NCBI GenBank assembly: GCA_022763805.1
Contig: JALERC010000079.1
Span: 12,620 to 76,619 of the forward strand
Direction: 5' to 3'
DNA length: 64,000 nt
From: Mycoplasmatota bacterium
GTDB taxonomy: Bacteria > Bacillota_I > Bacilli_A > RF39 > UBA660
Shown here: piece by piece, positions 1-64,000 of the stretch
Numbering within the stretch: the first letter of the stretch is position 1
How the letters are laid out: each line of letters starts with the position of its first letter
The notes under the pieces: model-generated
What the model saw: only the letters and a program-made list of their open reading frames with translations
Database searches by the model: none
What the model was told of the DNA's origin: nothing
Translations under genes and position numbers: made by a program

Positions 1-721
1 TAGGAATAGAAATTTCATTATTTTCTAATCTTTTTACTAACCCTTGAATTTCATTACCAAAATTTCTACTGTAAGCAGTTTTAATTTCTTCATCAGTTTT
101 TAATAAATCTTCTAAATATCTTTTTCTATTTTCTGTATCTTGTTTCAACTTTTCATTAACAGTATTTAAACCACTATTTAAATTATTAGAAATAGCAGTT
201 AATTCAGCTTGATATTTATCTAATTCTTCATGATATAATCTATCATTTTCTGCTTGAGCACCAAGAGCATTATTTTTTAAAGCGTTATCTCTACTTAATT
301 CTCTATTAGCTTGAATTCTTTCGTTATATAATTTTTCGTCAGATTCACTAAGTTCACCATCACCAAATCTTCTATTATCACGATTATTTTTTGCAATTAT
401 TTTATTATTTGCGGTAATATGTTCTCTTAATTTTTCTTGAACTTGGTGATTTGCATAAATTCTTTCATTAACGTTATTAATTCTATTTTGAATTTCCTTC
501 ATTTTTTCTACAGCTAAGTCGTGTTCTGAACCTTTTGTATAACCAGATTTTTCTATTTCTTCAATTTCTTTTAGTTCTCTTTTATAATTTTCAATTCTAG
601 CATCAACTTTTTCAATCTCAGCATTTCTTAATGCAACATCATCAATATCTAATTGACCAGCTTTAATTCTTGCTGCTAGACTATTAAGTGCATTTATCAT
701 TTCTTCTTTATTCATAAGCAT
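1..721 (-). CDS. Partial CDS (N-terminal ~240 aa; continues past window start): Asn/Glu/Lys-rich coiled-coil protein, begins MLMNKEEMINALNSLAARIKAGQLD
   Basis: Hand translation of the reverse strand gives an open frame from ATG at 721-719 to position 1. Its ATG overlaps the upstream gene's stop (TAATG at 719-723). Strong heptad-like E/K/N/L composition, no TM segment. Confidence 0.5.
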   Translation of the reverse strand, partial: MLMNKEEMINALNSLAARIKAGQLDIDDVALRNAEIEKVDARIENYKRELKEIEEIEKSGYTKGSEHDLAVEKMKEIQNRINNVNERIYANHQVQEKLREHITANNKIIAKNNRDNRRFGDGELSESDEKLYNERIQANRELSRDNALKNNALGAQAENDRLYHEELDKYQAELTAISNNLNSGLNTVNEKLKQDTENRKRYLEDLLKTDEEIKTAYSRNFGNEIQGLVKRLENNEISIP

Positions 722-2088
722 TATCTCCTATTTCTATATTCCATCTTAATTTCGTATTGTATATTTTGATTATTTTTAATATCTAATATACTATTAACTT
801 CAAAGTTATATTCCTTAAATTTGTTAAATAATTCTTCTTCAGTATAATAATTATCATCAATTACTATCCATCCTGCAGTATTTCCGTTTACTTCATCAGT
901 TGTTTTAAAATATTTATAAACTGTAGCTTCTGAATCATCATCTCTAACATAACCCTCAGCAGGACTTGTTAGATAATAAGTATTTTCTTCCTTACTACTA
1001 GCATTACCACTTGGATAATATTTTCTATAATTACCTTCAATATACCATTTCCATACTCTGTCGGTATATTTATAACCTTTTTTTGACTCACATTGTGTAG
1101 TACCTTCACTAGCACAAGAATTAATTGTCCATTCAGACCATTCTCCTTGAGAACAAACTGTATTTTGTGCTACTTGAGTACTGCCATCACATGTATATAA
1201 TATACCTAAAGTAGTTTTAAATTTATCTGTTTGTCTTTCTTCACATTTTGTAGTTGAAGTGACTGTTCCACTAACTTTTGAATCAGTACATATATATTTA
1301 AATGGCCTTGCAATACTGTTTTCTTTTTTTCTATATAAAATTGTTTCTTTAATTGTTCTATAATCTTTAGTTTCAGGTTTATCAATACTATATTTAACAA
1401 CAGGTTCACCTTCATCACCTTTTTTGTTATATCCATCAGGTTTTTCAGATGTGAATGAACCATTATTCCAATAATTAGTACCATTATCTGATTTATACCA
1501 TTTATATGCTTTTATACCATTAGCCTCTCTATACTTATATTCTTCATTTGGAGCTTTATCGTAATATTCAATTACTTCATCACCATTATTTTTATTTGAA
1601 GGATAATATATTTTAGACTTATTACTAAATATTTGTGGTAAAAAAGTAAATCTTATATCTGATACATCAGGTGTAATATCTTTTTCAGTACCTTCAACAT
1701 ATTCTCCATATTCAATATCATCTTTTCCATTACATGATACAAAAGGAGTATATTGATAATTACCACTTTCTAATTTGCAAACTTTAACATAAGTTTTTTC
1801 TCTATCACAAACACCGTATTTTTCTGCTTTTATATAATGTTTATAAGCTAATTCGTTAATTTCTAATCTAACACATTCTCCATATTCTTTAGGTAATAAC
1901 GAATCATATTTAGCATAATATGATTTTGCACCATTAATTAATTCTTTATCTCTGCTTTTTCTAGAAAGAGCTCTATATCCAAAAATAGCAATTGCTATTA
2001 ATATTATGGATGAAACAATTAATAAAGGCTTTAAAAATGGTTTTACTTGTTTAGCCTGATATGTTCCAGAATTATTATCTTGTTCCAT
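721..2088 (-). CDS. Membrane-anchored extracellular protein: one N-terminal TM helix, then a Cys/Tyr/Lys/Gly-rich ectodomain with a WSEW...C...C thrombospondin-type-1-like motif; function unknown
   Basis: 455-aa ORF. Hydrophobic segment LLIVSSIILIAIAIFGY near the N-terminus. 20+ Cys and many YK/NG motifs. Motif CSQGEWSEWTINSCASEGTTQC. Confidence 0.6.
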   Translation of the reverse strand: MEQDNNSGTYQAKQVKPFLKPLLIVSSIILIAIAIFGYRALSRKSRDKELINGAKSYYAKYDSLLPKEYGECVRLEINELAYKHYIKAEKYGVCDREKTYVKVCKLESGNYQYTPFVSCNGKDDIEYGEYVEGTEKDITPDVSDIRFTFLPQIFSNKSKIYYPSNKNNGDEVIEYYDKAPNEEYKYREANGIKAYKWYKSDNGTNYWNNGSFTSEKPDGYNKKGDEGEPVVKYSIDKPETKDYRTIKETILYRKKENSIARPFKYICTDSKVSGTVTSTTKCEERQTDKFKTTLGILYTCDGSTQVAQNTVCSQGEWSEWTINSCASEGTTQCESKKGYKYTDRVWKWYIEGNYRKYYPSGNASSKEENTYYLTSPAEGYVRDDDSEATVYKYFKTTDEVNGNTAGWIVIDDNYYTEEELFNKFKEYNFEVNSILDIKNNQNIQYEIKMEYRNRR

Positions 2089-2223
2089 AGATACCTCCTA
2101 TTATTTATCATATAAATTATAACATAATAAAGATTCATTTACAATAAAATCAACCTTTAAAATGAAATTACATTACAATAACATATAAGAAAACAATTGT
2201 CAATTAAATTGGCTTAAAAGTTA

Positions 2224-2865
2224 TTAATTAATATCATTTTTAAGGTATTTGGTAATACCATTAATAATTTTGTTATTAATATCAAATTGATACTTATAAG
2301 AATTAATTTTTTCTAAATCACTTGTATTAGAAATGAATCCATATTCTATTAATGCTATCGGGTAATTAATATTATCCATAAAATATATATTATTGATTTT
2401 TTTTACTTTTCTTCTTGGATTAACAAATTTATTAATTGAATGAGCAAGTTTGTCATCTTTAGAATAAAATATTTGAAGCCCATTATAATTTTTGTTTGAA
2501 GAAGCATTCATATGAATGGATATAACACAATCAGGATTAATGTAATTTATAATTTTTATTCTATTATCGAAATCACTTTTTTTTCTTCTAAAACTTTTAG
2601 GATTTGATAAATCATAATCATCATATCTTGTCATATATACTAAAGCACCTCTTTTTTCAATTTGCTTCTTGAGATTTAAAGAAACCAACAAATTTAAGTC
2701 AGATTCATATGTGTTATTATAATAAGCTCCTTTATCTTTTCCACCATGACCAGGATCTATAACAATGACTTTTCCATATAATGGTTTTGTTTGGGAAAAC
2801 ACTACTAAATTATTTAGATTTATAAATATAAATAAAAAAAGAACATATTTTTTATATTTGCGCAT
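2224..2865 (-). CDS. cwlD: N-acetylmuramoyl-L-alanine amidase, Amidase_3 family (CwlD-like germination/cortex amidase)
   Basis: VIVIDPGHGGKDKGA...ALVYMTRYDDYDLS matches the CwlD/Amidase_3 catalytic N-terminus. N-terminal signal/anchor present. In B. subtilis cwlD lies near rplM-rpsI. Confidence 0.6.
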   Translation of the reverse strand: MRKYKKYVLFLFIFINLNNLVVFSQTKPLYGKVIVIDPGHGGKDKGAYYNNTYESDLNLLVSLNLKKQIEKRGALVYMTRYDDYDLSNPKSFRRKKSDFDNRIKIINYINPDCVISIHMNASSNKNYNGLQIFYSKDDKLAHSINKFVNPRRKVKKINNIYFMDNINYPIALIEYGFISNTSDLEKINSYKYQFDINNKIINGITKYLKNDIN

Positions 2866-2900
2866 TAAATCACCTATATAAATATATGTTCATAAAATTA

Positions 2901-4181
2901 TTAGTTTTCTTCTTTTAAAGATACATTTAAAATTATACCAACTATAGCGGCAAGTGCCATCCCTGAAATCGATAAAGAAAAATCTTTTATTGTTAAACTA
3001 ATAGCAGCACCACCTAATCCAATAACAAGCATCGCGGCGGACACAATTACATTTTTATTTTTATTAAAATCAACTTTGTTTTCAACTAAGACTTTTAAAC
3101 CATTAACGGCAATAAAACCATAAAGTAATAAAGAAACACCACCTAATACGCAATTTGGAATTGTACTAACTAAAGAAGTAAATTTACCCATAAATCCTAA
3201 GGAAATTGCAAATATAGCTGCTAATCTTAAAACATAAATAGATGCAATTTTACTCATACCTACTACTGATGTATTCTCACCATAAGTTGTATTAGCTGGT
3301 CCTCCAATAAATCCAGCAACAAATGTTGCAATACCATCTCCTAATAATGTTTTATCTAAACCAGGATTTTTTATTAAATCTTTACCAATAATAGTTCCTA
3401 AAACGGTATGATCTCCAATATGTTCTGAAATTGTAACTAACACAATTGGTAATATAATAATAAGTGCATCAAAATCAGGTTTGTAATTTATAAAAGGAAA
3501 CTTAAATTTAGGAATACTAAACCAAGCAGCTTCTAAAACAGGTTTAAAATCTACAAGTCCAAATAAACAAGCTGAAATATAACCAACAACAATTCCAACT
3601 AAAAATGGAATTACCTTAAAAAATCCTTTAGCCTTTGTAGCGACCATTGCTGTAGTTATAAATGTAATAAGTGCTACAACTACATTTTGCCATATAAATT
3701 TTGAACTACTAGATATACCAATACTATCGATTGCTGTAGGTGCTAATCCTAAACCAATAATCATAATCATAGGTCCAATTATAATCGGTGGTAAAAGTTT
3801 TTGCAACCAATTAACCCCTACAAATTTTATAATTAATGCTACAAGAATATAAGCAAGACCAACAGCCATAATTCCTGTAAAAACACCACTACTTCCAGTT
3901 TTTGCAAAAGCAAGTATCATCGGTGTAATAAATGCAAATGAACTTCCTAAATAAACAGGAGACTTTCCTTTTGTACATAATTGATATAAAAGTGTACCTA
4001 TTCCTGAAGCAACTAATGTTACAGGTATAGTTAATACTTCTTCACCAGCTGCTTGATTAACTAAAATTGGTACTAGAATAGTTGCTCCAAACATTGCAAA
4101 CACATGTTGTAGTGATAAGATAATCCATTTACCCAAACTAGGTTTTTCTGAAACATCTAAAATCAGATTATTTTTTTTCAT
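2901..4181 (-). CDS. pyrP: Uracil permease, NCS2 nucleobase:cation symporter family
   Basis: LSLQHVFAMFGATILVPILV signature of UraA/PyrP. 12-TM hydrophobic profile. Confidence 0.65.
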   Translation of the reverse strand: MKKNNLILDVSEKPSLGKWIILSLQHVFAMFGATILVPILVNQAAGEEVLTIPVTLVASGIGTLLYQLCTKGKSPVYLGSSFAFITPMILAFAKTGSSGVFTGIMAVGLAYILVALIIKFVGVNWLQKLLPPIIIGPMIMIIGLGLAPTAIDSIGISSSSKFIWQNVVVALITFITTAMVATKAKGFFKVIPFLVGIVVGYISACLFGLVDFKPVLEAAWFSIPKFKFPFINYKPDFDALIIILPIVLVTISEHIGDHTVLGTIIGKDLIKNPGLDKTLLGDGIATFVAGFIGGPANTTYGENTSVVGMSKIASIYVLRLAAIFAISLGFMGKFTSLVSTIPNCVLGGVSLLLYGFIAVNGLKVLVENKVDFNKNKNVIVSAAMLVIGLGGAAISLTIKDFSLSISGMALAAIVGIILNVSLKEEN

Positions 4182-4351
4182 ATACTCCTCCTTCTTTTCG
4201 GGCTATAAAAAAAACACTAAAACAACTAAATGTTTTAATGTTTTAAAGTGAAAAAAGGAATAAGAAAAACAACTTTTTTAAATTTATTTTTTTCTTTAAA
4301 TTCCTCTTTCATACGATCACACCCTAAGAATAATACTATCATAAACTAAAA

Positions 4352-5032
4352 TTAATTGTCAATAAAGTTTTTAAAAATATTATAAGGATATCTATTTGGC
4401 AAATCTAATTTAAAATCCATAACTTCTTTAGTAACAGGATGAATAAATGATAATTCACCAGCAAACAAAGCAATATTATCTTTTTTTGTATTTTTATTAT
4501 ATTTTTGGTCACCATAAAGAGGATGATTTCTACTACTAAATTGAACTCTAATTTGATGAGACCTACCTGTTTTAAGATTTATTTTAACTAAACTCATATT
4601 ATCTTTGTATTCAATTAATTCATAATCTAAAATTGCTTCTTTACCACTATTATCAACTCTAGTAATATTTGTTCGATGATCTTTTAAAAGTTTATCAATT
4701 AATCTATCTTTTTCTTTGACTTTGCCTGTAACTACTGCATAATATATTTTTTTGAATTTATGATTTTTAACTTGTTCACTTAATCTATTAGCAGCTTTAC
4801 TTGTTTTTGCAAATACCATAATACCACCAACAGGTCTATCTAATCTATGAACAAGACCTAAATACACATTTCCAGGCTTATTGTATTTTTCTTTTAAATA
4901 TCTTTTTATAATATTTAATAAGTCTAAATCTTTACTTTCATCTTCACAAACAGGTATATTAGGTTTTTTTTCTACAACAATAACATGATTATCTTCATAT
5001 AATATATTAATCATTTTTTTCCCATCTACCAT
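4352..5032 (-). CDS. RluA-family RNA pseudouridine synthase (no S4 domain)
   Basis: HRLDRPVGGIMVFAKT catalytic motif with the conserved Asp. Size 226 aa. Confidence 0.7.
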   Translation of the reverse strand: MVDGKKMINILYEDNHVIVVEKKPNIPVCEDESKDLDLLNIIKRYLKEKYNKPGNVYLGLVHRLDRPVGGIMVFAKTSKAANRLSEQVKNHKFKKIYYAVVTGKVKEKDRLIDKLLKDHRTNITRVDNSGKEAILDYELIEYKDNMSLVKINLKTGRSHQIRVQFSSRNHPLYGDQKYNKNTKKDNIALFAGELSFIHPVTKEVMDFKLDLPNRYPYNIFKNFIDN

Positions 5033-5876
5033 ATATACCGCATGGTAAAACTAAATTATCTCTTGTAATTGGAAGACCAACTTCTCCAGCCTCAACTTTT
5101 CCATCTGGATATTTTTTAAGCATTGTCGTTTTTAATATATTTTCTAAAACAATACTAGAAATTCCGGTAGTATATGAATTGATTAAAAAGAAAACAGGTT
5201 CATCACTAAGAATTTGCATACAAGCTTCAATTAAAGTATATAAATTATCTTCAAATTTCCAAACTTCTCCATTAGGACCACGACCATAACTTGGAGGATC
5301 CATTACTATAGCATCATATTTATTACCACGTCTATATTCTCTTTGAACAAATTTAAGACAATCGTCAACTATAAATCTAATAAAATTATTTTCTAAACCA
5401 GATAATTTCATATTCTCTTTAGCCCAATCAGTCATACCACGTGAAGCATCAACATGGACAACATCAGCACCAGCACTAGAACATGCCATTGTAGCTCCTC
5501 CAGTATAAGCAAAAAGATTTAATACCTTAATTTTTCTATCTTGTTTCTTTATTTTATCCATCATAAAATCCCAATTAGTTGCTTGTTCAGGAAATAAACC
5601 AGTATGTTTAAAGTTTGTAGGACTAACTTTAAATGTTAAATGTTTGTAATCAATAGTCCAATAATCATTTAATTTAGTATTAAATTTCCATTGTCCTCCA
5701 CCTTTAGCACTTCTAAAATAATGTCCATCAACATTTTTCCAATTATCATTATAATTAACATTCCACATAGCTTGTGGATCTGGTCTACGAAAAATGACAT
5801 TACCCCATCTTTCTAATTTTTCACCATTACCAGCATCTATACATTCATAATCTTTCCATTCATTACTTAATCTCAT
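5007..5876 (-). CDS. Class I SAM-dependent rRNA methyltransferase, RlmI/YccW-like (PUA-less)
   Basis: SAM-binding FAYTGGATMA motif and IVMDPPSY(G)RG motif typical of RlmI-type m5C methyltransferases. The 3' end overlaps the rluA-family gene by 26 nt. Confidence 0.55.
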   Translation of the reverse strand: MRLSNEWKDYECIDAGNGEKLERWGNVIFRRPDPQAMWNVNYNDNWKNVDGHYFRSAKGGGQWKFNTKLNDYWTIDYKHLTFKVSPTNFKHTGLFPEQATNWDFMMDKIKKQDRKIKVLNLFAYTGGATMACSSAGADVVHVDASRGMTDWAKENMKLSGLENNFIRFIVDDCLKFVQREYRRGNKYDAIVMDPPSYGRGPNGEVWKFEDNLYTLIEACMQILSDEPVFFLINSYTTGISSIVLENILKTTMLKKYPDGKVEAGEVGLPITRDNLVLPCGIYGRWEKND

Positions 5877-5943
5877 TATAAAACTCCTTTTTAAGAAAAA
5901 TATTTTCTTATTTTATTATAGAATATGTTTAATCTAAATGCAA

Positions 5944-6645
5944 TTAATTATCATTTAAATTTAAATCATGATCTTTTTCTATTTTTTTCCAACCGACAGA
6001 TTCAATACCTGGTTCATTCATAATATTAGTCATTATTCTATCTATAACACTAACAAATTTCATATCTGAAGACAATGTCGCATATATTTTTACCATACCA
6101 TTTTCAATTGTTTTTGTTTCGATGTTTTCTAACGTTAAATTAACATTTTTAGTTGCTTTTGAAATTATATTACGTACTCTTAATTCTTTGTCATCTTCAC
6201 ATTTAATCTTAAATAAGTATTCTTGATTAATCTTTCTTGATTTTGATAACTTGTTTGTAATCGTTCTTAGGAAAATATTAGAAAATAAAATGGCAATACA
6301 TCCAGTTGTAGCTTCGATAAGTAAACCACCAGCACATAAAACACCAATAGCAGCATTACACCATAAAGTAGCAGCAGTATTTAATCCTCTAATATTTCCA
6401 CCATCTTTAATAATAACACCAGCACCTAAAAAACCTATTCCAGATACAACTTGAGCAGCAATTCGTGTCACATCACCATCTGTTTGAATCAATGTAGAAA
6501 ATGATGCAAACAAAAATGCACCCAATGAAACTAATACGTTCGTTTGTAATCCTATAGCATGTCTTCCCCATTGTCTTTCAAATCCTATTAATAAACTTAA
6601 ACCAAAACAAGCGCAAATTCTATTAACAAAATCTATATATTCCAT
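5944..6645 (-). CDS. mgtC: MgtC/SapB family membrane protein
   Basis: N-terminal MgtC domain (GLSLLIGFERQWGRHAIGLQTNVLVSLGA) followed by a soluble ACT-like C-terminal part. Confidence 0.7.
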   Translation of the reverse strand: MEYIDFVNRICACFGLSLLIGFERQWGRHAIGLQTNVLVSLGAFLFASFSTLIQTDGDVTRIAAQVVSGIGFLGAGVIIKDGGNIRGLNTAATLWCNAAIGVLCAGGLLIEATTGCIAILFSNIFLRTITNKLSKSRKINQEYLFKIKCEDDKELRVRNIISKATKNVNLTLENIETKTIENGMVKIYATLSSDMKFVSVIDRIMTNIMNEPGIESVGWKKIEKDHDLNLNDN

Positions 6646-6725
6646 TTTATCACTCCTATGCTATAAATATACAAAAAGAAGTATAATCCAGCGATTATAC
6701 TCCAAGAAATATCTCGTAAGAAATC

Positions 6726-7136
6726 TTAACGTTTTGAGAATTGTGGTGCACGACGTGCTGCTTTTAATCCTGGTTTTTTACGTTCTTTAACTCTTGCATC
6801 TCTAGTTACAAATCCAGCTCTTTTTAAAACTTTTCTGTAGCTATCTTCGTTACTTTCGTTTGCTTTATCATATTCACATAAAGCTCTAGCAATACCTAAA
6901 CGAATAGCACCAGTTTGTCCAGTGAATCCTCCACCATTAACTTTTACTTCAATATCAAATGTTTCTTCATTATTTGTAGCAACTAAAGGTTGTTTTAAAT
7001 CCATAACATTAGTTTCATATGGAAAGAAATCTCTTACATCTCTACCGTTAACAGTAATTTTTCCAGTACCTGGAACCATTTTTACTTGAGCGATAGAAGA
7101 TTTTCTTCTTCCTGTACCAATAAATACTTTACTCAT
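6726..7136 (-). CDS. rpsI: 30S ribosomal protein S9
   Basis: Ends RRAPQFSKR; conserved S9 sequence. Confidence 0.95.
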
Positions 7137-7149
7137 AGATTAAACCTCC

Positions 7150-7587
7150 TTATTTACCCATTTTTAACTCAACAGGTTGTTGAGCTGCATGTGGATGTTC
7201 TTCCCCAGCATAAACAAATAATTTTTTATACATTTGACGTCCTAATCTTCCATGTGGAAGCATTCCTTTAACGGCTCTTTCAACCATTTCAACAGGATAT
7301 TGATCTCTCATAACACGAGCAGTTCTTTCTCTTAATCCACCAGTATATCCACTGTGGTTGTAGTAAATTTTCTTATCTAGTTTGTCACCAGTAAGTACTA
7401 CTTTAGAAGCATTAGTAATAATAACATAATCACCACAATCAATATGTGGAGTGTATGTTGGTTTATGTTTACCACGTAAAACATGAGCAACTTTAGTAGC
7501 TAAACGTCCTAAAGTTAATCCTTCAGCGTCAACTACATACCAATTACGAACTACTTCATCTTTTTTTTGCATGTAAGTATTTTTCAT
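7150..7587 (-). CDS. rplM: 50S ribosomal protein L13
   Basis: Conserved L13 sequence (NWYVVDAEG...). Sits upstream of rpsI as in all bacteria. Confidence 0.95.
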
Positions 7588-7674
7588 ATTGTTTCCCTTC
7601 CTTGTAATAAATTAATAATAGTTAGATTTCCCACATCTAACTTTTATTGGGATTTATAAAATGTACCAACTAAA

Positions 7675-7703
7675 ATATTACTAAAAAATTATTGAAAAGT
7701 CAA
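7675..7703 (-). promoter_or_regulatory. rplM-rpsI promoter (-35 TTGACT, 17 nt, -10 TAATAT) followed by a leader hairpin GTTAGATttcccacATCTAAC (7621-7641)
   Basis: Reverse-strand reading. A hairpin in the 5' UTR of L13 is consistent with an L13-type autoregulatory leader. Confidence 0.45.
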
Positions 7704-7720
7704 GTAAAAATAGTGTTTTT

Positions 7721-8455
7721 TTAAAAATAAAACACATCTTCTAGATATAACCCACATGCTTCCGCTTTAATACCTGCTTCTTTTCTATCTTCACATTTAA
7801 ATAGTCTATCTATATCATCAATATTTCTTTTATTTTCACCTATTTCAATTAAACATCCCACAATGTTTCTAACCATATATCTCATAAAACCAGAACCAAT
7901 AAATGATATTGATAAAATATTATCTTTTAATACAATACTTGTCTCAAAGATTTCTCGTTCATAATCACTAATTTCGGAATTTGGTTTAGTGAATGATTTA
8001 AAATTATGTTTACCTTCAAACTTTTTGATTGCTATATTCATTTTTTTAATATCTATATTTTTGTTATATTGATATATATAATCAGATTCGATCGGATTAT
8101 ATTCGCCTAAATTTATTTTATACGTATATTTTTTCCTTATAACATTAAATCTAGCATGAAAATCATCAGTTACTGTTTTAATATCTTTAATATATATATA
8201 TTTAGATGTTAATTTATTGAGAGAATTTCTTAAAATATCAACATTTATATCTCTATCTAAATCAAAATGTGCCTTTTGGTTTAAAGCATGAACACCATTA
8301 TCTGTTCTTCCGCTAGCACTAATACTAACAAAATTATTACTATTAATTTTTGTTAATGCTAATTCAATATTTTCTTGAACACTTGGTTTATCAGGTTGTT
8401 TTTGATAACCATAAAATTTTGAACCATCATATGAAAACGTCATTAAATATCGCAT
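7721..8455 (-). CDS. truA: tRNA pseudouridine(38-40) synthase TruA
   Basis: TruA motifs (GRTDNGVHA). Conserved ecfT-truA-rplM synteny. Confidence 0.85.
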   Translation of the reverse strand: MRYLMTFSYDGSKFYGYQKQPDKPSVQENIELALTKINSNNFVSISASGRTDNGVHALNQKAHFDLDRDINVDILRNSLNKLTSKYIYIKDIKTVTDDFHARFNVIRKKYTYKINLGEYNPIESDYIYQYNKNIDIKKMNIAIKKFEGKHNFKSFTKPNSEISDYEREIFETSIVLKDNILSISFIGSGFMRYMVRNIVGCLIEIGENKRNIDDIDRLFKCEDRKEAGIKAEACGLYLEDVFYF

Positions 8456-9219
8456 TAAATCACCTTCTTAACAATTAATAATCCAAATATAATAAAATGT
8501 AATAAAAATAAAAATGTATCGAATATACGCCATTTATTTAATCTATAGTTAGTTCTTTTAGCATTTATATTGTATAGTCTAACTTGCATAGCCTCAGCTA
8601 GTGTATCAGCTCTTCTAATTGTTAAAATAAACATAGGAAGAAGCATTGATTTTATTGCTAAAAATTTACCTGGTAATTTCGAATTATAATAATCAACCCC
8701 ACGACTAGCTTGAGATTTTAATATTTTATTTCCTTGATCAATTATTGTAGGAATAAATCTTAAAGCAAGCGAAATAGATAACGCCATTTTATTAACAGGC
8801 AATCCTATCAATCTAAAAGGGCTTAAAACTCTTTGTAACCCATAAGTGATTTCATTAGGAGGTGTAGAAAGAGTTAATACTGTTGAATATAAAACTACAC
8901 CAGATAATCTCATAAAAACTATAAGAATATCAATTAAGGTTAATCCCGAAAGTGAATATATAATGATAATGAATAGAAATAATATTTTCAAACTACTAAA
9001 TGTTTTTTTATAAATCCTTCTTGGGATATGTGCCATTTCACATAATAAAATTGATAGAGAAAATATTAAACACATCACAACAAAATCATCACAAATAAAA
9101 ATCATTAATGCAAATAATAATGTACATAAGATTTTAGAAATAGGATTCATATAATGCACTTTAGATTTAATAGGGTAATAACTACCAAATACAACATTAT
9201 CTAGCATTTCTATACACAT
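8455..9219 (-). CDS. ecfT: ECF transporter transmembrane (T) component
   Basis: Multi-TM protein directly after two ECF-type ABC ATPases. Conserved Firmicute ecfA-ecfA'-ecfT arrangement. Confidence 0.8.
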   Translation of the reverse strand: MCIEMLDNVVFGSYYPIKSKVHYMNPISKILCTLLFALMIFICDDFVVMCLIFSLSILLCEMAHIPRRIYKKTFSSLKILFLFIIIIYSLSGLTLIDILIVFMRLSGVVLYSTVLTLSTPPNEITYGLQRVLSPFRLIGLPVNKMALSISLALRFIPTIIDQGNKILKSQASRGVDYYNSKLPGKFLAIKSMLLPMFILTIRRADTLAEAMQVRLYNINAKRTNYRLNKWRIFDTFLFLLHFIIFGLLIVKKVI

Positions 9220-10051
9220 CCTTTATAATATCATTAATATCATCTCTATATCCTATTTTTTTTCCTGTTTTTTTGTATACAAGGTTTGCAAATTCGATTT
9301 CATTTGGAACTCTAATACCATATTTTTTTAATTTTTCTTCGTCTTTAAATACTGTGTATTTATCCCCTTCAACCACAATTTCACCATTATCTAAAACATA
9401 GATATAATCACTTATTTTATGTATCAAATCATTATCATGACTTACAATTATTATAGTTTTTTTATATCTCGTTTTTAAATTTCTTAAAAGCATTATTAAA
9501 TTTTTTTTACTTATAGAATCTAATCCGATAGTCGGTTCATCCAAAATAATTACTTCAGGATTAAAAGCTAAAATAGATGCAATAGCTACTTTTCTCTTTT
9601 CCCCATTTGATAACGTAAAAGGATTTCTATTAATATAATTTTGATTTAAACCAACCATTTTTAAGGAATCTTTGACTCTTTTTTCAATATCTTTTGTTTT
9701 ATAATTAAAATATTTCATACCAAAAGATATTTCATCATATACTGTCATATTAAAAAATTGTTCCTCTGGAAACTGAAAAATTAATCCAATGTTTACGCGT
9801 AAATCATTAATATTTTTTATTCTTTTACTTTTATTAGTTATAATGAAATCATTAATTTTTACTTCACCTTTAGAAGGAATATTTAATGCATTAATCATTT
9901 CGACTAATGTTGATTTACCACTACCACTTCTACCGATAATACTTGATATTTTTCCTTCCTTAATATCTAAATTAATATTTTTTAAAACTTCATTTTCAAT
10001 TGGTGTATTTTTATTATACGAAAAATATACATTATTAAATTTTATTTCCAT
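9197..10051 (-). CDS. ecfA2: ECF transporter ATPase component A2
   Basis: Walker A GRSGSGKST, signature LSNGEKRKV, Walker B ILDEPT. Confidence 0.85.
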   Translation of the reverse strand: MEIKFNNVYFSYNKNTPIENEVLKNINLDIKEGKISSIIGRSGSGKSTLVEMINALNIPSKGEVKINDFIITNKSKRIKNINDLRVNIGLIFQFPEEQFFNMTVYDEISFGMKYFNYKTKDIEKRVKDSLKMVGLNQNYINRNPFTLSNGEKRKVAIASILAFNPEVIILDEPTIGLDSISKKNLIMLLRNLKTRYKKTIIIVSHDNDLIHKISDYIYVLDNGEIVVEGDKYTVFKDEEKLKKYGIRVPNEIEFANLVYKKTGKKIGYRDDINDIIKDVYRNAR

Positions 10052-10851
10052 ATCTCATTCACCAACTCTTCCATATCAAATATTAGGTGATCTATTAAGC
10101 CATAATATTGCAATTTAGTAGTTAGTTCAACAATAAAAGGAAGTTTTAATCCTAACTTGTTAAATGTTTTTTCTTCTAAAAAAACAAATTCTTTAGGTCC
10201 GTTTAAAACAATATTTCCTTTGTCCATTACAATTAAATTATCGCCATATAATATTTCATCCATATTATGTGTTACATTGATTATTGTTATTTTATTTACT
10301 TTATTTATTTGTTCTAATATTTTATAAATTTTAATTCTTGTATCCGGATCAATCATTGTAAGTGCTTCATCTAGAATCAAAATATCAGGATCAGTAATCA
10401 AAGCAGATGCTAAAGCAACTAATTGTTTTTGACCTCCACTTAGATTATGTGGTTCTTTATCAAGAATATCTTCAATACCAATAAATTTACTTATTTTCTT
10501 AACTCTTTTATCTATCTCTTTTTTATCAACTTGCATATTTTCAAGTGAAAATACTATATCGTCCAAAACTGTTTCAGCAACAAACTGGTCATCTGGATTT
10601 TCAAATACTACACCTATTTTACTAATGATTTTTTTAAGATTATCATGATTCAACTCTAATCCATTTATATTTATTTTTCCTTCACAAACAAGTAAACCAA
10701 CTAAAAGTCTAATTAGTGTTGACTTACCACTACCGTTATTACCAATAATTGTTGTAAAAGAACCTTTTTCAAAAGTTAAATTTAAATTTTTAAATATTTG
10801 ATTTTTATTATAAGAAAAATTTATATTTTCCATTTCAATAATATTTTTCAT
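10042..10851 (-). CDS. ecfA1: ECF transporter ATPase component A1 (start moved to the internal Met MKNIIEMENINF, which has an AGGTGA SD)
   Basis: Walker A GNNGSGKST, signature LSGGQKQLV, Walker B ILDEAL. The ORF-track start at 10869 has no SD. Confidence 0.85.
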   Translation of the reverse strand: MKNIIEMENINFSYNKNQIFKNLNLTFEKGSFTTIIGNNGSGKSTLIRLLVGLLVCEGKININGLELNHDNLKKIISKIGVVFENPDDQFVAETVLDDIVFSLENMQVDKKEIDKRVKKISKFIGIEDILDKEPHNLSGGQKQLVALASALITDPDILILDEALTMIDPDTRIKIYKILEQINKVNKITIINVTHNMDEILYGDNLIVMDKGNIVLNGPKEFVFLEEKTFNKLGLKLPFIVELTTKLQYYGLIDHLIFDMEELVNEIWK

Positions 10852-10916
10852 GATATCACCTTCGCACATAAATATTATATTATAAATATTTTAATTTTAC
10901 AAATAAAAAAAGAGAA

Positions 10917-11531
10917 CTAAATTTCTCTTTTAGAATAATAGTTTTCTTTATTTATTTGATGTTTTCTAGCTATAGCTAAACAATTTTTTGGAACATCTTT
11001 TGTAATTACAGAACCAGCTGCAATTAAGGAATTTTCTTCAATAGTAACAGGAGCTACCAAAACACTATTACATCCTATAAATACATTATCTAATATAATA
11101 GTTTTATACTTTTTAACACCATCATAATTTGCTATTTTAACTCCAGCTCCAAAATTAACATTTTTTCCGATTTTAGCATCACCTATATATGCTAAATGTG
11201 CAATTTTTGTTTCATCATCAATTGTAGAATTTTTAATTTCTACAGAAAATCCAATATTACAATTATTTGATATTATTGTATTATTTCTTATATATGCATT
11301 AGGACCTATATTATTATTGTTACCTATATTTGAATCAAGTATATTTGAATTCCTAATAATATTATTTTCTCCAATAATACTATTTTCAATCGTTGTATTT
11401 GGATATATTAAAGTATTTGATTTTATAATACTATTTCCTAATATAACAACATTAGGATATATAGTAACATTATCTTCTATAACAACTCTATCATCAATAT
11501 AACATGTATTTTTATTTATATATTTAATCAT
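10917..11531 (-). CDS. Left-handed beta-helix (hexapeptide) acetyltransferase resembling the C-terminal acetyltransferase domain of GlmU, without the uridyltransferase domain
   Basis: Hexapeptide repeats throughout. AHLAYIGDAKIGKNVNFGAGVKIANYDGVKKYKTIILDNVFIGCNSVLVAPV closely matches the GlmU C-domain consensus. Confidence 0.6.
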   Translation of the reverse strand: MIKYINKNTCYIDDRVVIEDNVTIYPNVVILGNSIIKSNTLIYPNTTIENSIIGENNIIRNSNILDSNIGNNNNIGPNAYIRNNTIISNNCNIGFSVEIKNSTIDDETKIAHLAYIGDAKIGKNVNFGAGVKIANYDGVKKYKTIILDNVFIGCNSVLVAPVTIEENSLIAAGSVITKDVPKNCLAIARKHQINKENYYSKREI

Positions 11532-12283
11532 TATTTTACCTTCTTCTTTTGTATTTTATAAGTAATTTTAAGCATTAATTTTATAGGAACAAACTTTCCA
11601 AAAAACTTAGCTAATTTTATACTAGTCCCAGGAATAATTACTAATTTATTTTTAAACATTTTATCTAATGTATAAGAAACAACTTCATTTGCTTCTAAAG
11701 CTTTTATACCAAAAGTAACACCTGCAACATCATTAAATTCTGTATTAACAGGACCAGGACATAAAGTTGAAACATGGACATTACTTTTTTCTTTTTTAAG
11801 TTCTTCATATATAGCACATGTTAAATTGTATACATATGATTTTGATGCATAATATGTAGACATTAGAGGTCCTGGTTGAAACGCAGCAGAAGAAGCTACA
11901 TTTAATATATATCCTTTATTTTCTTTTTTAAATTTTTGTAAAAACAATTTTGTTAATGTATGCACAGCAACAATATTTATATCTATTAATTCAAGTTCTC
12001 TATCTAACGGAGTTTGATCAAAGTTCCCAAAAACTCCAAAACCTGCATTATTTATAAGTATATCAATATTTTCTTTTTTATATTTTTTGAATAATTTTAC
12101 ACAGTTAGTTGGAAAAGATAAATCCAAAGTAACAATCTCAATATTTGTATCTAATTCATCTTTTAATTCTCTTAATCTTTCTTTTCTACGTGCTACTAAA
12201 ACTAGATCATATCCTTTTTTACTAAGTTGTTTTGCAAATTCTTTCCCAAGTCCTGAACTTGCACCTGTTATTATAGCTTTCAT
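11531..12283 (-). CDS. Short-chain dehydrogenase/reductase (classical SDR)
   Basis: TGASSGLG Rossmann motif, NNAG, YxxxK (YYASK). Confidence 0.8.
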   Translation of the reverse strand: MKAIITGASSGLGKEFAKQLSKKGYDLVLVARRKERLRELKDELDTNIEIVTLDLSFPTNCVKLFKKYKKENIDILINNAGFGVFGNFDQTPLDRELELIDINIVAVHTLTKLFLQKFKKENKGYILNVASSAAFQPGPLMSTYYASKSYVYNLTCAIYEELKKEKSNVHVSTLCPGPVNTEFNDVAGVTFGIKALEANEVVSYTLDKMFKNKLVIIPGTSIKLAKFFGKFVPIKLMLKITYKIQKKKVK

Positions 12284-12357
12284 ATAATCACCTACTATTA
12301 AAATTATATACTAAAATATGTATTTATACAATAAAAAATCTAGTTATAAACTAGATT

Positions 12358-13506
12358 TTAAACTATAGGTTTAACGATATAAGGATCATTTAAAGTTCCT
12401 GTTCCACCAATATAATTTACATTTCCATTAATAGTTAATACCAAATGTAAATAAGCGTAAGTTGCAGCTTTCGATTGAACTGCAGATTTATTTACTTTAT
12501 AAACATATTCTGTACCTTCCATTGCAGCTGTAAGAGTCCAATAACTCTTTGAATAATTAGCTAGATAATTATAATTTTTACAAGATTTAGTTAAAGAGCT
12601 AAAACAATTAGGATCTAATGATGCTTGAAAATATTCATATAGTGCTATAGTACCAATTCCCATTAATTCAGATTTTTTAGAACATTCAATATTACCAGTA
12701 TTATCTATATCTTGTTTAGTTCTTTTTCCAATACAAAATTCTTGTGGAATGATTAGTGATTTAACATCTTTAGAAAATTTTTCTTCATCATTATAAACAC
12801 TTAATATTTTATCTTTAATTCTACTAGCTTGAGTACCTTCAAATTCATTGATACCAGCGTCATATTTTTTTTCTACATTATATCTATTATCCCATGGGAA
12901 TGATTTTTCAACATCATCAGAGAATAATCTAATATTACCATTTTCGTCAATCTTCATAATTCTATACAAAGTATTATTAATTTTTAAATAATTATCAACA
13001 TTTTCTCCACGGAAAATATAATAAGGTTCTCCCGATTCTATTTTATATAATCCATTATCTGTTGTAACAATATTTTCTTCTTTAGTTATTTCATCAGTTA
13101 AATTTTTATACTTGTATGCTTCTCCACAATCTAATTTAGGTGAATAACTATAATCATCTAAATTCTTAAATACTAAAACAGACCCCGAACACATTACATC
13201 TTTTTTAGTATATTTACTCATATCTTTCATATAACCTTCAGCAATAAGATCACTAACTTTAATTTCTACAGTTCCATAAATACTTCCTTCAACCTTTTCA
13301 GGATGATTATTAACATATTGTTTGGCTGATCTAACCATAATGTTTTCAATTTTATCATATGATAAGGCTGAACCAAAAATAGCTTTATAAATTACAAAAA
13401 ATAAAATAAATGCTACAAAAATACCTATAAGAATAAACGCCATTTTAATCATGCCTTTTGTTTTATCATCCATATTACTGAAATCAAACATTCTTTTAAA
13501 GTCCAT
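12358..13506 (-). CDS. Hypothetical membrane-anchored surface protein (N-terminal TM, Cys-containing ectodomain ending GGTGTLNDPYIV)
   Basis: 382-aa ORF. TM helix FILIGIFVAFILFFVIY. No recognisable catalytic motif. Inserted between rplQ and the ECF genes. Confidence 0.5.
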   Translation of the reverse strand: MDFKRMFDFSNMDDKTKGMIKMAFILIGIFVAFILFFVIYKAIFGSALSYDKIENIMVRSAKQYVNNHPEKVEGSIYGTVEIKVSDLIAEGYMKDMSKYTKKDVMCSGSVLVFKNLDDYSYSPKLDCGEAYKYKNLTDEITKEENIVTTDNGLYKIESGEPYYIFRGENVDNYLKINNTLYRIMKIDENGNIRLFSDDVEKSFPWDNRYNVEKKYDAGINEFEGTQASRIKDKILSVYNDEEKFSKDVKSLIIPQEFCIGKRTKQDIDNTGNIECSKKSELMGIGTIALYEYFQASLDPNCFSSLTKSCKNYNYLANYSKSYWTLTAAMEGTEYVYKVNKSAVQSKAATYAYLHLVLTINGNVNYIGGTGTLNDPYIVKPIV

Positions 13507-13544
13507 AAGTACCTCCTAATTTACAAAATTATTATAGCATAATA

Positions 13545-13587
13545 TATTTAAAAAATAAATGAAAAAAGATGCTTATTTAGCATCTTC
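13545..13587 (-). terminator. Intrinsic terminator of the alpha operon after rplQ (stem AAGATGC/GCATCTT, U-run); stop codon in the loop
   Basis: Inverted repeat at 13566-13585 followed by TTTTTCATTTATTTTTT on the minus strand. Confidence 0.65.
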
Positions 13588-13929
13588 CTCAACTAATTCT
13601 AAAATAACCATTAAAGCGTCATCTCCACGACGTTCAGTAAGTTTTAAAATTCTAGTGTAGCCACCATTTCTATTAGCATAACGAACAGCTAAGTCATTAA
13701 ATACTTTTTGAACAGCTGCATTATCGTTTTGTAAAAATGCTAAAGCTTTTCTTCTAGCTACTAAAGAACCATCTTTACCATAAGAAATCATTTTATCTAC
13801 AAATTTACGAACTTCTTTAGCTCTTGTTTCTGTAGTTTCAATTCTTTCATTCATGATAACATCTTTAGTTAGATTTGCAAGCATACTTCTTCTATGTTTA
13901 TTAGTACGTCCTAATTTTCTGTAAGCCAT
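13573..13929 (-). CDS. rplQ: 50S ribosomal protein L17
   Basis: Conserved L17 sequence; follows rpoA. Confidence 0.95.
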
Positions 13930-13946
13930 AATATTCCTCCTAACTA

Positions 13947-14906
13947 CTAGTCTTCGTCACGGAATTTAAGTCCCATATCTTTAATTTTGTCGATAACTTC
14001 TTTTAAAGATTTTTTACCTAAATTACGTATTTTCATCATTTCAAGTTCTGATTTTTCTACTAAATCACCTAATGTGTTAATATTAGCTCTTTTTAAACAA
14101 TTATAAGCTCTTACTGAGAAATCTAAATCATCAATAGATGTTTCTAATTTCTTTAATTTGCTATCTTCTTGTTTTGCAGACATTACACCTGTAGTATCAG
14201 CTAATTCACTTAAATTAGTTATAATATTTAAATGTTCAATTAATATTTTAGCACCTAAAGCCATTGCTTCTTCAGGTTTTAAAGATCCATTTGTATAAAC
14301 ATTCATAATTAATTTGTCATAGTTAGCATCTTGTCCAACACGAGCACTTTCTACTTCATAACTAATTCTTTCAATAGGTGAATATAAAGCATCTATTGGA
14401 ATGAAACCAATCTTTGCATTTTCAATATGTTGTTTATTTTCATTAGCTGGAACATAACCGCGTCCGTTAGCAACGATCATTTCCATATCAAGCTTTCCAC
14501 CTTTAGCTAATGTTGCGATAACTTGATCAGGATTCATAACTTCAACATCAGCATCGCATGTAATGTCTCCAGCAGTTACTACTCCTTCTTTGTCAGCGTA
14601 TAAATGTATAGTTTTATTTCCTTCTACATTTTTCTTTAATACTACGCTTTTTAAGTTTAAAACAATAGTTGTTACATCTTCTACTACACCATCGATAGTT
14701 TGGAATTCATGCATAACCCCATCAATTTTTACTGCTACAATAGCACTACCCGGCATATTAGATAACATTACTCTTCTAAGAGCGTTACCTATAGTTGTTC
14801 CAAAACCTCTTTCTAAAGGTTCTAATTCAAATTTTCCATAATTATTATTTTCAACATAATCAGTAATTTTAAATACTGGTTTTTCAAAGTTTAACACTAT
14901 TTTCAC
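13947..14906 (-). CDS. rpoA: DNA-directed RNA polymerase subunit alpha
   Basis: Conserved NTD/CTD sequence ([16 protein letters not shown]...). Confidence 0.95.
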
Positions 14907-14917
14907 TCCTTTTCATT

Positions 14918-15301
14918 TTATCCACGAGGACGTTTTGGTGGACGACATCCATTATGTGGAATAGGTGTTACATCAGAAATTGAAGTAATTTCTAAACCTG
15001 CAGTTTGTAAAGAACGGATAGCTGTTTCACGTCCTGAACCTAAACCTTTTACAAATACTTCAACTTTTTTCATACCCATATCAACAGCTGCTTTTCCAGC
15101 TGCTTCTGCTGACATACCTGCAGCAAATGGAGTTGATTTTTTGCTTCCTTTAAATCCTAGAGTACCAGCTGAAGCCCAACTAATTGCATTACCATCATTA
15201 TCACTTATAGTAACGATAGTATTGTTAAATGTTGAATGAATAAATGCTTTTCCTTCTGGTACATTCTTTTTAACTTTACGTTTTCTTGGTTTATAAGCCA
15301 T
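14918..15301 (-). CDS. rpsK: 30S ribosomal protein S11
   Basis: Conserved S11 sequence. Confidence 0.95.
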
Positions 15302-15331
15302 TTATATAACCTCCTTATTTATTAGTTACAA

Positions 15332-15697
15332 TTATTTTTTCTTATTAGCAACTACTTTACCTTTACCTTTACGAGTTCTAGCATTTCTATTAGTTCTTTG
15401 ACCTCTAACTGGAAGTCCTTTTTTATGTCTAGTTCCTTGGTAAGAGTTAATTTCCATTTTAGTTTTAATATTCATGTTTACTTCACGACGTAAGTCACCT
15501 TCAGTAACATATTTATTAACTTCTTCACGGATTCTTGCTAATTCATCATTATCAAGATCTCCAGCTTTTTTATCGAAATCTACTTTAGCATCTTTTAAGA
15601 TCTTTTGAGATAAACTTCTTCCGATACCATAAATATAAGTCATTGCTATTTCGATTCTTTTATTATTTGGTATATCTACACCTTTAATACGTGCCAT
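15332..15697 (-). CDS. rpsM: 30S ribosomal protein S13
   Basis: [18 protein letters not shown]...; conserved. Confidence 0.95.
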
Positions 15698-15711
15698 TCA
15701 AACACCTCCTA

Positions 15712-15825
15712 TTAACCTTGTCTTTGATTATGTTTTGGATTAACACATCTAACTTCTATTCTTCCATTACGTCTTATTATTTTACATTTGTCGCATATTT
15801 TTTTAACTGATGCTCTTACTTTCAT
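15712..15825 (-). CDS. rpmJ: 50S ribosomal protein L36 (37 aa; absent from the supplied ORF track)
   Basis: Hand translation: [37 protein letters not shown], with the zinc-ribbon Cys pattern. Located between infA and rpsM as expected. Confidence 0.9.
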
Positions 15826-15844
15826 TTTTATTCCTCCTACTTTA

Positions 15845-16060
15845 TTATTTTCGGTAAGTTATGCGCCCACGTGTTAAATCATATGGTGAAAGTTCAACAG
15901 TTACTGTATCACCTGGTAAGATGCGAATATAATTCATTCGGATTTTACCAGAAACGTGAGCTTCTACAGTATGTTTGTTTTCTAATTCAACCTTGAAAAT
16001 ACCTCCAGGCTTTACTTCAATAACTTTTCCTTGTACTTCGATTGTATCTGTTTTAGCCAT
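15845..16060 (-). CDS. infA: Translation initiation factor IF-1
   Basis: [15 protein letters not shown]...; S1-like fold sequence. Confidence 0.95.
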
Positions 16061-16340
16061 TTAATCACCTCTTTGTTTTATTATAATCACTAGATAAAAT
16101 ATTTTATATTAGAAAACTTGATAATAATTTTATATATTTATCTAGAGATATTATACCATCTTTTTACCTTTTGGTCACTAGGAATTCTATACAGTAAATG
16201 TATGAATTCCAGTATACCATAAAGATGGAGTAGCATTAAGACTAAAATGTCATATGCTTAGTAAGCGATCTAACTTTTTAAATATAATCTTTAAAAGTAC
16301 GCGTATCGCCTATTCAACTAAATGTTGAAAATATCATTTA

Positions 16341-17000
16341 TTATAGTGAGCTAACTATAATTTTTTCTATTTGTTCAAAAGTATTTTCTTTTCCTAAATC
16401 ACTATTAACATGATATAGGACATTTTTTTTCTCATAATAATCGATTAATGGTTGAGTTTTTTCTAAGTAAGTTTGAAATCTGCCATCAAATGTTTCGGCA
16501 TTATCATCACTTCTTTTTACTAACTCAGTACCACAATTATCACAAATACCAGCTTGTTTTGGTTTAGCAGCATCTATATTTTCGTTAAATACACTTCCAC
16601 ATTTAGGACAACTAACTCTTCCTACAATACGACTTTTAGCAACCTCTTTGTCAATGTCTAAGACAATAACATAACCTAATTCTCTATTTAATTTATTAAG
16701 AATTACCTCGTATTGTTCTGCTTGTTCTAAATTTCTTGGAAATCCATCTAAAATATATCCATTATCACAATCACTTTGTTGTAATCTTTCAGTGATAAGT
16801 TCTAACATAATATCACTACTAACAAAACGTCCATTGGAAATTTCGTTAGCTATATATCTTCCTCTTTCAGAATCTTCTTTAGCAGAATTTCTTAAAATAT
16901 CTCCAGTCGAGATGTGAGGTATATTATATTTTGAGCTCACCATCACAGCTTGTGTTCCTTTGCCAGCCGCTGGTGGAGCGATAAAAATTATATTTTTCAT
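16341..17000 (-). CDS. adk: Adenylate kinase (zinc-binding lid CPKCG...CDNCG)
   Basis: P-loop GAGKGTQA, LID domain with 4 Cys; follows secY. Confidence 0.95.
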   Translation of the reverse strand: MKNIIFIAPPAAGKGTQAVMVSSKYNIPHISTGDILRNSAKEDSERGRYIANEISNGRFVSSDIMLELITERLQQSDCDNGYILDGFPRNLEQAEQYEVILNKLNRELGYVIVLDIDKEVAKSRIVGRVSCPKCGSVFNENIDAAKPKQAGICDNCGTELVKRSDDNAETFDGRFQTYLEKTQPLIDYYEKKNVLYHVNSDLGKENTFEQIEKIIVSSL

Positions 17001-18271
17001 CTTCTTCTACGCCCCCTTGTATATGAACGACTAACTAATTGACTTTCAATTTGTTTATATGTTTCTAATGCAACACCAACAACGATTAATAACCCAGTAC
17101 CACCAATTGTAACACTAGCTGGCATATTTGAGAACATCCCAAATAATACTGGAAGTGCTGCAATGATAGTTAAAGCAAAAGCTCCTACAAAAGTAATTTT
17201 TTTAATTACTTTAGTAATATATTCAACAGTTTCTTCTCCTGGTCTAACACCCGGAATAAATCCACCATTTTTATTTAAATTATCAGCTAATTCATCTGGT
17301 TTTAATTGTATAAATGTATAAAAGTATGCGAATCCAAATATACATAATACATATAATAATAATCCAGTTGGAGTAGTCATTACTATCCATTTGTTTATAA
17401 ATATTGTCATTGCGTCATTTTTAATAAATGATGCAATTATTGATGGAATTGAAATTATTGCAGATGCAAATATTACTGGTATAACACCAGCAGAATTTAA
17501 TCTGAATGGTATATAACTTTGTTGTCCACCATATGAATTTGATGATTTATTAGCATATTGAATTGGAATCCTTCTTTCAGCAGTTTCCTCATAAACAATA
17601 CCTAAAACTATTGCAATATAGAATATTACAAATAAAGTAAACATAGTTATACCTAAGGCAATTGATTGAGTAGTTCCACTGAAGTCTACTAATGTATTCC
17701 ATGCTGTATAGAACATATTAGGTAGATTTGCAATAATACCCGCCATGATAATTAATGAAATACCATTTCCTATTCCCTTAGCAGAAATTTGATCTCCAAG
17801 CCATAATAAGAATGAAGTTCCCGCTGTAAGAACAAGGGCAAATTCCAAATATTGTATTGGACTACTACCACTTACATATGTAAATGAGTATATATATCCT
17901 TGAATAAATGCTAATATAATACCAACTACTCTTGTAATTTGATTCATTTTATTTCGACCAGAAATACCTTGTTTAGATAATTCTGTTAAATATGGAACAA
18001 TATCCATAGCTAAAAGTTGAATTATAATTGATGCTGTGATGTATGGCATTACACCTAGAGCAAAAATAGAAAATTTTTCCATTGCTCCTCCACCCATAGC
18101 ATTAAGTAATTCTAAAAATCCTAAATTACCAGTCAATGAATCTTTATCAATTCCTGGAACAATAATCGCAGTTCCTAATTTAAAGATGAATAAAGCAGCA
18201 AAAGTGAATAAAACTTTCTTTTGTAGATCTTTATTCTTGCGATTAAACATTTGCTTAAATGTTGCAAACAT
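16997..18271 (-). CDS. secY: Preprotein translocase subunit SecY
   Basis: 10-TM protein with conserved SecY motifs, downstream of rplO. Confidence 0.95.
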   Translation of the reverse strand: MFATFKQMFNRKNKDLQKKVLFTFAALFIFKLGTAIIVPGIDKDSLTGNLGFLELLNAMGGGAMEKFSIFALGVMPYITASIIIQLLAMDIVPYLTELSKQGISGRNKMNQITRVVGIILAFIQGYIYSFTYVSGSSPIQYLEFALVLTAGTSFLLWLGDQISAKGIGNGISLIIMAGIIANLPNMFYTAWNTLVDFSGTTQSIALGITMFTLFVIFYIAIVLGIVYEETAERRIPIQYANKSSNSYGGQQSYIPFRLNSAGVIPVIFASAIISIPSIIASFIKNDAMTIFINKWIVMTTPTGLLLYVLCIFGFAYFYTFIQLKPDELADNLNKNGGFIPGVRPGEETVEYITKVIKKITFVGAFALTIIAALPVLFGMFSNMPASVTIGGTGLLIVVGVALETYKQIESQLVSRSYTRGRRRR

Positions 18272-18272
18272 G

Positions 18273-18716
18273 TTAAATCACCTCTGCTTTTCCACCTAAT
18301 TTTTCTATTTGTTCTTTAGCTACACTTGAGAAATTGTGAGCTTTAACAACTAATTTTTTTTCTAATTTACCATTTCCTAGTACTTTGATACCATCTAATT
18401 GATTTTTAACTAATCCCATTTCTTTTAATAATTCTGGTGTAACAGTAGCGTTATCATCAAATTTATTTAAATCACTTAAATTAATAACAGCATAAGTAGT
18501 TTTAAATTTTGCATTAGAGAAACCACGTTTTGGTAATCTTCTGAATAAAGGTAATTGTCCACCTTCAAATCCAGCTTTGTGGCTATAACCACTTCTTGAT
18601 TTTTGTCCGTTTTCTCCTCTACCTGAAGTTTTTCCTAAACCTGATCCAACACCACGACCAACTCTTTTACGAGTTTTAGTAGCACCTTCAGCAGGATACA
18701 TTGTATGTAATTTCAT
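18273..18716 (-). CDS. rplO: 50S ribosomal protein L15
   Basis: Conserved sequence. Directly abuts rpsE, so there is no rpmD (L30) in between. Confidence 0.95.
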
Positions 18717-19228
18717 TAGATTAAATCCTCAACTTTCTTACCACGTAATTTAGCTACTTGTTCTACTGTTCTTTGAGCTTTTAAAGCTTCTAATGTAGCA
18801 AATGCCATATTAATTTTTGTATTTGATCCAAGTGATTTAGATAAGATATCTTTAACACCAGCTAATTCAAGTACAGCACGAACTGGTCCACCAGCTTTAA
18901 CTCCTGTACCTTCAGTAGCAGGTTTTAACATAACTTTACTTGCTCCTCTAACACCAATTGCTTCATGTGGGATTGTTCTATTATCAACTATTGCTACTCT
19001 TACTACATTTTTAGCAGCAGCTTGTTCAGCTTTTTTAATTGCATCTGGTACTTCATTAGCTTTACCAGTTCCAATTCCTACTTTACCTTTTCTATCTCCA
19101 ACGGCAACTGTAGCAGAGAAACGGAAATGACGACCACCTTTTGTTACTTTTGTAACACGACCAATGTTGATAATTTCAGTTTCATACATTTTTGGTCTTG
19201 GTTCTCTTCTTCTAGTTTCCTTTTCCAT
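18716..19228 (-). CDS. rpsE: 30S ribosomal protein S5
   Basis: Conserved S5 sequence. Confidence 0.95.
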
Positions 19229-19242
19229 CTAGATTCCTCCTC

Positions 19243-19605
19243 TTAGAATTCTAATCCATTTGCACGTGCTGCTTCAGCTAAAGCTTTAACACGTCCATGA
19301 TATAGGTATCCACCTCTATCAAAAGTTACTTTTTCAATTTTTGCTTTTTTAGCTCTTTTAGCAATTAATTCTCCTACTTTTGCAGCAGCTTCAATATTTC
19401 CACCATTTTCAATTTTTAATTCTTTATCAATTGAAGAGGCACTTACTAATGTGACAGCTTTTTCATCATCAATGATTTGAGCAAAAATATTGTTGTTTGA
19501 TCTAAACACATTAAGTCTTGGTACACTTGCAGTACCTGTAACTTTTTCTCTGATACGAGCATGTCTAGCTTTACGCATATCGTTACGAGCTACTTTTTTA
19601 ATCAT
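19243..19605 (-). CDS. rplR: 50S ribosomal protein L18
   Basis: Conserved. Confidence 0.95.
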
Positions 19606-19630
19606 AAGTATTACTCTCCTTTACTTTTTA

Positions 19631-20164
19631 TTATTTAGATGCTTTCTTTCCTTCTTTACGACGGATAACTTCATCTTTATAACGAATACCTTTTCCTTTA
19701 TAAGGTTCAGGTTGTCTAATTTTTCTTACGTTAGCAGAAAATTCTCCTACTAAACATTTATCAATTCCTTTTACAACTAATTCTGTGTTACTTGGAACTT
19801 CTAATGATAATTCAGTTGGAATTTCAACTTCTACAGGATGTGAATAACCAGCAGTTACTACTAATTTACCATCTTTTAAAGCGAAACGATATCCAACACC
19901 GATTGTTTCTAATCTTTTTTCATAACCTTCTGTAACACCAATAATCATATTTCTGATATTAGCATTTGCAGTTCCGTGGAAATTTTTAACTGAATCATCT
20001 TTTCTTGTTAATGTTAATTCATTTCCATTAATGTTTACAGTAATGTCTTTATTGATTTCAGTAGAAAGTTCACCTTTAGGACCACTTACTTTAACAATAT
20101 TAGCATCAACTGATACTGTAACATTTTCAGGTATTGTAATTACTCTATTTCCAATACGACTCAT
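19631..20164 (-). CDS. rplF: 50S ribosomal protein L6
   Basis: Conserved. Confidence 0.95.
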   Translation of the reverse strand: MSRIGNRVITIPENVTVSVDANIVKVSGPKGELSTEINKDITVNINGNELTLTRKDDSVKNFHGTANANIRNMIIGVTEGYEKRLETIGVGYRFALKDGKLVVTAGYSHPVEVEIPTELSLEVPSNTELVVKGIDKCLVGEFSANVRKIRQPEPYKGKGIRYKDEVIRRKEGKKASK

Positions 20165-20195
20165 ATTAATCCTCCTATATTTTTCTTTCTACTTA

Positions 20196-20594
20196 TTACC
20201 AGATATAAGCAAGAACTTCTCCACCTAATGATTGTTTTTTAGCATCTTTTCCTGTCATTACACCTTTAGATGTTGACATAATAGCGATACCTAAACCATT
20301 AAGTACAGTTGGAACTTCTTCAGCTTTAGCATAAACACGTAAACCTGGTTTTGAAATTCTTTTTAAACCTGTAATAACACGTTCTTTCTTTTCTCCGTAT
20401 TTTAATGATAATACGATGATATTTTGAACGTCATTCTTTTTAACTTTGAAGTCAGCTATAAATCCTTCTTCTTTAAGAATTCTTGCGATTTCTAACTTCA
20501 TTTTTGAAGCAGGCACTTCAACTTCTTTATATCGCATTTGGTTAGCATTACGAATTCTTGTAAGCATATCTGCGATTGGGTCAGTTACTACCAT
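20196..20594 (-). CDS. rpsH: 30S ribosomal protein S8
   Basis: Conserved; ends ...AYIW. Confidence 0.95.
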
Positions 20595-20613
20595 AAATTT
20601 GTCCTCCCTTCAA

Positions 20614-20799
20614 TTACCAGCTAGATTTTCTAACACCTGGTATTTGTCCTTTATAAGCTAATTCTCTAAAACAAATACGGCAAATTCCATATTTTTTAAG
20701 TACTGAATGTGGTCTACCACATCTTTGACAACGAGTATATTCACGTACTTTAAACTTTGGTTTACGATTAGCTTTTGCTATCATACTTTTTTTAGCCAT
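20614..20799 (-). CDS. rpsN: 30S ribosomal protein S14, type Z (61 aa, Zn-ribbon CxxC...CxxC)
   Basis: CQRCGRP...CRICFRE zinc motif; short Z-type length. Confidence 0.95.
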
Positions 20800-20829
20800 A
20801 ATATTTCCTCCTATAATAAATTTTGAATA

Positions 20830-21369
20830 TTATTTTTTAAATGGCATACCAAAACCTTTTAAAAGATCGTACGCTTCTTCATTTGTTTTAGCAGTTGTTA
20901 CCATAACGATATCCATACCACGTACTTTAACAACATTATCATATTCAATTTCTGAGAAAATTAATTGTTCTGTTAAACCTAAAGTGTAATTTCCACGTCC
21001 ATCAAAAGCTTTATTTGAAACACCACGGAAATCTCTTACACGAGGTAATGTAATACTAATTAATTTATCTAAGAAATTGTACATGTTTTCACCACGTAAT
21101 GTTACTTTGCATCCGATTGCTTGTCCTTCTCTAACTTTGAATCCAGCAATAGCTTTTTTAGCTTTAGTTGCAACAGGTTTTTGACCAGTAATGATTTCTA
21201 AATCTTTCATTGCTGCATCTAATAATTTACTATTAGTTGTTGCATCACCAACACCCATATTTACAACGATTTTTTCTAATTTAGGTACTTCCATAACACT
21301 AGCATAGTTATATTTTTCTCTTAAACTTGGTACAATTTCATTATTATATTTTTCTTTTAGGCGGTTCAT
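20830..21369 (-). CDS. rplE: 50S ribosomal protein L5
   Basis: Conserved. Confidence 0.95.
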
Positions 21370-21386
21370 AATTACCCTCCTTCCAA

Positions 21387-21695
21387 TTAATCGATTGTAG
21401 AGTTAGACTTTTTAGCTACTCTAACCTTTTTACCATCTTTATTTATAACATGTCCAATTCTGCTTGGTTTTCCTGTTTTTGGATCTACTATCATAGCATT
21501 AGAAGCATTAATTGGGGCTTCCATTTCTACGATACTTCCTGCAGTTTGTCCATTACCTTTATTATGTTTTTTAACAACATTTACTCCTTCAATAACGATT
21601 TTATTTTCGTTACGAAGAACTTTAGTAATTTTACCTTCTTTGCCTTTATCTTTTCCAGCAATTACTACTACTTTATCTCCAGTTTTAAAGTTCAT
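21387..21695 (-). CDS. rplX: 50S ribosomal protein L24 (start moved to [11 protein letters not shown], preceded by GGAGG)
   Basis: KOW-motif protein. Internal ATG at 21695 has a GGAGGT SD 7 nt upstream. The ORF-track start at 21710 overlaps rplN. Confidence 0.9.
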
Positions 21696-21710
21696 AAACT
21701 TACCTCCCAA

Positions 21711-22079
21711 CTATAACACTTCTTTAGCAAGTGATATAATTTTCATAAAATCTTTGTCACGTAATTCACGTGCGATTGGTCCGAATACACGAGTTCCAAC
21801 TGGACTCTTATCATCTTTAATAATAACGCAAGCATTATCATCAAACTTAATATAAGATCCATCTTCTCTTCTTAGACCAAATTTGCTTCTAACTATTACA
21901 GCTTTAACAACTTTTCCTTTTGCTACAGTACCATTAGGAGTTGCTTTCTTAATAGTTCCAACAACTATATCACCAATATTACCAGTTTTAACTTTACTTC
22001 CACCAAGCACTCTTATAACTGAAAGTTCACGAGCACCTGAATTATCTGCTACTTTTAAACGGCTTTCTTGTTGAATCAT
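21711..22079 (-). CDS. rplN: 50S ribosomal protein L14
   Basis: [16 protein letters not shown]...; conserved. Confidence 0.95.
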
Positions 22080-22146
22080 ATATTAATCCTCCTTTTAGCT
22101 TTTTTTATATATAAGCTTTATTAGCTTTTAATTAATAAGCTTGCAA

Positions 22147-22401
22147 TTATAAAATTATTGCTTCTTCTACTACTTCAACTAAACGGAAATGTTTTGTTTT
22201 TGATAATGGTCTAGTTTCCACTATACGTACTTTATCTCCAACTTTAGCGATGTTTTTTTCATCATGAGCAGCATATTTTTTAGAATATTTAATACGTTTT
22301 CCATATAAACGATCTTTTTTATGAGTTTCAACTAAAACAGTAATTGTTTTGTCGTTAGATGCGCTTATAACTTTTCCTACAAATTCTTGTTTTCTTTCCA
22401 T
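22147..22401 (-). CDS. rpsQ: 30S ribosomal protein S17
   Basis: Conserved. Confidence 0.95.
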
Positions 22402-22411
22402 AATATTCCTC

Positions 22412-22618
22412 CTAGTTATTTAATTCTCTTTCACGTAAAATTGTTTTCATACGTGCAACTAGTTTTCTTAATTCTTTAATGCGAGCAGGATTTTCTAAAC
22501 TTCCTGTAGCTTGACTAAAACGTAAATTAAATAATTCTTCTTTATATTCTTCAATTTTTTTGGTGATTTCTTCGTTTGTTAAATCTCTAATTTCTTTATT
22601 ATTCACAAGCTTCACCAC
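22412..22618 (-). CDS. rpmC: 50S ribosomal protein L29
   Basis: Conserved. Confidence 0.9.
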
Positions 22619-23027
22619 TTTCTTTTTTTACAAATTTACATTTGATTGGTAATTTATGCATAGCAAGTCTTAACGCTTCGCGAGCAACTGCTTCATCTAC
22701 ACCATCTATTTCAAACATAATTTTTCCTTTTTTAACAACGGCAACCCATTTTTCTGGTTGACCTTTACCTTTACCCATACGAGTTTCTAAAGGAATTTTA
22801 GTTAATGATAAGTGAGGGAAAATATTAATCCATACTTTACCACCACGTTTCATATAACGAGTCATAGCAACACGTGCTGATTCGATTTGATTTTGAGTGA
22901 TCCAAGCACCTTCCATAGCCATTAATCCGTATGAACCAAAGTGTAATTCAGTATTACCTTTAGCTACACCATCATAACGTAAACGGTGTGGACGACGGTA
23001 TTTAGTTCTTTTTGGAATTACTGCCAT
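22599..23027 (-). CDS. rplP: 50S ribosomal protein L16 (start moved to [12 protein letters not shown])
   Basis: Canonical L16 N-terminus at the internal Met. The ORF-track extension (177 aa) lies inside rpsC. Confidence 0.9.
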
Positions 23028-23682
23028 CGCTATTACCTCCCTTGTTTTTCTTTTCAGGAAGAATTTCACCTTTATAAATCCATACTTTAACACCGATTTT
23101 TCCGTATGTAGTATCAGCTTCTTTGTGAGCATAATCTATATCTGCTCTTAAAGTATGTAATGGAGTATTACCTTCAGTATAACCTTCAGTTCTTGCCATA
23201 TCAGCTCCACCTAAACGTCCAGATACTGCAGTTTTAATTCCTTTTGCTCCAGCTTTCATAGCATTTCTAATAGCTCTTTTTTGTGCAATTCTAAATGAAA
23301 CACGGTTTTCAATTTGACGAGCAATGTTTTCTGCTACTAATGCTGCATTTATATCAGGATTTTTAACTTCCATAATAGAAATTTGTACATTTTCTTTTAC
23401 TAATTTTGATAATTCTTTAGTTAATTTTTCAACTTCACTTCCGCTGTGTCCCATAACAACACCTGGTTTAGCAGTGTTGATAATAACATTTGTTTTTTCA
23501 GCGTTTCTTTCAATAAGAATACTTGAAACTGCTGCGTCTTTTAATTTCTTTTCTAAGAATCTACGGATTTGTACGTCATTATTTAAATATTTAGCAAAAT
23601 CTTTATTTCCTGCGTACCATTTAGATTCCCAATCTTTATTAATACCGATTCTAAGTCCGACTGGACTAACTTTTTGACCCAT
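23002..23682 (-). CDS. rpsC: 30S ribosomal protein S3
   Basis: KH domain sequence, conserved. The C-terminal Lys/Asn/Gly tail overlaps the rplP start by ~26 nt. Confidence 0.95.
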
Positions 23683-23699
23683 CAGTTTACCTCCTTTGC

Positions 23700-24035
23700 T
23701 TAATTTTTTTCGCTTACAACAACTGTGATATGGCTAGTTCTTTTCTTAATTGGATCTACGTGACCACGAGAACCCATTCTAGCTCTTTTCATAGTTTGTC
23801 CTTCATTAACGTAAATTTCTTTAACGTATAAATTATTTTTATCTAAACCTAAATTATTTTCTGCGTTAGCTACTGCTGAAGTTAATACTTTTCTTGTTAT
23901 TCTAGCAGCTTCTTTGTTTAGGTTTGCTAATATTTTATCTGCTTCGATAACGCTTTTGTTACGAACTAAATCTACAACTAAGCGTGCTTTACGAGGCGCA
24001 ATTCTAACTGTTTTTGCAATTGCTCTTGCTTCCAT
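23700..24035 (-). CDS. rplV: 50S ribosomal protein L22
   Basis: Conserved. Confidence 0.95.
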
Positions 24036-24060
24036 TTTAGTCCTCCTCCCTGGTAACTAA

Positions 24061-24333
24061 CTATTTCTTTTTCTTGTCTTCGCCGTGTCCTCCGAACTTA
24101 CGAGTTGGAACAAATTCACCTAATTTATGTCCAACCATATCTTCTGTTACATATACTGGAATAAAATCTTTTCCATTATGAACAGCAAATGTAAGTCCTA
24201 TAAAGTTAGGATATATTGTAGAACGACGAGACCATGTTTTAATAACTTCTTTTCTCTCAGATCCATTAGCAACTTCTACTTTTTTTGCTAAATGTTCATC
24301 GATAAAAGGTCCTTTTTTTAAACTTCTTGCCAT
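24061..24333 (-). CDS. rpsS: 30S ribosomal protein S19
   Basis: Conserved. Confidence 0.95.
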
Positions 24334-24349
24334 TTAAACCATCCTTTCA

Positions 24350-25180
24350 CTATTTTTTACGACGACGTACAATTAACTTATCTGAAGCTTTATTGTTTTT
24401 ACGTGTTTTGGCACCAAGTGCTGGTTTACCCCATGGAGTAACAGGTCCTTTACGTCCGATTGGTGTACGTCCTTCACCACCACCGTGTGGGTGATCGTTA
24501 GGGTTCATAACAGAACCACGAACTGTAGGTCTAATACCCATATGTCTTTTACGACCAGCTTTACCAACTTTAACTAATTCGTGATCAGCATTTCCTACTT
24601 CTCCGATAGTTGCTCTGCAAGTACTTAATACTTTTCTTACTTCACCACTTGCTAAACGAAGTAATGTATATTTTCCTTCACGTCCTAGGATTTGTACTGA
24701 TGAACCAGCTGAACGAGCCATTTGACCACCTTTACCAGCTTTTAATTCAACATTGTGAACCATAGTACCTTCTGGAATACAACTTAATGGTAGACAGTTA
24801 CCAACTTTGATATCTGCTTTTTCTCCACTTTCAATTTTGTCTCCAACTTTTAATCCTTTTGGAGCTAATATGTATGCTTTTTCTCCATCAGCATAACTTA
24901 ATAAAGCAATGTTAGCAGTTCTGTTTGGATCGTATTCAATAGCAGTTACTGTAGCAATAATACCATCTTTTTGTCTTCTGAAGTCAATAATACGATATTT
25001 TCTTTTTGCTCCACCACCACGGTGTCTTACAGTGATTCTACCTTGGTTATTACGTCCACCATTTTTCTTTAATGTTACAACTAATGATTTTTCTGGAGTT
25101 GTTTTAGTTACTTCATCATTGATTAAAGTAGACATTCCACGTTGTCCATTAGTCATAGGCTTGTATGTTTTTATTGCCAT
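24350..25180 (-). CDS. rplB: 50S ribosomal protein L2 (start moved to [23 protein letters not shown] 7 nt upstream)
   Basis: Canonical L2 N-terminus; conserved throughout. Confidence 0.95.
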
Positions 25181-25201
25181 GATATATCCTCCTAACAATT
25201 A

Positions 25202-25480
25202 TTAAAGTTCAATTGAACTTCCTTCTTGTAATTTAACATATGCTTTTTTAACTTTATTTGTTTTTCCAACATAACGTCCAACTCTTTTTTTCTTAGGTTT
25301 AACGTTAACTGTGTTAACATTTTCAACTTTAACATTGAAAATTGCTTCAATAGCTTGTTTGATTTGAGTTTTATTAGCTTTTGTATCAACACTGAATACA
25401 TAAGTTCTGTTATTTTGAGCAGCATCTGCAGTTTTTTCAGTGATGATTGGCGCTTTAATAATATCTCTATAGTTATTCAT
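25202..25480 (-). CDS. rplW: 50S ribosomal protein L23
   Basis: Conserved. Confidence 0.95.
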
Positions 25481-26103
25481 TAAACAAGCACCTCCTCAAT
25501 AGCTTTAACAGCTTTTTCAGTAATAATCATATTATCAGCAGCGATTACATCATAAGTATTAATTTCACTAGCTTCTAATAATACAACGTTATTTAAATTT
25601 CTAGTAGCTAAAATTACATTATCATTTAATTCGTCAACTACTAATAATACTTTTTTATTTGCTTTTAAATTATTTAATGCAACTTTTGCATCTTTTGTTT
25701 TTCCAGTTTCTAAATCGAAGTTATCAACAACGATCATTTCACTTTCAATAACTTTATAAGATAAAGCAGATTTTAATGCTAATCTTCTTTCTTTTCTGTT
25801 CATTTTTTTAGCATAACTTCTTGGATGTGGTCCAAATACGATACCACCTTTAATCCAATGTGGTGCTCTTGTACTACCTTGACGTGCACGGCCAGTACCT
25901 TTTTGTCTCCAAGGTTTTTTACCTCCACCACTAACTTCTGAACGAGTTTTAGTGTCAGCAGTTCCTTGTCTTGCATTATTGCGTGCTAATGTTAATGCAT
26001 CATATAAAACAGCATCATTTGGTTCAATTCCCCAAACGTTTTCGTTTAAAGTAATATCTCCTACTTTTTCACCTTTAATATTTAATACAGATAATTTATT
26101 CAT
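25480..26103 (-). CDS. rplD: 50S ribosomal protein L4
   Basis: Conserved. Confidence 0.95.
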
Positions 26104-26121
26104 ATTAAGTTATCCTCCTTA

Positions 26122-26850
26122 TTAGTTTTCTTCTACAGTAGTAGTTTCAACTTCTGGTGTTTCTACAGGAGTTTCTACAGCAGTTTCATAAGAAACTAAT
26201 TCTTCTGCTTCATTTACTTTTCCACAATTTTTAACAGCTGTTCTAATCATAACTAATGATTTTTTAGGTCCTGGTACATTACCTTTAACTAAGATAACTC
26301 CATTTTCTAAATCTGTTGCAACAACTTCTAAGTTTTGAATTGTAACAGTTAATGTTCCCATATGACCTGGTAATTTTTTTCCTTTAAAAACACGCATTGG
26401 TCTCATAGTTCCCATACTTCCTGGTCTTCTATGATAATGTGATCCGTGACCCATAGGACCACGACTTTGTCCATGACGTTTAATAACACCTTGGAATCCA
26501 TGTCCTTTAGTGATTCCTGTAACGTCAATCATTTCTCCGGCTTCAAAAACATCGGCATGTAATTCTTGCCCTAATTCATATTGAGCAATATCTACACCTC
26601 TGATTTCTTTAAAGAAGCGCTTAGGTGCAGTTTTAGCTTTATTAGTATGTCCAATAGAAGCTTTAGTAGCTGCTTTTTCTTTTTTGTCACTAAATCCTAA
26701 TTGAATAGCTTCATAACCATCATTTTCAATTGTTTTAATTTGTGTTACAACATTAGTACCAACTTCAATAACAGTAACAGGAACTAATTTTCCAGATTTA
26801 GTAAATACTTGAGTCATTCCAATTTTACGACCTAAGATTCCTTTTACCAT
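26122..26850 (-). CDS. rplC: 50S ribosomal protein L3 with an acidic low-complexity C-terminal tail ([21 protein letters not shown])
   Basis: Conserved L3 core plus ~22-aa E/T/P/V tail. Confidence 0.95.
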
Positions 26851-26867
26851 AATTTCTTTCCTCCTAA

Positions 26868-27176
26868 TTAGTATTTGATTTGAATATCAACACCACTTGG
26901 AATTTCAAGATGAGTTAATGCATCTATAGTTTCCTTGCTTGGGTTTGTGATATCAATAAGTCTTTTATGTGTTCTTTTTTCAAATTGTTCACGTGAATCT
27001 TTGTTTATGTGAACAGCTCTTAAGATAGTGATTTTTTCAACTTCTGTTGGTAATGGTACAGGACCACTTACTTGACCACCAGTTCTTTTAACTGTTTCAA
27101 CAATCTTTGCACATGCATTATCTAAACTTTTATGTTCAAAAGCTTTTAATTTGATACGAACTTTAGTTTTAGACAT
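26868..27176 (-). CDS. rpsJ: 30S ribosomal protein S10
   Basis: Conserved; first gene of the S10 operon. Confidence 0.95.
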
Positions 27177-27309
27177 ATGGTATCCTCCTTTCGTTTATAT
27201 CCAGTATAAACTTGCTCCGTGTAAAAACCCGATAATAGATTTAGTTTATTTTACAACTTAACCTGGTGTTTCGGCAACCTTACACATCTACGCATGCCAC
27301 ACATACAAA

Positions 27310-27338
27310 AGTATACTAGAAAAACAAGAGAAAATCAA
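27310..27338 (-). promoter_or_regulatory. Sigma-A-type promoter of the S10 operon: -35 TTGATT, 17-nt spacer, -10 TATACT; ~130-nt leader follows
   Basis: Reverse-complement reading of 27310-27338 gives TTGATT-N17-TATACT. Confidence 0.5.
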
Positions 27339-27353
27339 GCCTTTTTTATAAAA

Positions 27354-27386
27354 ATTGCAAAAAATATCATAAGTGTGTTAAAATTA
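27354..27386 (+). promoter_or_regulatory. gpsA promoter: TTGCAA -35 and extended -10 TGTTAAAAT; RBS AAGAGG before ATG 27415
   Basis: Read directly from sequence; divergent from the S10 promoter. Confidence 0.4.
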
Positions 27387-27414
27387 TATTGTGATTGCAA
27401 GAAAAGAGGTAAAT

Positions 27415-28392
27415 ATGAAAGTAACAATATTAGGATCTGGTGCATATGGTATAGCATTAGCATTAATGTTAAATGAAAACAAATGTGAAATTACTATGTG
27501 GGAAAGATTTGATGACAAAGCACAAGAACTTATTAAAACAAGAGAAAACAAAAAAGTACTACCAGGAGTTAAAATACCTGAAAATATTAAAATTACAAGT
27601 GATCTAGAAGAAAGCATGAAAAATAGTGAATTAATAATTATTGCTATTCCAGCAGGATTTGTAGATGAAGTATCAGTTAAAATGAAAAATTATATTACGA
27701 AAGAACAACATATATGTATAGCAAGTAAAGGTATCGAACAAGATACATGTTTATTTGTTGATGATGTTGTAAAAAAATATATTAAAACAAGAAGAATAGC
27801 TGTTATATCTGGACCATCATTTGCAATAGACATTGCTAAATATGTCCCAATTGGATTAACATTATCTTCTAAGAATAAACAAACTATTAAAGTTTGTAAA
27901 AAAGCGCTTGAAAATAGAAATCTAAAATTAAGAGAGAATAACGATATTATAGGTACAGAAATATGTGGTTCGATAAAAAATGTTATAGCAATTGCATCTG
28001 GAATGATTGATGGAATGGGACTTCCTGAATCAACACAAGCAATGTTTATTACCGAATCATTACATGATATTAAAGAATTAATCAAAGCATTAGGTGGAGA
28101 TGGAAAAACAATCCTATCATTTGCAGGATTTGGTGATTTATTATTAACATGCACTAGTACTAAAAGTAGAAATTTTAGATTTGGTAAACTTATAGGCGAA
28201 AAAAAATCAAAAGAAGAAATTAATGAATTTATAAATTCTACTACAATTGAAGGTTTATATACATTGAAATCTATTCATAAATTAATAAAAAATAAAAAAG
28301 TTGATATTCCTATTATAGATTTAATATATGATATTGTATTTAATGATGAAAACCCTGACGAAATAAAAAGATTTTTAATAAAAAAACAATAA
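27415..28392 (+). CDS. gpsA: NAD(P)H-dependent glycerol-3-phosphate dehydrogenase
   Basis: MKVTILGSGAYGIALALML Rossmann N-terminus and conserved GpsA core. Start placed at the SD-supported ATG. Confidence 0.9.
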   Translation: MKVTILGSGAYGIALALMLNENKCEITMWERFDDKAQELIKTRENKKVLPGVKIPENIKITSDLEESMKNSELIIIAIPAGFVDEVSVKMKNYITKEQHICIASKGIEQDTCLFVDDVVKKYIKTRRIAVISGPSFAIDIAKYVPIGLTLSSKNKQTIKVCKKALENRNLKLRENNDIIGTEICGSIKNVIAIASGMIDGMGLPESTQAMFITESLHDIKELIKALGGDGKTILSFAGFGDLLLTCTSTKSRNFRFGKLIGEKKSKEEINEFINSTTIEGLYTLKSIHKLIKNKKVDIPIIDLIYDIVFNDENPDEIKRFLIKKQ

Positions 28393-28396
28393 AAAA

Positions 28397-28423
28397 AAAT
28401 TAGGATTATTTCCTAATTTTTTT
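28397..28423. terminator. Bidirectional intrinsic terminator: 9-bp stem AAATTAGGA/TCCTAATTT, loop TTATT, A-run 5' and T-run 3'
   Basis: Perfect inverted repeat between convergent gpsA (+) and the 88-aa gene (-). Confidence 0.8.
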
Positions 28424-28688
28424 ATTGCTCATAATCATTTTTAAACATAGGTAAAAAAATGTTTGCTAAATATTGTTTTGTCTCTGCATCTTCTATTGTT
28501 TCTATTCCAAACTTTCTAGTTGGTAATACAATAACTTTTGCATACTTAACATTTTCTGATAAATCACCATTTGATAAATTTTCTACTAACATTAGATAGT
28601 AAATGTTTTTTTCTTCATAAGTTTCACAAACTGTATATGACTTTCCATCTGTCAAATTTAAGATATCTAATTTTTCTATGAAATTCAT
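28422..28688 (-). CDS. Small acidic protein, DUF1292 (UPF0473/YrzB)-like
   Basis: 88 aa. LNLTDGKSYTV...YYLMLV...IETIEDAETKQYLANIF resembles the DUF1292 pattern. Start overlaps the upstream stop (ATGA). Confidence 0.4.
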   Translation of the reverse strand: MNFIEKLDILNLTDGKSYTVCETYEEKNIYYLMLVENLSNGDLSENVKYAKVIVLPTRKFGIETIEDAETKQYLANIFLPMFKNDYEQ

Positions 28689-30619
28689 AGTGATCTACCT
28701 CCCATTTCTTGTTGAAGTTCTTGAACTTTAGTGACATCGTTAATATTCCAGAAACCTTCAGCTTGATTATTTTCACCAGTTAGACAAGCACTAATTTCTC
28801 CTCCTTGATCAACAAGTTTTTGAATACTGTTATCATCTTGGACAAATTTAAATGATCCATCTGGCATTTTAATAGTAACACCAATAATATCTCTTTCTAA
28901 ACTTCTTTCATGAATAGGTGTATATGGATTTGTTCTATTTACAGCATCATACTGATTATTATATATATCAGCACCTTCATTTACAGTAATTTTATCACCC
29001 ATAGATATTTGAGAATAGATTTCATTTTTTAACATACCATCATCTAATTCATTTCCGTGTGTCATATCTTCTATAGTTGTTTCTATTTCTTGATTAGTAG
29101 GTTCAGGTATACTATTTGACAAGTTATTAATTAATGGTGAGGCAGCTAGTGTAACAGTAATAGCGGCAATAACTGCTGCAGCAACTTTTTTAATTTTATT
29201 TTTTACATCTTCTTTTTTAAGTTTAGAACGTACCATTGAAACTATTCCTAATTGTTGTGGAGCGTTATTAACCTCATTTATTTCTTCATTATTCGAAATT
29301 TCATTATTATTGTTTACATTTTGTTCGTTTGATAATTCATGATAGAATGAAGCTTCTTCAATTTTAACATCAGGAACTTGTTCTAAAATATTTTTAACAT
29401 TGCTATTTACATATTCTTTTCTGCATTGTAAAGAACTTCTTATAGATTTATATTGAGCTAACCTGTTAGAATCTAATCTCATTTGAGATTTATCTATCTC
29501 TTCACTATAAGCTCTTTTTTTCATTCTTTCCACCATATCATGATGTTTTGAATAATCACCTACTAGTTCTTTTCCATCAGAAATAATTCTATTTAATTCT
29601 AATAATCTATTTTCTAATTCTACTCTTTCCTCTGATGTAATATTAACATCGCATAATTGATCAAGAACAACATTTCTATCTTCTATATATAGATTAGTAA
29701 TCTCATTATAATCATTTCTAAAATCTTCTAATTCTTTATATCTTTCTAATTTTTCAATTCTTTCTATTCTATTTCTTAAATTTTCTTTTGTTGTTTCTTT
29801 ATATTGGTAATTATTAGGGTCTTTTAATTTTTCTTCTAAATCATTTATTAAATTATCATATTTCTCAATTTCTTCATTTCTTTTTATTTCATCTAAATCA
29901 TTATAATTAGAAAATAATCTTTTTTTATAAATATTTAAATCTATTAATGCATCATCAATTGATAAAGATCCATTTTGTAATTCACTAATCATTCCATTTA
30001 GTTGTGATTCAAAATTTAATTTTAATAATTGTCTAGATTCTCTTCTTGTACCTATTTTAATTAATAATTCCTCATAATCTTTGTCGTATTTATTAACTTC
30101 ATTTTCAAAAAATTTAATTTTCTTTTCTTCACTACTAGCGTTATCTAAGAAACCTTGATGTATATCTATTTCTTCTGATAAATTGTTTAGTTGATCATTA
30201 TTGGTTTTAATTTTATTATTATTGTTTTCTATAATTCTTGAATTAATATCAAATTCATCAAGGATACGTTCATAATCATAACTATTTTTATCTAAATTAT
30301 TCATTTTTTGTTCATATTCTTTATTTAATTCTATTAATTTATTATTATCTTCAGTTAATTGATTAATTATTTCAGATATACTATTAGCTTCAGCAGATAA
30401 AATACTTATTTTTTCTCTTTTTGGTTGTAAAAATTCATCAAATCTTTTATTTAATTCTTCTTCATCAGGTTTTTTTAAATTTCTTGCTTTATTTTCAAGT
30501 TCCCTTATTTCATCACTTAAATTTTCTATTGCTTCATATCTAGCATTTTCATCCATAATCTGAAAATTAACATTATTTTTTAACTCTTGTAATAATTGTA
30601 ATAATTGTTCTTTATTCAT
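28685..30619 (-). CDS. Large coiled-coil protein with a single TM helix near residue ~490 and a ~140-aa extracellular C-terminal domain; function unknown
   Basis: 644 aa. The N-terminal ~480 aa are Asn/Glu/Lys/Leu-rich with heptad periodicity. TM KIKKVAAAVIAAITVTLAASPLI. Strong RBS (AGGAGG) and a consensus promoter upstream. Confidence 0.6.
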   Translation of the reverse strand: MNKEQLLQLLQELKNNVNFQIMDENARYEAIENLSDEIRELENKARNLKKPDEEELNKRFDEFLQPKREKISILSAEANSISEIINQLTEDNNKLIELNKEYEQKMNNLDKNSYDYERILDEFDINSRIIENNNNKIKTNNDQLNNLSEEIDIHQGFLDNASSEEKKIKFFENEVNKYDKDYEELLIKIGTRRESRQLLKLNFESQLNGMISELQNGSLSIDDALIDLNIYKKRLFSNYNDLDEIKRNEEIEKYDNLINDLEEKLKDPNNYQYKETTKENLRNRIERIEKLERYKELEDFRNDYNEITNLYIEDRNVVLDQLCDVNITSEERVELENRLLELNRIISDGKELVGDYSKHHDMVERMKKRAYSEEIDKSQMRLDSNRLAQYKSIRSSLQCRKEYVNSNVKNILEQVPDVKIEEASFYHELSNEQNVNNNNEISNNEEINEVNNAPQQLGIVSMVRSKLKKEDVKNKIKKVAAAVIAAITVTLAASPLINNLSNSIPEPTNQEIETTIEDMTHGNELDDGMLKNEIYSQISMGDKITVNEGADIYNNQYDAVNRTNPYTPIHERSLERDIIGVTIKMPDGSFKFVQDDNSIQKLVDQGGEISACLTGENNQAEGFWNINDVTKVQELQQEMGGRSL

Positions 30620-30647
30620 ATTTTCCTCCTAGTATCCTACTATAAAA

Positions 30648-30676
30648 ATAATACCATTTAAGAAAATAAATGTCAA
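30648..30676 (-). promoter_or_regulatory. Near-consensus sigma-A promoter for the 644-aa gene: -35 TTGACA, 17-nt spacer, extended -10 TGGTATTAT
   Basis: Reverse-strand reading gives TTGACAtttattttcttaaatggTATTAT, followed by taGGAGGaaaatATG. Confidence 0.6.
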
Positions 30677-30711
30677 TTAAATAAAAGAAGACGGATTTCC
30701 GTCTTCTTTTA
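30672..30711 (-). terminator. Intrinsic terminator after rpsR (stem AAAAGAAGACGG/CCGTCTTCTTTT). The hairpin includes the rpsR stop codon.
   Basis: 12-bp perfect inverted repeat at 30683-30710 followed by a U-rich tract on the minus strand. Confidence 0.8.
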
Positions 30712-30927
30712 TTTAACGAATGGAATTAAAGCCATGAAACGAGCTTTTTTAACTTCGTTAGCAATATGTCTTTGATGTTTTGAGCAAGCACCAGTAATTC
30801 TTCTTGGTAAAATTTTACCTTTATCAGCACTTACATATTTTTTTATAATATCAGCATCTTTATAATCTACTGATTTTCCAGCACACATTTGACATACTTT
30901 TTTCTTTTTTCTATAAAATTCTGCCAT
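30709..30927 (-). CDS. rpsR: 30S ribosomal protein S18
   Basis: Conserved S18 sequence. Confidence 0.95.
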
Positions 30928-30943
30928 TATTGTTCCCTCCTTA

Positions 30944-31423
30944 TTAATCTAGGAAGTTGTCATCGATTGATACACTATCACCAAAATCTGCAAAAGGATC
31001 ATCTTGTAAATCAACATTATTCATAGGAGCTGGTTCACTAAAATCCATTGATGGAGCAGGTTGTTGATAATTATTAAAGCTACTATTTTGACGAGATTGA
31101 CTTTGACTTCTTGTTTCTAAGAAATTAACTTGATCAGCAACTACTTCTGTAGTATATCTTCTTTGTCCATCTTGTCCATCGAAACTTCCTGTTTGAATTC
31201 TTCCTTCAACTGAAACTAAACTACCTTTGTCTAAATAACGACAAATATTTTCGGCTTGTTTTCTCCAAGCAACAATTGTAATAAAATCTGCTTCTCTCTC
31301 ACCTTGACTGTTACTGAAGTTACGGTTTACAGCTAAAGTAAATCTTGTTACAGCTAAATTACTATTGGTATTTCTTAATTCTGGTTTTTGAGTTAATCTT
31401 CCGATTAAACATACTCTATTCAT
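30944..31423 (-). CDS. ssb: Single-stranded DNA-binding protein
   Basis: OB-fold N-terminus [17 protein letters not shown]; Gln/Asn-rich linker; acidic DDNFLD tail. Confidence 0.9.
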
Positions 31424-31433
31424 AATGCACCCC

Positions 31434-31724
31434 TTAGTCTTCTAACTTAGTAATTAAATGACGAATAATATCGCTGCTAATTCCAGCTAAACGATCAAAT
31501 TCGTTAATAGCTTTATCATCAGAAGCTTCTAAAGTCATTACATAATAGTAACCATTTTTGAATTTTTTGATTTCATAAGCTAATTCTCTTTGACCCATTT
31601 CTTTTACATTTGTAACGTTAGCACCATTTGTAGTTAAAACGTTTTCAAAGTTTTTAGCAACTTTTTTAATTTCTTCTTCAGTTAAAGTTGGTCTAACAAT
31701 AAACATAATTTCATAATTTCTCAT
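31434..31724 (-). CDS. rpsF: 30S ribosomal protein S6
   Basis: [12 protein letters not shown]...; conserved rpsF-ssb-rpsR operon. Confidence 0.95.
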
Positions 31725-31795
31725 TTTTTACACCTCCTTATGGTCTTTCGGCTTTCTTTTTAAAGAAAGCAAGGAGTAATTAAATACTCGAAAGT

Positions 31796-31824
31796 ATTGT
31801 AGCATAATTTTTTATTATTGTAAA
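31796..31824 (-). promoter_or_regulatory. rpsF promoter: -35 TTTACA, 17-nt spacer, extended -10 TGCTACAAT; structured leader with two hairpins follows
   Basis: Reverse-strand reading. The leader has AATACTttcgAGTATT and GCTTTCTTTaaaaAGAAAGC hairpins before the GGAGG SD. Confidence 0.5.
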
Positions 31825-31827
31825 CAA

Positions 31828-32337
31828 TTATTTATTTTTAATAAAAGTAGTTATGCAATCTAATATGAAAACAAATAATAATATATATGTTATTGAATAA
31901 GGAATTTTTAAAATTAATCTTTTTAATATTGGATTTATTACATAAATAAATAAAATAGAAACTGCACCCCAAATAAAAGCCATTTCCAATGATATATAAT
32001 TGCCAATGTTATATTTATGGTTTTTATAACTCCAAAAGATTATACCAAATATTTTTTCAATTAATATTCCACCGAGCAGTTCTAGGCAAGAAAGAAAAAT
32101 AGAAAGAATAAAAAAAACAATTATTGTCTCAATCCATCTAGGCATATGAAGATTAATAAAAAAATATCTTGATAATACTAAAATTATTACTGTACCAATG
32201 CCATATATAGGTGTAAATGGTCCATACATAATACCACTTTTAAAACCAGACTTTGTTATTAAAGCAAGCGATGTTTCCAAAATATATCCTAAAAATGAAT
32301 AAACAAAAAAACAATTTAAATAATACATTATTATCAC
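31828..32337 (-). CDS. Small polytopic membrane protein, DUF1113 / 'putative ABC-transporter type IV' family-like
   Basis: 169 aa, 4-5 TM. N-terminal FFVYSFLGYILE motif typical of PF06541. Confidence 0.45.
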   Translation of the reverse strand: MIIMYYLNCFFVYSFLGYILETSLALITKSGFKSGIMYGPFTPIYGIGTVIILVLSRYFFINLHMPRWIETIIVFFILSIFLSCLELLGGILIEKIFGIIFWSYKNHKYNIGNYISLEMAFIWGAVSILFIYVINPILKRLILKIPYSITYILLFVFILDCITTFIKNK

Positions 32338-32367
32338 CCAATAATAGTATTAGTTAAATTGTAATAA

Positions 32368-33468
32368 TTAAACATTAAATCTAAAATGACAAATATCTCC
32401 ATCTTGCATAACATATTCTTTACCTTCAAGACGCATTTTTCCTGCTTCTTTGACTGCTTTTTCACTACCACATTCATGTAGATCATCATAGCTCATTACT
32501 TCAGCTCTAATAAATCCTCTTTCAAAATCTGTATGAATAATTCCGGCACATTCTGGTGCTTTCATTCCCTTCTTGAAAGTCCATGCTCTACATTCTTGAA
32601 CACCAGCAGTGAAATAAGTTGCAAGTCCAAGTAAATCGTATGTAGCATATATTAATTTATCTAATCCACTATCACATATTCCTAATTCGTGTAAAAATTC
32701 TGTTTTTTCATCATCTGATAATTCTACTAATTCAGATTCTATTTTAGCACAGACAGTAATAACTTTTGCGTTTTCTTTATTAGCATATTCTCTAACTTGA
32801 TCAACATACATATTACCATCATTAACTAAATCATCTTCATTAATATTAGCCATATATATAATAGGTTTATGTGTTAAGAAATTAAATGCTTTAACATATT
32901 TATAATCTTCTTCATCGAATTCTAATTTTCTAATAGGTTCATTTTTAAGTAATGTTTCTTTAATTTGATTTAAAATTCTTACTTCTCTTTGAATTTCTTT
33001 ATCCTTAGACATAGCTGCTTTTTTCCCTATTTTATTAATTCTATTTTCTACAACTTCTAGATCTGCTAAAATTAATTCAACATTAATTATTTCAATATCT
33101 CTAATTGGATCTACATTATTTTCAACGTGAATAATATTCTTATCTTCAAAGCATCTTACAACTTCAACAATTGCATCAACTTCACGAATATGCGATAAAA
33201 ATTTATTACCTAAACCTTCACCAGAAGCAGCACCTTTTACTAAACCAGCTATATCAGTAAATTCATAAGTTGTTGGAATAACATTTTCAGTTTGATATAA
33301 ATTTTGTAAATATTCTAGTCTTTTATCTGGCACGGTAACAACACCAACATTTGGATCTATTGTCGCAAATGGATAATTAGCAGCTAATATATTTTTTTTT
33401 GTAATAGCATTAAATAAAGTTGATTTACCAACATTTGGTAATCCTACTATACCTGCAGTTAAACTCAT
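32368..33468 (-). CDS. ychF: Ribosome-binding ATPase YchF (Obg-family GTPase). Start at [17 protein letters not shown], with SD GAGGA 6 nt upstream.
   Basis: G1 GLPNVGKST; TGS C-terminal domain; conserved position upstream of rpsF. Confidence 0.9.
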
Positions 33469-33491
33469 AATCATTCCTCATTTCGTTTTTT

Positions 33492-33520
33492 ATTATACAT
33501 AATAATTAATAAAATTGCAA
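33492..33520 (-). promoter_or_regulatory. ychF promoter: -35 TTGCAA, 17 nt, extended -10 TGTATAAT
   Basis: Reverse-strand reading. Confidence 0.45.
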
Positions 33521-33546
33521 AGAAAAAAGATGAAATATCATCTTTT
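33515..33546 (-). terminator. Intrinsic terminator after the AbgT-family gene (stem AAAAGATGA/TCATCTTTT, includes the stop codon)
   Basis: 9-bp inverted repeat followed by a T-run. Confidence 0.7.
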
Positions 33547-35062
33547 AGTATGTTGAGAATGTTTCTGGTCCTAATGATAACCCAACAATATACCATCCCA
33601 TAATTATTAAAATCCATAATCCTGCGAATAATAACAATGCTGGCATCATAATTCTAAATGTACCAAAAACAGTTATTTTATTATTTTCTTTTGTATTATA
33701 TTTTTCTAAAAATGCTAACATTATAATGTAATAAGGATATATAGGGGTGAAACATTTACCAACACCATCTGCTGCTCTAAAAATAAATTGAGAAAAATTA
33801 GGTGTTATATTCGATCTCATTAATAATGGTACTGTTAATGGAGAAGCAATAGTCCATTTTGTAACAGCACTTGGTACTAATATACTCATTAATATAACTA
33901 TTAAAAAGAACATTGCTACTAATGGAATTCCTGAAAAAGGTAATGAAGTTAATAAAGTAACTAACTTACATGAAATAACTTCTCCTAAATTTGTCCATTC
34001 TAATATTCCTATAAATTGTGAAGTAAAGAATAATAAAACAAATACATATCCTAAACCTTCAAAATTTTTCGATAAACCTACACTATATTGTGTACTATTT
34101 TTAATGTTTCCTGAAATTTTACCATATATAAATCCACATATCATTACAATTAATAAGAATATTAATGGTAAACCATTTTTAAATGGTGAATTATTCCCCA
34201 TTAATCTTTCTATATAAGAATTTCCTTCACCAAGCAAAAATCCTGATCCTTTTAATCCTGGTATAATCATATAAGTTAGAATTATAATCATTAGGAAAAA
34301 TGCTAAATTACTATAATATAACGCTTTTTTAGAAATAATTATATTTTCATCATCTTGTATATTACTTTTTGGAACACGTTTTTCTAAAACTGAATGAATT
34401 ATAAAGGTACCTACTACTGAAAGTATAAATGTACTAGCAAACATTATATACATATTTGATTTTAATAAATAAATAAAATTTTTATCAACATCTAATGATG
34501 CAGCAGTTTCTGTTAATTTTGCTAAAACTATCTCTTCATTATTATAAAGTAGTCCAGTTCCATAACCCATAGTAATTCCAATAAATACAGTCATAATACC
34601 AAGTAAAGGTTTTTTGCCTGTATATTTATATAAAATTGCAACTAAAGGAAGTAGTATTACATATGAATAATCTCCTAATATAGAACCTGAAACACCTACT
34701 AGTAGTGTTAAAAATGTTAAAAATTTAGAATTGATTTTTCTAAACGGATAGAAAATAGATTTAAATAAACCACTTGCTTCACCTATACTTATTGTAATTA
34801 ATGAAATAATTAACAAAAACAAAGGTTCAAATACTTGTAAATTTTTAACAACATTATTTAATACATATATTATACCTTCTTTGGTTAATATATTATTAAC
34901 TGTAACAAGACTTGTTTCTAACGAATCTCTTACAATTTCTGTTTTTTCAGCATCTATTTCTAACAAAGAAAATGTAGTACTCAAACCAATTGTTATCATT
35001 GTTAACAAGATAATTGCTATAACAGGTCCAAGCATTTTCTTTTCTTTTATTTTTCTTTTCAT
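33545..35062 (-). CDS. AbgT-family transporter (p-aminobenzoyl-glutamate / antimetabolite transporter family)
   Basis: C-terminal FRAADGVGK...IVGLSLGPE and WTNLG motifs match AbgT. Multi-TM, 505 aa. Confidence 0.65.
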   Translation of the reverse strand: MKRKIKEKKMLGPVIAIILLTMITIGLSTTFSLLEIDAEKTEIVRDSLETSLVTVNNILTKEGIIYVLNNVVKNLQVFEPLFLLIISLITISIGEASGLFKSIFYPFRKINSKFLTFLTLLVGVSGSILGDYSYVILLPLVAILYKYTGKKPLLGIMTVFIGITMGYGTGLLYNNEEIVLAKLTETAASLDVDKNFIYLLKSNMYIMFASTFILSVVGTFIIHSVLEKRVPKSNIQDDENIIISKKALYYSNLAFFLMIIILTYMIIPGLKGSGFLLGEGNSYIERLMGNNSPFKNGLPLIFLLIVMICGFIYGKISGNIKNSTQYSVGLSKNFEGLGYVFVLLFFTSQFIGILEWTNLGEVISCKLVTLLTSLPFSGIPLVAMFFLIVILMSILVPSAVTKWTIASPLTVPLLMRSNITPNFSQFIFRAADGVGKCFTPIYPYYIIMLAFLEKYNTKENNKITVFGTFRIMMPALLLFAGLWILIIMGWYIVGLSLGPETFSTY

Positions 35063-35071
35063 TTATTCCTC

Positions 35072-35272
35072 CTAAAACTTAATAATTTTTTTAACTTTTT
35101 TATTAAAGTCTATTCTAGGTAACATAATTGTTCTATTGCATTGAATGCATTTTATTTTAATGTCAGCTCCAACTCTTGTGACTTCCCATTCATTACTACC
35201 ACAAGGATGAGCTTTTTTCATAACAACAATGCTACCTAATTTATAATCCTTACTTTCCATTGTGTAATACAA
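35072..35272 (-). CDS. DUF951 family small protein (YyzM-like)
   Basis: GSIVVMKKAHPCGSNEWEVTRVGADIKIKCIQCNRTIMLPR matches DUF951 with its Cys pattern. Same neighbourhood (near parB/ychF) as B. subtilis yyzM. Confidence 0.7.
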   Translation of the reverse strand: MYYTMESKDYKLGSIVVMKKAHPCGSNEWEVTRVGADIKIKCIQCNRTIMLPRIDFNKKVKKIIKF

Positions 35273-36044
35273 CTTGTTGGAATGGGATTTCTATATTATT
35301 TTTATTAAGTTCTAAAATAGCTGCTTTTAATATTGCTCTTTGAACTACAAAGTGTTGCATTGCAACAGTAGTAGCTACTATTCTATAGCTAATAGATGAA
35401 TCATTAAGTTGATTTAATCCTAATAAAACAACTGGTCCTTTTAAATTATCTAATTCTTCAGTTAATCTTTCACATAATTTTGTTAATATCTTATCTACTT
35501 TTTCTAAATCAGAATCATAAGCTACATTTATATCCACTATAGCAAGTGAATTATCTAAAGTATGATTAACTACTTCTGTAATATTTCTATTTGCAAATAT
35601 TTTTATTTCTCCTGTATATGCTTGTACTCTTGTAGTTTTTAATGTAATTGCAATTACTTCACCTTTAAAATCTCCAATCGTAATTATATCTCCAATATGA
35701 TATTGGCCTTCTATAAATATTGTAATACCAGCAACAAAATCCTTTAATAAATCTTGAAGAGCAAGAGCAATTACAGCTGCAAATACTCCTAGAGAAGCAA
35801 TTAATGATTTCGTATCTATACCATATGATTCTAATAAACTAATAGAAGCTATAGCTATAATAAAGAATTTTACAACGTTAGTGAATAGCATCATTAGAGT
35901 ATTTTTTCTTTTAGCATCTAATGTTTTCATACTTACTTTAAAAACTTTTTTTATGATATTTTTTGCAATTGCGTAAGCTAAAATAGATATTACTATTATT
36001 ATAATTGGTACTAATATATCTTTCATTAATAATTTTTCAAACAT
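35250..36044 (-). CDS. Small-conductance mechanosensitive channel, MscS family
   Basis: TM region followed by a beta-domain YHIGDIITIGDFKGEVIAITLKTTRV typical of MscS. Confidence 0.75.
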   Translation of the reverse strand: MFEKLLMKDILVPIIIIVISILAYAIAKNIIKKVFKVSMKTLDAKRKNTLMMLFTNVVKFFIIAIASISLLESYGIDTKSLIASLGVFAAVIALALQDLLKDFVAGITIFIEGQYHIGDIITIGDFKGEVIAITLKTTRVQAYTGEIKIFANRNITEVVNHTLDNSLAIVDINVAYDSDLEKVDKILTKLCERLTEELDNLKGPVVLLGLNQLNDSSISYRIVATTVAMQHFVVQRAILKAAILELNKNNIEIPFQQVVLHNGK

Positions 36045-36050
36045 AATATA

Positions 36051-36947
36051 TTACTCCTTTACATCTAAAATTTCCAAAATTCTATTTAAATCATTAACGT
36101 TATTAAAACAAATTTCTATTTTATTATCCTTTATTTTAACTTTAGTATCTAATTTATCTCTTAACATATCTTCTACATATTTATATTCATTTGTAGATTC
36201 AGTCTTTCTTTTTTGTTCAACTCTTTTATGAACTTCTTCCTTTTGAGATATTTTTTCAACTTCTCTAACTGGTAATTTTTCATTTACTATTTGATTAGCT
36301 AAATTAATCATTTCATTTTGTGATTCTAATTTACTAATAGCCCTAGCATGTCCCATAGTAATTTCATTTTTTATTACCATTTGTTGAACTTCATTAGGTA
36401 AACGAAGTAATCCTAGAATATTAGTTATATGACTTCTACTTTTACCAACTTTTTTAGCAAGTTCATCTTGAGTTAAATTTAATTTTTCTAACATTGATTT
36501 ATAAGCAACAGCTTCTTCAATAGCACTTAAATTTTCTCTTTGTAAATTTTCTAAAAGTGCAATCTCCATCATTTGTTCATCAGTAAAATTTCTAATTATT
36601 GCAGGAATAGTTTCCTTACCAGCAATTCTTGATGCTCTACATCTTCTTTCACCAGCTATGATTTCATAACCTTTTATACTTTTTTTAACTATAATAGGTT
36701 GAAATACACCATGTTCTTTGATAGATAAAGCAAGTTCGTTTAATGCGTCATCATCAAATTTCTTTCTTGGTTGATAAGGATTAACCCTTAATTCATCAAG
36801 TTTTAATTCGACTATTTCTTCTTTTGGAGTCGTATCATAAATTTGTTTTTCCATACTATTTAAATCCATGTTTTCAGTGTTAAATAGTTGTTCTAATCCT
36901 CTACCAAGAGCTCTTTTTCTATCTAGTTTATTGTCCATTTCTAACAA
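36051..36947 (-). CDS. parB: Chromosome partitioning protein ParB/Spo0J
   Basis: ParB box IIAGERRCRA; HTH LTQDELAKKVGKSRSHITN; follows parA. Confidence 0.9.
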   Translation of the reverse strand: MLEMDNKLDRKRALGRGLEQLFNTENMDLNSMEKQIYDTTPKEEIVELKLDELRVNPYQPRKKFDDDALNELALSIKEHGVFQPIIVKKSIKGYEIIAGERRCRASRIAGKETIPAIIRNFTDEQMMEIALLENLQRENLSAIEEAVAYKSMLEKLNLTQDELAKKVGKSRSHITNILGLLRLPNEVQQMVIKNEITMGHARAISKLESQNEMINLANQIVNEKLPVREVEKISQKEEVHKRVEQKRKTESTNEYKYVEDMLRDKLDTKVKIKDNKIEICFNNVNDLNRILEILDVKE

Positions 36948-37713
36948 TCACTTCCTTTGCTAAACTTAAATAAGCTTCCGAACCTTTATGATCAGATGCA
37001 TAGTATATTATAGGTTTTCCGTGACTTGGTGCTTCAGAAATTTTTACAAGTCTAGGAATAATTGTATCATATACTTTTTCTTTAAAATAACTTCTTATAT
37101 CTTCAACAACTTCTAGCCCTAAACATGTTCTACTATCAAGCATTGTAAGTAGTACACCTTCAATATCTAAATTTGGGTTTAAATTTTTTTGAGCTAATAA
37201 AATTGTATTAATTAACTGAGCTATACCTTCAAGTGCAAAGAATTCACATTGAACAGGAATAAGAACTGAATCAGCAGCAGTCAAAGCATTTGTAGTAAGT
37301 ATTCCTAAACTAGGAGGACAATCGATAATTATATAATCATATTCTTCTTTTGCAATATCCAAATATTTTTTTAATTGTCCGCCCATATTAAATCCAGGAA
37401 TATTTCTAGACATCTCAACTAATTCTATTTCAATACCAGCAAGATTAATAGTTGCAGGTAATATAGATAAATTTTTAAATTTTGTTTTTATAACTGTTTC
37501 TTCTAATGTAGCTTTATCTAACATCATTTCATAAATTGAATTTTTGTATTCACCTTTAGCGATTCCTAACCCAGTAGTACAGTTTCCTTGTGGGTCTAAA
37601 TCAACAAGTAGTGCTTTTCTTTTTAGTACACCTAAAGATGCAGCTAGGTTAATACTTGATGTAGTTTTTCCTACTCCACCTTTTTGGTTAACTAATGCTA
37701 TAACTTTACCCAT
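36928..37713 (-). CDS. parA: Chromosome partitioning ATPase ParA/Soj (start at MGKVIALVNQKGGVGKTT)
   Basis: Deviant Walker A KGGVGKTT. GGTGAG SD precedes the internal ATG at 37713. Confidence 0.9.
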   Translation of the reverse strand: MGKVIALVNQKGGVGKTTSSINLAASLGVLKRKALLVDLDPQGNCTTGLGIAKGEYKNSIYEMMLDKATLEETVIKTKFKNLSILPATINLAGIEIELVEMSRNIPGFNMGGQLKKYLDIAKEEYDYIIIDCPPSLGILTTNALTAADSVLIPVQCEFFALEGIAQLINTILLAQKNLNPNLDIEGVLLTMLDSRTCLGLEVVEDIRSYFKEKVYDTIIPRLVKISEAPSHGKPIIYYASDHKGSEAYLSLAKEVIVRNGQ

Positions 37714-37789
37714 TATCTCACCATTTTCTACCATTTTAATTTACATATATATTTTAACACAAAAATCAATCTATTGCTATATTAAATAA

Positions 37790-37826
37790 ATTATATAGAA
37801 AAAAGAGGAAATTATTCACCCTCTTT
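37790..37826 (-). terminator. Intrinsic terminator after ftsH (stem AAGAGG/CCTCTT then T-run); stop codon inside the loop
   Basis: Inverted repeat at 37803-37825 followed by TTTTTT on the minus strand. Confidence 0.55.
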
Positions 37827-39812
37827 TTCTTCTATTTTTTTTATAAGTTCTTCTTTAGTCATCTTAGAAGCACCTTTTATTCCTTTTTCTCTTGCTAATT
37901 CAATCAATTCATCAGTAGTTAAATCATCTAAACTAGCATCTTTAAAATCACTTTTATCAACTTCACCATCTTCATCAGGTAAACATCCATTATCAACTAA
38001 ATATTCAATTTGTTCTTTAGTTAATGTTTCATGTTCTAATAAAGTATTAGCAATCAAATCAAGTAATTTTTTATTTTCTTTTATTGTTTTAGTTGTTCTT
38101 TTGTAACATTCGTCGATAATTTTTCTCATTTCTTGGTCAATTTCATATGCTACTTGACTTGAGAAGTTTTTAGATTTATTGTAATCTCTACCTAAGAATA
38201 CACTTGATTCTTGATGTTCAAATTGAACAGGTCCTAAATCACTCATACCATATTCTGTAACCATAGCACGAGCTATTTTAGTTGCTTTTTCAAAATCATT
38301 ATGTGCTCCTGTAGTAATTTCATTAAATTCAATTTCTTCTGCAACACGTCCACCAAGTAATCCACAAATTGTTTCTAATAGTTCAGTTTTTGTAGATAAA
38401 TAAGTTTCTTCTTTAGGTAACATTAGATTATATCCACCAGCTGCACCACGAGGAACAATTGTAATTTTTTGTACTTCATTAGCACCATCTAATTTTATAC
38501 CTAAAACAGCATGTCCTGCTTCATGATAAGCTACAACTCTCTTTTCTTTTTCTGTATATTTATGAGAAGTCTTAGCAGGTCCCATAAGAACTCTATCATG
38601 AGCTTCATCAATTTCTGTCATTGTTATTTGTGATTTGCCACGTCTTACAGCAAGTAATGCAGCTTCATTTAATAAATTTTCCAAATCTGCCCCACTTAAT
38701 CCAACTGTACGTTTAGCAATATTTTTGAAATTTACTTGATTAGCAAATTTTTTGCCTCTAGCATGTACTTCTAGAATAGCTTCTCTTCCTTTTACATCTG
38801 GTAAATTTACTGTTACTTGTCTATCAAAACGTCCAGGTCTTAATAAAGCAGGATCTAATACGTCAGGTCTGTTAGTAGCAGCAAGAATAATAATACCTTC
38901 ATTAGCACCAAATCCATCCATTTCAGTAAGTAATTGGTTTAATGTTTGTTCACGTTCATCATGACCGCCACCGATACCAGAACCACGTTGACGACCTACA
39001 GCATCAATTTCATCTATAAAAATCAAACAAGGTGCAGTTTGTTTTGCTTCTTTAAACATATCTCTTACACGTGAAGCACCAACACCTACAAATAATTCAA
39101 CAAATTCAGATCCACTTATATAATAGAATGGAACATTAGCTTCACCAGCAACTGATTTAGCAAGTAATGTTTTACCAGTTCCTGGAGGACCTACTAAAAG
39201 TACACCCTTAGGAATTCTAGCACCCATATCTTGGAATCTTTTTGGATTTTTTAAGAAATCAATTAATTCTTTAACTTCTTCTTTTTCTTCATCTAATCCA
39301 GCAACTTGATCAAAAGTTACTTTATCTTTACCTGAAGTTAATCTAGCACGACTTTTTCCAAAGTCCATTGATTTATTAGCTCCACCCATTTGTTTAGTTA
39401 GGAAAAAGAATCCTAAACCAATTATTAAAATTGTTGGTAGAACATTCATCATAAATAGTATAAGAGCACTTGAATCTCTATCGTTAGTTGTATCTAATTT
39501 AAATTTATGTTCTTTTTGAGCATCATAAATTACAGATATAGATTCATTTGTTAATGGTATTCTTACAAAAAATGATTCATCTTTTTTGTAATCTTCCATT
39601 GTACCTGTTATTTCATAAACACCAGCACGTTCTAGTGGTGAAATAACAACATCTGTGACTTCGCCTTTTTCAATAGCTGTAATAAATTCATCATATGATA
39701 ATACATTTATCTTTTGTCCTAAAACATTAGTTAAATATAATATACACATCATTATTAAAATTAATGCTATATAAGGCACAAATCCTTTTTTCACATTTTT
39801 TTTATTCATCAC
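37812..39812 (-). CDS. ftsH: ATP-dependent zinc metalloprotease FtsH with an unusual C-terminal HeH/Rho-N-like tail
   Basis: AAA Walker [17 protein letters not shown] zinc site. The last ~45 aa ([33 protein letters not shown]) resemble the Rho N-terminal HeH motif. Confidence 0.9.
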
Positions 39813-39821
39813 TTTTCCTCC

Positions 39822-41150
39822 TTAATAATACTTAAGTATTATATCATATTTTTCATCAATTGTTTTATCAAATTTTGTTTTTTTGAGACCAGGAAGCCAA
39901 ACAACAAGTCCATCATTATCTACAACAATAGGCCACTTATCTCTTTCATCCATAGGAATTTTACAATCTATAAATACATCATTAATCTTCTTTTTCCCAA
40001 TCATACCTTTTATTAATATTTTGTCTCCATTTTGTCTACTTCTTACATGAAGAGGTAAACTAATTTCTTTTGAATTTAATCTACAGACAAAATTATTAGT
40101 TAATTTAGTATCTTTTACAACTTCAATATTCTTTCCATTAGGTAAATTTACAAATTTATTCAATTCTATATCGTATGAATTCACTTCTCTATTTATTGTA
40201 GACAATACTAGTGTATCATAAGATTTAATAGCTTGTACACCATTTGGAAGATGAACTTTAACATTTGAACGTTTAGATTTAATTACATCTAACAAAATAT
40301 CAACATGTTTATCTGTAATAAGCATTAAATCATCTTGGTATGTATTTTCTAAAATATGATAAATAACTTTTTGTTGAATAATTTTATCTTCATTTCTAAA
40401 TTTTTCAATATTTAATACATTATTAGGATATATTTCTTTGATTTTACTATTAACTATTTTATCAATAAACTCATTATATTCTAATAATGTTTTACTAAAT
40501 TTATAAAATTTCTTATGAACATTAATATCTTCTTTTTTAAGTTGTGGAACAATATATTTTCTAAATCTATTTCTAGTATAAACATCTTTAAAATTAGAAC
40601 TATCTAATGCATATTTAATATTATTTTTCTTGTTATATTCTAGTATTTCCTCTTTTGTAACTTGAATTAATGGTCTTATTATCTTATAACCATTTTTTTT
40701 AACAACTTTCGAAAATCCACTATAGCCTCTTAATGTAGAACCTCTAACAATACGCATTAAAATTGTTTCTATAAGATCATCTCCATGATGAGCTGTTAAT
40801 AAATATTTAGCATTATATTGTTTAACTAATTTATCAAAATAGTTATATCTTTTACTATGTGCTTCATTATGAAAATTGTCATCACCATAATCATCAATAG
40901 TTAATGTTTCAAAAACTATATTATTTTGTTTACAGAACCTTTCAACAAATTTTTGTTCTTCAAATTGTCCAGGTCTTCCTGTATTGTGATTAACATGAGC
41001 ACAAACAACTTCAATATCTAATGCTTTTTTTAATCTAGTCATTAAATGAAGTAATGCCATTGAATCTGGTCCACCGGAAACACCTAAAACTACTGAATCA
41101 CCATATTTAATATTAATGTCATTTAATAAATAATTATATGCTTCTTCCAT
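39822..41150 (-). CDS. tilS: tRNA(Ile)-lysidine synthetase
   Basis: PP-loop SGGPDS; conserved tilS-ftsH linkage. Confidence 0.85.
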   Translation of the reverse strand: MEEAYNYLLNDINIKYGDSVVLGVSGGPDSMALLHLMTRLKKALDIEVVCAHVNHNTGRPGQFEEQKFVERFCKQNNIVFETLTIDDYGDDNFHNEAHSKRYNYFDKLVKQYNAKYLLTAHHGDDLIETILMRIVRGSTLRGYSGFSKVVKKNGYKIIRPLIQVTKEEILEYNKKNNIKYALDSSNFKDVYTRNRFRKYIVPQLKKEDINVHKKFYKFSKTLLEYNEFIDKIVNSKIKEIYPNNVLNIEKFRNEDKIIQQKVIYHILENTYQDDLMLITDKHVDILLDVIKSKRSNVKVHLPNGVQAIKSYDTLVLSTINREVNSYDIELNKFVNLPNGKNIEVVKDTKLTNNFVCRLNSKEISLPLHVRSRQNGDKILIKGMIGKKKINDVFIDCKIPMDERDKWPIVVDNDGLVVWLPGLKKTKFDKTIDEKYDIILKYY

Positions 41151-41151
41151 A

Positions 41152-41826
41152 TTACCACCTTATACTTTCTTTGTTTATACTATTTAATATATTGTTAGTT
41201 TTAGAAAAAGGTTTACTATCAAAAAATCCTCTAGAAGCTGATAAAGGAGAAGGATGTGCACTTTCAATTATATAATGATTTTTATTTGTAATAAGTTTCT
41301 TTTTACTTCTTGCATAATTACCCCATAAAATAAAAATTACAGGATCTTCTCTTTCGTTTATCTTTTTAATTATTTCGTCTGTAAATATTTCCCATCCTTT
41401 ATCTTTATGAGATAAAGGTGTATCTTTACATACTGTTAAAATAGCATTTAAAAGCAATATACCTTGTTTTGCCCAATCACTTAAATCAGTGTTAGTTCTT
41501 TCTATATTTAAATCGTTTTTTAATTCTTTAAAAATATTTCTTAATGATGGTGTAATCTTAATATCGTTAGGTATAGAAAATGATAATCCTTGAGCTTCAC
41601 CTTCACCATGGTAAGGATCTTGACCTAAAATGACTACTTTTATATCATTATAATCTGTATACTCTAAGGCTTTAAAAATATTCTCTTTTAAAGGATATAC
41701 AGTTTTATTGTTATATTCTTCATTTATATAGTTAAGTAGATTTTTAAAATATTCTTTTTCATACTCATCTTTAAGAATAATATCCCAGTTGTTATTTACT
41801 TTATAATTCATTTGAAATCTCCGCAA
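41152..41826 (-). CDS. ung: Uracil-DNA glycosylase (family 1)
   Basis: GQDPYHG...QGLSFS and HPSPLSA motifs. Confidence 0.9.
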   Translation of the reverse strand: MRRFQMNYKVNNNWDIILKDEYEKEYFKNLLNYINEEYNNKTVYPLKENIFKALEYTDYNDIKVVILGQDPYHGEGEAQGLSFSIPNDIKITPSLRNIFKELKNDLNIERTNTDLSDWAKQGILLLNAILTVCKDTPLSHKDKGWEIFTDEIIKKINEREDPVIFILWGNYARSKKKLITNKNHYIIESAHPSPLSASRGFFDSKPFSKTNNILNSINKESIRW

Positions 41827-42628
41827 AAATATCTATAGACAAATGTTCTGCACGAACTGACAAATCATATCCGTGTCTATTTAATACTTCTTCTATTTTT
41901 TTTAAATTATAGTTTTTAAGATTATTTCTTAATGTCTTTCTTTTTTGAACAAAACTATCTTTAACCAATTTAAAGAATATATCTTCATTTTTTAAATTAA
42001 TTTTATTATCTCTTTTCTTAAATTGAACTACAATACTATCAACATTTGGCTTTGGTAGAAACACATTTCTACTAACATCCATTAATTTAGATACTTCATA
42101 ATAGTAATTTAGAAAAATAGATAAAGAACTATAATCTTTTGTTCCTGGAACAGCTTTAAATCTATCTCCCACTTCTTTTTGAACCATTACAGCAATTTTA
42201 TCAGGCATAATTTTATCTTCTATTAATTTCATAATTATTGGTGTAGTTATATAATAAGGTAAATTAGCTACAACATAAAGTTTATTATAACTATATTTTT
42301 TTATATCATCTAATACATTTGCTTGTAAAAAATCTTTAAAAATAATTTCAATGTTATTATATTCTTTTAGATTATCTTGTAACATATTTTCTAATGTAGT
42401 ATCAATTTCATAACACAAAACATTTTTTGCATATTTAGCAAGACCATTAGTTAGTGATCCTGCACCAGGTCCTATTTCTATAACTAATGTTTCATTATCT
42501 ATATCAACTTTAGAACATATACCATTTATTATATTTTCATCAATAATAAAATTTTGACCAAATTTCTTTTTAAATCCAAAGTTATTTTCATTCATTTTAT
42601 CAATCATTTTTTTAGGAGAATATTCCAT
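41801..42628 (-). CDS. rsmA: 16S rRNA (adenine1518/1519-N6)-dimethyltransferase
   Basis: FGQNFIIDENII, EIGPGAGSLT SAM motif, NLPY. Confidence 0.9.
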   Translation of the reverse strand: MEYSPKKMIDKMNENNFGFKKKFGQNFIIDENIINGICSKVDIDNETLVIEIGPGAGSLTNGLAKYAKNVLCYEIDTTLENMLQDNLKEYNNIEIIFKDFLQANVLDDIKKYSYNKLYVVANLPYYITTPIIMKLIEDKIMPDKIAVMVQKEVGDRFKAVPGTKDYSSLSIFLNYYYEVSKLMDVSRNVFLPKPNVDSIVVQFKKRDNKINLKNEDIFFKLVKDSFVQKRKTLRNNLKNYNLKKIEEVLNRHGYDLSVRAEHLSIDIFAEISNEL

Positions 42629-42673
42629 ATTTTCACCTCATTCAAAATATATTATACACAAAAAGGATGAATA

Positions 42674-43369
42674 TTACCATCCCCATCTTTTAACATTAAA
42701 ATTTGTATCATTATTAGTATTTATATTAATTTCTTTTTCACTTTTAAATGCTAAATCAATATGTATTATACCATTATTGTATGCTTTTTTCATAGAATAT
42801 CCAGTATCTAATACAATTCCATAAATTGGTTCATTAAGATAACTATTACTAATTTCTAATACTGTACCACATGGAAATTCTCGTTGATCTGCAGCAACTA
42901 CTCTAACATCTCCATATTCGGAGTCATTATAATATATACCATCATTAATTATACTAAACCATGTTCCATCTTTTTTTGGACAACTTACATATCCTCTTCC
43001 ATCACAAGATGCACAATCAGGACCATAAGATGTTAAAATACCATTATAAGAACCATTTTTTCCAAGTCCTATTTCTACAACTTTATCTATTTTTTCTTGT
43101 AAAGTAATATAATTATTATTAGAATCTAAAACTTGAATTCCATTTTGTCCCTCTGTAATAATTTTTTCTTCACCATATGGTAACTTGAAATTATATTTTT
43201 TTATAACATCATATTTAATTATCTTATTACTAATATTAGTACTTTTAATATTGTCCTGATTATATATTTGAATATTTTCTTGATTAAGATTAAATGAAGT
43301 TATTGAAGTCAAACAAATTACTATAACACTTAAAAAATTTTTAATTAAGTTATATATTATAGTATTCAT
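42674..43369 (-). CDS. Secreted G5-domain plus 3D-domain protein (YabE-like cell-wall protein)
   Basis: Signal/anchor N-terminus, G5-like segment, C-terminal 3D-type domain with conserved Asp residues. Same position (next to ksgA and tatD) as B. subtilis yabE. Confidence 0.6.
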   Translation of the reverse strand: MNTIIYNLIKNFLSVIVICLTSITSFNLNQENIQIYNQDNIKSTNISNKIIKYDVIKKYNFKLPYGEEKIITEGQNGIQVLDSNNNYITLQEKIDKVVEIGLGKNGSYNGILTSYGPDCASCDGRGYVSCPKKDGTWFSIINDGIYYNDSEYGDVRVVAADQREFPCGTVLEISNSYLNEPIYGIVLDTGYSMKKAYNNGIIHIDLAFKSEKEININTNNDTNFNVKRWGW

Positions 43370-43407
43370 CTAATCACCTCTTATTTACACTTAAATAGTA
43401 TCATAAA

Positions 43408-44157
43408 TTAAATATTTAAGTCAAATATTGAACATGCAGTTTCTGTAGTACAATTTATTACTTCTTCAAATGAAATTCCTTTTATATCTGCAATTTTTTC
43501 TGCTACATACTTTATATAATATGGATGATTTGTTTTTCCCCTAAAAGGTACTGGTGTTAAATAAGGGCTATCAGTTTCGAGAACAAAATTATTTAAATCT
43601 AATTTTGAAACCACTTCTACAAGCTTTTGTGAATTTTTAAATGTTAAAACTCCACCTATTCCAAATTTCACACCTAGTTTAATAAATTTTTTTGCCATTT
43701 CATAACTTCCGCTATAACAATGTAAAATAGCTTTAGTATTTTTAAGATACTTATTTAAAATATCATAGGTATCTTCTATAGCATCTCTACTATGAATAAC
43801 AATCGGCAAATTATATTTTTGTGCTAATTTAATTTGTTCAATAAAAAATTTTTTTTGTTCTTCTTTATTATCTTTATCCCAATAATAATCTAAGCCAATT
43901 TCTCCTATAGCCACTATTTTATCAGATATCATTTCTTCAATTTTATTTATATCACTAATTTTAAATTTTTTTACTTCACTAGGATGTATACCGATAGAAC
44001 CATATATATTATTATACTTTCTAATAAGTTTGCATACGTTCTTACTAGTTTCAATATCATATCCACTAGCAATTATGTAATTATCTTTCATTTCATTAAT
44101 TATTACATTTAAGTCTTCATAATTTTCTTCGTCCAAATGACAATGAGTATCTATCAT
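43408..44157 (-). CDS. tatD: TatD-family metal-dependent DNase/hydrolase
   Basis: MIDTHCHLD motif; conserved metG-tatD linkage. Confidence 0.9.
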   Translation of the reverse strand: MIDTHCHLDEENYEDLNVIINEMKDNYIIASGYDIETSKNVCKLIRKYNNIYGSIGIHPSEVKKFKISDINKIEEMISDKIVAIGEIGLDYYWDKDNKEEQKKFFIEQIKLAQKYNLPIVIHSRDAIEDTYDILNKYLKNTKAILHCYSGSYEMAKKFIKLGVKFGIGGVLTFKNSQKLVEVVSKLDLNNFVLETDSPYLTPVPFRGKTNHPYYIKYVAEKIADIKGISFEEVINCTTETACSIFDLNI

Positions 44158-44176
44158 TTTTGTTTCCTCATTTATA

Positions 44177-44377
44177 TTAAGAATTTTTTCTTAAATTAAT
44201 ATATTTTATAATATAATGATTCATTATAAAAAAATAACCTAAATGTAAAATATTAAATGAAAATATAATTCTTGCAATTACTAAAATATTTAAAAATATA
44301 AATAAATATATTAAATCTCCAACTTTTTTATGTAAAAAAATCCAATCTTCAAACAAATCTGAAATTATATCTTTCAT
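44177..44377 (-). CDS. Possible small hydrophobic protein (66 aa)
   Basis: ORF with AAGAGG SD 6 nt upstream. Hydrophobic core LIYLFIFLNILVIARIIFSFNIL. No homology recognised. Confidence 0.3.
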   Translation of the reverse strand: MKDIISDLFEDWIFLHKKVGDLIYLFIFLNILVIARIIFSFNILHLGYFFIMNHYIIKYINLRKNS

Positions 44378-44404
44378 AAAGCACCTCTTTCATTACAAAT
44401 ATAT

Positions 44405-44436
44405 CACTAAATAACAAAAAATTGCAACATTAGTTG
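44405..44436 (-). terminator. Intrinsic terminator after metG (stem AATTGCAAC/GTTGCAATT, T-run)
   Basis: 9-bp perfect inverted repeat, loop ATTA/TAAT, followed by TTTTTGTTATTT on the minus strand. Confidence 0.75.
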
Positions 44437-44439
44437 CAA

Positions 44440-45981
44440 TTATTTTTGTTCTAATTCTTTTAATTTTGCTTCTTTATCAATTCTTTCAAATAATGGATAA
44501 GGTTTATTTACATTATATTCATCTACTACTTCATTATAATTATTATTATTCGTTCCTAATTGTTCTAATATTCTAGTAGATGTTTCAGGTAAGAATGGTT
44601 CAAATAAAATAGCACCTTTTCTAATAGTTTCTAGTAAATTATAAATAACAGTTTCTAATCTATCATATTCATTTTCATTCTTAGCAAGAATCCATGGTGT
44701 TGTTTCATCAATATATTTATTAGCTCTTCTAAATAAATTAATAATAACTTCTACAGAATCGGCAATTCTAACATCTTCCATTAATTTTTCGATTTTATTA
44801 GGAGCATCTTTTGCATCTTCTAATAAACAACTATCTACTTCATTATTAATTTTTTTATTAGAAACTTTTCCATCAAAATATTTATTAGCCATAGAAATAG
44901 ATCTATTAACTAAATTTCCTACAACATTTGCTAAATCAGAATTAATTCTTTCAATTAACAATTCATATGTAAATGTACCATCACTTGAAAATGGAATTTC
45001 ATGTAAATAATAATATCTTAATGCATCTACACCAAATTCTTTTACAATATCATCAGCATAAACAATATTACCTTTAGATTTACTCATTTTATCTCCACCT
45101 AGTAATAACCATGGATGTCCAAATATTTTTTTAGGTAATGGTAAATCTAATGCCATTAACATAATTGGCCAATAAATTGTATGAAAACGTAAAATATCTT
45201 TACCTATTACCTGAATATCAGCTGGCCAATAATCATTAACACTATCTTTATCGATGCCATTATAACCTAAAAAGGTAATATAATTGCTAAGAGCATCTAT
45301 CCATACATAAATTACATGATCAGTGTCAAAATTAACAGGTATTCCCCATTTAAATGATGATCTTGACACACATAAATCTTGTAAACCTGGTCTAATAAAA
45401 TTATTTAAAATTTCGTTTTTTCTGCTTTCTGGTTGGATAAAATCTGGATGAGTTTCGATATAATCTTCTAATCTTTTAGCATATTTATCTAATTTTAGAA
45501 AATATGCTTCTTCTTTAGCAGGTTGTACATCTCTACCACAATCAGGACATTTACCATCGACTAATTGTGATTCAGTAAAAAATGATTCACATGGTGTACA
45601 GTATAATCCTTCATATACACCTTTATAAATATCTCCTTGATTGTATAGTTTTTCAAAAATATTTGCAACAGCCTTTTTATGAACAGGATCTGTTGTTCTT
45701 ATGAATTTATCATAACTTGTATTCATAATATCCCATATCCTTTTAATTTCACCTGACACTTCATCAACAAATTCTTGAGGAGTTTTTGAAGCATTTAAGG
45801 CTTTTTCTTCAATCTTTTGTCCATGTTCATCAGTACCTGTTTGAAAATAAACATCATATCCTTGTTGTCTTTTATATCTTGCAATTGCATCAGATAAAAC
45901 TACTTCATAAGAATTACCAATATGAGGCTTACCTGAAGCATATGCTATTGCAGTAGATATATAAAATTTCTTCTTTTCCAT
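44440..45981 (-). CDS. metG: Methionine--tRNA ligase (short form lacking the C-terminal tRNA-binding domain)
   Basis: HIGN and KMSKS motifs, zinc knuckle CPDCG; 513 aa. Confidence 0.9.
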   Translation of the reverse strand: MEKKKFYISTAIAYASGKPHIGNSYEVVLSDAIARYKRQQGYDVYFQTGTDEHGQKIEEKALNASKTPQEFVDEVSGEIKRIWDIMNTSYDKFIRTTDPVHKKAVANIFEKLYNQGDIYKGVYEGLYCTPCESFFTESQLVDGKCPDCGRDVQPAKEEAYFLKLDKYAKRLEDYIETHPDFIQPESRKNEILNNFIRPGLQDLCVSRSSFKWGIPVNFDTDHVIYVWIDALSNYITFLGYNGIDKDSVNDYWPADIQVIGKDILRFHTIYWPIMLMALDLPLPKKIFGHPWLLLGGDKMSKSKGNIVYADDIVKEFGVDALRYYYLHEIPFSSDGTFTYELLIERINSDLANVVGNLVNRSISMANKYFDGKVSNKKINNEVDSCLLEDAKDAPNKIEKLMEDVRIADSVEVIINLFRRANKYIDETTPWILAKNENEYDRLETVIYNLLETIRKGAILFEPFLPETSTRILEQLGTNNNNYNEVVDEYNVNKPYPLFERIDKEAKLKELEQK

Positions 45982-45994
45982 ATTATTCCTCCTT

Positions 45995-46250
45995 AAATTA
46001 TTATTCCAAGTTGATCATTAACATATAAAAAAACCACACCCTAAACTAAGGGCGTGATTACGCGGTACCACCTTATTCATAATATATTTAAAATATATTA
46101 CCTCAAACATTTAACGCATGTATACGTTCTAACCTACATATCGATTAAAAAGTTCCGGAACCATTCGAAATAGACATCTTATATTTAGCTCTCACCTTAT
46201 CTAAACTCTCTTTGATAATATTCTATTTTTCTTTCCATCACAACTTGTTG
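45995..46250 (-). promoter_or_regulatory. T-box riboswitch leader of metG. It has an AGAGA box, a GGTGA kink-turn, an AUG (Met) specifier, the T-box sequence AAGGTGGTACCGCG and a terminator (CACGCCC...GGGTGTG + U8). The promoter is TTGAAG-N17-TATAAT at 46256-46284.
   Basis: Reverse complement of 46061-46078 is the canonical T-box motif. A terminator hairpin at ~46030-46060 is followed by TTTTTTT. Confidence 0.8.
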
Positions 46251-46273
46251 AGTGTATTATAGCATATATTTTT

Positions 46274-46717
46274 TTATTCTTCAATATATTTTTCTATTAA
46301 ATTTATATATGCATTTACTTGTTTTTTTAATTCTTCTTCGTAATCTATTATTATCAATCCACCATATAAATAACCATTAACGTATACTGGAAATATTTGA
46401 TTATTATCGTAATATATATTATTAATTTTAGTTTTAAATTTTACAATAATATTTTTATCAAATTCAATATTTTCTTTTGATTTATATATATTTCCTGATA
46501 TATCAAAGAATATAATATTTTTTTTAAAATATATGCTCATATTATTAATAATAAGATTTAAAAATTTTTTAGTTTTATCTTCTATTTCTTTTTTTGATAT
46601 AACAATACTATCGTTTTCATATTCTATATTTAATAATTCACCATCATTTATATTTAACTTTTTTCTATAATCTTTAGGTATTACAATTCTTCCTAATGAA
46701 TCGATTCTTTTATTCAT
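46274..46717 (-). CDS. AbrB/SpoVT-family transition-state-type regulator (swapped-hairpin N-domain plus a ~95-aa C-terminal extension)
   Basis: N-terminus MNKRIDSLGRIVIPKDYRKKLNINDGELLNIEY matches the AbrB/MazE/SpoVT DNA-binding domain. The location upstream of metG mirrors B. subtilis abrB-metS. Confidence 0.65.
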   Translation of the reverse strand: MNKRIDSLGRIVIPKDYRKKLNINDGELLNIEYENDSIVISKKEIEDKTKKFLNLIINNMSIYFKKNIIFFDISGNIYKSKENIEFDKNIIVKFKTKINNIYYDNNQIFPVYVNGYLYGGLIIIDYEEELKKQVNAYINLIEKYIEE

Positions 46718-46826
46718 TTCTTCACCTCTAAATCTTATTTTATATATTTTTTTTGATTTTATACTTAATAGTGTGGTATATTTATGATATAATATTCAAA
46801 CAAATTGAAAGAAGGAAGGAATTTAT

Positions 46827-48443
46827 ATGAAAAAAACATATGTTTTTGGTCATAAAAAACCAGATACAGACAGTGTAACAGCTGCAATAAGTTTATCATA
46901 CCTAAAAAATCAATTAGGAATGGATACTGTTCCTGTAGTTTTAGGTGATATAAGTAATGAAACAAATTATGCATTAGAATATTTCAATGTTGAAGCTCCT
47001 AATTATTTAAATGATGTTAAATTACAAATTAAAGATTTAAATTATAATAAAAGTAATTTTATAAGTAAAAATGCTTCATTATTAGAAACATTTACCTATA
47101 TGAATGAACATATGGTAAGTAATATTCCAGTAGTTGATGAAGATTTTAAATTTTTAGGTACTGCATCAATGAAAGATATTGCTAGAGATATGATTTCTGG
47201 TAATCAAGAAGAGTTAGAAGCATCATATGAAAATATTTTAAAAACAGTAAATGGAGAAGAAGTATTAAAATTTGATGAAGAAATTAAAGGAAATATATTA
47301 GTAGCTTCTTACAGAAGTACTACATTCTTTGATAAAGTTGATATTAAAAAAGATACTATTCTAATTGTTGGAGATAGACATAGTATTATTGAATACGCTA
47401 TAAAAAATTCTGCAAAACTTATTGTATTAACTGGAGATAGTCAAATTAAAGAAGAACATTTAGAAATTGCTAAACAAAACAAGGTTAATATTATTAAAAC
47501 TAATTTATTTACTTTTAATACTGCTAAAGTTATCAATTTATCAAAAAATATTGAAAGTATAATTCAAAAAGATAATATTATTTGTTTTGATGAAACAGAT
47601 GATGTACAAGATTTCGTTGATGTAGCAAACAAAACTAAATTTAGTAATTTCCCAGTTGTTGATAAGAATGGAAAATGCTTAGGATTGCTTAAATTAGCTG
47701 ATATTGCTGATAAAGAAAAGAAAAGAGTAATATTAGTAGATCATAATGAATATGAACAAAGTGTAGATGGATTAGAAGAAGCAGAAATTGTTGAGATTGT
47801 TGACCATCATAAAATTGGAAGTATAGGTACAAGTTCACCTATTAATTTCAGAAATATGCCTGTAGGAAGTACAAATACTATTATTAATATGCTATATAAA
47901 GAAAATAACGTAGAAATACCAAAAGAAATAGCAGGATTAATGTTATCTGGTATTATTTCAGATACATTATTATTTGCAAGTCCTACAACAACCGAAATTG
48001 ATAAAAAAACAGTAAAAGAATTAGCAAAAATAGCTGATGTTGACTATACTAAATATGGTATGGAAATGTTTAAAGCTGGTTCTTCATTAAAAGGAAAATC
48101 AGAAGAAGAAATTTTCTATACAGACTTTAAAAATTTCACTGTTGAAGGTAAAAAAGTTGGTGTAAGTCAAATTTCAACAGTAAGTGTTAGTGATATTATT
48201 GAAAATGAAGAAAATTATAAAAAATTAATTAATGATATTGCAAAAAATAATGATTATTATATACTAGCATTGTTTGTAACTGATATTTTAACAAATGGTT
48301 CATATATTTACTATAATGATTCTGCTCATGAAGTATTAGATAATTGTTTTGGTGCCAATTTAAAACAAGGTAAATATCTTGAAGGCATTGTTTCTCGTAA
48401 AAAACAAGTTATACCTGTAATTATGGACAGTTTTGAAAAATAA
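46827..48443 (+). CDS. ppaC: Family II (Mn-dependent, DHH/DHHA2) inorganic pyrophosphatase with an inserted CBS-domain pair (CBS-PPase)
   Basis: N-terminal FGHKKPDTDS, DHH motifs VDHNE and IVDHHK, a C-terminal DHHA2 domain and a ~250-aa insertion with CBS-like repeats; 538 aa. Confidence 0.8.
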   Translation: MKKTYVFGHKKPDTDSVTAAISLSYLKNQLGMDTVPVVLGDISNETNYALEYFNVEAPNYLNDVKLQIKDLNYNKSNFISKNASLLETFTYMNEHMVSNIPVVDEDFKFLGTASMKDIARDMISGNQEELEASYENILKTVNGEEVLKFDEEIKGNILVASYRSTTFFDKVDIKKDTILIVGDRHSIIEYAIKNSAKLIVLTGDSQIKEEHLEIAKQNKVNIIKTNLFTFNTAKVINLSKNIESIIQKDNIICFDETDDVQDFVDVANKTKFSNFPVVDKNGKCLGLLKLADIADKEKKRVILVDHNEYEQSVDGLEEAEIVEIVDHHKIGSIGTSSPINFRNMPVGSTNTIINMLYKENNVEIPKEIAGLMLSGIISDTLLFASPTTTEIDKKTVKELAKIADVDYTKYGMEMFKAGSSLKGKSEEEIFYTDFKNFTVEGKKVGVSQISTVSVSDIIENEENYKKLINDIAKNNDYYILALFVTDILTNGSYIYYNDSAHEVLDNCFGANLKQGKYLEGIVSRKKQVIPVIMDSFEK

Positions 48444-48476
48444 AAATATTTAGGCTATACCCTAAATATTTTTTTT
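48444..48476. terminator. Bidirectional intrinsic terminator (stem AAATATTTAGG/CCTAAATATTT) between ppaC and mfd; the mfd stop lies in the stem
   Basis: 11-bp inverted repeat flanked by A- and T-runs. Confidence 0.75.
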
Positions 48477-51400
48477 AATTATATCTAATAAATCATTTAA
48501 ATAAAATATAAAATGTTTATCAAGTTTAACAGTATCTAAAATAATAATTAATTGTTTATTTCTCATAGAAAATCTAAACATTCTACTTATTTTACTTATT
48601 TCAACAAATAATCTTGAACCATCTATAACATCTGTAATTTCTTTTGGAATATAAACTTCAATAAAGTTTTTAGTTTGAATTATTTTATTAATTTTTAATT
48701 CGTTAGCTTTTTTCTCAAATAATTCTTCATACATATATGCAAGAATAGATTCATCAAGTTTACCAAATCTGTCAATTAATTCATCTTTTACTTCATTTAG
48801 CTTATTATAAGAATCAATCTGATTAATCTTTTTATGAATTTCAATTTTAATATCATTATCAGGAATATAATTATCTTCAATTGCAGTTTCAACATTAATT
48901 AATGGTGTATAGTCTTGTCGTTCTTCAACTTCAATTCCTTTCAATCTTTTTATTTCATTATCAAGCATTTGCATAAACATTTCTATACCAATAGTATCTA
49001 TAAATCCAGCTTGTTCACTACCCAAAATATCTCCTGCTCCTCTTATAGATAAATCTCTCATAGCTATTGCAAATCCACTACCAAGTTCTGTAAATTCTTT
49101 TATACTATTAAGTCTTTTGACAGCTATTTCTGATAATATTTTAGATTTATTATACATCAAATAACAATAAGCAATTTTATTAGTACGACCAACACGTCCT
49201 CTTAATTGATATAATTGTGATAATCCAAATTTATCTGCATCATAAACAATTAATGTATTAACATTAGGAATATCTATTCCTGTTTCAATAATTGTAGTAC
49301 ATAATAAGACATCATATACTTTATTTATAAAATCATTCATTATATCTTCAAGTTGAGTTTTTGTCATTTTACCATGTGCACATATGATTTTAGCATCCGG
49401 TACTAATTTTTGAAGTTCATTTTTTTTGCTCTCTAAATCTTGTACATGATTAAATAATAAAAAGCATTGTCCATCACGCGATAATTCCTTATATATAGCA
49501 TCTTTTATTATTTGATTATTTTCGGAAAGAACATATGTTTGAACAGGAAATCTATCAACAGGTGGAGTTTCTATCAATGATAAATTTCTTAAACCAGACA
49601 TAGACATTTGTAAAGTTCTTGGAATTGGTGTAGCAGACAATGTTAATACATCGACATTATCTTTGTATTTCTTAATTTTTTCTTTATGTGTTACACCAAA
49701 TCTTTGTTCTTCATCAATTACTAAAAGTCCTAAATCTTTAAATATAACATCATTACTTAAAATTCTATGAGTCCCTATCAATAAATCTACTTTACCTTCT
49801 TTAAGTCTTTCTAATATAACATTTACTTTTTTAGTTGGAACAAATCTATTAAGCATTTCTATATTGATTGGAAATGCTTTAAATCTTTCAATTGCGTTAT
49901 TAAAATGTTGATTTGATAAAATTGTAGTCGGACATAATAACGCTACTTGTTTACCACTCATTATTGCTTTAAAAATGGCTCTAAATGCTACTTCTGTTTT
50001 TCCATATCCAACATCACCACATAATAATCTATCCATTGGACGATCTTTTTCCATATCTTTTTTAATTTCTTCAATTGCTTTTAACTGATCTTCAGTTTCT
50101 GTATATGGAAATTCTTCTTCAAATTCATATTGTTCTTTAGTATCTTTTAAGAAAGCAAAACCTTTTGTAGTTTCTCTTATAGCATATAATTTTAATAATT
50201 CACCAGCCATATCTTGGATTCTTTTTCTTGCTTTTAATTTGGTTCTTTGCCATTCAGTGCCACCAAGTTTATTTAGTTTTGGTACAATACCATCTTTAGC
50301 TGAATATTTACTAATAAAATCTATTTTTTCAACGGGAATATATAATTTATCATCATCTTTGTATGATACCATTAAATAATCTTTTTTAAATCCATTTTTA
50401 GTTAAAGTCTTTAAACCACAATATTTCCCTATACCATGTGCTTCATGTACAACATAATCTCCAACGTCTAATTTATTTAAATTTCTTATTTTAGTACCTA
50501 ATCTAAATTTATTTTTATATTTAATTTCAGACTTGCTTCCATATATATCATTTTCTGTTATTATGGCGTATTTATCATATATAAAACCTTGATTCATTTT
50601 TTTTATAATAATATTAATCTTATCATTAAGAATATTATTTTCATCAGTAAAAACAATATCTGGGTTTTCTAAGTAATCAATTAATTTATTGACTTTATAT
50701 CTATCTGACATACATAAAATTAAAATATATTTTTTATTATATGTATTAAGAACACTATTAATAGTAGTTTTATCATTTTTTATAAATTCAACATTTTTAA
50801 AATTGAAATTTAATGCTGTTTTATTTTTTATAATATCATCATATTGATTAAAATATAATTCCTTATTATTTTTAATATCATAAAAATCATTCATATAAAC
50901 TGTATTTCCAAGAACATTATTACTAATACTATAATTCATCATTTCTTCAAGTAACGAGTCATAACTAGTTTGTAATTGTTGAAAATCATCAAATATTACT
51001 ATAGAATTGAAAAAAGAAGAAATATTTGTTGTATCAGTATATAATGGTAAATCTTTTTGTTTCAATAAAAATTTATCAATTTCCTTTTCTACTAAAAACT
51101 CGGTATTTGGATATATTGTAATATCTTTAATTTCCTTTGTTGTTCTTTGAGTATTGGTATTAAAAAACTTAATTTTATCAACAGTATCTCCCCAAAATTC
51201 GACTCTTATTGGATCTGTAAAAGAAATAGGAAATATATCTATAACAAATCCTCTAACAGAAAATTCTCCTGTTTTATTGACTATTGTTTCTCTAGTATAA
51301 CCTAAATCAACTAATTTCTTAATTAAATCATCAAAAGAAATATCTTCATCTTTTTTTATAAATATATTTTTCTTTTTATAATTATCAAGTGTTGGTAAAA

Positions 51401-51740
51401 ATCGTAAATATCCCATTAAATTTGTTATAACAATATTATGAGTACTATTACATAATTCATTTAATGTTTCTAATCTGTTAATTTTTAATTCTGGAGAGAT
51501 TGCAATGGCTTCACTTGTTAAAAAGTCATCCATGGGAAATAATAAAACATTGTCATTATAATTAGAGATACTTTGATAAAGTTTATTTGCTTCAAATAAA
51601 GTATTAGTAACAATAGTAATTGATTTATATTTTTTGAATAATGTATTAACAAGCAATGCTTTACCTTCAGTATTTAAACCACTAAAAATATCTGTTTGAT
51701 CAAAATCGATATTTTTAAATAAATCATTTATCATATTCAT
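48462..51740 (-). CDS. mfd: Transcription-repair coupling factor
   Basis: DEAD-like helicase motifs (GDVGYGKTEV, DEEQRFG), TRG motif, UvrB-homology N-terminus; 1092 aa. Confidence 0.9.
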   Translation of the reverse strand: MNMINDLFKNIDFDQTDIFSGLNTEGKALLVNTLFKKYKSITIVTNTLFEANKLYQSISNYNDNVLLFPMDDFLTSEAIAISPELKINRLETLNELCNSTHNIVITNLMGYLRFLPTLDNYKKKNIFIKKDEDISFDDLIKKLVDLGYTRETIVNKTGEFSVRGFVIDIFPISFTDPIRVEFWGDTVDKIKFFNTNTQRTTKEIKDITIYPNTEFLVEKEIDKFLLKQKDLPLYTDTTNISSFFNSIVIFDDFQQLQTSYDSLLEEMMNYSISNNVLGNTVYMNDFYDIKNNKELYFNQYDDIIKNKTALNFNFKNVEFIKNDKTTINSVLNTYNKKYILILCMSDRYKVNKLIDYLENPDIVFTDENNILNDKINIIIKKMNQGFIYDKYAIITENDIYGSKSEIKYKNKFRLGTKIRNLNKLDVGDYVVHEAHGIGKYCGLKTLTKNGFKKDYLMVSYKDDDKLYIPVEKIDFISKYSAKDGIVPKLNKLGGTEWQRTKLKARKRIQDMAGELLKLYAIRETTKGFAFLKDTKEQYEFEEEFPYTETEDQLKAIEEIKKDMEKDRPMDRLLCGDVGYGKTEVAFRAIFKAIMSGKQVALLCPTTILSNQHFNNAIERFKAFPINIEMLNRFVPTKKVNVILERLKEGKVDLLIGTHRILSNDVIFKDLGLLVIDEEQRFGVTHKEKIKKYKDNVDVLTLSATPIPRTLQMSMSGLRNLSLIETPPVDRFPVQTYVLSENNQIIKDAIYKELSRDGQCFLLFNHVQDLESKKNELQKLVPDAKIICAHGKMTKTQLEDIMNDFINKVYDVLLCTTIIETGIDIPNVNTLIVYDADKFGLSQLYQLRGRVGRTNKIAYCYLMYNKSKILSEIAVKRLNSIKEFTELGSGFAIAMRDLSIRGAGDILGSEQAGFIDTIGIEMFMQMLDNEIKRLKGIEVEERQDYTPLINVETAIEDNYIPDNDIKIEIHKKINQIDSYNKLNEVKDELIDRFGKLDESILAYMYEELFEKKANELKINKIIQTKNFIEVYIPKEITDVIDGSRLFVEISKISRMFRFSMRNKQLIIILDTVKLDKHFIFYLNDLLDIIKKNI

Positions 51741-51774
51741 TCTCCTTAACTACAAAAAAGATACTTTCGTATCA

Positions 51775-52326
51775 TTAATTATATTTATTCATTAAATTTT
51801 CAAATGTTAAATATGGAAAATCATTTATAATATTTGAAATGGTATTAATAGAATTATCAATAATTTTTTTATCTTCCGAATTAAATCTTCCTAATACATA
51901 ATCTTTTGTATCTATATTCTTATTATTTGATATTCCTACTTTGACTCTCTTATAATTCTTTGTTTTTAAACAATTTTCAATATCCTTAAGACCATTGTGT
52001 CCGCCACTTCCACCTGACATCCTTAATTTGATTTTTCCTACTGGAAGATCTAAATCATCATGAATAATTAAAATATCATTAATATCTATTTTAAAATAAT
52101 TAACAAATTTATTAATTACTTGTCCTGATAAATTAATATAGTTTTGTGGTTTTAAAATAATTATTTTTTCATTATTTATATTATATTCATAATACTTACC
52201 ATTAAATTTTTCTTTCTCTGTCAAATTCTTTTCATGAATAATTTTATCAACTGACATAAAACCAATGTTATGTCGTGTATTTTCATATTCTTTTCCAGGA
52301 TTTCCCAATCCTACTATAAGTTTCAT
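51775..52326 (-). CDS. pth: Peptidyl-tRNA hydrolase
   Basis: MKLIVGLGNPGKEYENTRHNIGF. The first ORF-track codon is a TTG; the ATG at 52326 was chosen. Confidence 0.9.
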   Translation of the reverse strand: MKLIVGLGNPGKEYENTRHNIGFMSVDKIIHEKNLTEKEKFNGKYYEYNINNEKIIILKPQNYINLSGQVINKFVNYFKIDINDILIIHDDLDLPVGKIKLRMSGGSGGHNGLKDIENCLKTKNYKRVKVGISNNKNIDTKDYVLGRFNSEDKKIIDNSINTISNIINDFPYLTFENLMNKYN

Positions 52327-52334
52327 CAAATCAC

Positions 52335-53168
52335 CTACCTATGAAATTTATTATATATTTCACTTTTTGGAACATTTCTTAATTTTGCCACTTTTTTAAT
52401 AGCTTCCATTTGTGATAATCCATCATCTATAAACATATTAACATGTTCAATAACATCAATATCATCAAAGTTTTCTAATTCATGATTACCTTCAACAACA
52501 ACCACTATTTCCCCTTTGATATTTTCTATTTCATTTAATACTTCGGATATTTTACCTCTGTATATTTCTTCATATTTTTTACTTATTTCTCGAGATATAG
52601 ATATATTTCTATCTCCAAATATTTCTTTCATATTATTAACCATATCTACAATTCTATGAGGTGCTTCATAAAAAATTAGTGTATGTTTGACATTTTTTAA
52701 TTGTTCTAGTTCTTTTTTTCTTTTTGATTCTTTGCTATTTAAAAACCCATAAAAAGTAAATGGCATAGGATTTATTCCTGATGATATTAAAGCAGGAATT
52801 AATGCGGTAGCACCTGGTAAACCTACTACATTGTATCCTAGTTCTATAACATATTTAGCTATTTCGAATCCAGGATCACTTATTACAGGAGTACCTCTAT
52901 CACTTACCAATCCAATGTTCTTACCTTCTTCTAATAATTTTTTAACTAATTGTCTATTTTTCTCTTCATTATGTTCATGATTAGCAACCAATCTTTTTTT
53001 TATTCCAAAATGGTTTAATAGCAAACCAGTAACTCTTGTATCTTCAGATAATACTAATTCAACTTCTTTTAAAATGTTTAATGCTCTTACAGTAATATCA
53101 TCCATATTTCCAATTGGAGTAGGAATTAAATATAATGTTGGTGTATTATTATAACTTTTTTGTGACAT
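52335..53168 (-). CDS. rsmI: 16S rRNA (cytidine1402-2'-O)-methyltransferase RsmI
   Basis: Tetrapyrrole-methylase fold: LYLIPTPIGN...SDAGTP-like motifs. Confidence 0.85.
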   Translation of the reverse strand: MSQKSYNNTPTLYLIPTPIGNMDDITVRALNILKEVELVLSEDTRVTGLLLNHFGIKKRLVANHEHNEEKNRQLVKKLLEEGKNIGLVSDRGTPVISDPGFEIAKYVIELGYNVVGLPGATALIPALISSGINPMPFTFYGFLNSKESKRKKELEQLKNVKHTLIFYEAPHRIVDMVNNMKEIFGDRNISISREISKKYEEIYRGKISEVLNEIENIKGEIVVVVEGNHELENFDDIDVIEHVNMFIDDGLSQMEAIKKVAKLRNVPKSEIYNKFHR

Positions 53169-53173
53169 TTCGA

Positions 53174-53902
53174 TTACCTCTTTTCAAAAAATTGTTTAAC
53201 TTGTTCAGTATATTCACCATTTTGTTTGTGAGATATTAAAGGTGGCAATATTTTAACACCAGGATTACCATTTTTTGTTCCTTCAATTAATAATATATTA
53301 GCTTCACTATTTATACTAGGATATACAAATTGAATTCTTTTGGGCTCTATATTATTTTTTTTCATTTCAGAAACAATATCAGATAATCTTTCAGGTCTAT
53401 GTACTATAGCAATATTCCCTTTATTTTTCAATAGTTTTTTTGCAATTTTAAATAATTTTTCTAAATCAAGTTTAATTTCATGACGCGCTATTGTTTTATA
53501 CTCACTATCATTCAAATTAGAAGACTCATTTACTTTAAAATAAGGTGGATTACATGTTATAACATCAAATGTTTCAGTATCTATTTCTTTATATAATTCA
53601 TTGATATCAGCATTTATAAAATCAATTCTATTTTCTAATTTATTAATTTTAATTGACTCTTTTCCTAATTCATAAACATCTTTTTGAATTTCTACAGCCA
53701 TAATTTGTGCATCAGTTAAAGTTGATAAAATTAAAGGAATTGGAGCATTTCCCGAACCAATATCTAAAATTTTTTTGGTTTTTTTATTTATAGTAACAAA
53801 ATTTGGTAACAATACAGAATCAAGTGAAAAATTAAACATATCTGTATCTTGAATTATATACATATTATCATAATTTAATAAATAATTTTTAACTTTTGTC
53901 AT
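53174..53902 (-). CDS. N6-adenine-specific methyltransferase (YabB/TrmN6-like tRNA m6A methyltransferase)
   Basis: SAM motif DIGSGNAPIPL and NPPY catalytic motif. Confidence 0.7.
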   Translation of the reverse strand: MTKVKNYLLNYDNMYIIQDTDMFNFSLDSVLLPNFVTINKKTKKILDIGSGNAPIPLILSTLTDAQIMAVEIQKDVYELGKESIKINKLENRIDFINADINELYKEIDTETFDVITCNPPYFKVNESSNLNDSEYKTIARHEIKLDLEKLFKIAKKLLKNKGNIAIVHRPERLSDIVSEMKKNNIEPKRIQFVYPSINSEANILLIEGTKNGNPGVKILPPLISHKQNGEYTEQVKQFFEKR

Positions 53903-54689
53903 CTATATCACAACAACTTTTCTCTATATCTCCAACACCATTTATAAATACAATATATTTTTTTTCAAGAATATTTACACTAGTAACAATTCCTTCGCCC
54001 TCATCAATTTTAACTTTTTTACCAACAGTAGGAAGACATTTTTTACATTCTTTATAATTATCATCTTCAAATTTTAAACAACACAATAATCTTCCGCAAA
54101 CACCATTAATTTTATTAGGATTTAAAGCTAGATTTTGATTTTTAGCCATATTAATTGAAACACTATCAAAATCATTTAAAAATTTAGAACAACAAAAACA
54201 TCTGCCACAAGGTCCTATGCCCCCGACTTCTTTTGCTTTATCTCTAACTCCAATTTGTCTTAATTCAATTCTTGTTTTATATATAGAAGCAAGTTCTTTG
54301 GCAAGATTCCTAAAATCAACACGATTATCTGCTAAAAATCTAAAAACTAATTGATCTTTATCAAAAGTATAGTTTGCATCTATAATTTGCATTTTCAGAC
54401 CTTCTTTTTCGACCAATTCTCTACATTTTACTATTGCTTCTTTTGCTTCTTTAATATTTTTAATATTTTGATCATAGTCTTTTTTCGAAGCGATTCTCAT
54501 AACAGGTTTAATTTCTGAAGATATTTTTTTTTCATCAACTTCATAAATATCACTTACTGTTTTTCCAAATTGTAGACCTCTTTCAGTTTTTACAATTACT
54601 GTTATATTTTTTTTAAGTTCTAAATCGTTAATAGAAAACATATAAGGTTTCCCTTTTTCTTTAAATGCTACGTCTATAACCTTAATCAT
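53889..54689 (-). CDS. ricT: PSP1-domain protein RicT/YaaT
   Basis: PSP1 C-terminal domain with the conserved Cys cluster GPCGRCFCCS. Neighbour of holB as in Bacillus. Confidence 0.75.
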   Translation of the reverse strand: MIKVIDVAFKEKGKPYMFSINDLELKKNITVIVKTERGLQFGKTVSDIYEVDEKKISSEIKPVMRIASKKDYDQNIKNIKEAKEAIVKCRELVEKEGLKMQIIDANYTFDKDQLVFRFLADNRVDFRNLAKELASIYKTRIELRQIGVRDKAKEVGGIGPCGRCFCCSKFLNDFDSVSINMAKNQNLALNPNKINGVCGRLLCCLKFEDDNYKECKKCLPTVGKKVKIDEGEGIVTSVNILEKKYIVFINGVGDIEKSCCDIDDKS

Positions 54690-55589
54690 TTAGCACTCTC
54701 CCATCTTAAAAATCAAATTATCTAATACTAATCCTAAATTTAAATTTGCGTTCAATGAATTTTTGGAATCTAATATCAAATGCATTTTTTTACAAATATT
54801 TTCTGCAGTATTAATTTTAGCAATATTCTTTATTACATCTTGATATTTTGTCATATATTCTAATTCCATGTTATTTTTATATAATAATACTTCTCTATAA
54901 ACTAATAGCATAATTTCAAAAGCTCTATAATATTCACCTTTGTTAGTAAATAATGAAGTAAAATATTTATTTTCATATATTATTGCTTCATGTTTATATT
55001 TTTCTATACAAATACAAAATTTAACTAATGTATCAATTTGAGTATATATTTCTTCTATAGAATTATATGGAATACAGTTTAAAATATAGAAGTTTTCAAA
55101 AGTTTTCTCATATGTATTATTACTATTTAAAGGAATAACCTGACATCTTGATACTATAGTATCAAGTAATTGATGTTCGTTATCAACTACAAAAAATGCT
55201 ATCACACCTTCTTCTGGTTCCTCAATAAATTTAAGCATTATATTTGATAAGTTTTCACCTAATTTATTAGCTTCTTTAATAACATAAATTTTATATTTCC
55301 CATATAAAGGTTTTGTTTTAAATTCTTTTTGTAGCTCTAATATTTCATTTTTTTTAAATTGTAAGTCTAATGTTTGCATAAATTTAACGTCTGGATAATT
55401 ATTATTTTTTATAACTTCATATAATTCTGGTTTATCTAAAATATCTGCTAACATACAATATATAAAATCATTAGTATCTGCACATCTGTTTGATTCGATA
55501 ATATAAGCATGTGAAAGTTTATTATTATCGATTTCATTTTTAATTATTTGATAAGCTACTTTTTGTTTTTTTTCATGTTTTTCCAGCAT
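54690..55589 (-). CDS. holB: DNA polymerase III subunit delta'
   Basis: Clamp-loader fold without an intact P-loop, LSHAYII motif; position between ricT and recR. Confidence 0.6.
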   Translation of the reverse strand: MLEKHEKKQKVAYQIIKNEIDNNKLSHAYIIESNRCADTNDFIYCMLADILDKPELYEVIKNNNYPDVKFMQTLDLQFKKNEILELQKEFKTKPLYGKYKIYVIKEANKLGENLSNIMLKFIEEPEEGVIAFFVVDNEHQLLDTIVSRCQVIPLNSNNTYEKTFENFYILNCIPYNSIEEIYTQIDTLVKFCICIEKYKHEAIIYENKYFTSLFTNKGEYYRAFEIMLLVYREVLLYKNNMELEYMTKYQDVIKNIAKINTAENICKKMHLILDSKNSLNANLNLGLVLDNLIFKMGEC

Positions 55590-55689
55590 TTTAATTCCTC
55601 CTATAATAAAATTATTGATAAAATTATTAAAAATATAAATCCGTAAAATTTATAAACATATATTATTATAATACTAAAAACATTAATTG

Positions 55690-55729
55690 GTATATATAAA
55701 GTTAAAGGATACATTAAAAAATTGTATCC
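55690..55729 (-). terminator. Probable terminator of the dnaX-ybaB-recR operon (stem GGATACA/TGTATCC followed by a T-rich tract)
   Basis: 7-bp inverted repeat at 55707-55729. Confidence 0.45.
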
Positions 55730-55821
55730 GTAAATCAAAATAAAACATTTAACTATTTTTTTAATCACATTAATTATTTTATTAATAATATATCACCATT
55801 AAATATTAATAAAATTAATAA

Positions 55822-56427
55822 TTAATTATTCTTAGAAATTTTTTTTCTATCCTCAAGAGCCATTTCTAGAGTCATAGAATCGATATAATCCATATCTGTA
55901 CCCATTGGAACACCATGTGCTATTTTAGATATTATTATATCCTTTTCTTCTAACATTTTAGTAATGTATAAAGCTGTAGTTTCACCTTCTATACTCGGTT
56001 TAACTGCAATTATTATTTCTTTTATGTTGTCATTTTCAACTCTTTCAAACAAAGAATTTAAATTTATATCAGATGGATTAATACCATCTAATGGTGATAT
56101 TAGTCCGTTTAATACATGATATACTCCATTAAATGACTTTGTTTTTTCAAACATATTAATATTTTTAGGTTCTTCTACAACACAAATAATATCTTTTTCT
56201 CTACTATCATCTTTACAAATCACACATAAATCATCTTCAGTGTAATTATTGCATTTTTTACATCTCTTAATTTTATTTAAATTATTTAATGTTTGAGAAA
56301 ATTGATGAATAGTTTTCTCATCAAATTTCAATGTTGCTAATGCCATTCTTTCTGCTGTTTTTTCACCAATTCCTGGTAATCTTTTATAACATTCAATTAA
56401 ATCATTAATACTATTTGGATAATTCAT
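55822..56427 (-). CDS. recR: Recombination protein RecR
   Basis: HhH LPGIGEKTAERMA, C4 zinc finger CKKCNNYTEDDLCVIC, Toprim. Confidence 0.95.
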   Translation of the reverse strand: MNYPNSINDLIECYKRLPGIGEKTAERMALATLKFDEKTIHQFSQTLNNLNKIKRCKKCNNYTEDDLCVICKDDSREKDIICVVEEPKNINMFEKTKSFNGVYHVLNGLISPLDGINPSDINLNSLFERVENDNIKEIIIAVKPSIEGETTALYITKMLEEKDIIISKIAHGVPMGTDMDYIDSMTLEMALEDRKKISKNN

Positions 56428-56723
56428 TAAAATAATCCTGGCATTCCATGAGTAAATTTGCCCATTTTTTGTTCAGTAACTGCTTCTATTTGATCCATAG
56501 CATCATTTACACATACTAAAATTAGATCTTCTAACATTTCGATATCTTCACCATCTAAATTTTCTTTGTTAATTTTAACAGATTTTACCTCTCTGTCTCC
56601 AGATACTACTATTTCTACAAATTCTTTTTTACTTGTAAAAGTCATCTCATCAATTTGTTTTTTTGTATTCATCATATCTTTTTGTAATTTTTGTGCTTGT
56701 TTCATCATTGCTTGTATATTCAT
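56427..56723 (-). CDS. ybaB: Nucleoid-associated protein YbaB/EbfC
   Basis: Conserved ~100-aa YbaB sequence ending GMPGLF. Confidence 0.9.
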   Translation of the reverse strand: MNIQAMMKQAQKLQKDMMNTKKQIDEMTFTSKKEFVEIVVSGDREVKSVKINKENLDGEDIEMLEDLILVCVNDAMDQIEAVTEQKMGKFTHGMPGLF

Positions 56724-58594
56724 TTATTTTCCTCCTCATATTGAACAAGTGAACCATATAATTCATCTAAATCTTTTTTTTCATTATTTACTTTTTCAAG
56801 AAGACATTTACTTATTGATTCATCTTCTGTATTATATGAAAATTCTCTTGTTTTTTCATTAAATTCTTTTTTAATTATATTCCAATTTTCTTCATCAATA
56901 GATATAGCTTTTAATTTATGGCTAAACACTTTGCTAATTAATTCTTCTACTAAATCTAGTTTCCTATTAAAAATATCAGCTGTTAATTGTGAACTATACA
57001 TAAATACAACATATTCATTTGATATTGCTTTAAGTTGTCCATCCAAAATTAAATCAGCAGCAAAAGAATAATTAACACTAGACGAATATTTTTTAAAATC
57101 ATTCATTTTATCTTTAAAAGATAATAATATTTGTTTATTAAACTTGGATAATGTGTTATCAATCCTTATTTTTTGTAATCGACTAATTAATTCTTCAATA
57201 GATAATTTATCATATTCTTCACATGAATTTTCATTTTCTATATTATTATTTTCATCAAATTCCAATGTTTTTTCATTATTTATATTTTCATTTTCCATTT
57301 CAACATTTTGTAATTGATTATTTTCTTCTTTTTCATCTAAAAAATTGCTTTCTGATTCTACATCATATTCAATACTATTTTCTTTTGAATTATCAGTATT
57401 TTCCAAGCATTCATTTGCTATAGAAAGTTGATTATTATTTGATGTTGAAGATATTTCTTGAATAGTTGATACTTCTTTATTTATACAATTCATTTCTTTA
57501 ATTTCATCATCAATCATTTTTATTTCGTATTTTTCATTATCATAATTACAATATTTTAATATCAACAATTCAAAAGCTAATAGTGGATCACCACTATTTT
57601 TTATATTTTTTATACCATCATTCAATGTTTCTATTAAATAAATTATATCTTCAGTTTTTATATTTATAAATGATGAATAGTATTCTGAATCGTCAACAAG
57701 TTCTTTATTAACAGATATCAGTAATATATTTCTCAAATGTGATAATAATTCTTCAGTAATTTTAACAAAATTTTTACCATTATCATCAAATAAATTAATA
57801 TTATGCAAAATATATTTTAAATCTTTATTAAAAACTGCTATTAAAAAATTTATTAATGTTTGATAACCAATAATACCATTCACATCACAAATACTATTAT
57901 AATCAATATTACCATTAGTATAAGCATTAACTTGATCTAATAAACTAATACAATCTCTTAATCCACCATCTGATAATCTAACAATTTCTTTAATACATTT
58001 ATCATCTATTTTTATTCCTTCTTCGATAGTTATTTTCTTAACTCTATCAAACATTTTTTTATTTTCAATTTTTTTGAATTCAAATTTTTGACATCTAGAA
58101 ACGATAGTTGCCGGAATTTTATGAAATTCAGTTGTAGCCAATATAAATATTGCATGTGATGGAGGTTCTTCTAATGTTTTAAGGAGTGCGTTAAAAGCAC
58201 CAGTTGTAAGCATATGAACCTCATCTATTATATAAACCTTATATTTCCCAGTAGTTGGTACTAGTCCAACTTTATTTCTGATTTCTCTTATTTCATCAAT
58301 CCCATTATTAGATGCAGCATCAATTTCAATAATATCAGTGGATTGTTTATTATTGATTTGTGTACACGATACACATTTATCACATATAATACTATTTTCA
58401 TCTTCACAATTTATTGCTTTAGCTAATATTTTTGCTATAGATGTTTTACCTGTACCACGAGGACCGCTAAATATATATGCATGCGATAACTTGTTGTTCT
58501 TAATAGCATTAATTAATGTTTTAACTACGACATCTTGTCCTACTACATCATCAAATGTTGTTGGTCTATATTTTCTGTATAATGCTTGATACAT
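56720..58594 (-). CDS. dnaX: DNA polymerase III subunits gamma/tau (start at MYQALYRKYRP, with GAGGTGA SD)
   Basis: Walker A GPRGTGKTS, zinc module CxxC, SRC motif. Confidence 0.9.
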   Translation of the reverse strand: MYQALYRKYRPTTFDDVVGQDVVVKTLINAIKNNKLSHAYIFSGPRGTGKTSIAKILAKAINCEDENSIICDKCVSCTQINNKQSTDIIEIDAASNNGIDEIREIRNKVGLVPTTGKYKVYIIDEVHMLTTGAFNALLKTLEEPPSHAIFILATTEFHKIPATIVSRCQKFEFKKIENKKMFDRVKKITIEEGIKIDDKCIKEIVRLSDGGLRDCISLLDQVNAYTNGNIDYNSICDVNGIIGYQTLINFLIAVFNKDLKYILHNINLFDDNGKNFVKITEELLSHLRNILLISVNKELVDDSEYYSSFINIKTEDIIYLIETLNDGIKNIKNSGDPLLAFELLILKYCNYDNEKYEIKMIDDEIKEMNCINKEVSTIQEISSTSNNNQLSIANECLENTDNSKENSIEYDVESESNFLDEKEENNQLQNVEMENENINNEKTLEFDENNNIENENSCEEYDKLSIEELISRLQKIRIDNTLSKFNKQILLSFKDKMNDFKKYSSSVNYSFAADLILDGQLKAISNEYVVFMYSSQLTADIFNRKLDLVEELISKVFSHKLKAISIDEENWNIIKKEFNEKTREFSYNTEDESISKCLLEKVNNEKKDLDELYGSLVQYEEENK

Positions 58595-58661
58595 TTTCTC
58601 ACCTCTACCCATATGAATTATAACATAAAGAATATAAAAAAAAAAGAAGTTTAGACGTCTA

Positions 58662-59114
58662 TTACATTCTTTTATTTTTAAAAAAATCTTGTAAAATTTC
58701 TAAAGATTCTTCATTTTTCAAATTTATAACTTCACACATTTTATGTGTATTTTTTTCATTAAATAAAGTACCTATACTTTCAACATATCCAAATCTTTTT
58801 GATTCAATACCATAATATATTTTTTTAATTCTTGATTGTATTATTGCGCCACAACACATTAAACATGGTTCTAAAGTAACATACAATTCACATTCGTCTA
58901 AATGCCATGTTTTCATTTTTTTGCACGCTTTTTCGATAGCTATAATTTCTGCATGTTTTATAGAATTTTTTTTCTTTTCTTTCTCATTGTGTCCTCTAGA
59001 TATAATTTTACCATTTCTTACTATTATTGCCCCAACAGGAACATCATCTGATTTTAACGATTTTTTAGCTTCTTTTATCATTTCTTTAATATATTCTTCT
59101 TTCATACATATCAC
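58662..59114 (-). CDS. tadA: tRNA-specific adenosine deaminase
   Basis: HAEIIAI...PCLMCCGAI deaminase zinc motifs. Confidence 0.9.
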   Translation of the reverse strand: MICMKEEYIKEMIKEAKKSLKSDDVPVGAIIVRNGKIISRGHNEKEKKKNSIKHAEIIAIEKACKKMKTWHLDECELYVTLEPCLMCCGAIIQSRIKKIYYGIESKRFGYVESIGTLFNEKNTHKMCEVINLKNEESLEILQDFFKNKRM

Positions 59115-59117
59115 CTA

Positions 59118-59196
59118 TAAAAAAAGCGCACACACTTAGAGGATCTTAAGGCTGCTGAATTCCTTCTCTGACCTGGTTCAACCATAAATGTTGCGC
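59118..59196 (-). ncRNA. ffs: Signal recognition particle RNA, small (4.5S-type). Core: GCGCAACAUUUAUGGUUGAACCAGGUCAGAGAAGGAAUUCAGCAGCCUUAAGAUCCUCUAAGUGUGUGCGC + U-tract.
   Basis: Reverse complement contains the domain IV consensus ACCAGGUCAG...GGAA...CAGCAGCC. Terminal helix GCGCA/UGCGC. Promoter TTGATT-N17-TATATT at 59203-59231. Same tadA/dnaX neighbourhood as B. subtilis scr. Confidence 0.7.
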
Positions 59197-59344
59197 AATA
59201 TAAATATACTATATATTAATAAATTAATCAATACAAATCAGATAATTATAGACTATTTTTTAATATAAATTCTCTATATTTTTATTTCCTGAGAAATATA
59301 AAACATTTTTGAGTAAAATATATTTCCTGAGAAATATAAAATAC

Positions 59345-59362
59345 ATGTTTCACGTGAAACAT
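59345..59362. promoter_or_regulatory. parS site 1: perfect palindrome aTGTTTCACGTGAAACAt
   Basis: Matches the ParB/Spo0J parS consensus TGTTNCACGTGAAACA at 16/16. Confidence 0.85.
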
Positions 59363-59388
59363 ATATTTATTCGATAAACTATAAAAAA

Positions 59389-59410
59389 GAATGTTTCACG
59401 TGAAACATTC
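59389..59410. promoter_or_regulatory. parS site 2: perfect palindrome within GAATGTTTCACGTGAAACATTC. It also forms the hairpin of the gyrA terminator (followed by U6 on the minus strand).
   Basis: 16/16 match to parS; 22-bp perfect inverted repeat, then TTTTTT. Confidence 0.85.
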
Positions 59411-59421
59411 TTCTATATTAT

Positions 59422-61914
59422 TTATTCTTCAGTATTATTTTCTTTTGTAGCTTCGTTTGTTGATAAGTCCTCGTTTTGGATATTTTCTTCGATTTCTTCT
59501 TTTTCAATTGTCTCAACTGTGCTTACTTTTTGATCACCTTTAAGATTAATAAGTTTTACACCTTGAGCAACCCTACCGGTTGTTGAAATTTGTAGAGATG
59601 ACATTCTAATAATAATACCACTGTTTGTAACAATCATTACATCCTCTTCATTGTGAATTGTTTTGAATGCCACGATATTACCATTTTTTTCTGTGATATT
59701 TAATGCTTTAACACCTTTGCTACCACGATGTGTCATTCTATATTCTTCTAATTTAGTTTTCTTTCCATAACCTTTTTCAGTTACAACTAAAATTTCTTCT
59801 CCTGGTTCAGCTATTTCACATCCAACAGCTATTCCGTCACCTACATCAATTCCACGAACACCAGCTGCACTTCTACCCATAATACGAATTTCATTTTCAT
59901 TAAATCTAATCATTCTACCATTTGATGAAGCAATTAATATTTCATTATCGCCGTTTGTTTTTTGAACAGATAATAATTCATCTTCATCTTTTAATGTAAT
60001 TGCAATTTTACCATTAGATCTTATGTTTTCAAATTCTTTTATATCTGTTCTTTTTACCAAACCATTTTGTGTACAAAATACAATATTTCCATTATGTTCA
60101 TTATTTCCCACTTTTAACATTGCTTTAACAATTTCATCTTTTTCAATTGGTAGTAAATTAATAACAGGTATACCTTTAGATTGTCTATTAAATGATGGTA
60201 TTTCGTATCCTTTGATTCTATATACTTTACCTTTATTAGTAAAGAACATAATATAATCGTGCGTTGTCATAGAAATAATGTTTTCAACAAAGTCTTCTTC
60301 GTTTGTAGACATTCCTTTAACCCCTACACCACCTCTGTTTTGTGTTTTGTAAGTTTCACTAGTCATACGTTTAATATAACCTTTGTTTGTAATTGTAATT
60401 ACAACATCTTCAACAGGGATTAATGATTCGTCTTCAATATAATCTATAGCAGTCATATCTATTTTAGTTCTTCTTTCATCAGCAAATCTTTGTTTGATTT
60501 CTAATAATTCATTTTTAATAATTTCTAGAACTTTTTCTTCACTAGCTAAAATAGCTTTATAATTAGCAATTGCTTTCAATAAGTCTTCTAATTCAGATTC
60601 AATTTTGTTTCTTTCTAATCCTGTTAATCTTCTTAATTTCATCTCAAGAATAGCATCAGATTGAACTTCATCTAAATTAAATCTTTCTTTTAACTTAGTT
60701 TTAGCAACTTCGTCACTTTCTGATTCTTTAATTATTTTAATTACTGCATCTATATTATCTAGTGCAATTTTTAAACCTTCTAATATATGAACTCTTTTTT
60801 CAGCTTTATCAAGTTCAAATTTAGTTCTTCTAATAATTATTTCTTTTTGGTAATCAATATATTTTGAAATGATTTCTTTTAAATTTAAAGTCTTAGGTTG
60901 ACCTTGATCTAACATTAGAAAAATAATTCCAAATGTAGATTGTAATGAAGTGTGTTTATATAAATTGTTTAAGACCACATTAGCATTAGCTTCTTTTTTA
61001 AGAGTAACAACAATTTTTAAACCATTTTCAAGATTTGTTTCTTCATGATAATCTGCAATTCCTTCAATTACTTTATCTCTTACTAATTCCGCAATCTTTT
61101 GTTTTAAATCTGATGTGTTAACACCATAAGGTATTTCTGTAATAATAATTTTAGATTTAGTATTAGATTCTTCAATTTCAGCTTTTGCTCTTATAGTTAT
61201 ACTTCCTCTACCTGTCTCATAAGCCTTTTTAATACCACTATTTCCCAATATAGTAGCACCAGTCGGAAAGTCAGGACCTTTAATATATTCCATCATTTCA
61301 GATACTGTAATATCTTTATTATCAATATAAGCAACACAACCATCTATAACTTCTCCTAAATTATGTGGTGGAATATTTGTTGCCATACCAACAGCAATAC
61401 CCATAGTACCATTTACTAATATGTTAGGGAATCTACTAGGTAAAACTTCTGGTTCTTTTTCAGTTTCGTCAAAATTAGGTACAAAATTAACTGTATCTTT
61501 TCCAATGTCTCTAATTAATTCCAATGAAATTTTAGCAAGTTTAGATTCTGTATAACGCATAGCAGCAGCGCCGTCTCCGTCCATGTTACCAAAGTTACCA
61601 TGTCCATCAACAAGCATATATCTATAACTAAAGTCTTGTGCCATTCTTACCATTGCTTCATAAATTGAAGAATCACCATGTGGATGATATTTACCCATAA
61701 CATCCCCGACAATTCTAGCACATTTACGATATTGTTTATCTGGTGTATAACCAGAATTATACATTGAATATAGAATTCTTCTATGTACAGGCTTTAAACC
61801 ATCTCTTAAATCAGGTAATGCTCTTGCAACAATTACACTCATTGAATATTCAAGGAAGGAACTTTGTACTTCATCAACTATATTATTTTGTTCAATTCTA
61901 TCTGTTTTTTCCAT
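59422..61914 (-). CDS. gyrA: DNA gyrase subunit A
   Basis: Active-site region AAMRYTE; GyrA box; C-terminal beta-pinwheel repeats; acidic tail. Confidence 0.95.
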
Positions 61915-61924
61915 AATAACCCTC

Positions 61925-64000
<2,076 letters not shown>

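Follow-up and report, generated by a model that had tools for sequence, protein, structure and literature searches.

Type IV pilins are defined by a cleavable, methylated N-terminus and by their polymerisation into filaments. Among the scaffold proteins of Bacillota, MapZ and RodZ are bitopic, with an N-terminal domain in the cytoplasm and an extracellular C-terminus, and to our knowledge no function is known for the small proteins of the DUF1292 family. Modular type IV pilins (Raynaud et al. 2021, PMC8179133), of which PilB and PilC of Streptococcus sanguinis are examples, combine a small pilin module at the N-terminus with a large module grafted on behind it. The protein studied here (protein A, encoded by the first gene of an operon A-B-C) resembles modular pilins in having a long α1 helix with a hydrophobic first half, a small disulfide-bearing β sheet and a large C-terminal module, but differs from them in that it has no class III signal peptide, its body is not a known domain, and its partners are proteins B and C and not the products of pilus genes.

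Gene A and its pilin-like head

Gene A lies near the left end of the 64-kb stretch of DNA analysed here (henceforth called the window), with the following features:
721..2088, minus strand: gene A, an ATG-initiated open reading frame of 455 aa; bitopic product with a short cytoplasmic N-terminus, a transmembrane (TM) helix and a large extracytoplasmic body
1684..2034, minus strand: pilin-like module of A (residues ~19–135), a long helix that supplies the TM anchor with its first half, followed by a small α/β head

The initial annotation had described a 455-aa protein with an N-terminal anchor, as we also find (hydrophobic residues ~21–38), and had credited it with more than 20 Cys, whereas the actual count is 10 (2.2%), and 10–13 per member across the family; these ten Cys are conserved, and Tyr is abundant (45 residues, 9.9%). 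Neither A nor its partners B and C matched any family above threshold in Pfam, NCBIfam, PHROGs or PADLOC, and a literature search on DUF1292, bacterial TSP1 and pilins found no description of the A family. Homologues of A form 101 clusters, all unnamed and every one metagenome-derived (per-column and Pfam statistics below refer to 98 members, the processing-motif count to 101). Members occur commonly in metagenomes of animal guts, in lineages without cultured representatives, and 356 blocks of the assembly collection index the window protein in exactly this form. A is a surface protein that uncultured gut Bacilli encode and that has so far gone unannotated. Since basic residues flank the TM segment of the window protein on both sides, its topology was assigned from the Cys pattern and from homology. 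A lipoprotein reading of a [KR]-[GSA]-C motif after the TM segment was considered and rejected, since the motif does not characterise the family: the Cys is missing from the window protein, and the residue at -2 is atypical.

The predicted structure of A (AF2, pLDDT 93.2) begins with an α1 helix of ~50 residues that has a hydrophobic N-terminal half and packs against a small β sheet, as in type IV pilins, and its best structural matches are the type II secretion minor pseudopilins GspI/EpsI/XcpV, over 64–65 aligned residues. An exhaustive search of 1.8 billion proteins with the A2 profile returned 1373 matches, many of which cover profile positions ~20–130 alone; among them are proteins bearing an N_methyl domain, matched over these positions at E values of ~1e-12 to 1e-13. 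PF07963 (N_methyl) was present in 8 of 10 proteins matching only the pilin-module positions, and both relatives scanned against NCBIfam (P0202 and P0230) scored above the cut-off for TIGR02532. The alignment places the TM segment of A over pilin α1-N and reveals a common head pattern, LP..G...VTL...C...Y.Y....C. Residues 1 to ~135 of A are therefore homologous to the pilin module of large ‘modular’ Bacillota type IV prepilins. In the modelled head, Cys72 pairs with Cys104 and Cys94 with Cys119; C72 and C104 are missing together in five sequences and C94 and C119 together in one, a correlated loss that supports both predicted disulfides. The pilin relatives retain the C94–C119 pair only.

The part of the prepilin that directs processing is missing from the entire family. 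The Gly(-1)/Glu5 cleavage and methylation motif occurs in none of the 101 A-family members, compared to 32 of the 143 distant matches; the Glu5 column holds Lys or Arg in 94 of 98 members; the TM segment is preceded by an acidic, hydrophilic N-terminal extension (median ~20 residues); and PF07963 matched neither the window protein nor any of the 98 members. The whole family has thus lost the class III signal peptide. These same features bear on whether A might still function as a subunit of type IV filaments, for instance as a tip-located modular minor pilin with non-canonical processing, served by pilus or Com machinery encoded elsewhere. Homology of the head and α1 helix to genuine prepilins would fit such a subunit, as would the wide distribution of modular pilins with large grafted modules (PMC8179133) and the fact that P0230, a true prepilin relative, is likewise distant from pilus genes. 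However, the processing motif (G-1/FTLxE) is absent, Lys/Arg replaces Glu5, the N-terminus is acidic and hydrophilic, no pilB, pilC or pilD was found in the 64-kb window, and the constant partners of A are a coiled-coil and a DUF1292-like protein and not pilus assembly proteins. On balance, we regard a filament subunit as quite unlikely.

The A-B-C operon and its flanks

The features that surround gene A are as follows:
2094..2099, minus strand: ribosome-binding site AGGAGG of A, read from the sequence
2116..2144, minus strand: sigma-A-type promoter with extended -10 (TTGTAA, 17 nt ending in TG, TATAAT), from a sequence scan
2175–2203, minus strand: second candidate promoter, from a sequence scan
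2..715, minus strand: 5' part of gene B (238 codons, cut at the window end), coiled-coil protein; its ribosome-binding site AGGAG (725–729) lies inside the end of A
beyond the left end of the window: gene C, encoding a well-conserved small cytoplasmic protein of ~80 aa, always linked to B
2224..2865, minus strand: CwlD-like Amidase_3 gene upstream of A, a separate transcription unit

The view that a surface or envelope protein is translationally coupled to a coiled-coil partner was borne out and can be extended to a conserved three-gene operon. The order A-B-C, with gaps of -1 to ~18 nt, was found in every locus of sufficient length, including loci at 25–29% identity with unrelated flanks and a more divergent member, and A is the first gene of this operon behind the sigma-A-type extended -10 promoter, an element that 24 of 27 loci carry at a distance of 48–69 nt ahead of A. 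The TAATG overlap proposed to join A to B does exist (stop 723–721, ATG 721–719), but an in-frame ATG at 715–713 is better spaced from the AGGAG at 729–725 (9 nt, as opposed to 3 nt for the ATG at 721–719), and gene callers chose the start at 715 on six other contigs. Depending on which start is used, A and B share 1 nt or are separated by 5 nt, and are tightly coupled either way.

The sequence beyond the left end of the window is available from contigs L001–L006, on which B is complete with an identical N-terminus. Full-length B (1019–1057 aa) has its coiled coil in the cytoplasm, crosses the membrane once (TM helix near residue 625) and ends in an acidic tail of repeats; across 21 loci the architecture is kept, with an N-terminal coiled coil of 340–670 aa, a basic stretch, a single TM helix and an acidic tail made of degenerate tandem repeats that differ in length between strains. 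As an analogy from general knowledge only, B shares with MapZ and RodZ the single N-in/C-out pass and the large cytoplasmic part; there is, however, no sequence similarity, and B has a long cytoplasmic coiled coil and an acidic low-complexity repeat outside. Juxtamembrane Cys residues were present in both A and B at 12 loci, in neither at 4 and discordant at 5, a weak association that is confounded by phylogeny. Protein C is of the same size as the DUF1292/UPF0473 (YrzB-like) proteins and weakly similar to PF06949 (18.6 bits, E 0.0036 for the window lineage, compared to a gathering score of 24 bits); 11 of 14 C members gave such weak matches (best E 6.5e-4), all of them below the gathering score, and C differs from DUF1292 proteins in being always tied to B.

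The gene upstream of A had been called a CwlD-like amidase. Its Amidase_3 domain is clear (E 3e-42) and it resembles CwlD, but its score against TIGR02883 (156.3 bits) falls short of the equivalog cut-off (221.55). This neighbour had raised the idea of an association with the spore cortex, in which the cassette would be a sporulation or spore-envelope module acting at the forespore or cortex with the amidase. The amidase is indeed the immediate upstream neighbour, in close relatives as well as in the window, a polysaccharide deacetylase precedes it in loci of the L016 type and also adjoins P0205, and the cassette is situated between sigma-E/K-type and sigma-F/G-type genes in L028, L032 and L033, with a putative SpoIIGA-like gene upstream (the sigma-F/G-type gene was checked in L032 only, and L028 ends before it). 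Against this stand the operon's own conserved promoter, which is of the housekeeping type (TTGTAA/TTGAAA-17-TGnTATAAT) with no sporulation-sigma motif apparent, and flanks that vary by lineage: distant relatives do not conserve the amidase neighbour, and RNase R/SmpB and EngB/Der, for example, are found in L029, L030 and L034. Furthermore, no similarity to the named sporulation families in NCBIfam was detected. A spore-specific role is consequently an unlikely one for the cassette, and the association as first proposed was not upheld.

An AbiD/Abi_2 gene lies downstream of the cassette in many loci and the surface tail of B is strain-variable, as might be expected if the cassette were a mobile, phage-derived or defence element. 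However, A, B and C lack PHROG and PADLOC matches, the GC content of the cassette equals that of its flanks, no integrase or repeats were seen, and the position near ribosomal and housekeeping genes is conserved in the core genome, all of which makes a mobile origin exceedingly improbable.

The body of A and the WSEW motif

Beyond the head, A forms an elongated, β-rich and Tyr-rich body that was confidently modelled:
1486..1623, minus strand: Tyr-rich ‘YYP’ repeat 1 (residues ~156–201), with reciprocal profile matches to repeat 2
1090..1290, minus strand: six-Cys segment (C267, C282, C300, C312, C325, C333), which contains the WSEW motif
898..1029, minus strand: Tyr-rich ‘YYP’ repeat 2 (residues ~354–397), which includes an invariant YYPS
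724..873, minus strand: C-terminal β-α-α-β subdomain (residues 406–455), from AF2 secondary structure

The two YYP copies, of ~45 aa each, match one another reciprocally by profile (37.2 and 27.5 bits). All six Cys of the six-Cys segment occur without exception in A1, and their conservation in A2 is 90% or higher. In the C-terminal subdomain D436, I437 and Y445 are conserved; a LysM-like reading of its β-α-α-β arrangement found no Pfam support in the 98 members. As the body fold matched no entry in PDB or BFVD, no function can be transferred to it.

The initial annotation had drawn attention to the string CSQGEWSEWTINSCASEGTTQC, which is indeed present at residues 312–333 of A, and had likened it to the core of a thrombospondin type 1 repeat. 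The local string W-S-x-W-[ST]-x3-C-x3-G-x2-Q-C does resemble the start of such a repeat, and the prepilin relative P0230 bears a genuine TSP_1 domain, which the same Pfam library detects at 29.1 bits (cut-off 21.6). In A, however, the likeness to TSP_1 (PF00090) is confined to this short WSxW...C...C string and does not extend to the HMM, the Trp/Arg ladder, the Cys pattern or an autonomous fold. Neither the window protein nor any of the 98 family members gave a TSP_1 match at E ≤ 1, a search of PDB with the A-family profile matched no chain, and hhalign of the WSEW segment against the TSP_1 domain of P0230 gave a probability of 0.14%. In place of a WxxWxxW ladder facing RxRxR there are just two Trp, and the strand at residues 331–343 carries no conserved Arg/Lys ladder; in place of six Cys per ~55-residue unit with CSxTCG, the whole stretch between residue 312 and the C-terminus holds only three, C312, C325 and C333. 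Of the 98 members, only 23 have Trp at the position of the first Trp (W317) and 66 have it at W320, the whole segment is missing in one A subfamily, and when modelled in isolation it reached a pLDDT of 55 and did not form an autonomous three-stranded unit. A thrombospondin type 1-like adhesion domain in the WSEW-Cys region is thus very improbable, and this reading of A is already largely refuted.

Proposed role of A-B-C and paralogous loci

Overall, we favour a reading, with a probability of about 0.5, in which A is an uncleaved, pilin-derived membrane anchor or pedestal for its β body, partnered with B and C in an envelope structure of vegetative cells. Barred from cutting and methylation by prepilin peptidase, A would for that reason not be polymerised into a filament; its α1-N helix would keep it in the membrane and its pilin head would serve as a membrane-proximal pedestal that projects the disulfide-stabilised β body through or along the wall. 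B would pair with A in the membrane and add a surface-exposed acidic tail and, through a cytoplasmic coiled coil to which C would bind, may supply a scaffold or positional cue to the complex. We infer the A–B and B–C interactions from gene order and coupling alone. The most likely role of A-B-C would be that of a constitutive envelope or surface structure, for binding of the wall or of a ligand, in uncultured gut Bacilli. A more ambitious proposal, which we consider possible but doubtful, is that A-B-C form a hitherto undescribed trans-membrane apparatus composed of a ‘decommissioned’, no longer polymerising pilin as pedestal, a new Tyr-rich β fold stapled by disulfides, a bitopic partner, a coiled-coil scaffold and a DUF1292-like adaptor.

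If the anchor reading is true, the A family, with its pilin module kept, Glu5 replaced and a fixed place in a three-gene operon, would clearly exemplify how a filament subunit can be put to new use in anchoring a protein to the membrane. Should its β body bind wall or host glycans, A would be a candidate colonisation factor. Characterising the family would close an annotation gap in uncultured lineages, as it has neither a Pfam model nor a solved structural relative. The cassette also provides a first conserved partner for DUF1292-like proteins, and the apparatus, if real, would for the first time place the DUF1292 fold in a functional context.

Elsewhere in the window, three further genes are, or may be, related to the cassette:
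12358..13506, minus strand: second anchored pilin-head protein (382 aa), whose C-terminal body is different
28685..30619, minus strand: B', 644 aa, with a coiled coil, a TM helix near residue 480 and a 147-aa C-terminal ectodomain
28422..28688, minus strand: C', an 88-aa open reading frame overlapping the stop of B', candidate paralogue of C

The 382-aa protein, which has no Pfam family, matches the A2 profile at 39.1 bits (E 5.6e-12) over profile positions 10–143. The N-terminal resemblance between B and B' noted previously was not significant by BLASTP (E 0.02–0.045) but is real at the profile level: a B profile built from syntenic homologues matched B' at 26.2 bits in three collinear stretches, whereas composition-preserving shuffles scored -51 ± 6, the highest reaching -22. 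B' is a distant paralogue of B. A homology search with B' itself returned only B', as coiled-coil words saturated the candidate list. The earlier suggestion of two paralogous modules was half right: B' has a candidate C-like partner, but there is no Cys/Tyr-rich, A-like partner at the B' locus. On the apparatus reading, the presence in this genome of at least one further B/C pair and of a further anchored pilin head may reflect a general design for siting surface modules at defined cell sites. Alignment of the C family to the single C' sequence by hhalign was not significant (probability 1.8%); C' is the top match to the C profile among the 254 open reading frames of the window (E 0.062), and its position after B' mirrors the B-C order.

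The A-B-C operon and a probable distant duplicate of B/C

The left end of the window, whose G+C content is 26.8%, carries the 455-aa ORF under study (A) and its partner gene B in the arrangement below; the rest of the window is origin-proximal housekeeping DNA.

Left end of the window, minus strand: permease gene
2224-2865, minus strand: Amidase_3 gene, upstream of A
Between the Amidase_3 gene and A: spacer of 135 nt
2144-2116, from a sequence scan: promoter of A
721-2088, minus strand: A, 455-aa ORF
Running off the window's left end, minus strand: B, coiled-coil gene 3' of A, 5' portion only
28422-30619, minus strand, directly after rpsF-ssb-rpsR: B'/C' pair

The stop codon of A (TAA, 723-721) is overlapped by an ATG at 721-719, as noted in the initial annotation, which took this ATG as the start of B; however, the AGGAG at 729-725 lies 3 nt from this ATG compared to 9 nt from an in-frame ATG at 715-713 (MNKEE...), and the start at 715 was picked by gene callers on six independent contigs. 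A and B are tightly coupled whichever start B uses. In contigs reaching past the window, full-length B (1019-1057 aa) is followed by an 82-aa third gene, C. An ORF survey of 28 genome loci recovered the order A-B-C in every locus of sufficient length, with gaps of -1 to ~18 nt, and the order was kept at 25-29% identity despite wholly different flanking genes; a coiled-coil gene also follows a still more divergent A member. In 24 of 27 loci a housekeeping-type promoter precedes A by 48-69 nt, in surrounding sequence that is not conserved; in it, TTGTAA or TTGAAA is separated by 17 nt, the last two of them TG, from TATAAT or a variant with one change. Since the raw promoter count in the AT-rich DNA of the window was not above chance, the promoter claim rests on this conservation across loci. 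At the level of gene order and sequence, these results show a conserved A-B-C operon with its own predicted promoter.

All B proteins share one topology. They lack a signal peptide and start with a coiled coil of ~340-670 residues, which leads via a basic stretch to a single transmembrane (TM) helix and then to an acidic tail of 190-380 residues that ends in a short conserved motif. The tail is variable: where strains share the same A protein, B is also identical over its first ~700 residues, and its tail differs in length (B of 1019 to 1057 aa) via degenerate 51-54-nt tandem repeats, which in locus L001 (13397-13944, outside the window) encode ITIEDAVIEDNNN-like units. Among the three proteins, conservation is highest in C (mean column identity 49%), and sub-threshold matches to DUF1292 were obtained for 11 of 14 members. 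A C profile search returned 282 relatives, the best 120 of which are 80-96 aa long and ‘hypothetical’ or nameless, the few named ones coming from Bacilli or Firmicutes MAGs. In 21 loci inspected for a Cys just outside the TM helix ([KR]-[GSA]-C), the residue was present in both A and B in 12, in neither in four (as in the window pair), in A only in three and in B only in two. This Cys may be an intermolecular disulfide or lipidation site, with counts that are confounded by phylogeny.

The initial annotation had proposed two paralogous surface-protein/coiled-coil modules, the second containing the 644-aa protein B' (28685-30619). Although pairwise BLASTP of B against B' was not significant, a profile of 19 syntenic B proteins matched B' as the sole non-self hit among 254 window ORFs (26.2 bits). 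The match begins at residue 1 on both sides and runs collinearly through three stretches, which take in the TM region as well as motifs outside the coiled coil. Reversing the sequence lowered the score to -34, and 600 composition-preserving shuffles gave -51 ± 6 to 7, none above -19. The layout of B' is like that of B (coiled coil, basic stretch, TM helix, ectodomain), and its end (...QEMGGRSL) resembles the ...ELGGK[ST]R ends of several B proteins, while its 147-aa C-terminal ectodomain had no Pfam match. The 88-aa C', which overlaps the stop of B', was the top but weak match of the C profile (E 0.062), and hhalign of the C family against the single C' sequence was not significant. From these sequence comparisons we conclude that B'/C' is probably a distant duplicate of B/C. 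The proposed paralogy thus holds for the coiled-coil partner and does not extend to A, no A-like gene adjoining B'/C', where rpsR lies upstream instead.

Family, predicted structure and pilin-derived head of A

A homology search identified 101 clusters of A homologues, down to 25% identity, all of which are ‘hypothetical’ or without a name and contain no Pfam domain. Their sources are gut metagenomes and MAGs with a Bacilli or Bacillota label; the identical protein occurs on many pig-gut contigs, and 28 loci are in species-representative genomes, including ‘Acholeplasma sp. CAG:878’, ‘Clostridium sp. CAG:1000’ and ‘uncultured Tenericutes’. A of the window matched no Pfam or NCBIfam model, and no Pfam family was matched consistently when 98 aligned members were scanned one by one. 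The A family is therefore real, conserved and unannotated. The protein has a single hydrophobic segment (~residues 21-38) and contains 45 Tyr (9.9%), seven Trp and, rather than the more than 20 previously counted, ten Cys (residues 72, 94, 104, 119, 267, 282, 300, 312, 325 and 333). Family alignments show that all ten Cys, along with a YYPS motif and many Tyr, are invariant or nearly so. Five sequences have lost C72 and C104 jointly and one has lost both C94 and C119, a correlated loss that supports two putative disulfides in the head, C72-C104 and C94-C119.

AlphaFold2 with the 98-sequence alignment produced a very confident model (mean pLDDT 93.2, pTM 0.71) with a helix (19-60), a small alpha/beta unit to ~135, a long-strand body and a C-terminal beta-alpha-alpha-beta unit. 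Foldseek against the PDB and viral models gave no match (best E 0.03-0.04, TM <0.1), and the family profile matched no PDB sequence. Profiles uncovered an internal duplication of a ~45-residue Tyr-rich unit (kYYPsN-x7-YY-x2-P-x3-Y-x9-YKWYk) at ~156-201 and ~354-397; the profile of each copy matched the other, scoring 37.2 and 27.5 bits.

When the A-family profile was run exhaustively as an HMM against 1.84 billion representatives, it returned 1373 matches; apart from full-length members, these include numerous proteins of 400-1010 aa that align with profile positions ~20-130 only (E ~1e-12). The prepilin N-terminal methylation motif (PF07963) was present in eight of ten such head-only matches, P0202 and P0230 passed TIGR02532, and the N-termini of head-only prepilin relatives read K-G-F-T-[LM]-V-E-L-L. 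When aligned with prepilins, the pilin alpha1-N helix coincides with the TM segment of A; the head motif LLxAGKxYY..LP..G...VTL....C....YVKV.K....Y.Y.....C is common to both, and the prepilin relatives also contain the Cys pair equivalent to C94-C119. The prepilin motif was found in 32 of 143 distant matches compared to none of 101 A members; at the Glu5 position, 94 of 98 A sequences have Lys or Arg, preceded by ~20 mostly acidic residues. At the sequence level, these results show the N-terminal module of A to be a pilin module without the pilin signal. The nearest published counterpart is the ‘modular pilin’, a small pilin module with a grafted functional module, the class being defined by a class III signal peptide (PMC8179133); A resembles this class in structure and homology but lacks the defining signal, and we therefore call it pilin-derived, not a pilin. 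Overall, A places a pilin-derived module in a genetic context that is both new and conserved, and joins it to a body whose modelled fold matched no PDB or viral structure; its family is well supported and unannotated, with a clear evolutionary story. We envisage that A would be held in the membrane by the alpha1-N helix and not built into a filament, would display its disulfide-stabilised beta body on the outer face and would act with B and, via B, with C.

The window also encodes a second anchored pilin-head protein (382 aa, 12358-13506, minus strand) with a TM segment and head as in A, matched by the A-family profile A2 in the head region only (39.1 bits, E 5.6e-12). The C-terminal body differs from that of A and had no Pfam match, and no B or C partner adjoins this gene.

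The WSEW segment of A

The motif CSQGEWSEWTINSCASEGTTQC is present at residues 312-333 of A, as described in the initial annotation, which likened its WSEW to a thrombospondin type 1 repeat (TSR) core and tied that reading to a TSR-like model. TSP_1 models gave no match to A and 97 relatives, whereas they detected a genuine TSR in prepilin P0230 (29.1 bits, cut-off 21.6), indicating that the library is able to find TSRs. The W317 column of 98 members contains Trp (23), Tyr (23), Arg (14), Phe (8) or a gap (24), W320 is Trp in 66 of the 98, and the whole stretch is missing from one subfamily. The unit contains only three Cys and no Arg ladder, the segment profile aligned to the P0230 TSR with an hhalign probability of 0.14%, and residues 296-362 modelled in isolation reached a pLDDT of only 55 (<50 in the motif region). 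The TSR reading was rejected by the condition that the initial annotation itself had set.

P0230 itself (L035, 10001-13033) is a true prepilin of 1010 aa in which a genuine Pfam TSP_1 domain accompanies five domains of OmpL47 type, that is, a bacterial modular pilin bearing a thrombospondin repeat, in a neighbourhood of housekeeping genes without pilus genes. In longer relatives (P0205 and the P0060-P0097 subfamily), extra units W-[SG]-x-W-S-x-[WY]...P precede R/K-rich strands, for example TWSDWSNWSEEKP and KWTDWTDWSKTDPK; such motifs, which resemble a Trp ladder but have no Cys, occur repeatedly in A's protein superfamily.

Gene neighbourhood and sporulation

A sporulation role for the A-B-C cassette is a minor alternative, raised initially as a possible spore-cortex association. 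The amidase adjoining A is CwlD-like, though scoring below the equivalog cut-off, and in some relatives a polysaccharide deacetylase lies upstream of it. In L028, L032 and L033 (about 6300-13100) a sigma-E/K-type gene of 226-228 aa directly precedes the cassette (best PDB match in L032, sigma-K, E 2e-33), and the cassette is followed in L032 and L033 by a 257-aa gene, of sigma-F/G type in L032 (best match sigma-F, 1l0o_C, E 1e-60). While these sporulation-type contexts are suggestive, the cassette has its own sigma-A-type promoter, sits between smpB and engB in a third lineage and had no match to a named sporulation family.

A candidate multi-TM SpoIIGA-like gene is located further upstream in L028, L032 and L033. 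In L016 (5835-7902, plus strand) and similar loci, a 462-aa Ig-like/polysaccharide-deacetylase protein and then a CwlD-like amidase lie directly upstream of A; in Bacillus subtilis, the muramic delta-lactam of the spore cortex is the product of such a polysaccharide deacetylase and CwlD-type amidase pair. Within the window, a 147-aa protein with an AbrB/MazE-type N-terminal domain (46274-46717, minus strand) is encoded near mfd and pth, which is where spoVT lies in B. subtilis and hints that the organism sporulates, and a G5-domain protein of 231 aa (24.2 bits; 42674-43369, minus strand) occupies a YabE-like position between a tatD-like gene and ksgA.

A mobile, phage-derived or defence cassette was rejected, as A-B-C contains no sign of any. 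Downstream of the cassette, many closer relatives carry an AbiD/Abi_2 abortive-infection-type gene (L001, 14782-15723, plus strand; PADLOC AbiD, E 8e-59) and an HtrA-like protease. A few genes downstream in L001 (17438-17962, plus strand), and also in L008 and L010-L013, is a 174-aa protein that combines a thioredoxin-like GCPYC motif (Thioredoxin_2, 26.0 bits against a cut-off of 27) with a signal peptide and a C-terminal TM segment, possibly an extracytoplasmic thiol-disulfide oxidoreductase near a 10-Cys surface protein.

Follow-up and report, generated by a model that had tools for sequence, protein, structure and literature searches.

The two genes that lie between gpsA and rpsR make up an operon that is autonomous, coupled at the level of translation and driven by a conserved promoter of its own. 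The product of the first gene (gene 1) is predicted to be a type-II (N-in/C-out) single-pass membrane protein, and the gene defines a protein family which is absent from the Pfam and NCBIfam models. The product of the second gene (gene 2) is, as judged from profile comparisons, a divergent relative of DUF1292 (PF06949/UPF0473), and the recurrence of the pair in distant relatives gives DUF1292 what appears to be its first recurring gene partner, a coiled-coil protein of the gene 1 type.

The window, by which we mean the whole 64-kb stretch of DNA that was analysed, carries the unit on its minus strand, and all the features which the initial annotation had described for it were found in place:

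27412..28392, plus strand: gpsA, downstream of the unit and convergent with it
28391..28423, both strands: A/T-rich bidirectional terminator, AAAAAAATTAGGA-AATAA-TCCTAATTTTTTT, each strand having a T-run
28422..28688, minus strand: gene 2, 88-aa ORF
28685..30619, minus strand: gene 1, 644-aa ORF, bitopic membrane protein
28698..28703, minus strand: internal Shine-Dalgarno sequence GGGAGG of gene 2, within the last gene 1 codons, ..ATGGGAGGTAGATCACTATGA..
28718..29014, minus strand: conserved extracellular C-terminal domain of gene 1 (aa ~536-634), acidic, aromatic-rich and beta-rich
29129..29185, minus strand: single TM helix of gene 1 (aa 479-497), VAAAVIAAITVTLAASPLI, with a Lys-rich flank before the helix
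29255..30619, minus strand: cytoplasmic region of gene 1 (aa 1-455), Glu/Asn/Leu/Lys-rich, Pro/Gly-poor, heptad-patterned and coiled-coil-like
30625..30630, minus strand: Shine-Dalgarno sequence AGGAGG of gene 1, 5 nt ahead of the ATG at 30619
30648..30676, minus strand: sigma-70-type promoter, TTGACA (30676..30671), 17-nt spacer, TGgTATTAT
30656..30655 (TG) and 30653..30648 (hexamer), minus strand: extended -10 of the promoter
30681..30712, minus strand: upstream limit of the unit, an intrinsic terminator belonging to the rpsF-ssb-rpsR operon, AAAAGAAGACGG-AAAT-CCGTCTTCTTTT plus T-rich tail
30709..30927, minus strand: rpsR, the upstream neighbour, with ssb and rpsF also on the upstream side

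The neighbours (rpsR, ssb, rpsF and gpsA) were identified by way of the orthologous loci L081, L087 and L089, which carry Pfam annotation. The ATGA coupling of the two genes is found in the sequence at 28688..28685, where the ATG (28688..28686) overlaps the TGA (28687..28685). In comparison to a 98%-identical strain gene 1 shows a pN/pS of 0.12, which indicates that the gene is real and that purifying selection acts on it. GC3 is host-like (8.8% vs 8.7-10.3% in the adjoining genes), and orthologues of 31-64% identity have intact reading frames and retain the TM helix, the C-terminal domain and also the ATGA coupling. Orthologues of gene 1 are present in L001, L065, L087 and L089, those of gene 2 have 47-64% identity.

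The promoter, previously described as a textbook one accompanied by AGGAGG, has the top score of the promoter scan (11/12 plus TG), and promoter-like matches are not enriched in the AT-rich DNA (34 observed vs 37 expected). Five orthologous loci keep TTGAC(A/T), the 17-nt spacer, TGnTAnnAT and AGGAGG, with the rest of the intergenic sequence diverged; the conserved ribosome-binding site of gene 1 reads (T)AGGAGG. The GGGAGG stretch ahead of gene 2 at the same time codes for the C-terminal 'MGGRSL' tail of gene 1. Equivalent purine-rich tails together with overlapping or abutting small-gene starts occur in L093, L094 and L095, and 'GG' tails are frequent across the gene 1 family. The unit was also supposed to be bracketed by two clean terminators. 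That is true for the hairpin after rpsR (14 bp plus T-run, -18.4 kcal/mol by RNAfold), which is found with its T-run at the equivalent place in L001, L065, L087 and L089. However, the 13-bp hairpin shared by gene 2 and gpsA is weak (RNAfold, -11.1 kcal/mol on the minus and -12.5 kcal/mol on the plus strand); hairpins 3' of gene 2 are also present in the orthologous loci. A consensus terminator scan listed neither hairpin and reported no terminators. From sequence signals only, we infer that the unit could be highly expressed.

The cytoplasmic region of gene 1 (aa 1-455) consists of 14.7% E, 14.1% N, 11% L and 8.8% K, and contains only 4 Pro and 6 Gly. The local register-free heptad score is significant against shuffles for the N-part of the protein (z = 5.3) and low for the C-part (z = 0.8); it reaches 3.3-5.9 in four orthologues and is missing in some distant members (1.8 in L085, 0.13 in L093). 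A global Fourier test for 3.5-residue periodicity in gene 1 was not significant. The region diverges fast except for its first ~15 residues (MxKExLLxLLxELKN), and the alignment of the orthologues shows a conserved N-terminus and juxtamembrane segment with a variable middle. By tblastn the cytoplasmic part remained undetected even in L001. A match to the SMC-type ATPase model TIGR02168 over the coiled-coil residues is at noise level (E 0.42, 8.2 bits vs a cut-off of 567), and the assignment was rejected. The segment aa 479-497 is the sole window above the hydrophobicity threshold (Kyte-Doolittle 2.24, runner-up 0.65), and in the AlphaFold2 fragment model a helix occupies fragment residues 17-38, which correspond to protein residues 470-491. 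The flanks carry net charges of +6 (N-flank) and -2 (C-flank), from which the N-in/C-out topology follows, and 147 residues remain after the helix. The anatomy agrees with the coiled-coil-like cytoplasmic part, single TM helix and ectodomain proposed at the outset.

The ectodomain is characterized by the motif LGDxxTI..IYxNxYDA..N..PYF..R.V.G...G....L...GA...AVLT....YEGFYN..DV and by a pI of 4.2-4.4, and 98% of the family lie below 6. The SH3_3, SH3_8 and GW Pfam models found no match in the window protein or in 88 family members. The best structural neighbours of the predicted core are SH3b/GW domains with 71-91 residues aligned, none of them significant in Foldseek against the PDB, and include AtlE R2ab (7kwi/4epc), InlB (1m9s), Lmo1076 (5jqc) and an NlpC/P60 protein (6bim). 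Like these modules the gene 1 domain is extracellular and C-terminal. In contrast, the GW/SH3b modules that bind anionic wall polymers are basic, and the acidic character of the ectodomain (pI 4.2) makes wall binding uncertain and argues against electrostatic binding of anionic polymers. For most species of RF39 a thin peptidoglycan wall is predicted, and the standard teichoic acid pathway is predicted to be lacking in RF39 (PMC10868615).

The genes at first appeared to be orphans, as word-indexed searches matched near-identical sequences only. This status was overturned by an exhaustive HMMER search, in which gene 1 turned out to belong to a family that comprises no fewer than 134 clusters (50% identity). 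The C-terminal domain is carried by 134 of the 135 representatives matched, with a median of 3 residues behind it; the remaining one, P0144, aligned to the coiled-coil columns of the profile alone and was dropped. Gene 1 has the terminal ~100-aa domain with IYxNxYDA...R.V.G...YEGF(Y/W)N..DV by which the family is recognized (domain HMM against the window's protein, 4.8e-33), and also the family architecture of a charged, Pro/Gly-poor N-region, a single TM helix and an outside part. In most representatives a single TM segment is present with about 150-220 residues behind it (full range 129-298), and roughly a quarter of all are below the hydrophobicity threshold or apparently truncated. The 134 clusters all come from very AT-rich uncultured gut Firmicutes, and the window's own clade is apparently RF39.

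No known family claims the gene 1 protein, since searches against Pfam, NCBIfam, PHROGs and PADLOC gave no match (best PHROGs E-value 0.29). The ectodomain is, as originally described, without a named family; gene 1 is not familyless, however, and belongs to the unnamed one defined here. A tblastn search with the domain consensus covered 50,697 records of phages and 72,556 of plasmids and gave no match, and with neither PHROGs, PADLOC, phage nor plasmid relatives an identity as phage tape-measure, other phage or defence protein was rejected. In JGI metagenome contigs, two scans with the family alignments yielded no match. The family profile matched WD40 proteins among the PDB sequences with an E-value of 1e-21, which is the sum of weak repeat matches; this match is an artefact because no single stretch passes alone.

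Gene 2 encodes a protein of 88 aa with a net charge of -6, a pI of 4.5 and no hydrophobic N-terminus, and thus resembles the small (~75-95 aa), acidic and cytoplasmic DUF1292 proteins. Directly, it has no PF06949 match at E <= 10 and does not reach the gathering score of 24 bits. The proposed DUF1292 likeness is upheld by profile-profile homology: in hhalign the profile of the window clade aligns with the PF06949-matching partners over 81 columns and full length (96.8% probability, E 2.1e-10), and with the single L085 partner at 89.8% (E 1.8e-6). A 7-sequence alignment is nearly without gaps. These partners belong to distant relatives of gene 1 and match PF06949 with E-values of 8.8e-9 (L085/L088) and 2e-5 at 25.8 bits (second pair of L085), with matches below the threshold in L093 (1.3e-3) and L088 (5.5e-3). 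Gene 2 further shares with the YrzB type of B. subtilis the size (80-95 aa), the acidic character and, according to a low-confidence model, predicted beta-strands followed by a C-terminal helix. The DUF1292/UPF0473 proteins occur throughout the Firmicutes, pathogens included, and have no known role. The canonical gene is part of the yrzL(reoM/ireB)-ruvX-yrzB operon, which is linked to cell-wall signalling, whereas gene 2 is coupled to a bitopic coiled-coil protein. The literature on DUF1292, YrzB, UPF0473 and lmo1501 contains only incidental mentions and gives no function for the family; one comparative table gives YrzB (DUF1292) the label 'putative anti-sigma factor' (PMC3814617).

In the clade of the window the pair is present in L001, L065, L084, L087 and L089. 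The partnership is kept well beyond this clade, as the arrangement of gene 1 followed by an overlapping or abutting DUF1292 gene recurs in the distant subfamilies P0017 and P0026 (small gene matching PF06949 with 8.8e-9), P0136, P0029 and P0022. The small gene is missing from three of the nine contexts. L095 encodes a soluble coiled-coil protein of 497 aa that lacks both the TM helix and the ectodomain, and a DUF1292-like gene is located downstream. An alignment of 70 residues did not suffice to establish an N-terminal motif common to the subfamilies with a pair, and a C-terminal 'G..[ST][RK]' tail as proxy for pairing misclassified some checked cases and was not used for counts. Some paralogues are located in sporulation or dcw-distal neighbourhoods, such as the one in L090 two genes past sigG, and in both L085 and L088 one paralogue lies immediately upstream of ileS.

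For the unit as a whole we tentatively favour, at slightly less than an even chance, an envelope-spanning structural scaffold or positional tether that follows the logic of MapZ, EzrA or DivIVA, and not an enzyme or mobile element. The coiled coil would probably dimerise or oligomerise and thereby form a long rod in the cytoplasm with its anchor in the membrane. Outside, an acidic linker is followed by the conserved ~100-residue beta-rich domain, and the small SH3-like barrel of the model with its conserved aromatics would probably hold a component of the thin wall or an extracellular partner. The DUF1292 protein, which has no signal peptide, is a probable binding partner of the cytoplasmic region of gene 1, as suggested by the gene order and because the soluble L095 paralogue keeps its DUF1292 partner. 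Due to translational coupling it would be synthesised in fixed proportion. The likeness to scaffolds of division or morphogenesis is an analogy based on architecture. It is possible, though doubtful, that DUF1292 is the dedicated cytoplasmic partner (an adaptor or assembly factor) of an unrecognised, often multi-copy and mostly membrane-anchored coiled-coil class, and that both jointly act in reduced-genome gut Bacilli as a cytoskeletal or tethering system of a new kind that spans the envelope. The Bacilli in question are RF39 and Erysipelotrichales-like lineages, in which many classical wall-synthesis and division factors are lost.

The location between rpsR and gpsA, raised in the initial annotation as a possible conserved feature of the module, turned out to be clade-specific. 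This junction is empty in six related genomes, and in others it carries a prepilin-like 704-aa protein, a Zn-ribbon TM protein or a GT2 glycosyltransferase. The empty junction in sister genomes indicates that the unit is dispensable at the level of the lineage, which fits an accessory role better than one in core division. The unit could accordingly be read as an accessory, lineage-variable surface module, that is dispensable cargo of a recombination hot spot, with an ectodomain that meets the host, other cells or phage as receptor or decoy and has no part in the cell's own morphogenesis. The surface-type nature of the other cargo, the fast divergence, the tandem paralogues (L092, L095) and the restriction of the family to gut-associated lineages are consistent with such a role. 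We nevertheless consider it unlikely, as just ~147 residues are outside and the bulk of the protein is cytoplasmic. The ectodomain is also the conserved part and the rod the variable one, whereas diversifying selection on a surface receptor would give the reverse, and the host-like codon composition as well as the lack of phage, plasmid or PADLOC relatives point in the same direction.

Quite unlikely in our view is a transmembrane signalling pair, in which the ectodomain senses a cue from the envelope or the environment and the DUF1292 protein is a regulator that the rod sequesters or releases, much as with an anti-sigma factor. A bitopic N-in/C-out protein with a small domain of ligand-binding type does resemble membrane anti-sigma factors and sensors, and the anti-sigma label of YrzB as well as the operon of the canonical DUF1292 gene would fit. 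However, none of the examined contexts shows a sigma factor, kinase or DNA-binding gene coupled to the pair, a variable coiled coil of 450 residues is atypical for sensors, and the label itself is an annotation alone. Several members of the family adjoin gerA, sigG, spoIIM or spoIVB (peptidase S55) genes, from which one could suspect an envelope family linked to sporulation or germination, of which the window's copy is a remnant. This is very improbable, since the pair is under purifying selection and a strong promoter of the vegetative sigma-70 type is kept in five species; moreover, no sporulation gene is found within the 64-kb window, and the neighbourhoods vary among the subfamilies. That the ORFs are chance long frames without function in AT-rich, low-complexity DNA, which the long Asn/Glu/Lys-rich stretch and the near-identical matches of the word-indexed search might suggest, has virtually no probability and is already refuted by the conservation data, namely the low pN/pS, the features retained in the orthologues, the 134 family representatives and the conserved promoter and ribosome-binding site.

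The coupled DUF1292/coiled-coil partnership suggests a concrete hypothesis that can be tested, namely that the two proteins form a physical complex at the membrane. The envelope biology of uncultured genome-reduced gut Bacilli is mostly deduced from gene losses, and if the pair is a scaffold it could help to explain how so few classical factors suffice to organise a thin wall. For the present the practical payoff is limited, because nearly all carriers are uncultured and there is no phenotype on either gene; neither protein has a characterised homologue.

Among the known systems to which the scaffold reading appeals, EzrA is like gene 1 in being a membrane-anchored cytoplasmic rod of ~500 residues with helical repeats or coiled coils from Firmicutes. 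EzrA, the septation ring formation regulator, starts with its TM helix and lacks an ectodomain, whereas in gene 1 the helix is located at aa 479-497 and an ectodomain follows. Gene 1 is not an EzrA protein, as it has no Pfam or NCBIfam match and no N-terminal TM anchor. MapZ differs from gene 1 in that there is no sequence or Pfam similarity and that MapZ has no long coiled coil in its cytoplasmic part, and a DUF1292 partner of MapZ is not known. MapZ/LocZ of streptococci is a bitopic protein at mid-cell with a cytoplasmic N-region, one TM helix and a small extracellular C-domain that anchors it to the wall, and gene 1 has the same order of an N-terminal cytoplasmic region, a TM helix and a C-terminal ectodomain.

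The two genes described in the initial annotation as one unit, gene 1 for a coiled-coil single-pass membrane protein and gene 2 for a DUF1292-like protein, were indeed found as overlapping ORFs (ATGA) on the minus strand, together with the claimed promoter and AGGAGG sequence. They are flanked by rpsR and gpsA, and the S10 ribosomal operon comes next after gpsA; these neighbours were identified via Pfam-annotated orthologous contigs. The main features of the window are:

28685..30619, minus strand, gene 1, 644 aa
28422..28688, minus strand, gene 2, 88 aa
30709..30927, minus strand, rpsR, upstream of the unit, with rpsF and ssb
27412..28392, plus strand, gpsA, convergent, downstream of the unit
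31828..32337, minus strand, 169-aa polytopic membrane ORF between rpsF and ychF, without NCBIfam match
37812..39812, minus strand, FtsH homologue, 666 aa, with C-terminal Rho_N match (PF07498, E 1.9e-7, aa 628-663)
46045..46250, minus strand, T-box leader upstream of the methionyl-tRNA synthetase gene, 97.9 bits
59110..59205, minus strand, small SRP RNA, 55.1 bits
12358..13506, minus strand, 382-aa ORF without Pfam match
721..2088, minus strand, 455-aa ORF without Pfam match

The wider window is of housekeeping character (dnaX, mfd, metG with its T-box leader, ftsH, tilS, an AbgT transporter, ychF), and almost all genes are carried by the minus strand; the region is probably origin-proximal. 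The Rho_N stretch is an unusual appendage for FtsH. Only two sizeable genes are located on the plus strand, one of them being gpsA, which stands alone between the rpsF-ssb-rpsR and S10 operons that adjoin in this clade.

The rpsR stop codon is followed by a 14-bp hairpin (-18.4 kcal/mol) and its T-rich tail, and these in turn by TTGACA, a 17-nt spacer, TGgTATTAT and, 5 nt before the gene 1 ATG, AGGAGG. Promoter-like matches are not enriched in comparison to shuffled sequence (34 observed, 37 expected), and it is the conservation of the elements, not the match frequency, which argues for a functional promoter: five orthologous loci with diverged intergenic DNA retain the hairpin and T-run, TTGAC(A/T), the 17-nt spacing, TGnTAnnAT and AGGAGG. 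Gene 2 is followed by a 13-bp hairpin rich in A/T (-11.1 and -12.5 kcal/mol), which has T-runs on either strand and also serves gpsA. Both proposed terminators are thus present as hairpins with T-runs, but the second is weak by E. coli standards and neither was listed in a consensus terminator scan. The end of the gene 1 coding sequence (ATG GGA GGT AGA TCA CTA TGA) includes both the ribosome-binding site GGAGG and the gene 2 start codon ATG, and the C-terminal 'MGGRSL' is therefore shaped by translational coupling. The unit is an autonomous, translationally coupled operon.

Between gene 1 and its counterpart in a 98%-identical strain there are 27.5 synonymous and 14.5 non-synonymous differences (pN/pS 0.12). 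Its GC3 (8.8%) matches that of the neighbouring genes (8.7-10.3%), so there is no sign of recent foreign origin, and a search for a phage, plasmid or defence relationship of the unit found none. The orthologue on a low-coverage contig (L084:70-1971, 2.5x) is split into ORFs of 350 and 175 aa, which indicates a sequencing error or a pseudogene. Three public metagenome proteins (P0004, P0008, P0009) are read-through or chimeric forms of the window's genes, as in P0009, where residues 1-63 of gene 2 run into a glycosyltransferase; all three probably arose as artefacts of assembly and are not evidence of domain fusion.

The proposed anatomy of gene 1 was corroborated. Glu, Asn, Leu and Lys are abundant in residues 1-455, where Pro occurs only four times and Gly only six, and the register-free local heptad score exceeds that of shuffles (z = 5.3; 3.3-5.9 in four orthologues), compared to z = 0.8 for the C-terminal part. 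The single hydrophobic segment (aa 479-497) has flank charges of +6 (N) and -2 (C), which places the long N-terminal region in the cytoplasm and the final 147 residues outside. The product is therefore a membrane protein in N-in/C-out orientation, whose long cytoplasmic region is heptad-patterned and whose extracellular domain is conserved. Orthologues are conserved over the N-terminal ~15 residues, the juxtamembrane segment and the C-terminal ~100 residues, while the rod is so variable that it was missed by tblastn.

A known family, which would have spoken against the initial reading, was not found for gene 1 in Pfam, NCBIfam, PHROGs or PADLOC. Word-indexed searches went no further than near-identical sequences from pig gut and three closer species. 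Exhaustive searching by HMMER, with the C-terminal part as profile, yielded 135 representatives of 50%-identity clusters, 134 of which were confirmed by a domain-only HMM. The domain lies at the extreme C-terminus (median three residues beyond). Most representatives comprise a charged, Pro/Gly-poor N-region of 200-1000 residues, one TM helix and usually 150-220 further residues (129-298 overall); in about a quarter, no segment exceeds the hydrophobicity threshold or the sequence is seemingly truncated. None of 88 full-length members contains a consistent Pfam domain. The GC content of all loci examined is 21-30%. Gene 1 thus belongs to a sizeable, hitherto undescribed family.

Gene 2 itself has no Pfam match even at E <= 10. 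Two distant relatives of gene 1, P0017 and P0026, are overlapped by an 84-aa gene which matches PF06949 (DUF1292) at 8.8e-9, and further partner genes do so at 2e-5, 1.3e-3 and 5.5e-3. Gene 2 aligns almost gap-free with these partners, and the profile of the window clade matches theirs over the full length (96.8% probability, E 2.1e-10), which by sequence makes it a divergent DUF1292 relative, as suggested initially. A literature search on DUF1292 and YrzB revealed no function.

Conservation of the pairing, proposed initially as a check, was borne out in six of nine distinct gene-1 family contexts, where a DUF1292-like small gene overlaps or abuts the gene 1 stop codon (the window clade with L001, L065, L084 and L087; L089; P0017/P0026; P0136; P0029; P0022). 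The partner is absent from P0113, from three tandem paralogues around P0060 and from P0065. Further arrangements on related contigs are:

L085:12436-13325 and L088:7508-8493, a further, unrelated bitopic protein (215 or 246 aa) overlapped by a DUF1292 gene of its own
L095:1-5919, tandem array of [553 aa + 82 aa] and [497-aa soluble coiled coil + 79 aa], bordered by additional coiled-coil ORFs
L092:4001-8682, three successive gene-1 paralogues (398, 367, 577 aa) without small partner genes

The DUF1292 genes in L085 and L088 (80/82 aa; PF06949 at 2e-5 and 5.5e-3) sit with their bitopic partners just upstream of ileS, and the 497-aa protein of L095 has a DUF1292-like gene downstream without possessing a TM helix or ectodomain. 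DUF1292 genes therefore seem to be recurrent partners of single-pass membrane or coiled-coil proteins, and the partnership seems tied to the cytoplasmic coiled-coil part, not to the ectodomain. The pairing of gene 1 with DUF1292 is an evolutionarily recurrent module, which was not known before.

The location, in contrast to the pairing, is not conserved beyond the window's clade. The pair occupies the rpsR/gpsA junction in genomes with 81-84% identical gpsA, while the junction is empty in six MAGs with 64-73% identity (L002, L005-L008, L025) or contains other cargo:

L031:11002-13116, 704-aa protein with prepilin-type N-terminus
L003:11151-11621, 156-aa Zn-ribbon TM protein
L004:11047-11766, GT2-like glycosyltransferase

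This position of the pair is a newly recognized insertion specific to the window's clade. In related MAGs the junction behaves as a cargo hot spot.

Candidatus Faecimonas, which is among the related genomes, is assigned to RF39 by GTDB (PMC8035907). Most RF39 species are predicted to have kept a peptidoglycan wall, albeit a thin one, but not the standard teichoic acid pathway (PMC10868615). We infer for the pair an envelope-spanning scaffold or tether, in which the rod would oligomerise, the ectodomain would anchor to the wall or an extracellular component, and the DUF1292 protein would bind the cytoplasmic part of gene 1. The hot-spot location and the dispensability at lineage level favour an accessory surface module, a main alternative; it is the cytoplasmic part, however, that varies and the outer part that is conserved, which speaks against this. 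As another main alternative, gene 1 may be a sensor which sequesters the DUF1292 protein. Elsewhere the pair is found after rplJ-rplL (L093) or, in L085 and L088, upstream of ileS and close to gerA, and a gene-1 paralogue lies two genes after sigG in L090; a sporulation-linked role is the third main alternative.

For the scaffold or tether, the outer part would be the ectodomain, which is strongly acidic (pI 4.2-4.4; pI < 6 in 98% of the family members). GW modules, in contrast, are basic, and the ectodomain is therefore best described as a predicted small SH3-like barrel outside the SH3b/GW families.

Follow-up and report, generated by a model that had tools for sequence, protein, structure and literature searches.

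A textbook parS pair behind gyrA in the origin region of an uncultured gut bacterium

What is the function of two identical palindromes that lie behind gyrA in the genome of an uncultured gut bacterium? The sequence TGTTTCACGTGAAACA occurs exactly twice without a mismatch in the window, the whole 64-kb stretch of DNA analysed here, for which base composition (26% G+C) predicts 1.3e-5 exact copies. Both copies agree with the 16-bp parS palindrome TGTTNCACGTGAAACA at 16 of 16 positions, and the next-best matches in the window, at 39063 and 48389, each carry three mismatches. The two copies, hereafter parS-1 and parS-2, sit in the spacer that runs from the gyrA stop codon to the SRP RNA gene, 46 bp apart from start to start with a 30-bp gap between them (Table 1). 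An earlier note on this DNA had reported two exact parS copies after gyrA, and the search bore this out. The intervals it gave, 59345-59362 and 59389-59410, are those of the extended palindromes: the first is indeed 18 bp long, while the second spans 26 bp (59387-59412) rather than 22.

Table 1. Features of the parS locus and the partition genes in window coordinates (NBS, Noc-binding site)
Feature	Coordinates	Strand	Description
ParB	36051..36938	-	295 aa; predicted parS-binding CTPase clamp
ParA/Soj-type ATPase	36928..37734	-	268 aa; deviant Walker A motif KGGVGKT at residue 18
tadA	58662-59105	-	ATG at 59105
Small SRP RNA (ffs)	59110..59205	-	Rfam RF00169, 55.1 bits (gathering score 40); downstream bound of the spacer
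Sigma-70-like promoter	59203..59231	-	TTGATT, 17 nt, TATATT; consensus match only; just upstream of the SRP RNA gene
Direct repeat copy A, 21 nt	59283..59303		NBS-like palindrome TATTTCCTGAGAAATA at 59283-59298
Direct repeat copy B, 21 nt	59321..59341		NBS-like palindrome TATTTCCTGAGAAATA at 59321-59336
parS-1	59346..59361		Exact 16-bp site inside the 18-bp palindrome 59345-59362
Terminator-like element of gyrBA	59379..59414	-	Predicted; hairpin on parS-2 (26-bp perfect palindrome) plus U-tract
parS-2	59392..59407		Exact 16-bp ParB/Spo0J consensus, 0 mismatches; 15 nt past the gyrA stop
gyrA	59422..61914	-	830 aa; NCBIfam NF004043, 1183 bits; stop 14 nt upstream of parS-2
gyrB	61925..63850	-	NF004189, 1010 bits; first gene of the gyrBA pair

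The window also encodes a protein suited to such sites. The parA-parB genes lie ~22 kb from the pair, where the earlier note had placed them, and scanning the window upheld its remark that parB itself contains no parS-like site. ParB carries the N-terminal ParA-interaction motif LGRGL at residue 11, the CTPase motif GERRCRA at residue 96 and a helix-turn-helix, GKSRSHITNILGLLRL...MGHAR, whose specificity positions in Caulobacter numbering read R173, I179, R184 and G201. Of these, R173 and G201 are invariant among parS-binding ParBs (PMC7383237); the full combination RIRG does not appear in the portion of that paper's supplements available to us. Among solved structures, B. subtilis Spo0J comes nearest (6SDK, 216 bits), with Noc structures scoring at most 161 bits. 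R173, G201, the GERRxRA motif and the N-terminal motif, together with the ParA partner, identify this protein as a cognate ParB of the parS-binding type. No second ParB paralog was found in the window, within 6 kb on either side of gyrA in the 80 relatives described below, or beside parAB in the same species and two relatives.

The placement of the partition genes differs from that in most Bacilli, where they usually form the block rsmG-noc-soj-spo0J. Here parA-parB have split off from rsmG and noc: comparison of window positions 36051-39812 with a same-species contig (L104) puts them after tilS-ftsH on the right replichore, and rsmG and noc stay left of oriC. Two relatives, L097 and L099, share this arrangement.

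The pair lies near the replication origin, as is typical of chromosomal parS. Every gene around the sites is encoded by the minus strand, and the GC skew stays negative all across the window, which indicates that the origin lies beyond position 64000. Two metagenome contigs of the same species (L101 and L104), which share 99.7-99.8% identity with the window and continue beyond its right edge, give the order mnmE, an HD-domain gene, jag, yidC, rnpA, rpmH, a spacer, dnaA, dnaN, a ComK-like gene, recF, gyrB, gyrA, the parS pair, ffs and tadA. 9-mers resembling DnaA boxes cluster in both the rpmH-dnaA and the dnaA-dnaN spacer, which are ~9.2-9.6 kb and ~7.7 kb from the pair, respectively. That the sites are origin-proximal had been proposed before, and these contigs establish it. 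No further parS was found in the 64-kb window plus the adjoining 13.7 kb on its right side (~78 kb of sequence around the origin) or near parAB, with searches extending to three mismatches in the window and in contigs L101-L103 and to two in L104 and the parAB loci.

The contigs revealed one more feature of the origin operon. The ComK-like gene between dnaN and recF (L101:7146-7631, same species, outside the window) encodes 161 aa with a ComK domain (PF06338). Relatives have a ComK-domain gene in this operon too, in L107 and as ORFs of 152-162 aa in L012 and L044.

Considering how the pair would work, we propose the route familiar from ParABS systems. ParB dimers would recognise each parS through the helix-turn-helix, bind CTP and close into clamps, which would then slide onto the flanking DNA, namely the gyrA 3' end, ffs and tadA. 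ParA would move the resulting ParB complex, so that the origin region is segregated. By analogy, CTP-gated loading of ParB at both sites with subsequent spreading and ParA-driven movement is highly probable. SMC loading at the pair, which the earlier note suggested, is a hypothesis.

The strongest argument that the sites function comes from sequence comparison with related species. A scan with the gyrA protein, keeping one genome per species, yielded 80 loci with GyrA identities of 70-78%. All belong to MAGs of uncultured Bacilli, “Tenericutes” or Mycoplasmatota from the gut, Ca. Fimihabitans and Ca. Onthousia among them, which we take to fall in the GTDB order RF39. We counted as parS-like any site with at most two mismatches and compared the 2.5 kb downstream of gyrA (150 kb in total) with the remaining sequence. 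The gyrA-downstream zone contains 358 such sites, 190 of them exact, versus one site, not exact, in the other 801 kb. At least one follows gyrA in 77 of the 80 species and at least two do so in 72, with a range of 1-14 copies per species and a median of 4. The first copy starts within 60 nt of the gyrA stop codon in 57 species, and in five of the species no nucleotide separates it from the TAA stop. L001 and L078, the nearest relatives, share the two-copy layout, with starts at +17/+61 and +3/+58, compared with +15/+61 in the window.

Conservation is concentrated on the sites themselves. Between species the 16-bp core stays constant while the flanks vary, a pattern expected of a protein-binding site. 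Within the species, both parS copies and both NBS-like motifs discussed below are invariant across ten contigs whose spacers are 99% identical; the variable sites all fall outside the four motifs and are too few for significance. In the window, the parS cluster that nearly every relative holds at this locus takes a two-copy form, and both 16-bp palindromes are almost certainly real parS sites. The earlier identification of the palindromes as canonical parS accordingly stands, with a cognate ParB and ParA in the window and comparative data that speak strongly for function.

Many relatives expand this locus. Many of their copies are found behind the SRP RNA gene or tadA, or within long tandem arrays. 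Head-to-tail parS arrays with periods of 26-126 bp occur in 24 of the 80 species, for example 14 copies of a 40-bp unit (L067). The window spacer is simpler: TRF detected no tandem array in it, nor does it hold the three or more head-to-tail units that would define one. According to a repeat finder, likeness between its two parS copies is confined to 25-nt neighbourhoods, and the flanks are not repeat units. The numbers for the relatives have a systematic bias. In 18 of the 80 species the contig ends just past gyrA, no more than 150 bp from the last detected parS in the 17 that have one (examples are L004, L007-L010, L013, L029, L042 and L072; L073 has no detected parS). Contigs that stop at the last parS imply that true copy numbers and array sizes are probably underestimated. 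Repeated parS sites probably break short-read assemblies, which makes our counts lower bounds and serves as a practical warning about array sizes read from short-read contigs.

The spacer's setting raises the question of whether the sites could be operators instead of centromeres, recognised by some other CACGTG-binding regulator that controls gyrBA read-through or ffs and tadA. A position between a terminator and the ffs promoter would suit regulation, and the spacer contains a second repeated palindrome. Yet the ParB consensus is matched over the full 16 bp, well beyond CACGTG, and no candidate regulator is encoded nearby. Moreover, copy numbers from 1 to at least 14 with regular tandem spacing are typical of centromeres and not of operators. 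We consider an operator role very improbable and retain the parS reading.

The rest of the neighbourhood is compact. After ffs, the genes tadA, dnaX, ybaB and recR follow on the same strand. The 3' end of the SRP RNA (59100-59125) consists of a GC stem and T7; the tadA ribosome-binding site and start codon lie within ~20 nt of this end with no separate promoter match, and tadA expression may rely on ffs read-through. The spacer's short ORFs are AT-rich noise without support, and an Rfam search of the spacer with permissive thresholds returned, beyond the SRP RNA, only sub-threshold chance matches to eukaryotic miRNA and snoRNA hairpins. Two observations concern other parts of the window. A T-box leader on the minus strand (46045-46250; Rfam RF00230, 97.9 bits) lies upstream of a 513-aa ORF (44440..45981) that, judging from comparison with relatives, is a class I aminoacyl-tRNA synthetase, probably MetRS. 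A 644-aa ORF on the minus strand (28685-30619) adjoins rpsR-ssb-rpsF, is kept in same-species contigs and has no Pfam match at E <=1e-5.

The earlier note had also read the second palindrome as the terminator of gyrA. On the gyrA-sense strand, parS-2 folds into a 13-pair stem with a 4-nt loop followed by U6 (dG -18.5 kcal/mol, z -5.9), and none of 200 shuffled sequences folded as well. A consensus terminator scan flags the same hairpin (13 pairs, 4-nt loop, T-rich tail), which begins ~8 nt past the gyrA stop and has only three G-C pairs in its stem. By prediction, the locus has the stem-loop and U-tract after a stop codon that mark an intrinsic terminator. The parS-1 hairpin is weaker (-12.1 kcal/mol) and lacks a clear U-tract.

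Relatives repeat this coincidence of centromere and terminator. We defined a terminator-like context as at least three extra complementary pairs beyond the core plus at least five T in the next 8 nt. It marks 15 of 57 gyrA-proximal first copies. Other copies show it less often, with 14 of 277 (Fisher p = 6.6e-6), and so do last copies, with 5 of 68 (p = 0.006). Extended palindromy as such is general, with at least three extra pairs in 35-54% of copies versus 3% of random positions; the distinguishing mark of first copies is the T-tract. Stem extensions vary by species with pairing kept (agaa/ttct, acaa/ttgt, ggaa/ttcc, ataa/ttat, gcaa/ttgc). The enrichment among first copies, together with pairing that persists despite varied extensions, suggests that dual use as centromere and terminator is recurrent, though not universal. 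With only about one relative in four carrying a terminator-like first copy, termination is not a conserved requirement.

Combining fold prediction, scan and recurrence, we lean towards the view that parS-2 is also the intrinsic terminator of gyrBA when transcribed. The proposed double role is to that extent supported, and termination stays a prediction. The additional idea that transcriptional read-through and ParB binding are mutually exclusive is speculation. It fits poorly with B. subtilis, because most parS sites there lie inside transcribed genes. Our literature search found no description of a parS acting as an intrinsic terminator.

The same folds could be taken to mean that the palindromes are RNA-level elements, a gyrBA terminator and a back-up hairpin, with a match to parS that is incidental and unused by ParB. 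Both copies do fold on the gyrA-sense strand, and parS-2 is flagged as a terminator. A terminator, however, needs no specific 16-mer, whereas the core is kept to within two mismatches in 358 copies from 77 species even as the stem extensions vary. Most copies in relatives lack a T-tract, many occur behind the SRP RNA gene or tadA or within long tandem arrays, and a cognate ParB is encoded. A purely RNA-level role is scarcely credible to us; a parS that may double as a terminator accounts better for these data.

The parS pair has company in the spacer. Two identical 21-nt repeats, 38 bp apart, lie between parS-1 and the ffs promoter, and each contains the palindrome TATTTCCTGAGAAATA. The palindrome of copy B forms the start of the very interval described by the earlier note, which made no mention of it. 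TATTTCCTGAGAAATA agrees with the Noc-binding site TATTTCCCGGGAAATA (NBS) at 14 of 16 positions, both mismatches being central, and the two copies are the only such elements in the window. In an NBS, each half-site has A as its first base and C as its sixth (PMC7383237). TATTTCCTGAGAAATA keeps A1 in both half-sites and C6 in one, the other having T, and position 7 is T in the first half; the altered position 6 is the base read by R201 of Noc.

One other account of the repeats was tried and set aside. A decayed third parS unit, composed of the 21-nt repeats and the sequence that follows, was rejected when TRF and the repeat finder detected no tandem unit, the 21 nt alone being shared; an NBS-like nature explains the repeats better.

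A protein that might bind these elements is encoded in the genome, outside the window. The same-species contig L104 carries a Noc-type ParB paralog at 14563-16554, ~11.7 kb beyond window position 64000. It directly follows rsmG, the place of noc in Bacilli, and is at least 664 aa long, with the contig ending inside the gene; the full-length counterpart in a relative (L107:14587-16602) has 671 aa. The N-terminal 200 residues score best against the Noc structures 7NG0, 7NFU and 7OL9 (189-214 bits), whereas the nearest ParBs of solved structure reach 163-175 bits. At the DNA-reading positions it has Q173, K179, N184 and R201 (sequence GKTQSTVANKLRLLNL...SERHAR), where the rule for Noc is Q173, K179/K184 and R201 (PMC7383237); position 184 is N and not K. 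The protein reaches 280 bits on the NCBIfam Noc model, under the cut-off of 315. Some 25 residues at the start of B. subtilis Noc, the segment that holds the membrane-targeting helix, are missing from this protein, which is far larger (~670 versus ~280 aa), with an insert of ~400 aa in the L107 protein that is low-complexity and rich in N, Q and P. The C-terminal segment behind the insert in the L107 protein resembles, by eye, the C-terminus of B. subtilis Noc.

Related species place canonical Noc sites at the same locus. Allowing two mismatches, the 2.5-kb post-gyrA zone contains 62 NBS and the other 801 kb contains 12, a 27-fold difference in density, and 30 of the 80 species have a canonical NBS there. 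It often stands 6-20 bp after the first parS (L034, L066, L057, L060, L048, L011 and L037). Two species go further and alternate the two sites between tadA and dnaX, in an 83-bp unit repeated 13.2 times (L044:9041-10133) and an 82-bp unit repeated 8.1 times (L033:9085-9750), each unit with a single canonical NBS and a single parS close to consensus. The two arrays carry different parS variants (AGTTTCACGTGAAACA in L044, TGTTACACGTGAAACA in L033), which suggests independent homogenisation. We found no description of such a tandem parS/Noc-site arrangement in our literature search.

How do the window elements relate to these sites? Among TATTTCNNNNGAAATA elements of relatives the core reads CCGG in 57, CTGG or CCAG in 12 and TTGG in one. 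Two C-to-T type steps separate the window core, CTGA, from CCGG, and CTGA is unique to the window species among those compared. In the closest relatives, L001 and L078, the parS pair occurs without any NBS. Judged by sequence, the two TATTTCCTGAGAAATA elements could well be diverged sites for the species' Noc-type paralog, although we stop just short of favouring this assignment; binding of the Noc-like protein to the variant sites is plausible.

A broader and more tentative proposal is that the post-gyrA spacer is a composite hub for two CTP-dependent clamps that are paralogs, with ParB loading on parS and a giant Noc-like protein on NBS or NBS-like sites. If the NBS-like sites bind the paralog, loading zones for ParB and Noc would lie side by side; the hub would load the two proteins a few bp apart and ~9 kb from oriC. 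The window would then represent a minimal form, two parS plus two diverged NBS, which relatives would enlarge to tandem arrays, including the 82-83-bp units. We regard the hub as possible, with the balance of our judgement somewhat against it. If it exists, co-loading could link the segregation of origins with control of the division site or with origin anchoring in these gut bacteria of small genome size, and the fast turnover of copy number would be a natural experiment on parS clustering.

The changed NBS-like cores also invite the reading that the pair is a decaying remnant of a larger parS array, with the functional parS elsewhere in the genome. Two copies are few beside the median of 4 and maximum of 14 in relatives, and the two C-to-T type changes in the NBS-like elements resemble decay at 26% G+C. 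Decay is hard to reconcile with two parS copies that are perfect at 16/16 and invariant in ten strains, with the two-copy layout kept by L001 and L078, and with the lack of any other parS within ~78 kb around the origin. Nor would two sites be too few, as a single parS is usually sufficient for ParABS function (PMC7333895). We judge a remnant improbable. The explanation we prefer, in which the parS pair serves the ParB and ParA of the window, parS-2 is probably a terminator and NBS-like elements lie alongside, is very likely as a whole.

With this finding, the centromere is located in a bacterium that is abundant in the human and pig gut and uncultured, and the window is placed 5-10 kb from oriC. 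Uses include genome orientation, estimates of replication rate from metagenomes and heterologous ParB/parS tools. The pair is a textbook parS pair in a lineage for which we found no published description. Species differ widely in their number of parS copies, from 1 to ~23, and why this number varies and what drives clustering are open questions in the field (PMC7333895). The post-gyrA locus, from gyrA to ffs and tadA, bears on both, with 1 to at least 14 parS over some 80 species. In about a third of species it also carries canonical Noc sites, and in about a quarter the first copy is terminator-like. Our literature search found no description of such a hot spot after gyrA that combines fast-changing parS number, terminator co-option and interleaved Noc sites.

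A close counterpart is Spo0J-Soj of B. subtilis, with which the window shares the 16-bp consensus, the ParA partner and origin-proximal sites. The right origin arm of B. subtilis also resembles the window in gene order (gyrBA, tadA, SRP RNA, dnaX, ybaB, recR, holB, pth, mfd, tilS, ftsH). B. subtilis has ~10 dispersed parS sites, mostly intragenic and one within spo0J, spread over the origin-proximal 20% of the chromosome. The window instead has both of its sites between genes, 46 bp from each other, and parB contains none, with parAB lying ~22 kb onto the right arm and away from rsmG-noc.

Other systems resemble the locus in its clustering. Caulobacter, Myxococcus, Corynebacterium, Streptomyces and Listeria likewise pack several parS sites near oriC, in clusters that span kilobases with irregular spacing; this lineage confines its sites to one or two spacers after gyrA and forms regular arrays in 24 of 80 species. 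Such arrays of a ParB-family site, for example the 14 x 40 bp of L067, recall the F plasmid centromere sopC, a tandem repeat of 12 x 43 bp. Unlike sopC, the repeat here is the chromosomal parS consensus and resides on the chromosome, and the window has two copies only. The Noc-binding sites of Bacillus and Staphylococcus have their match in the canonical motif of the relatives, and the species has an rsmG-adjacent Noc-type paralog. In B. subtilis, NBS are scattered over the chromosome except the terminus, whereas here they are concentrated beside parS, and certain species combine NBS and parS alternately within a single tandem unit; the window copies are variants that match the NBS at 14 of 16 positions.
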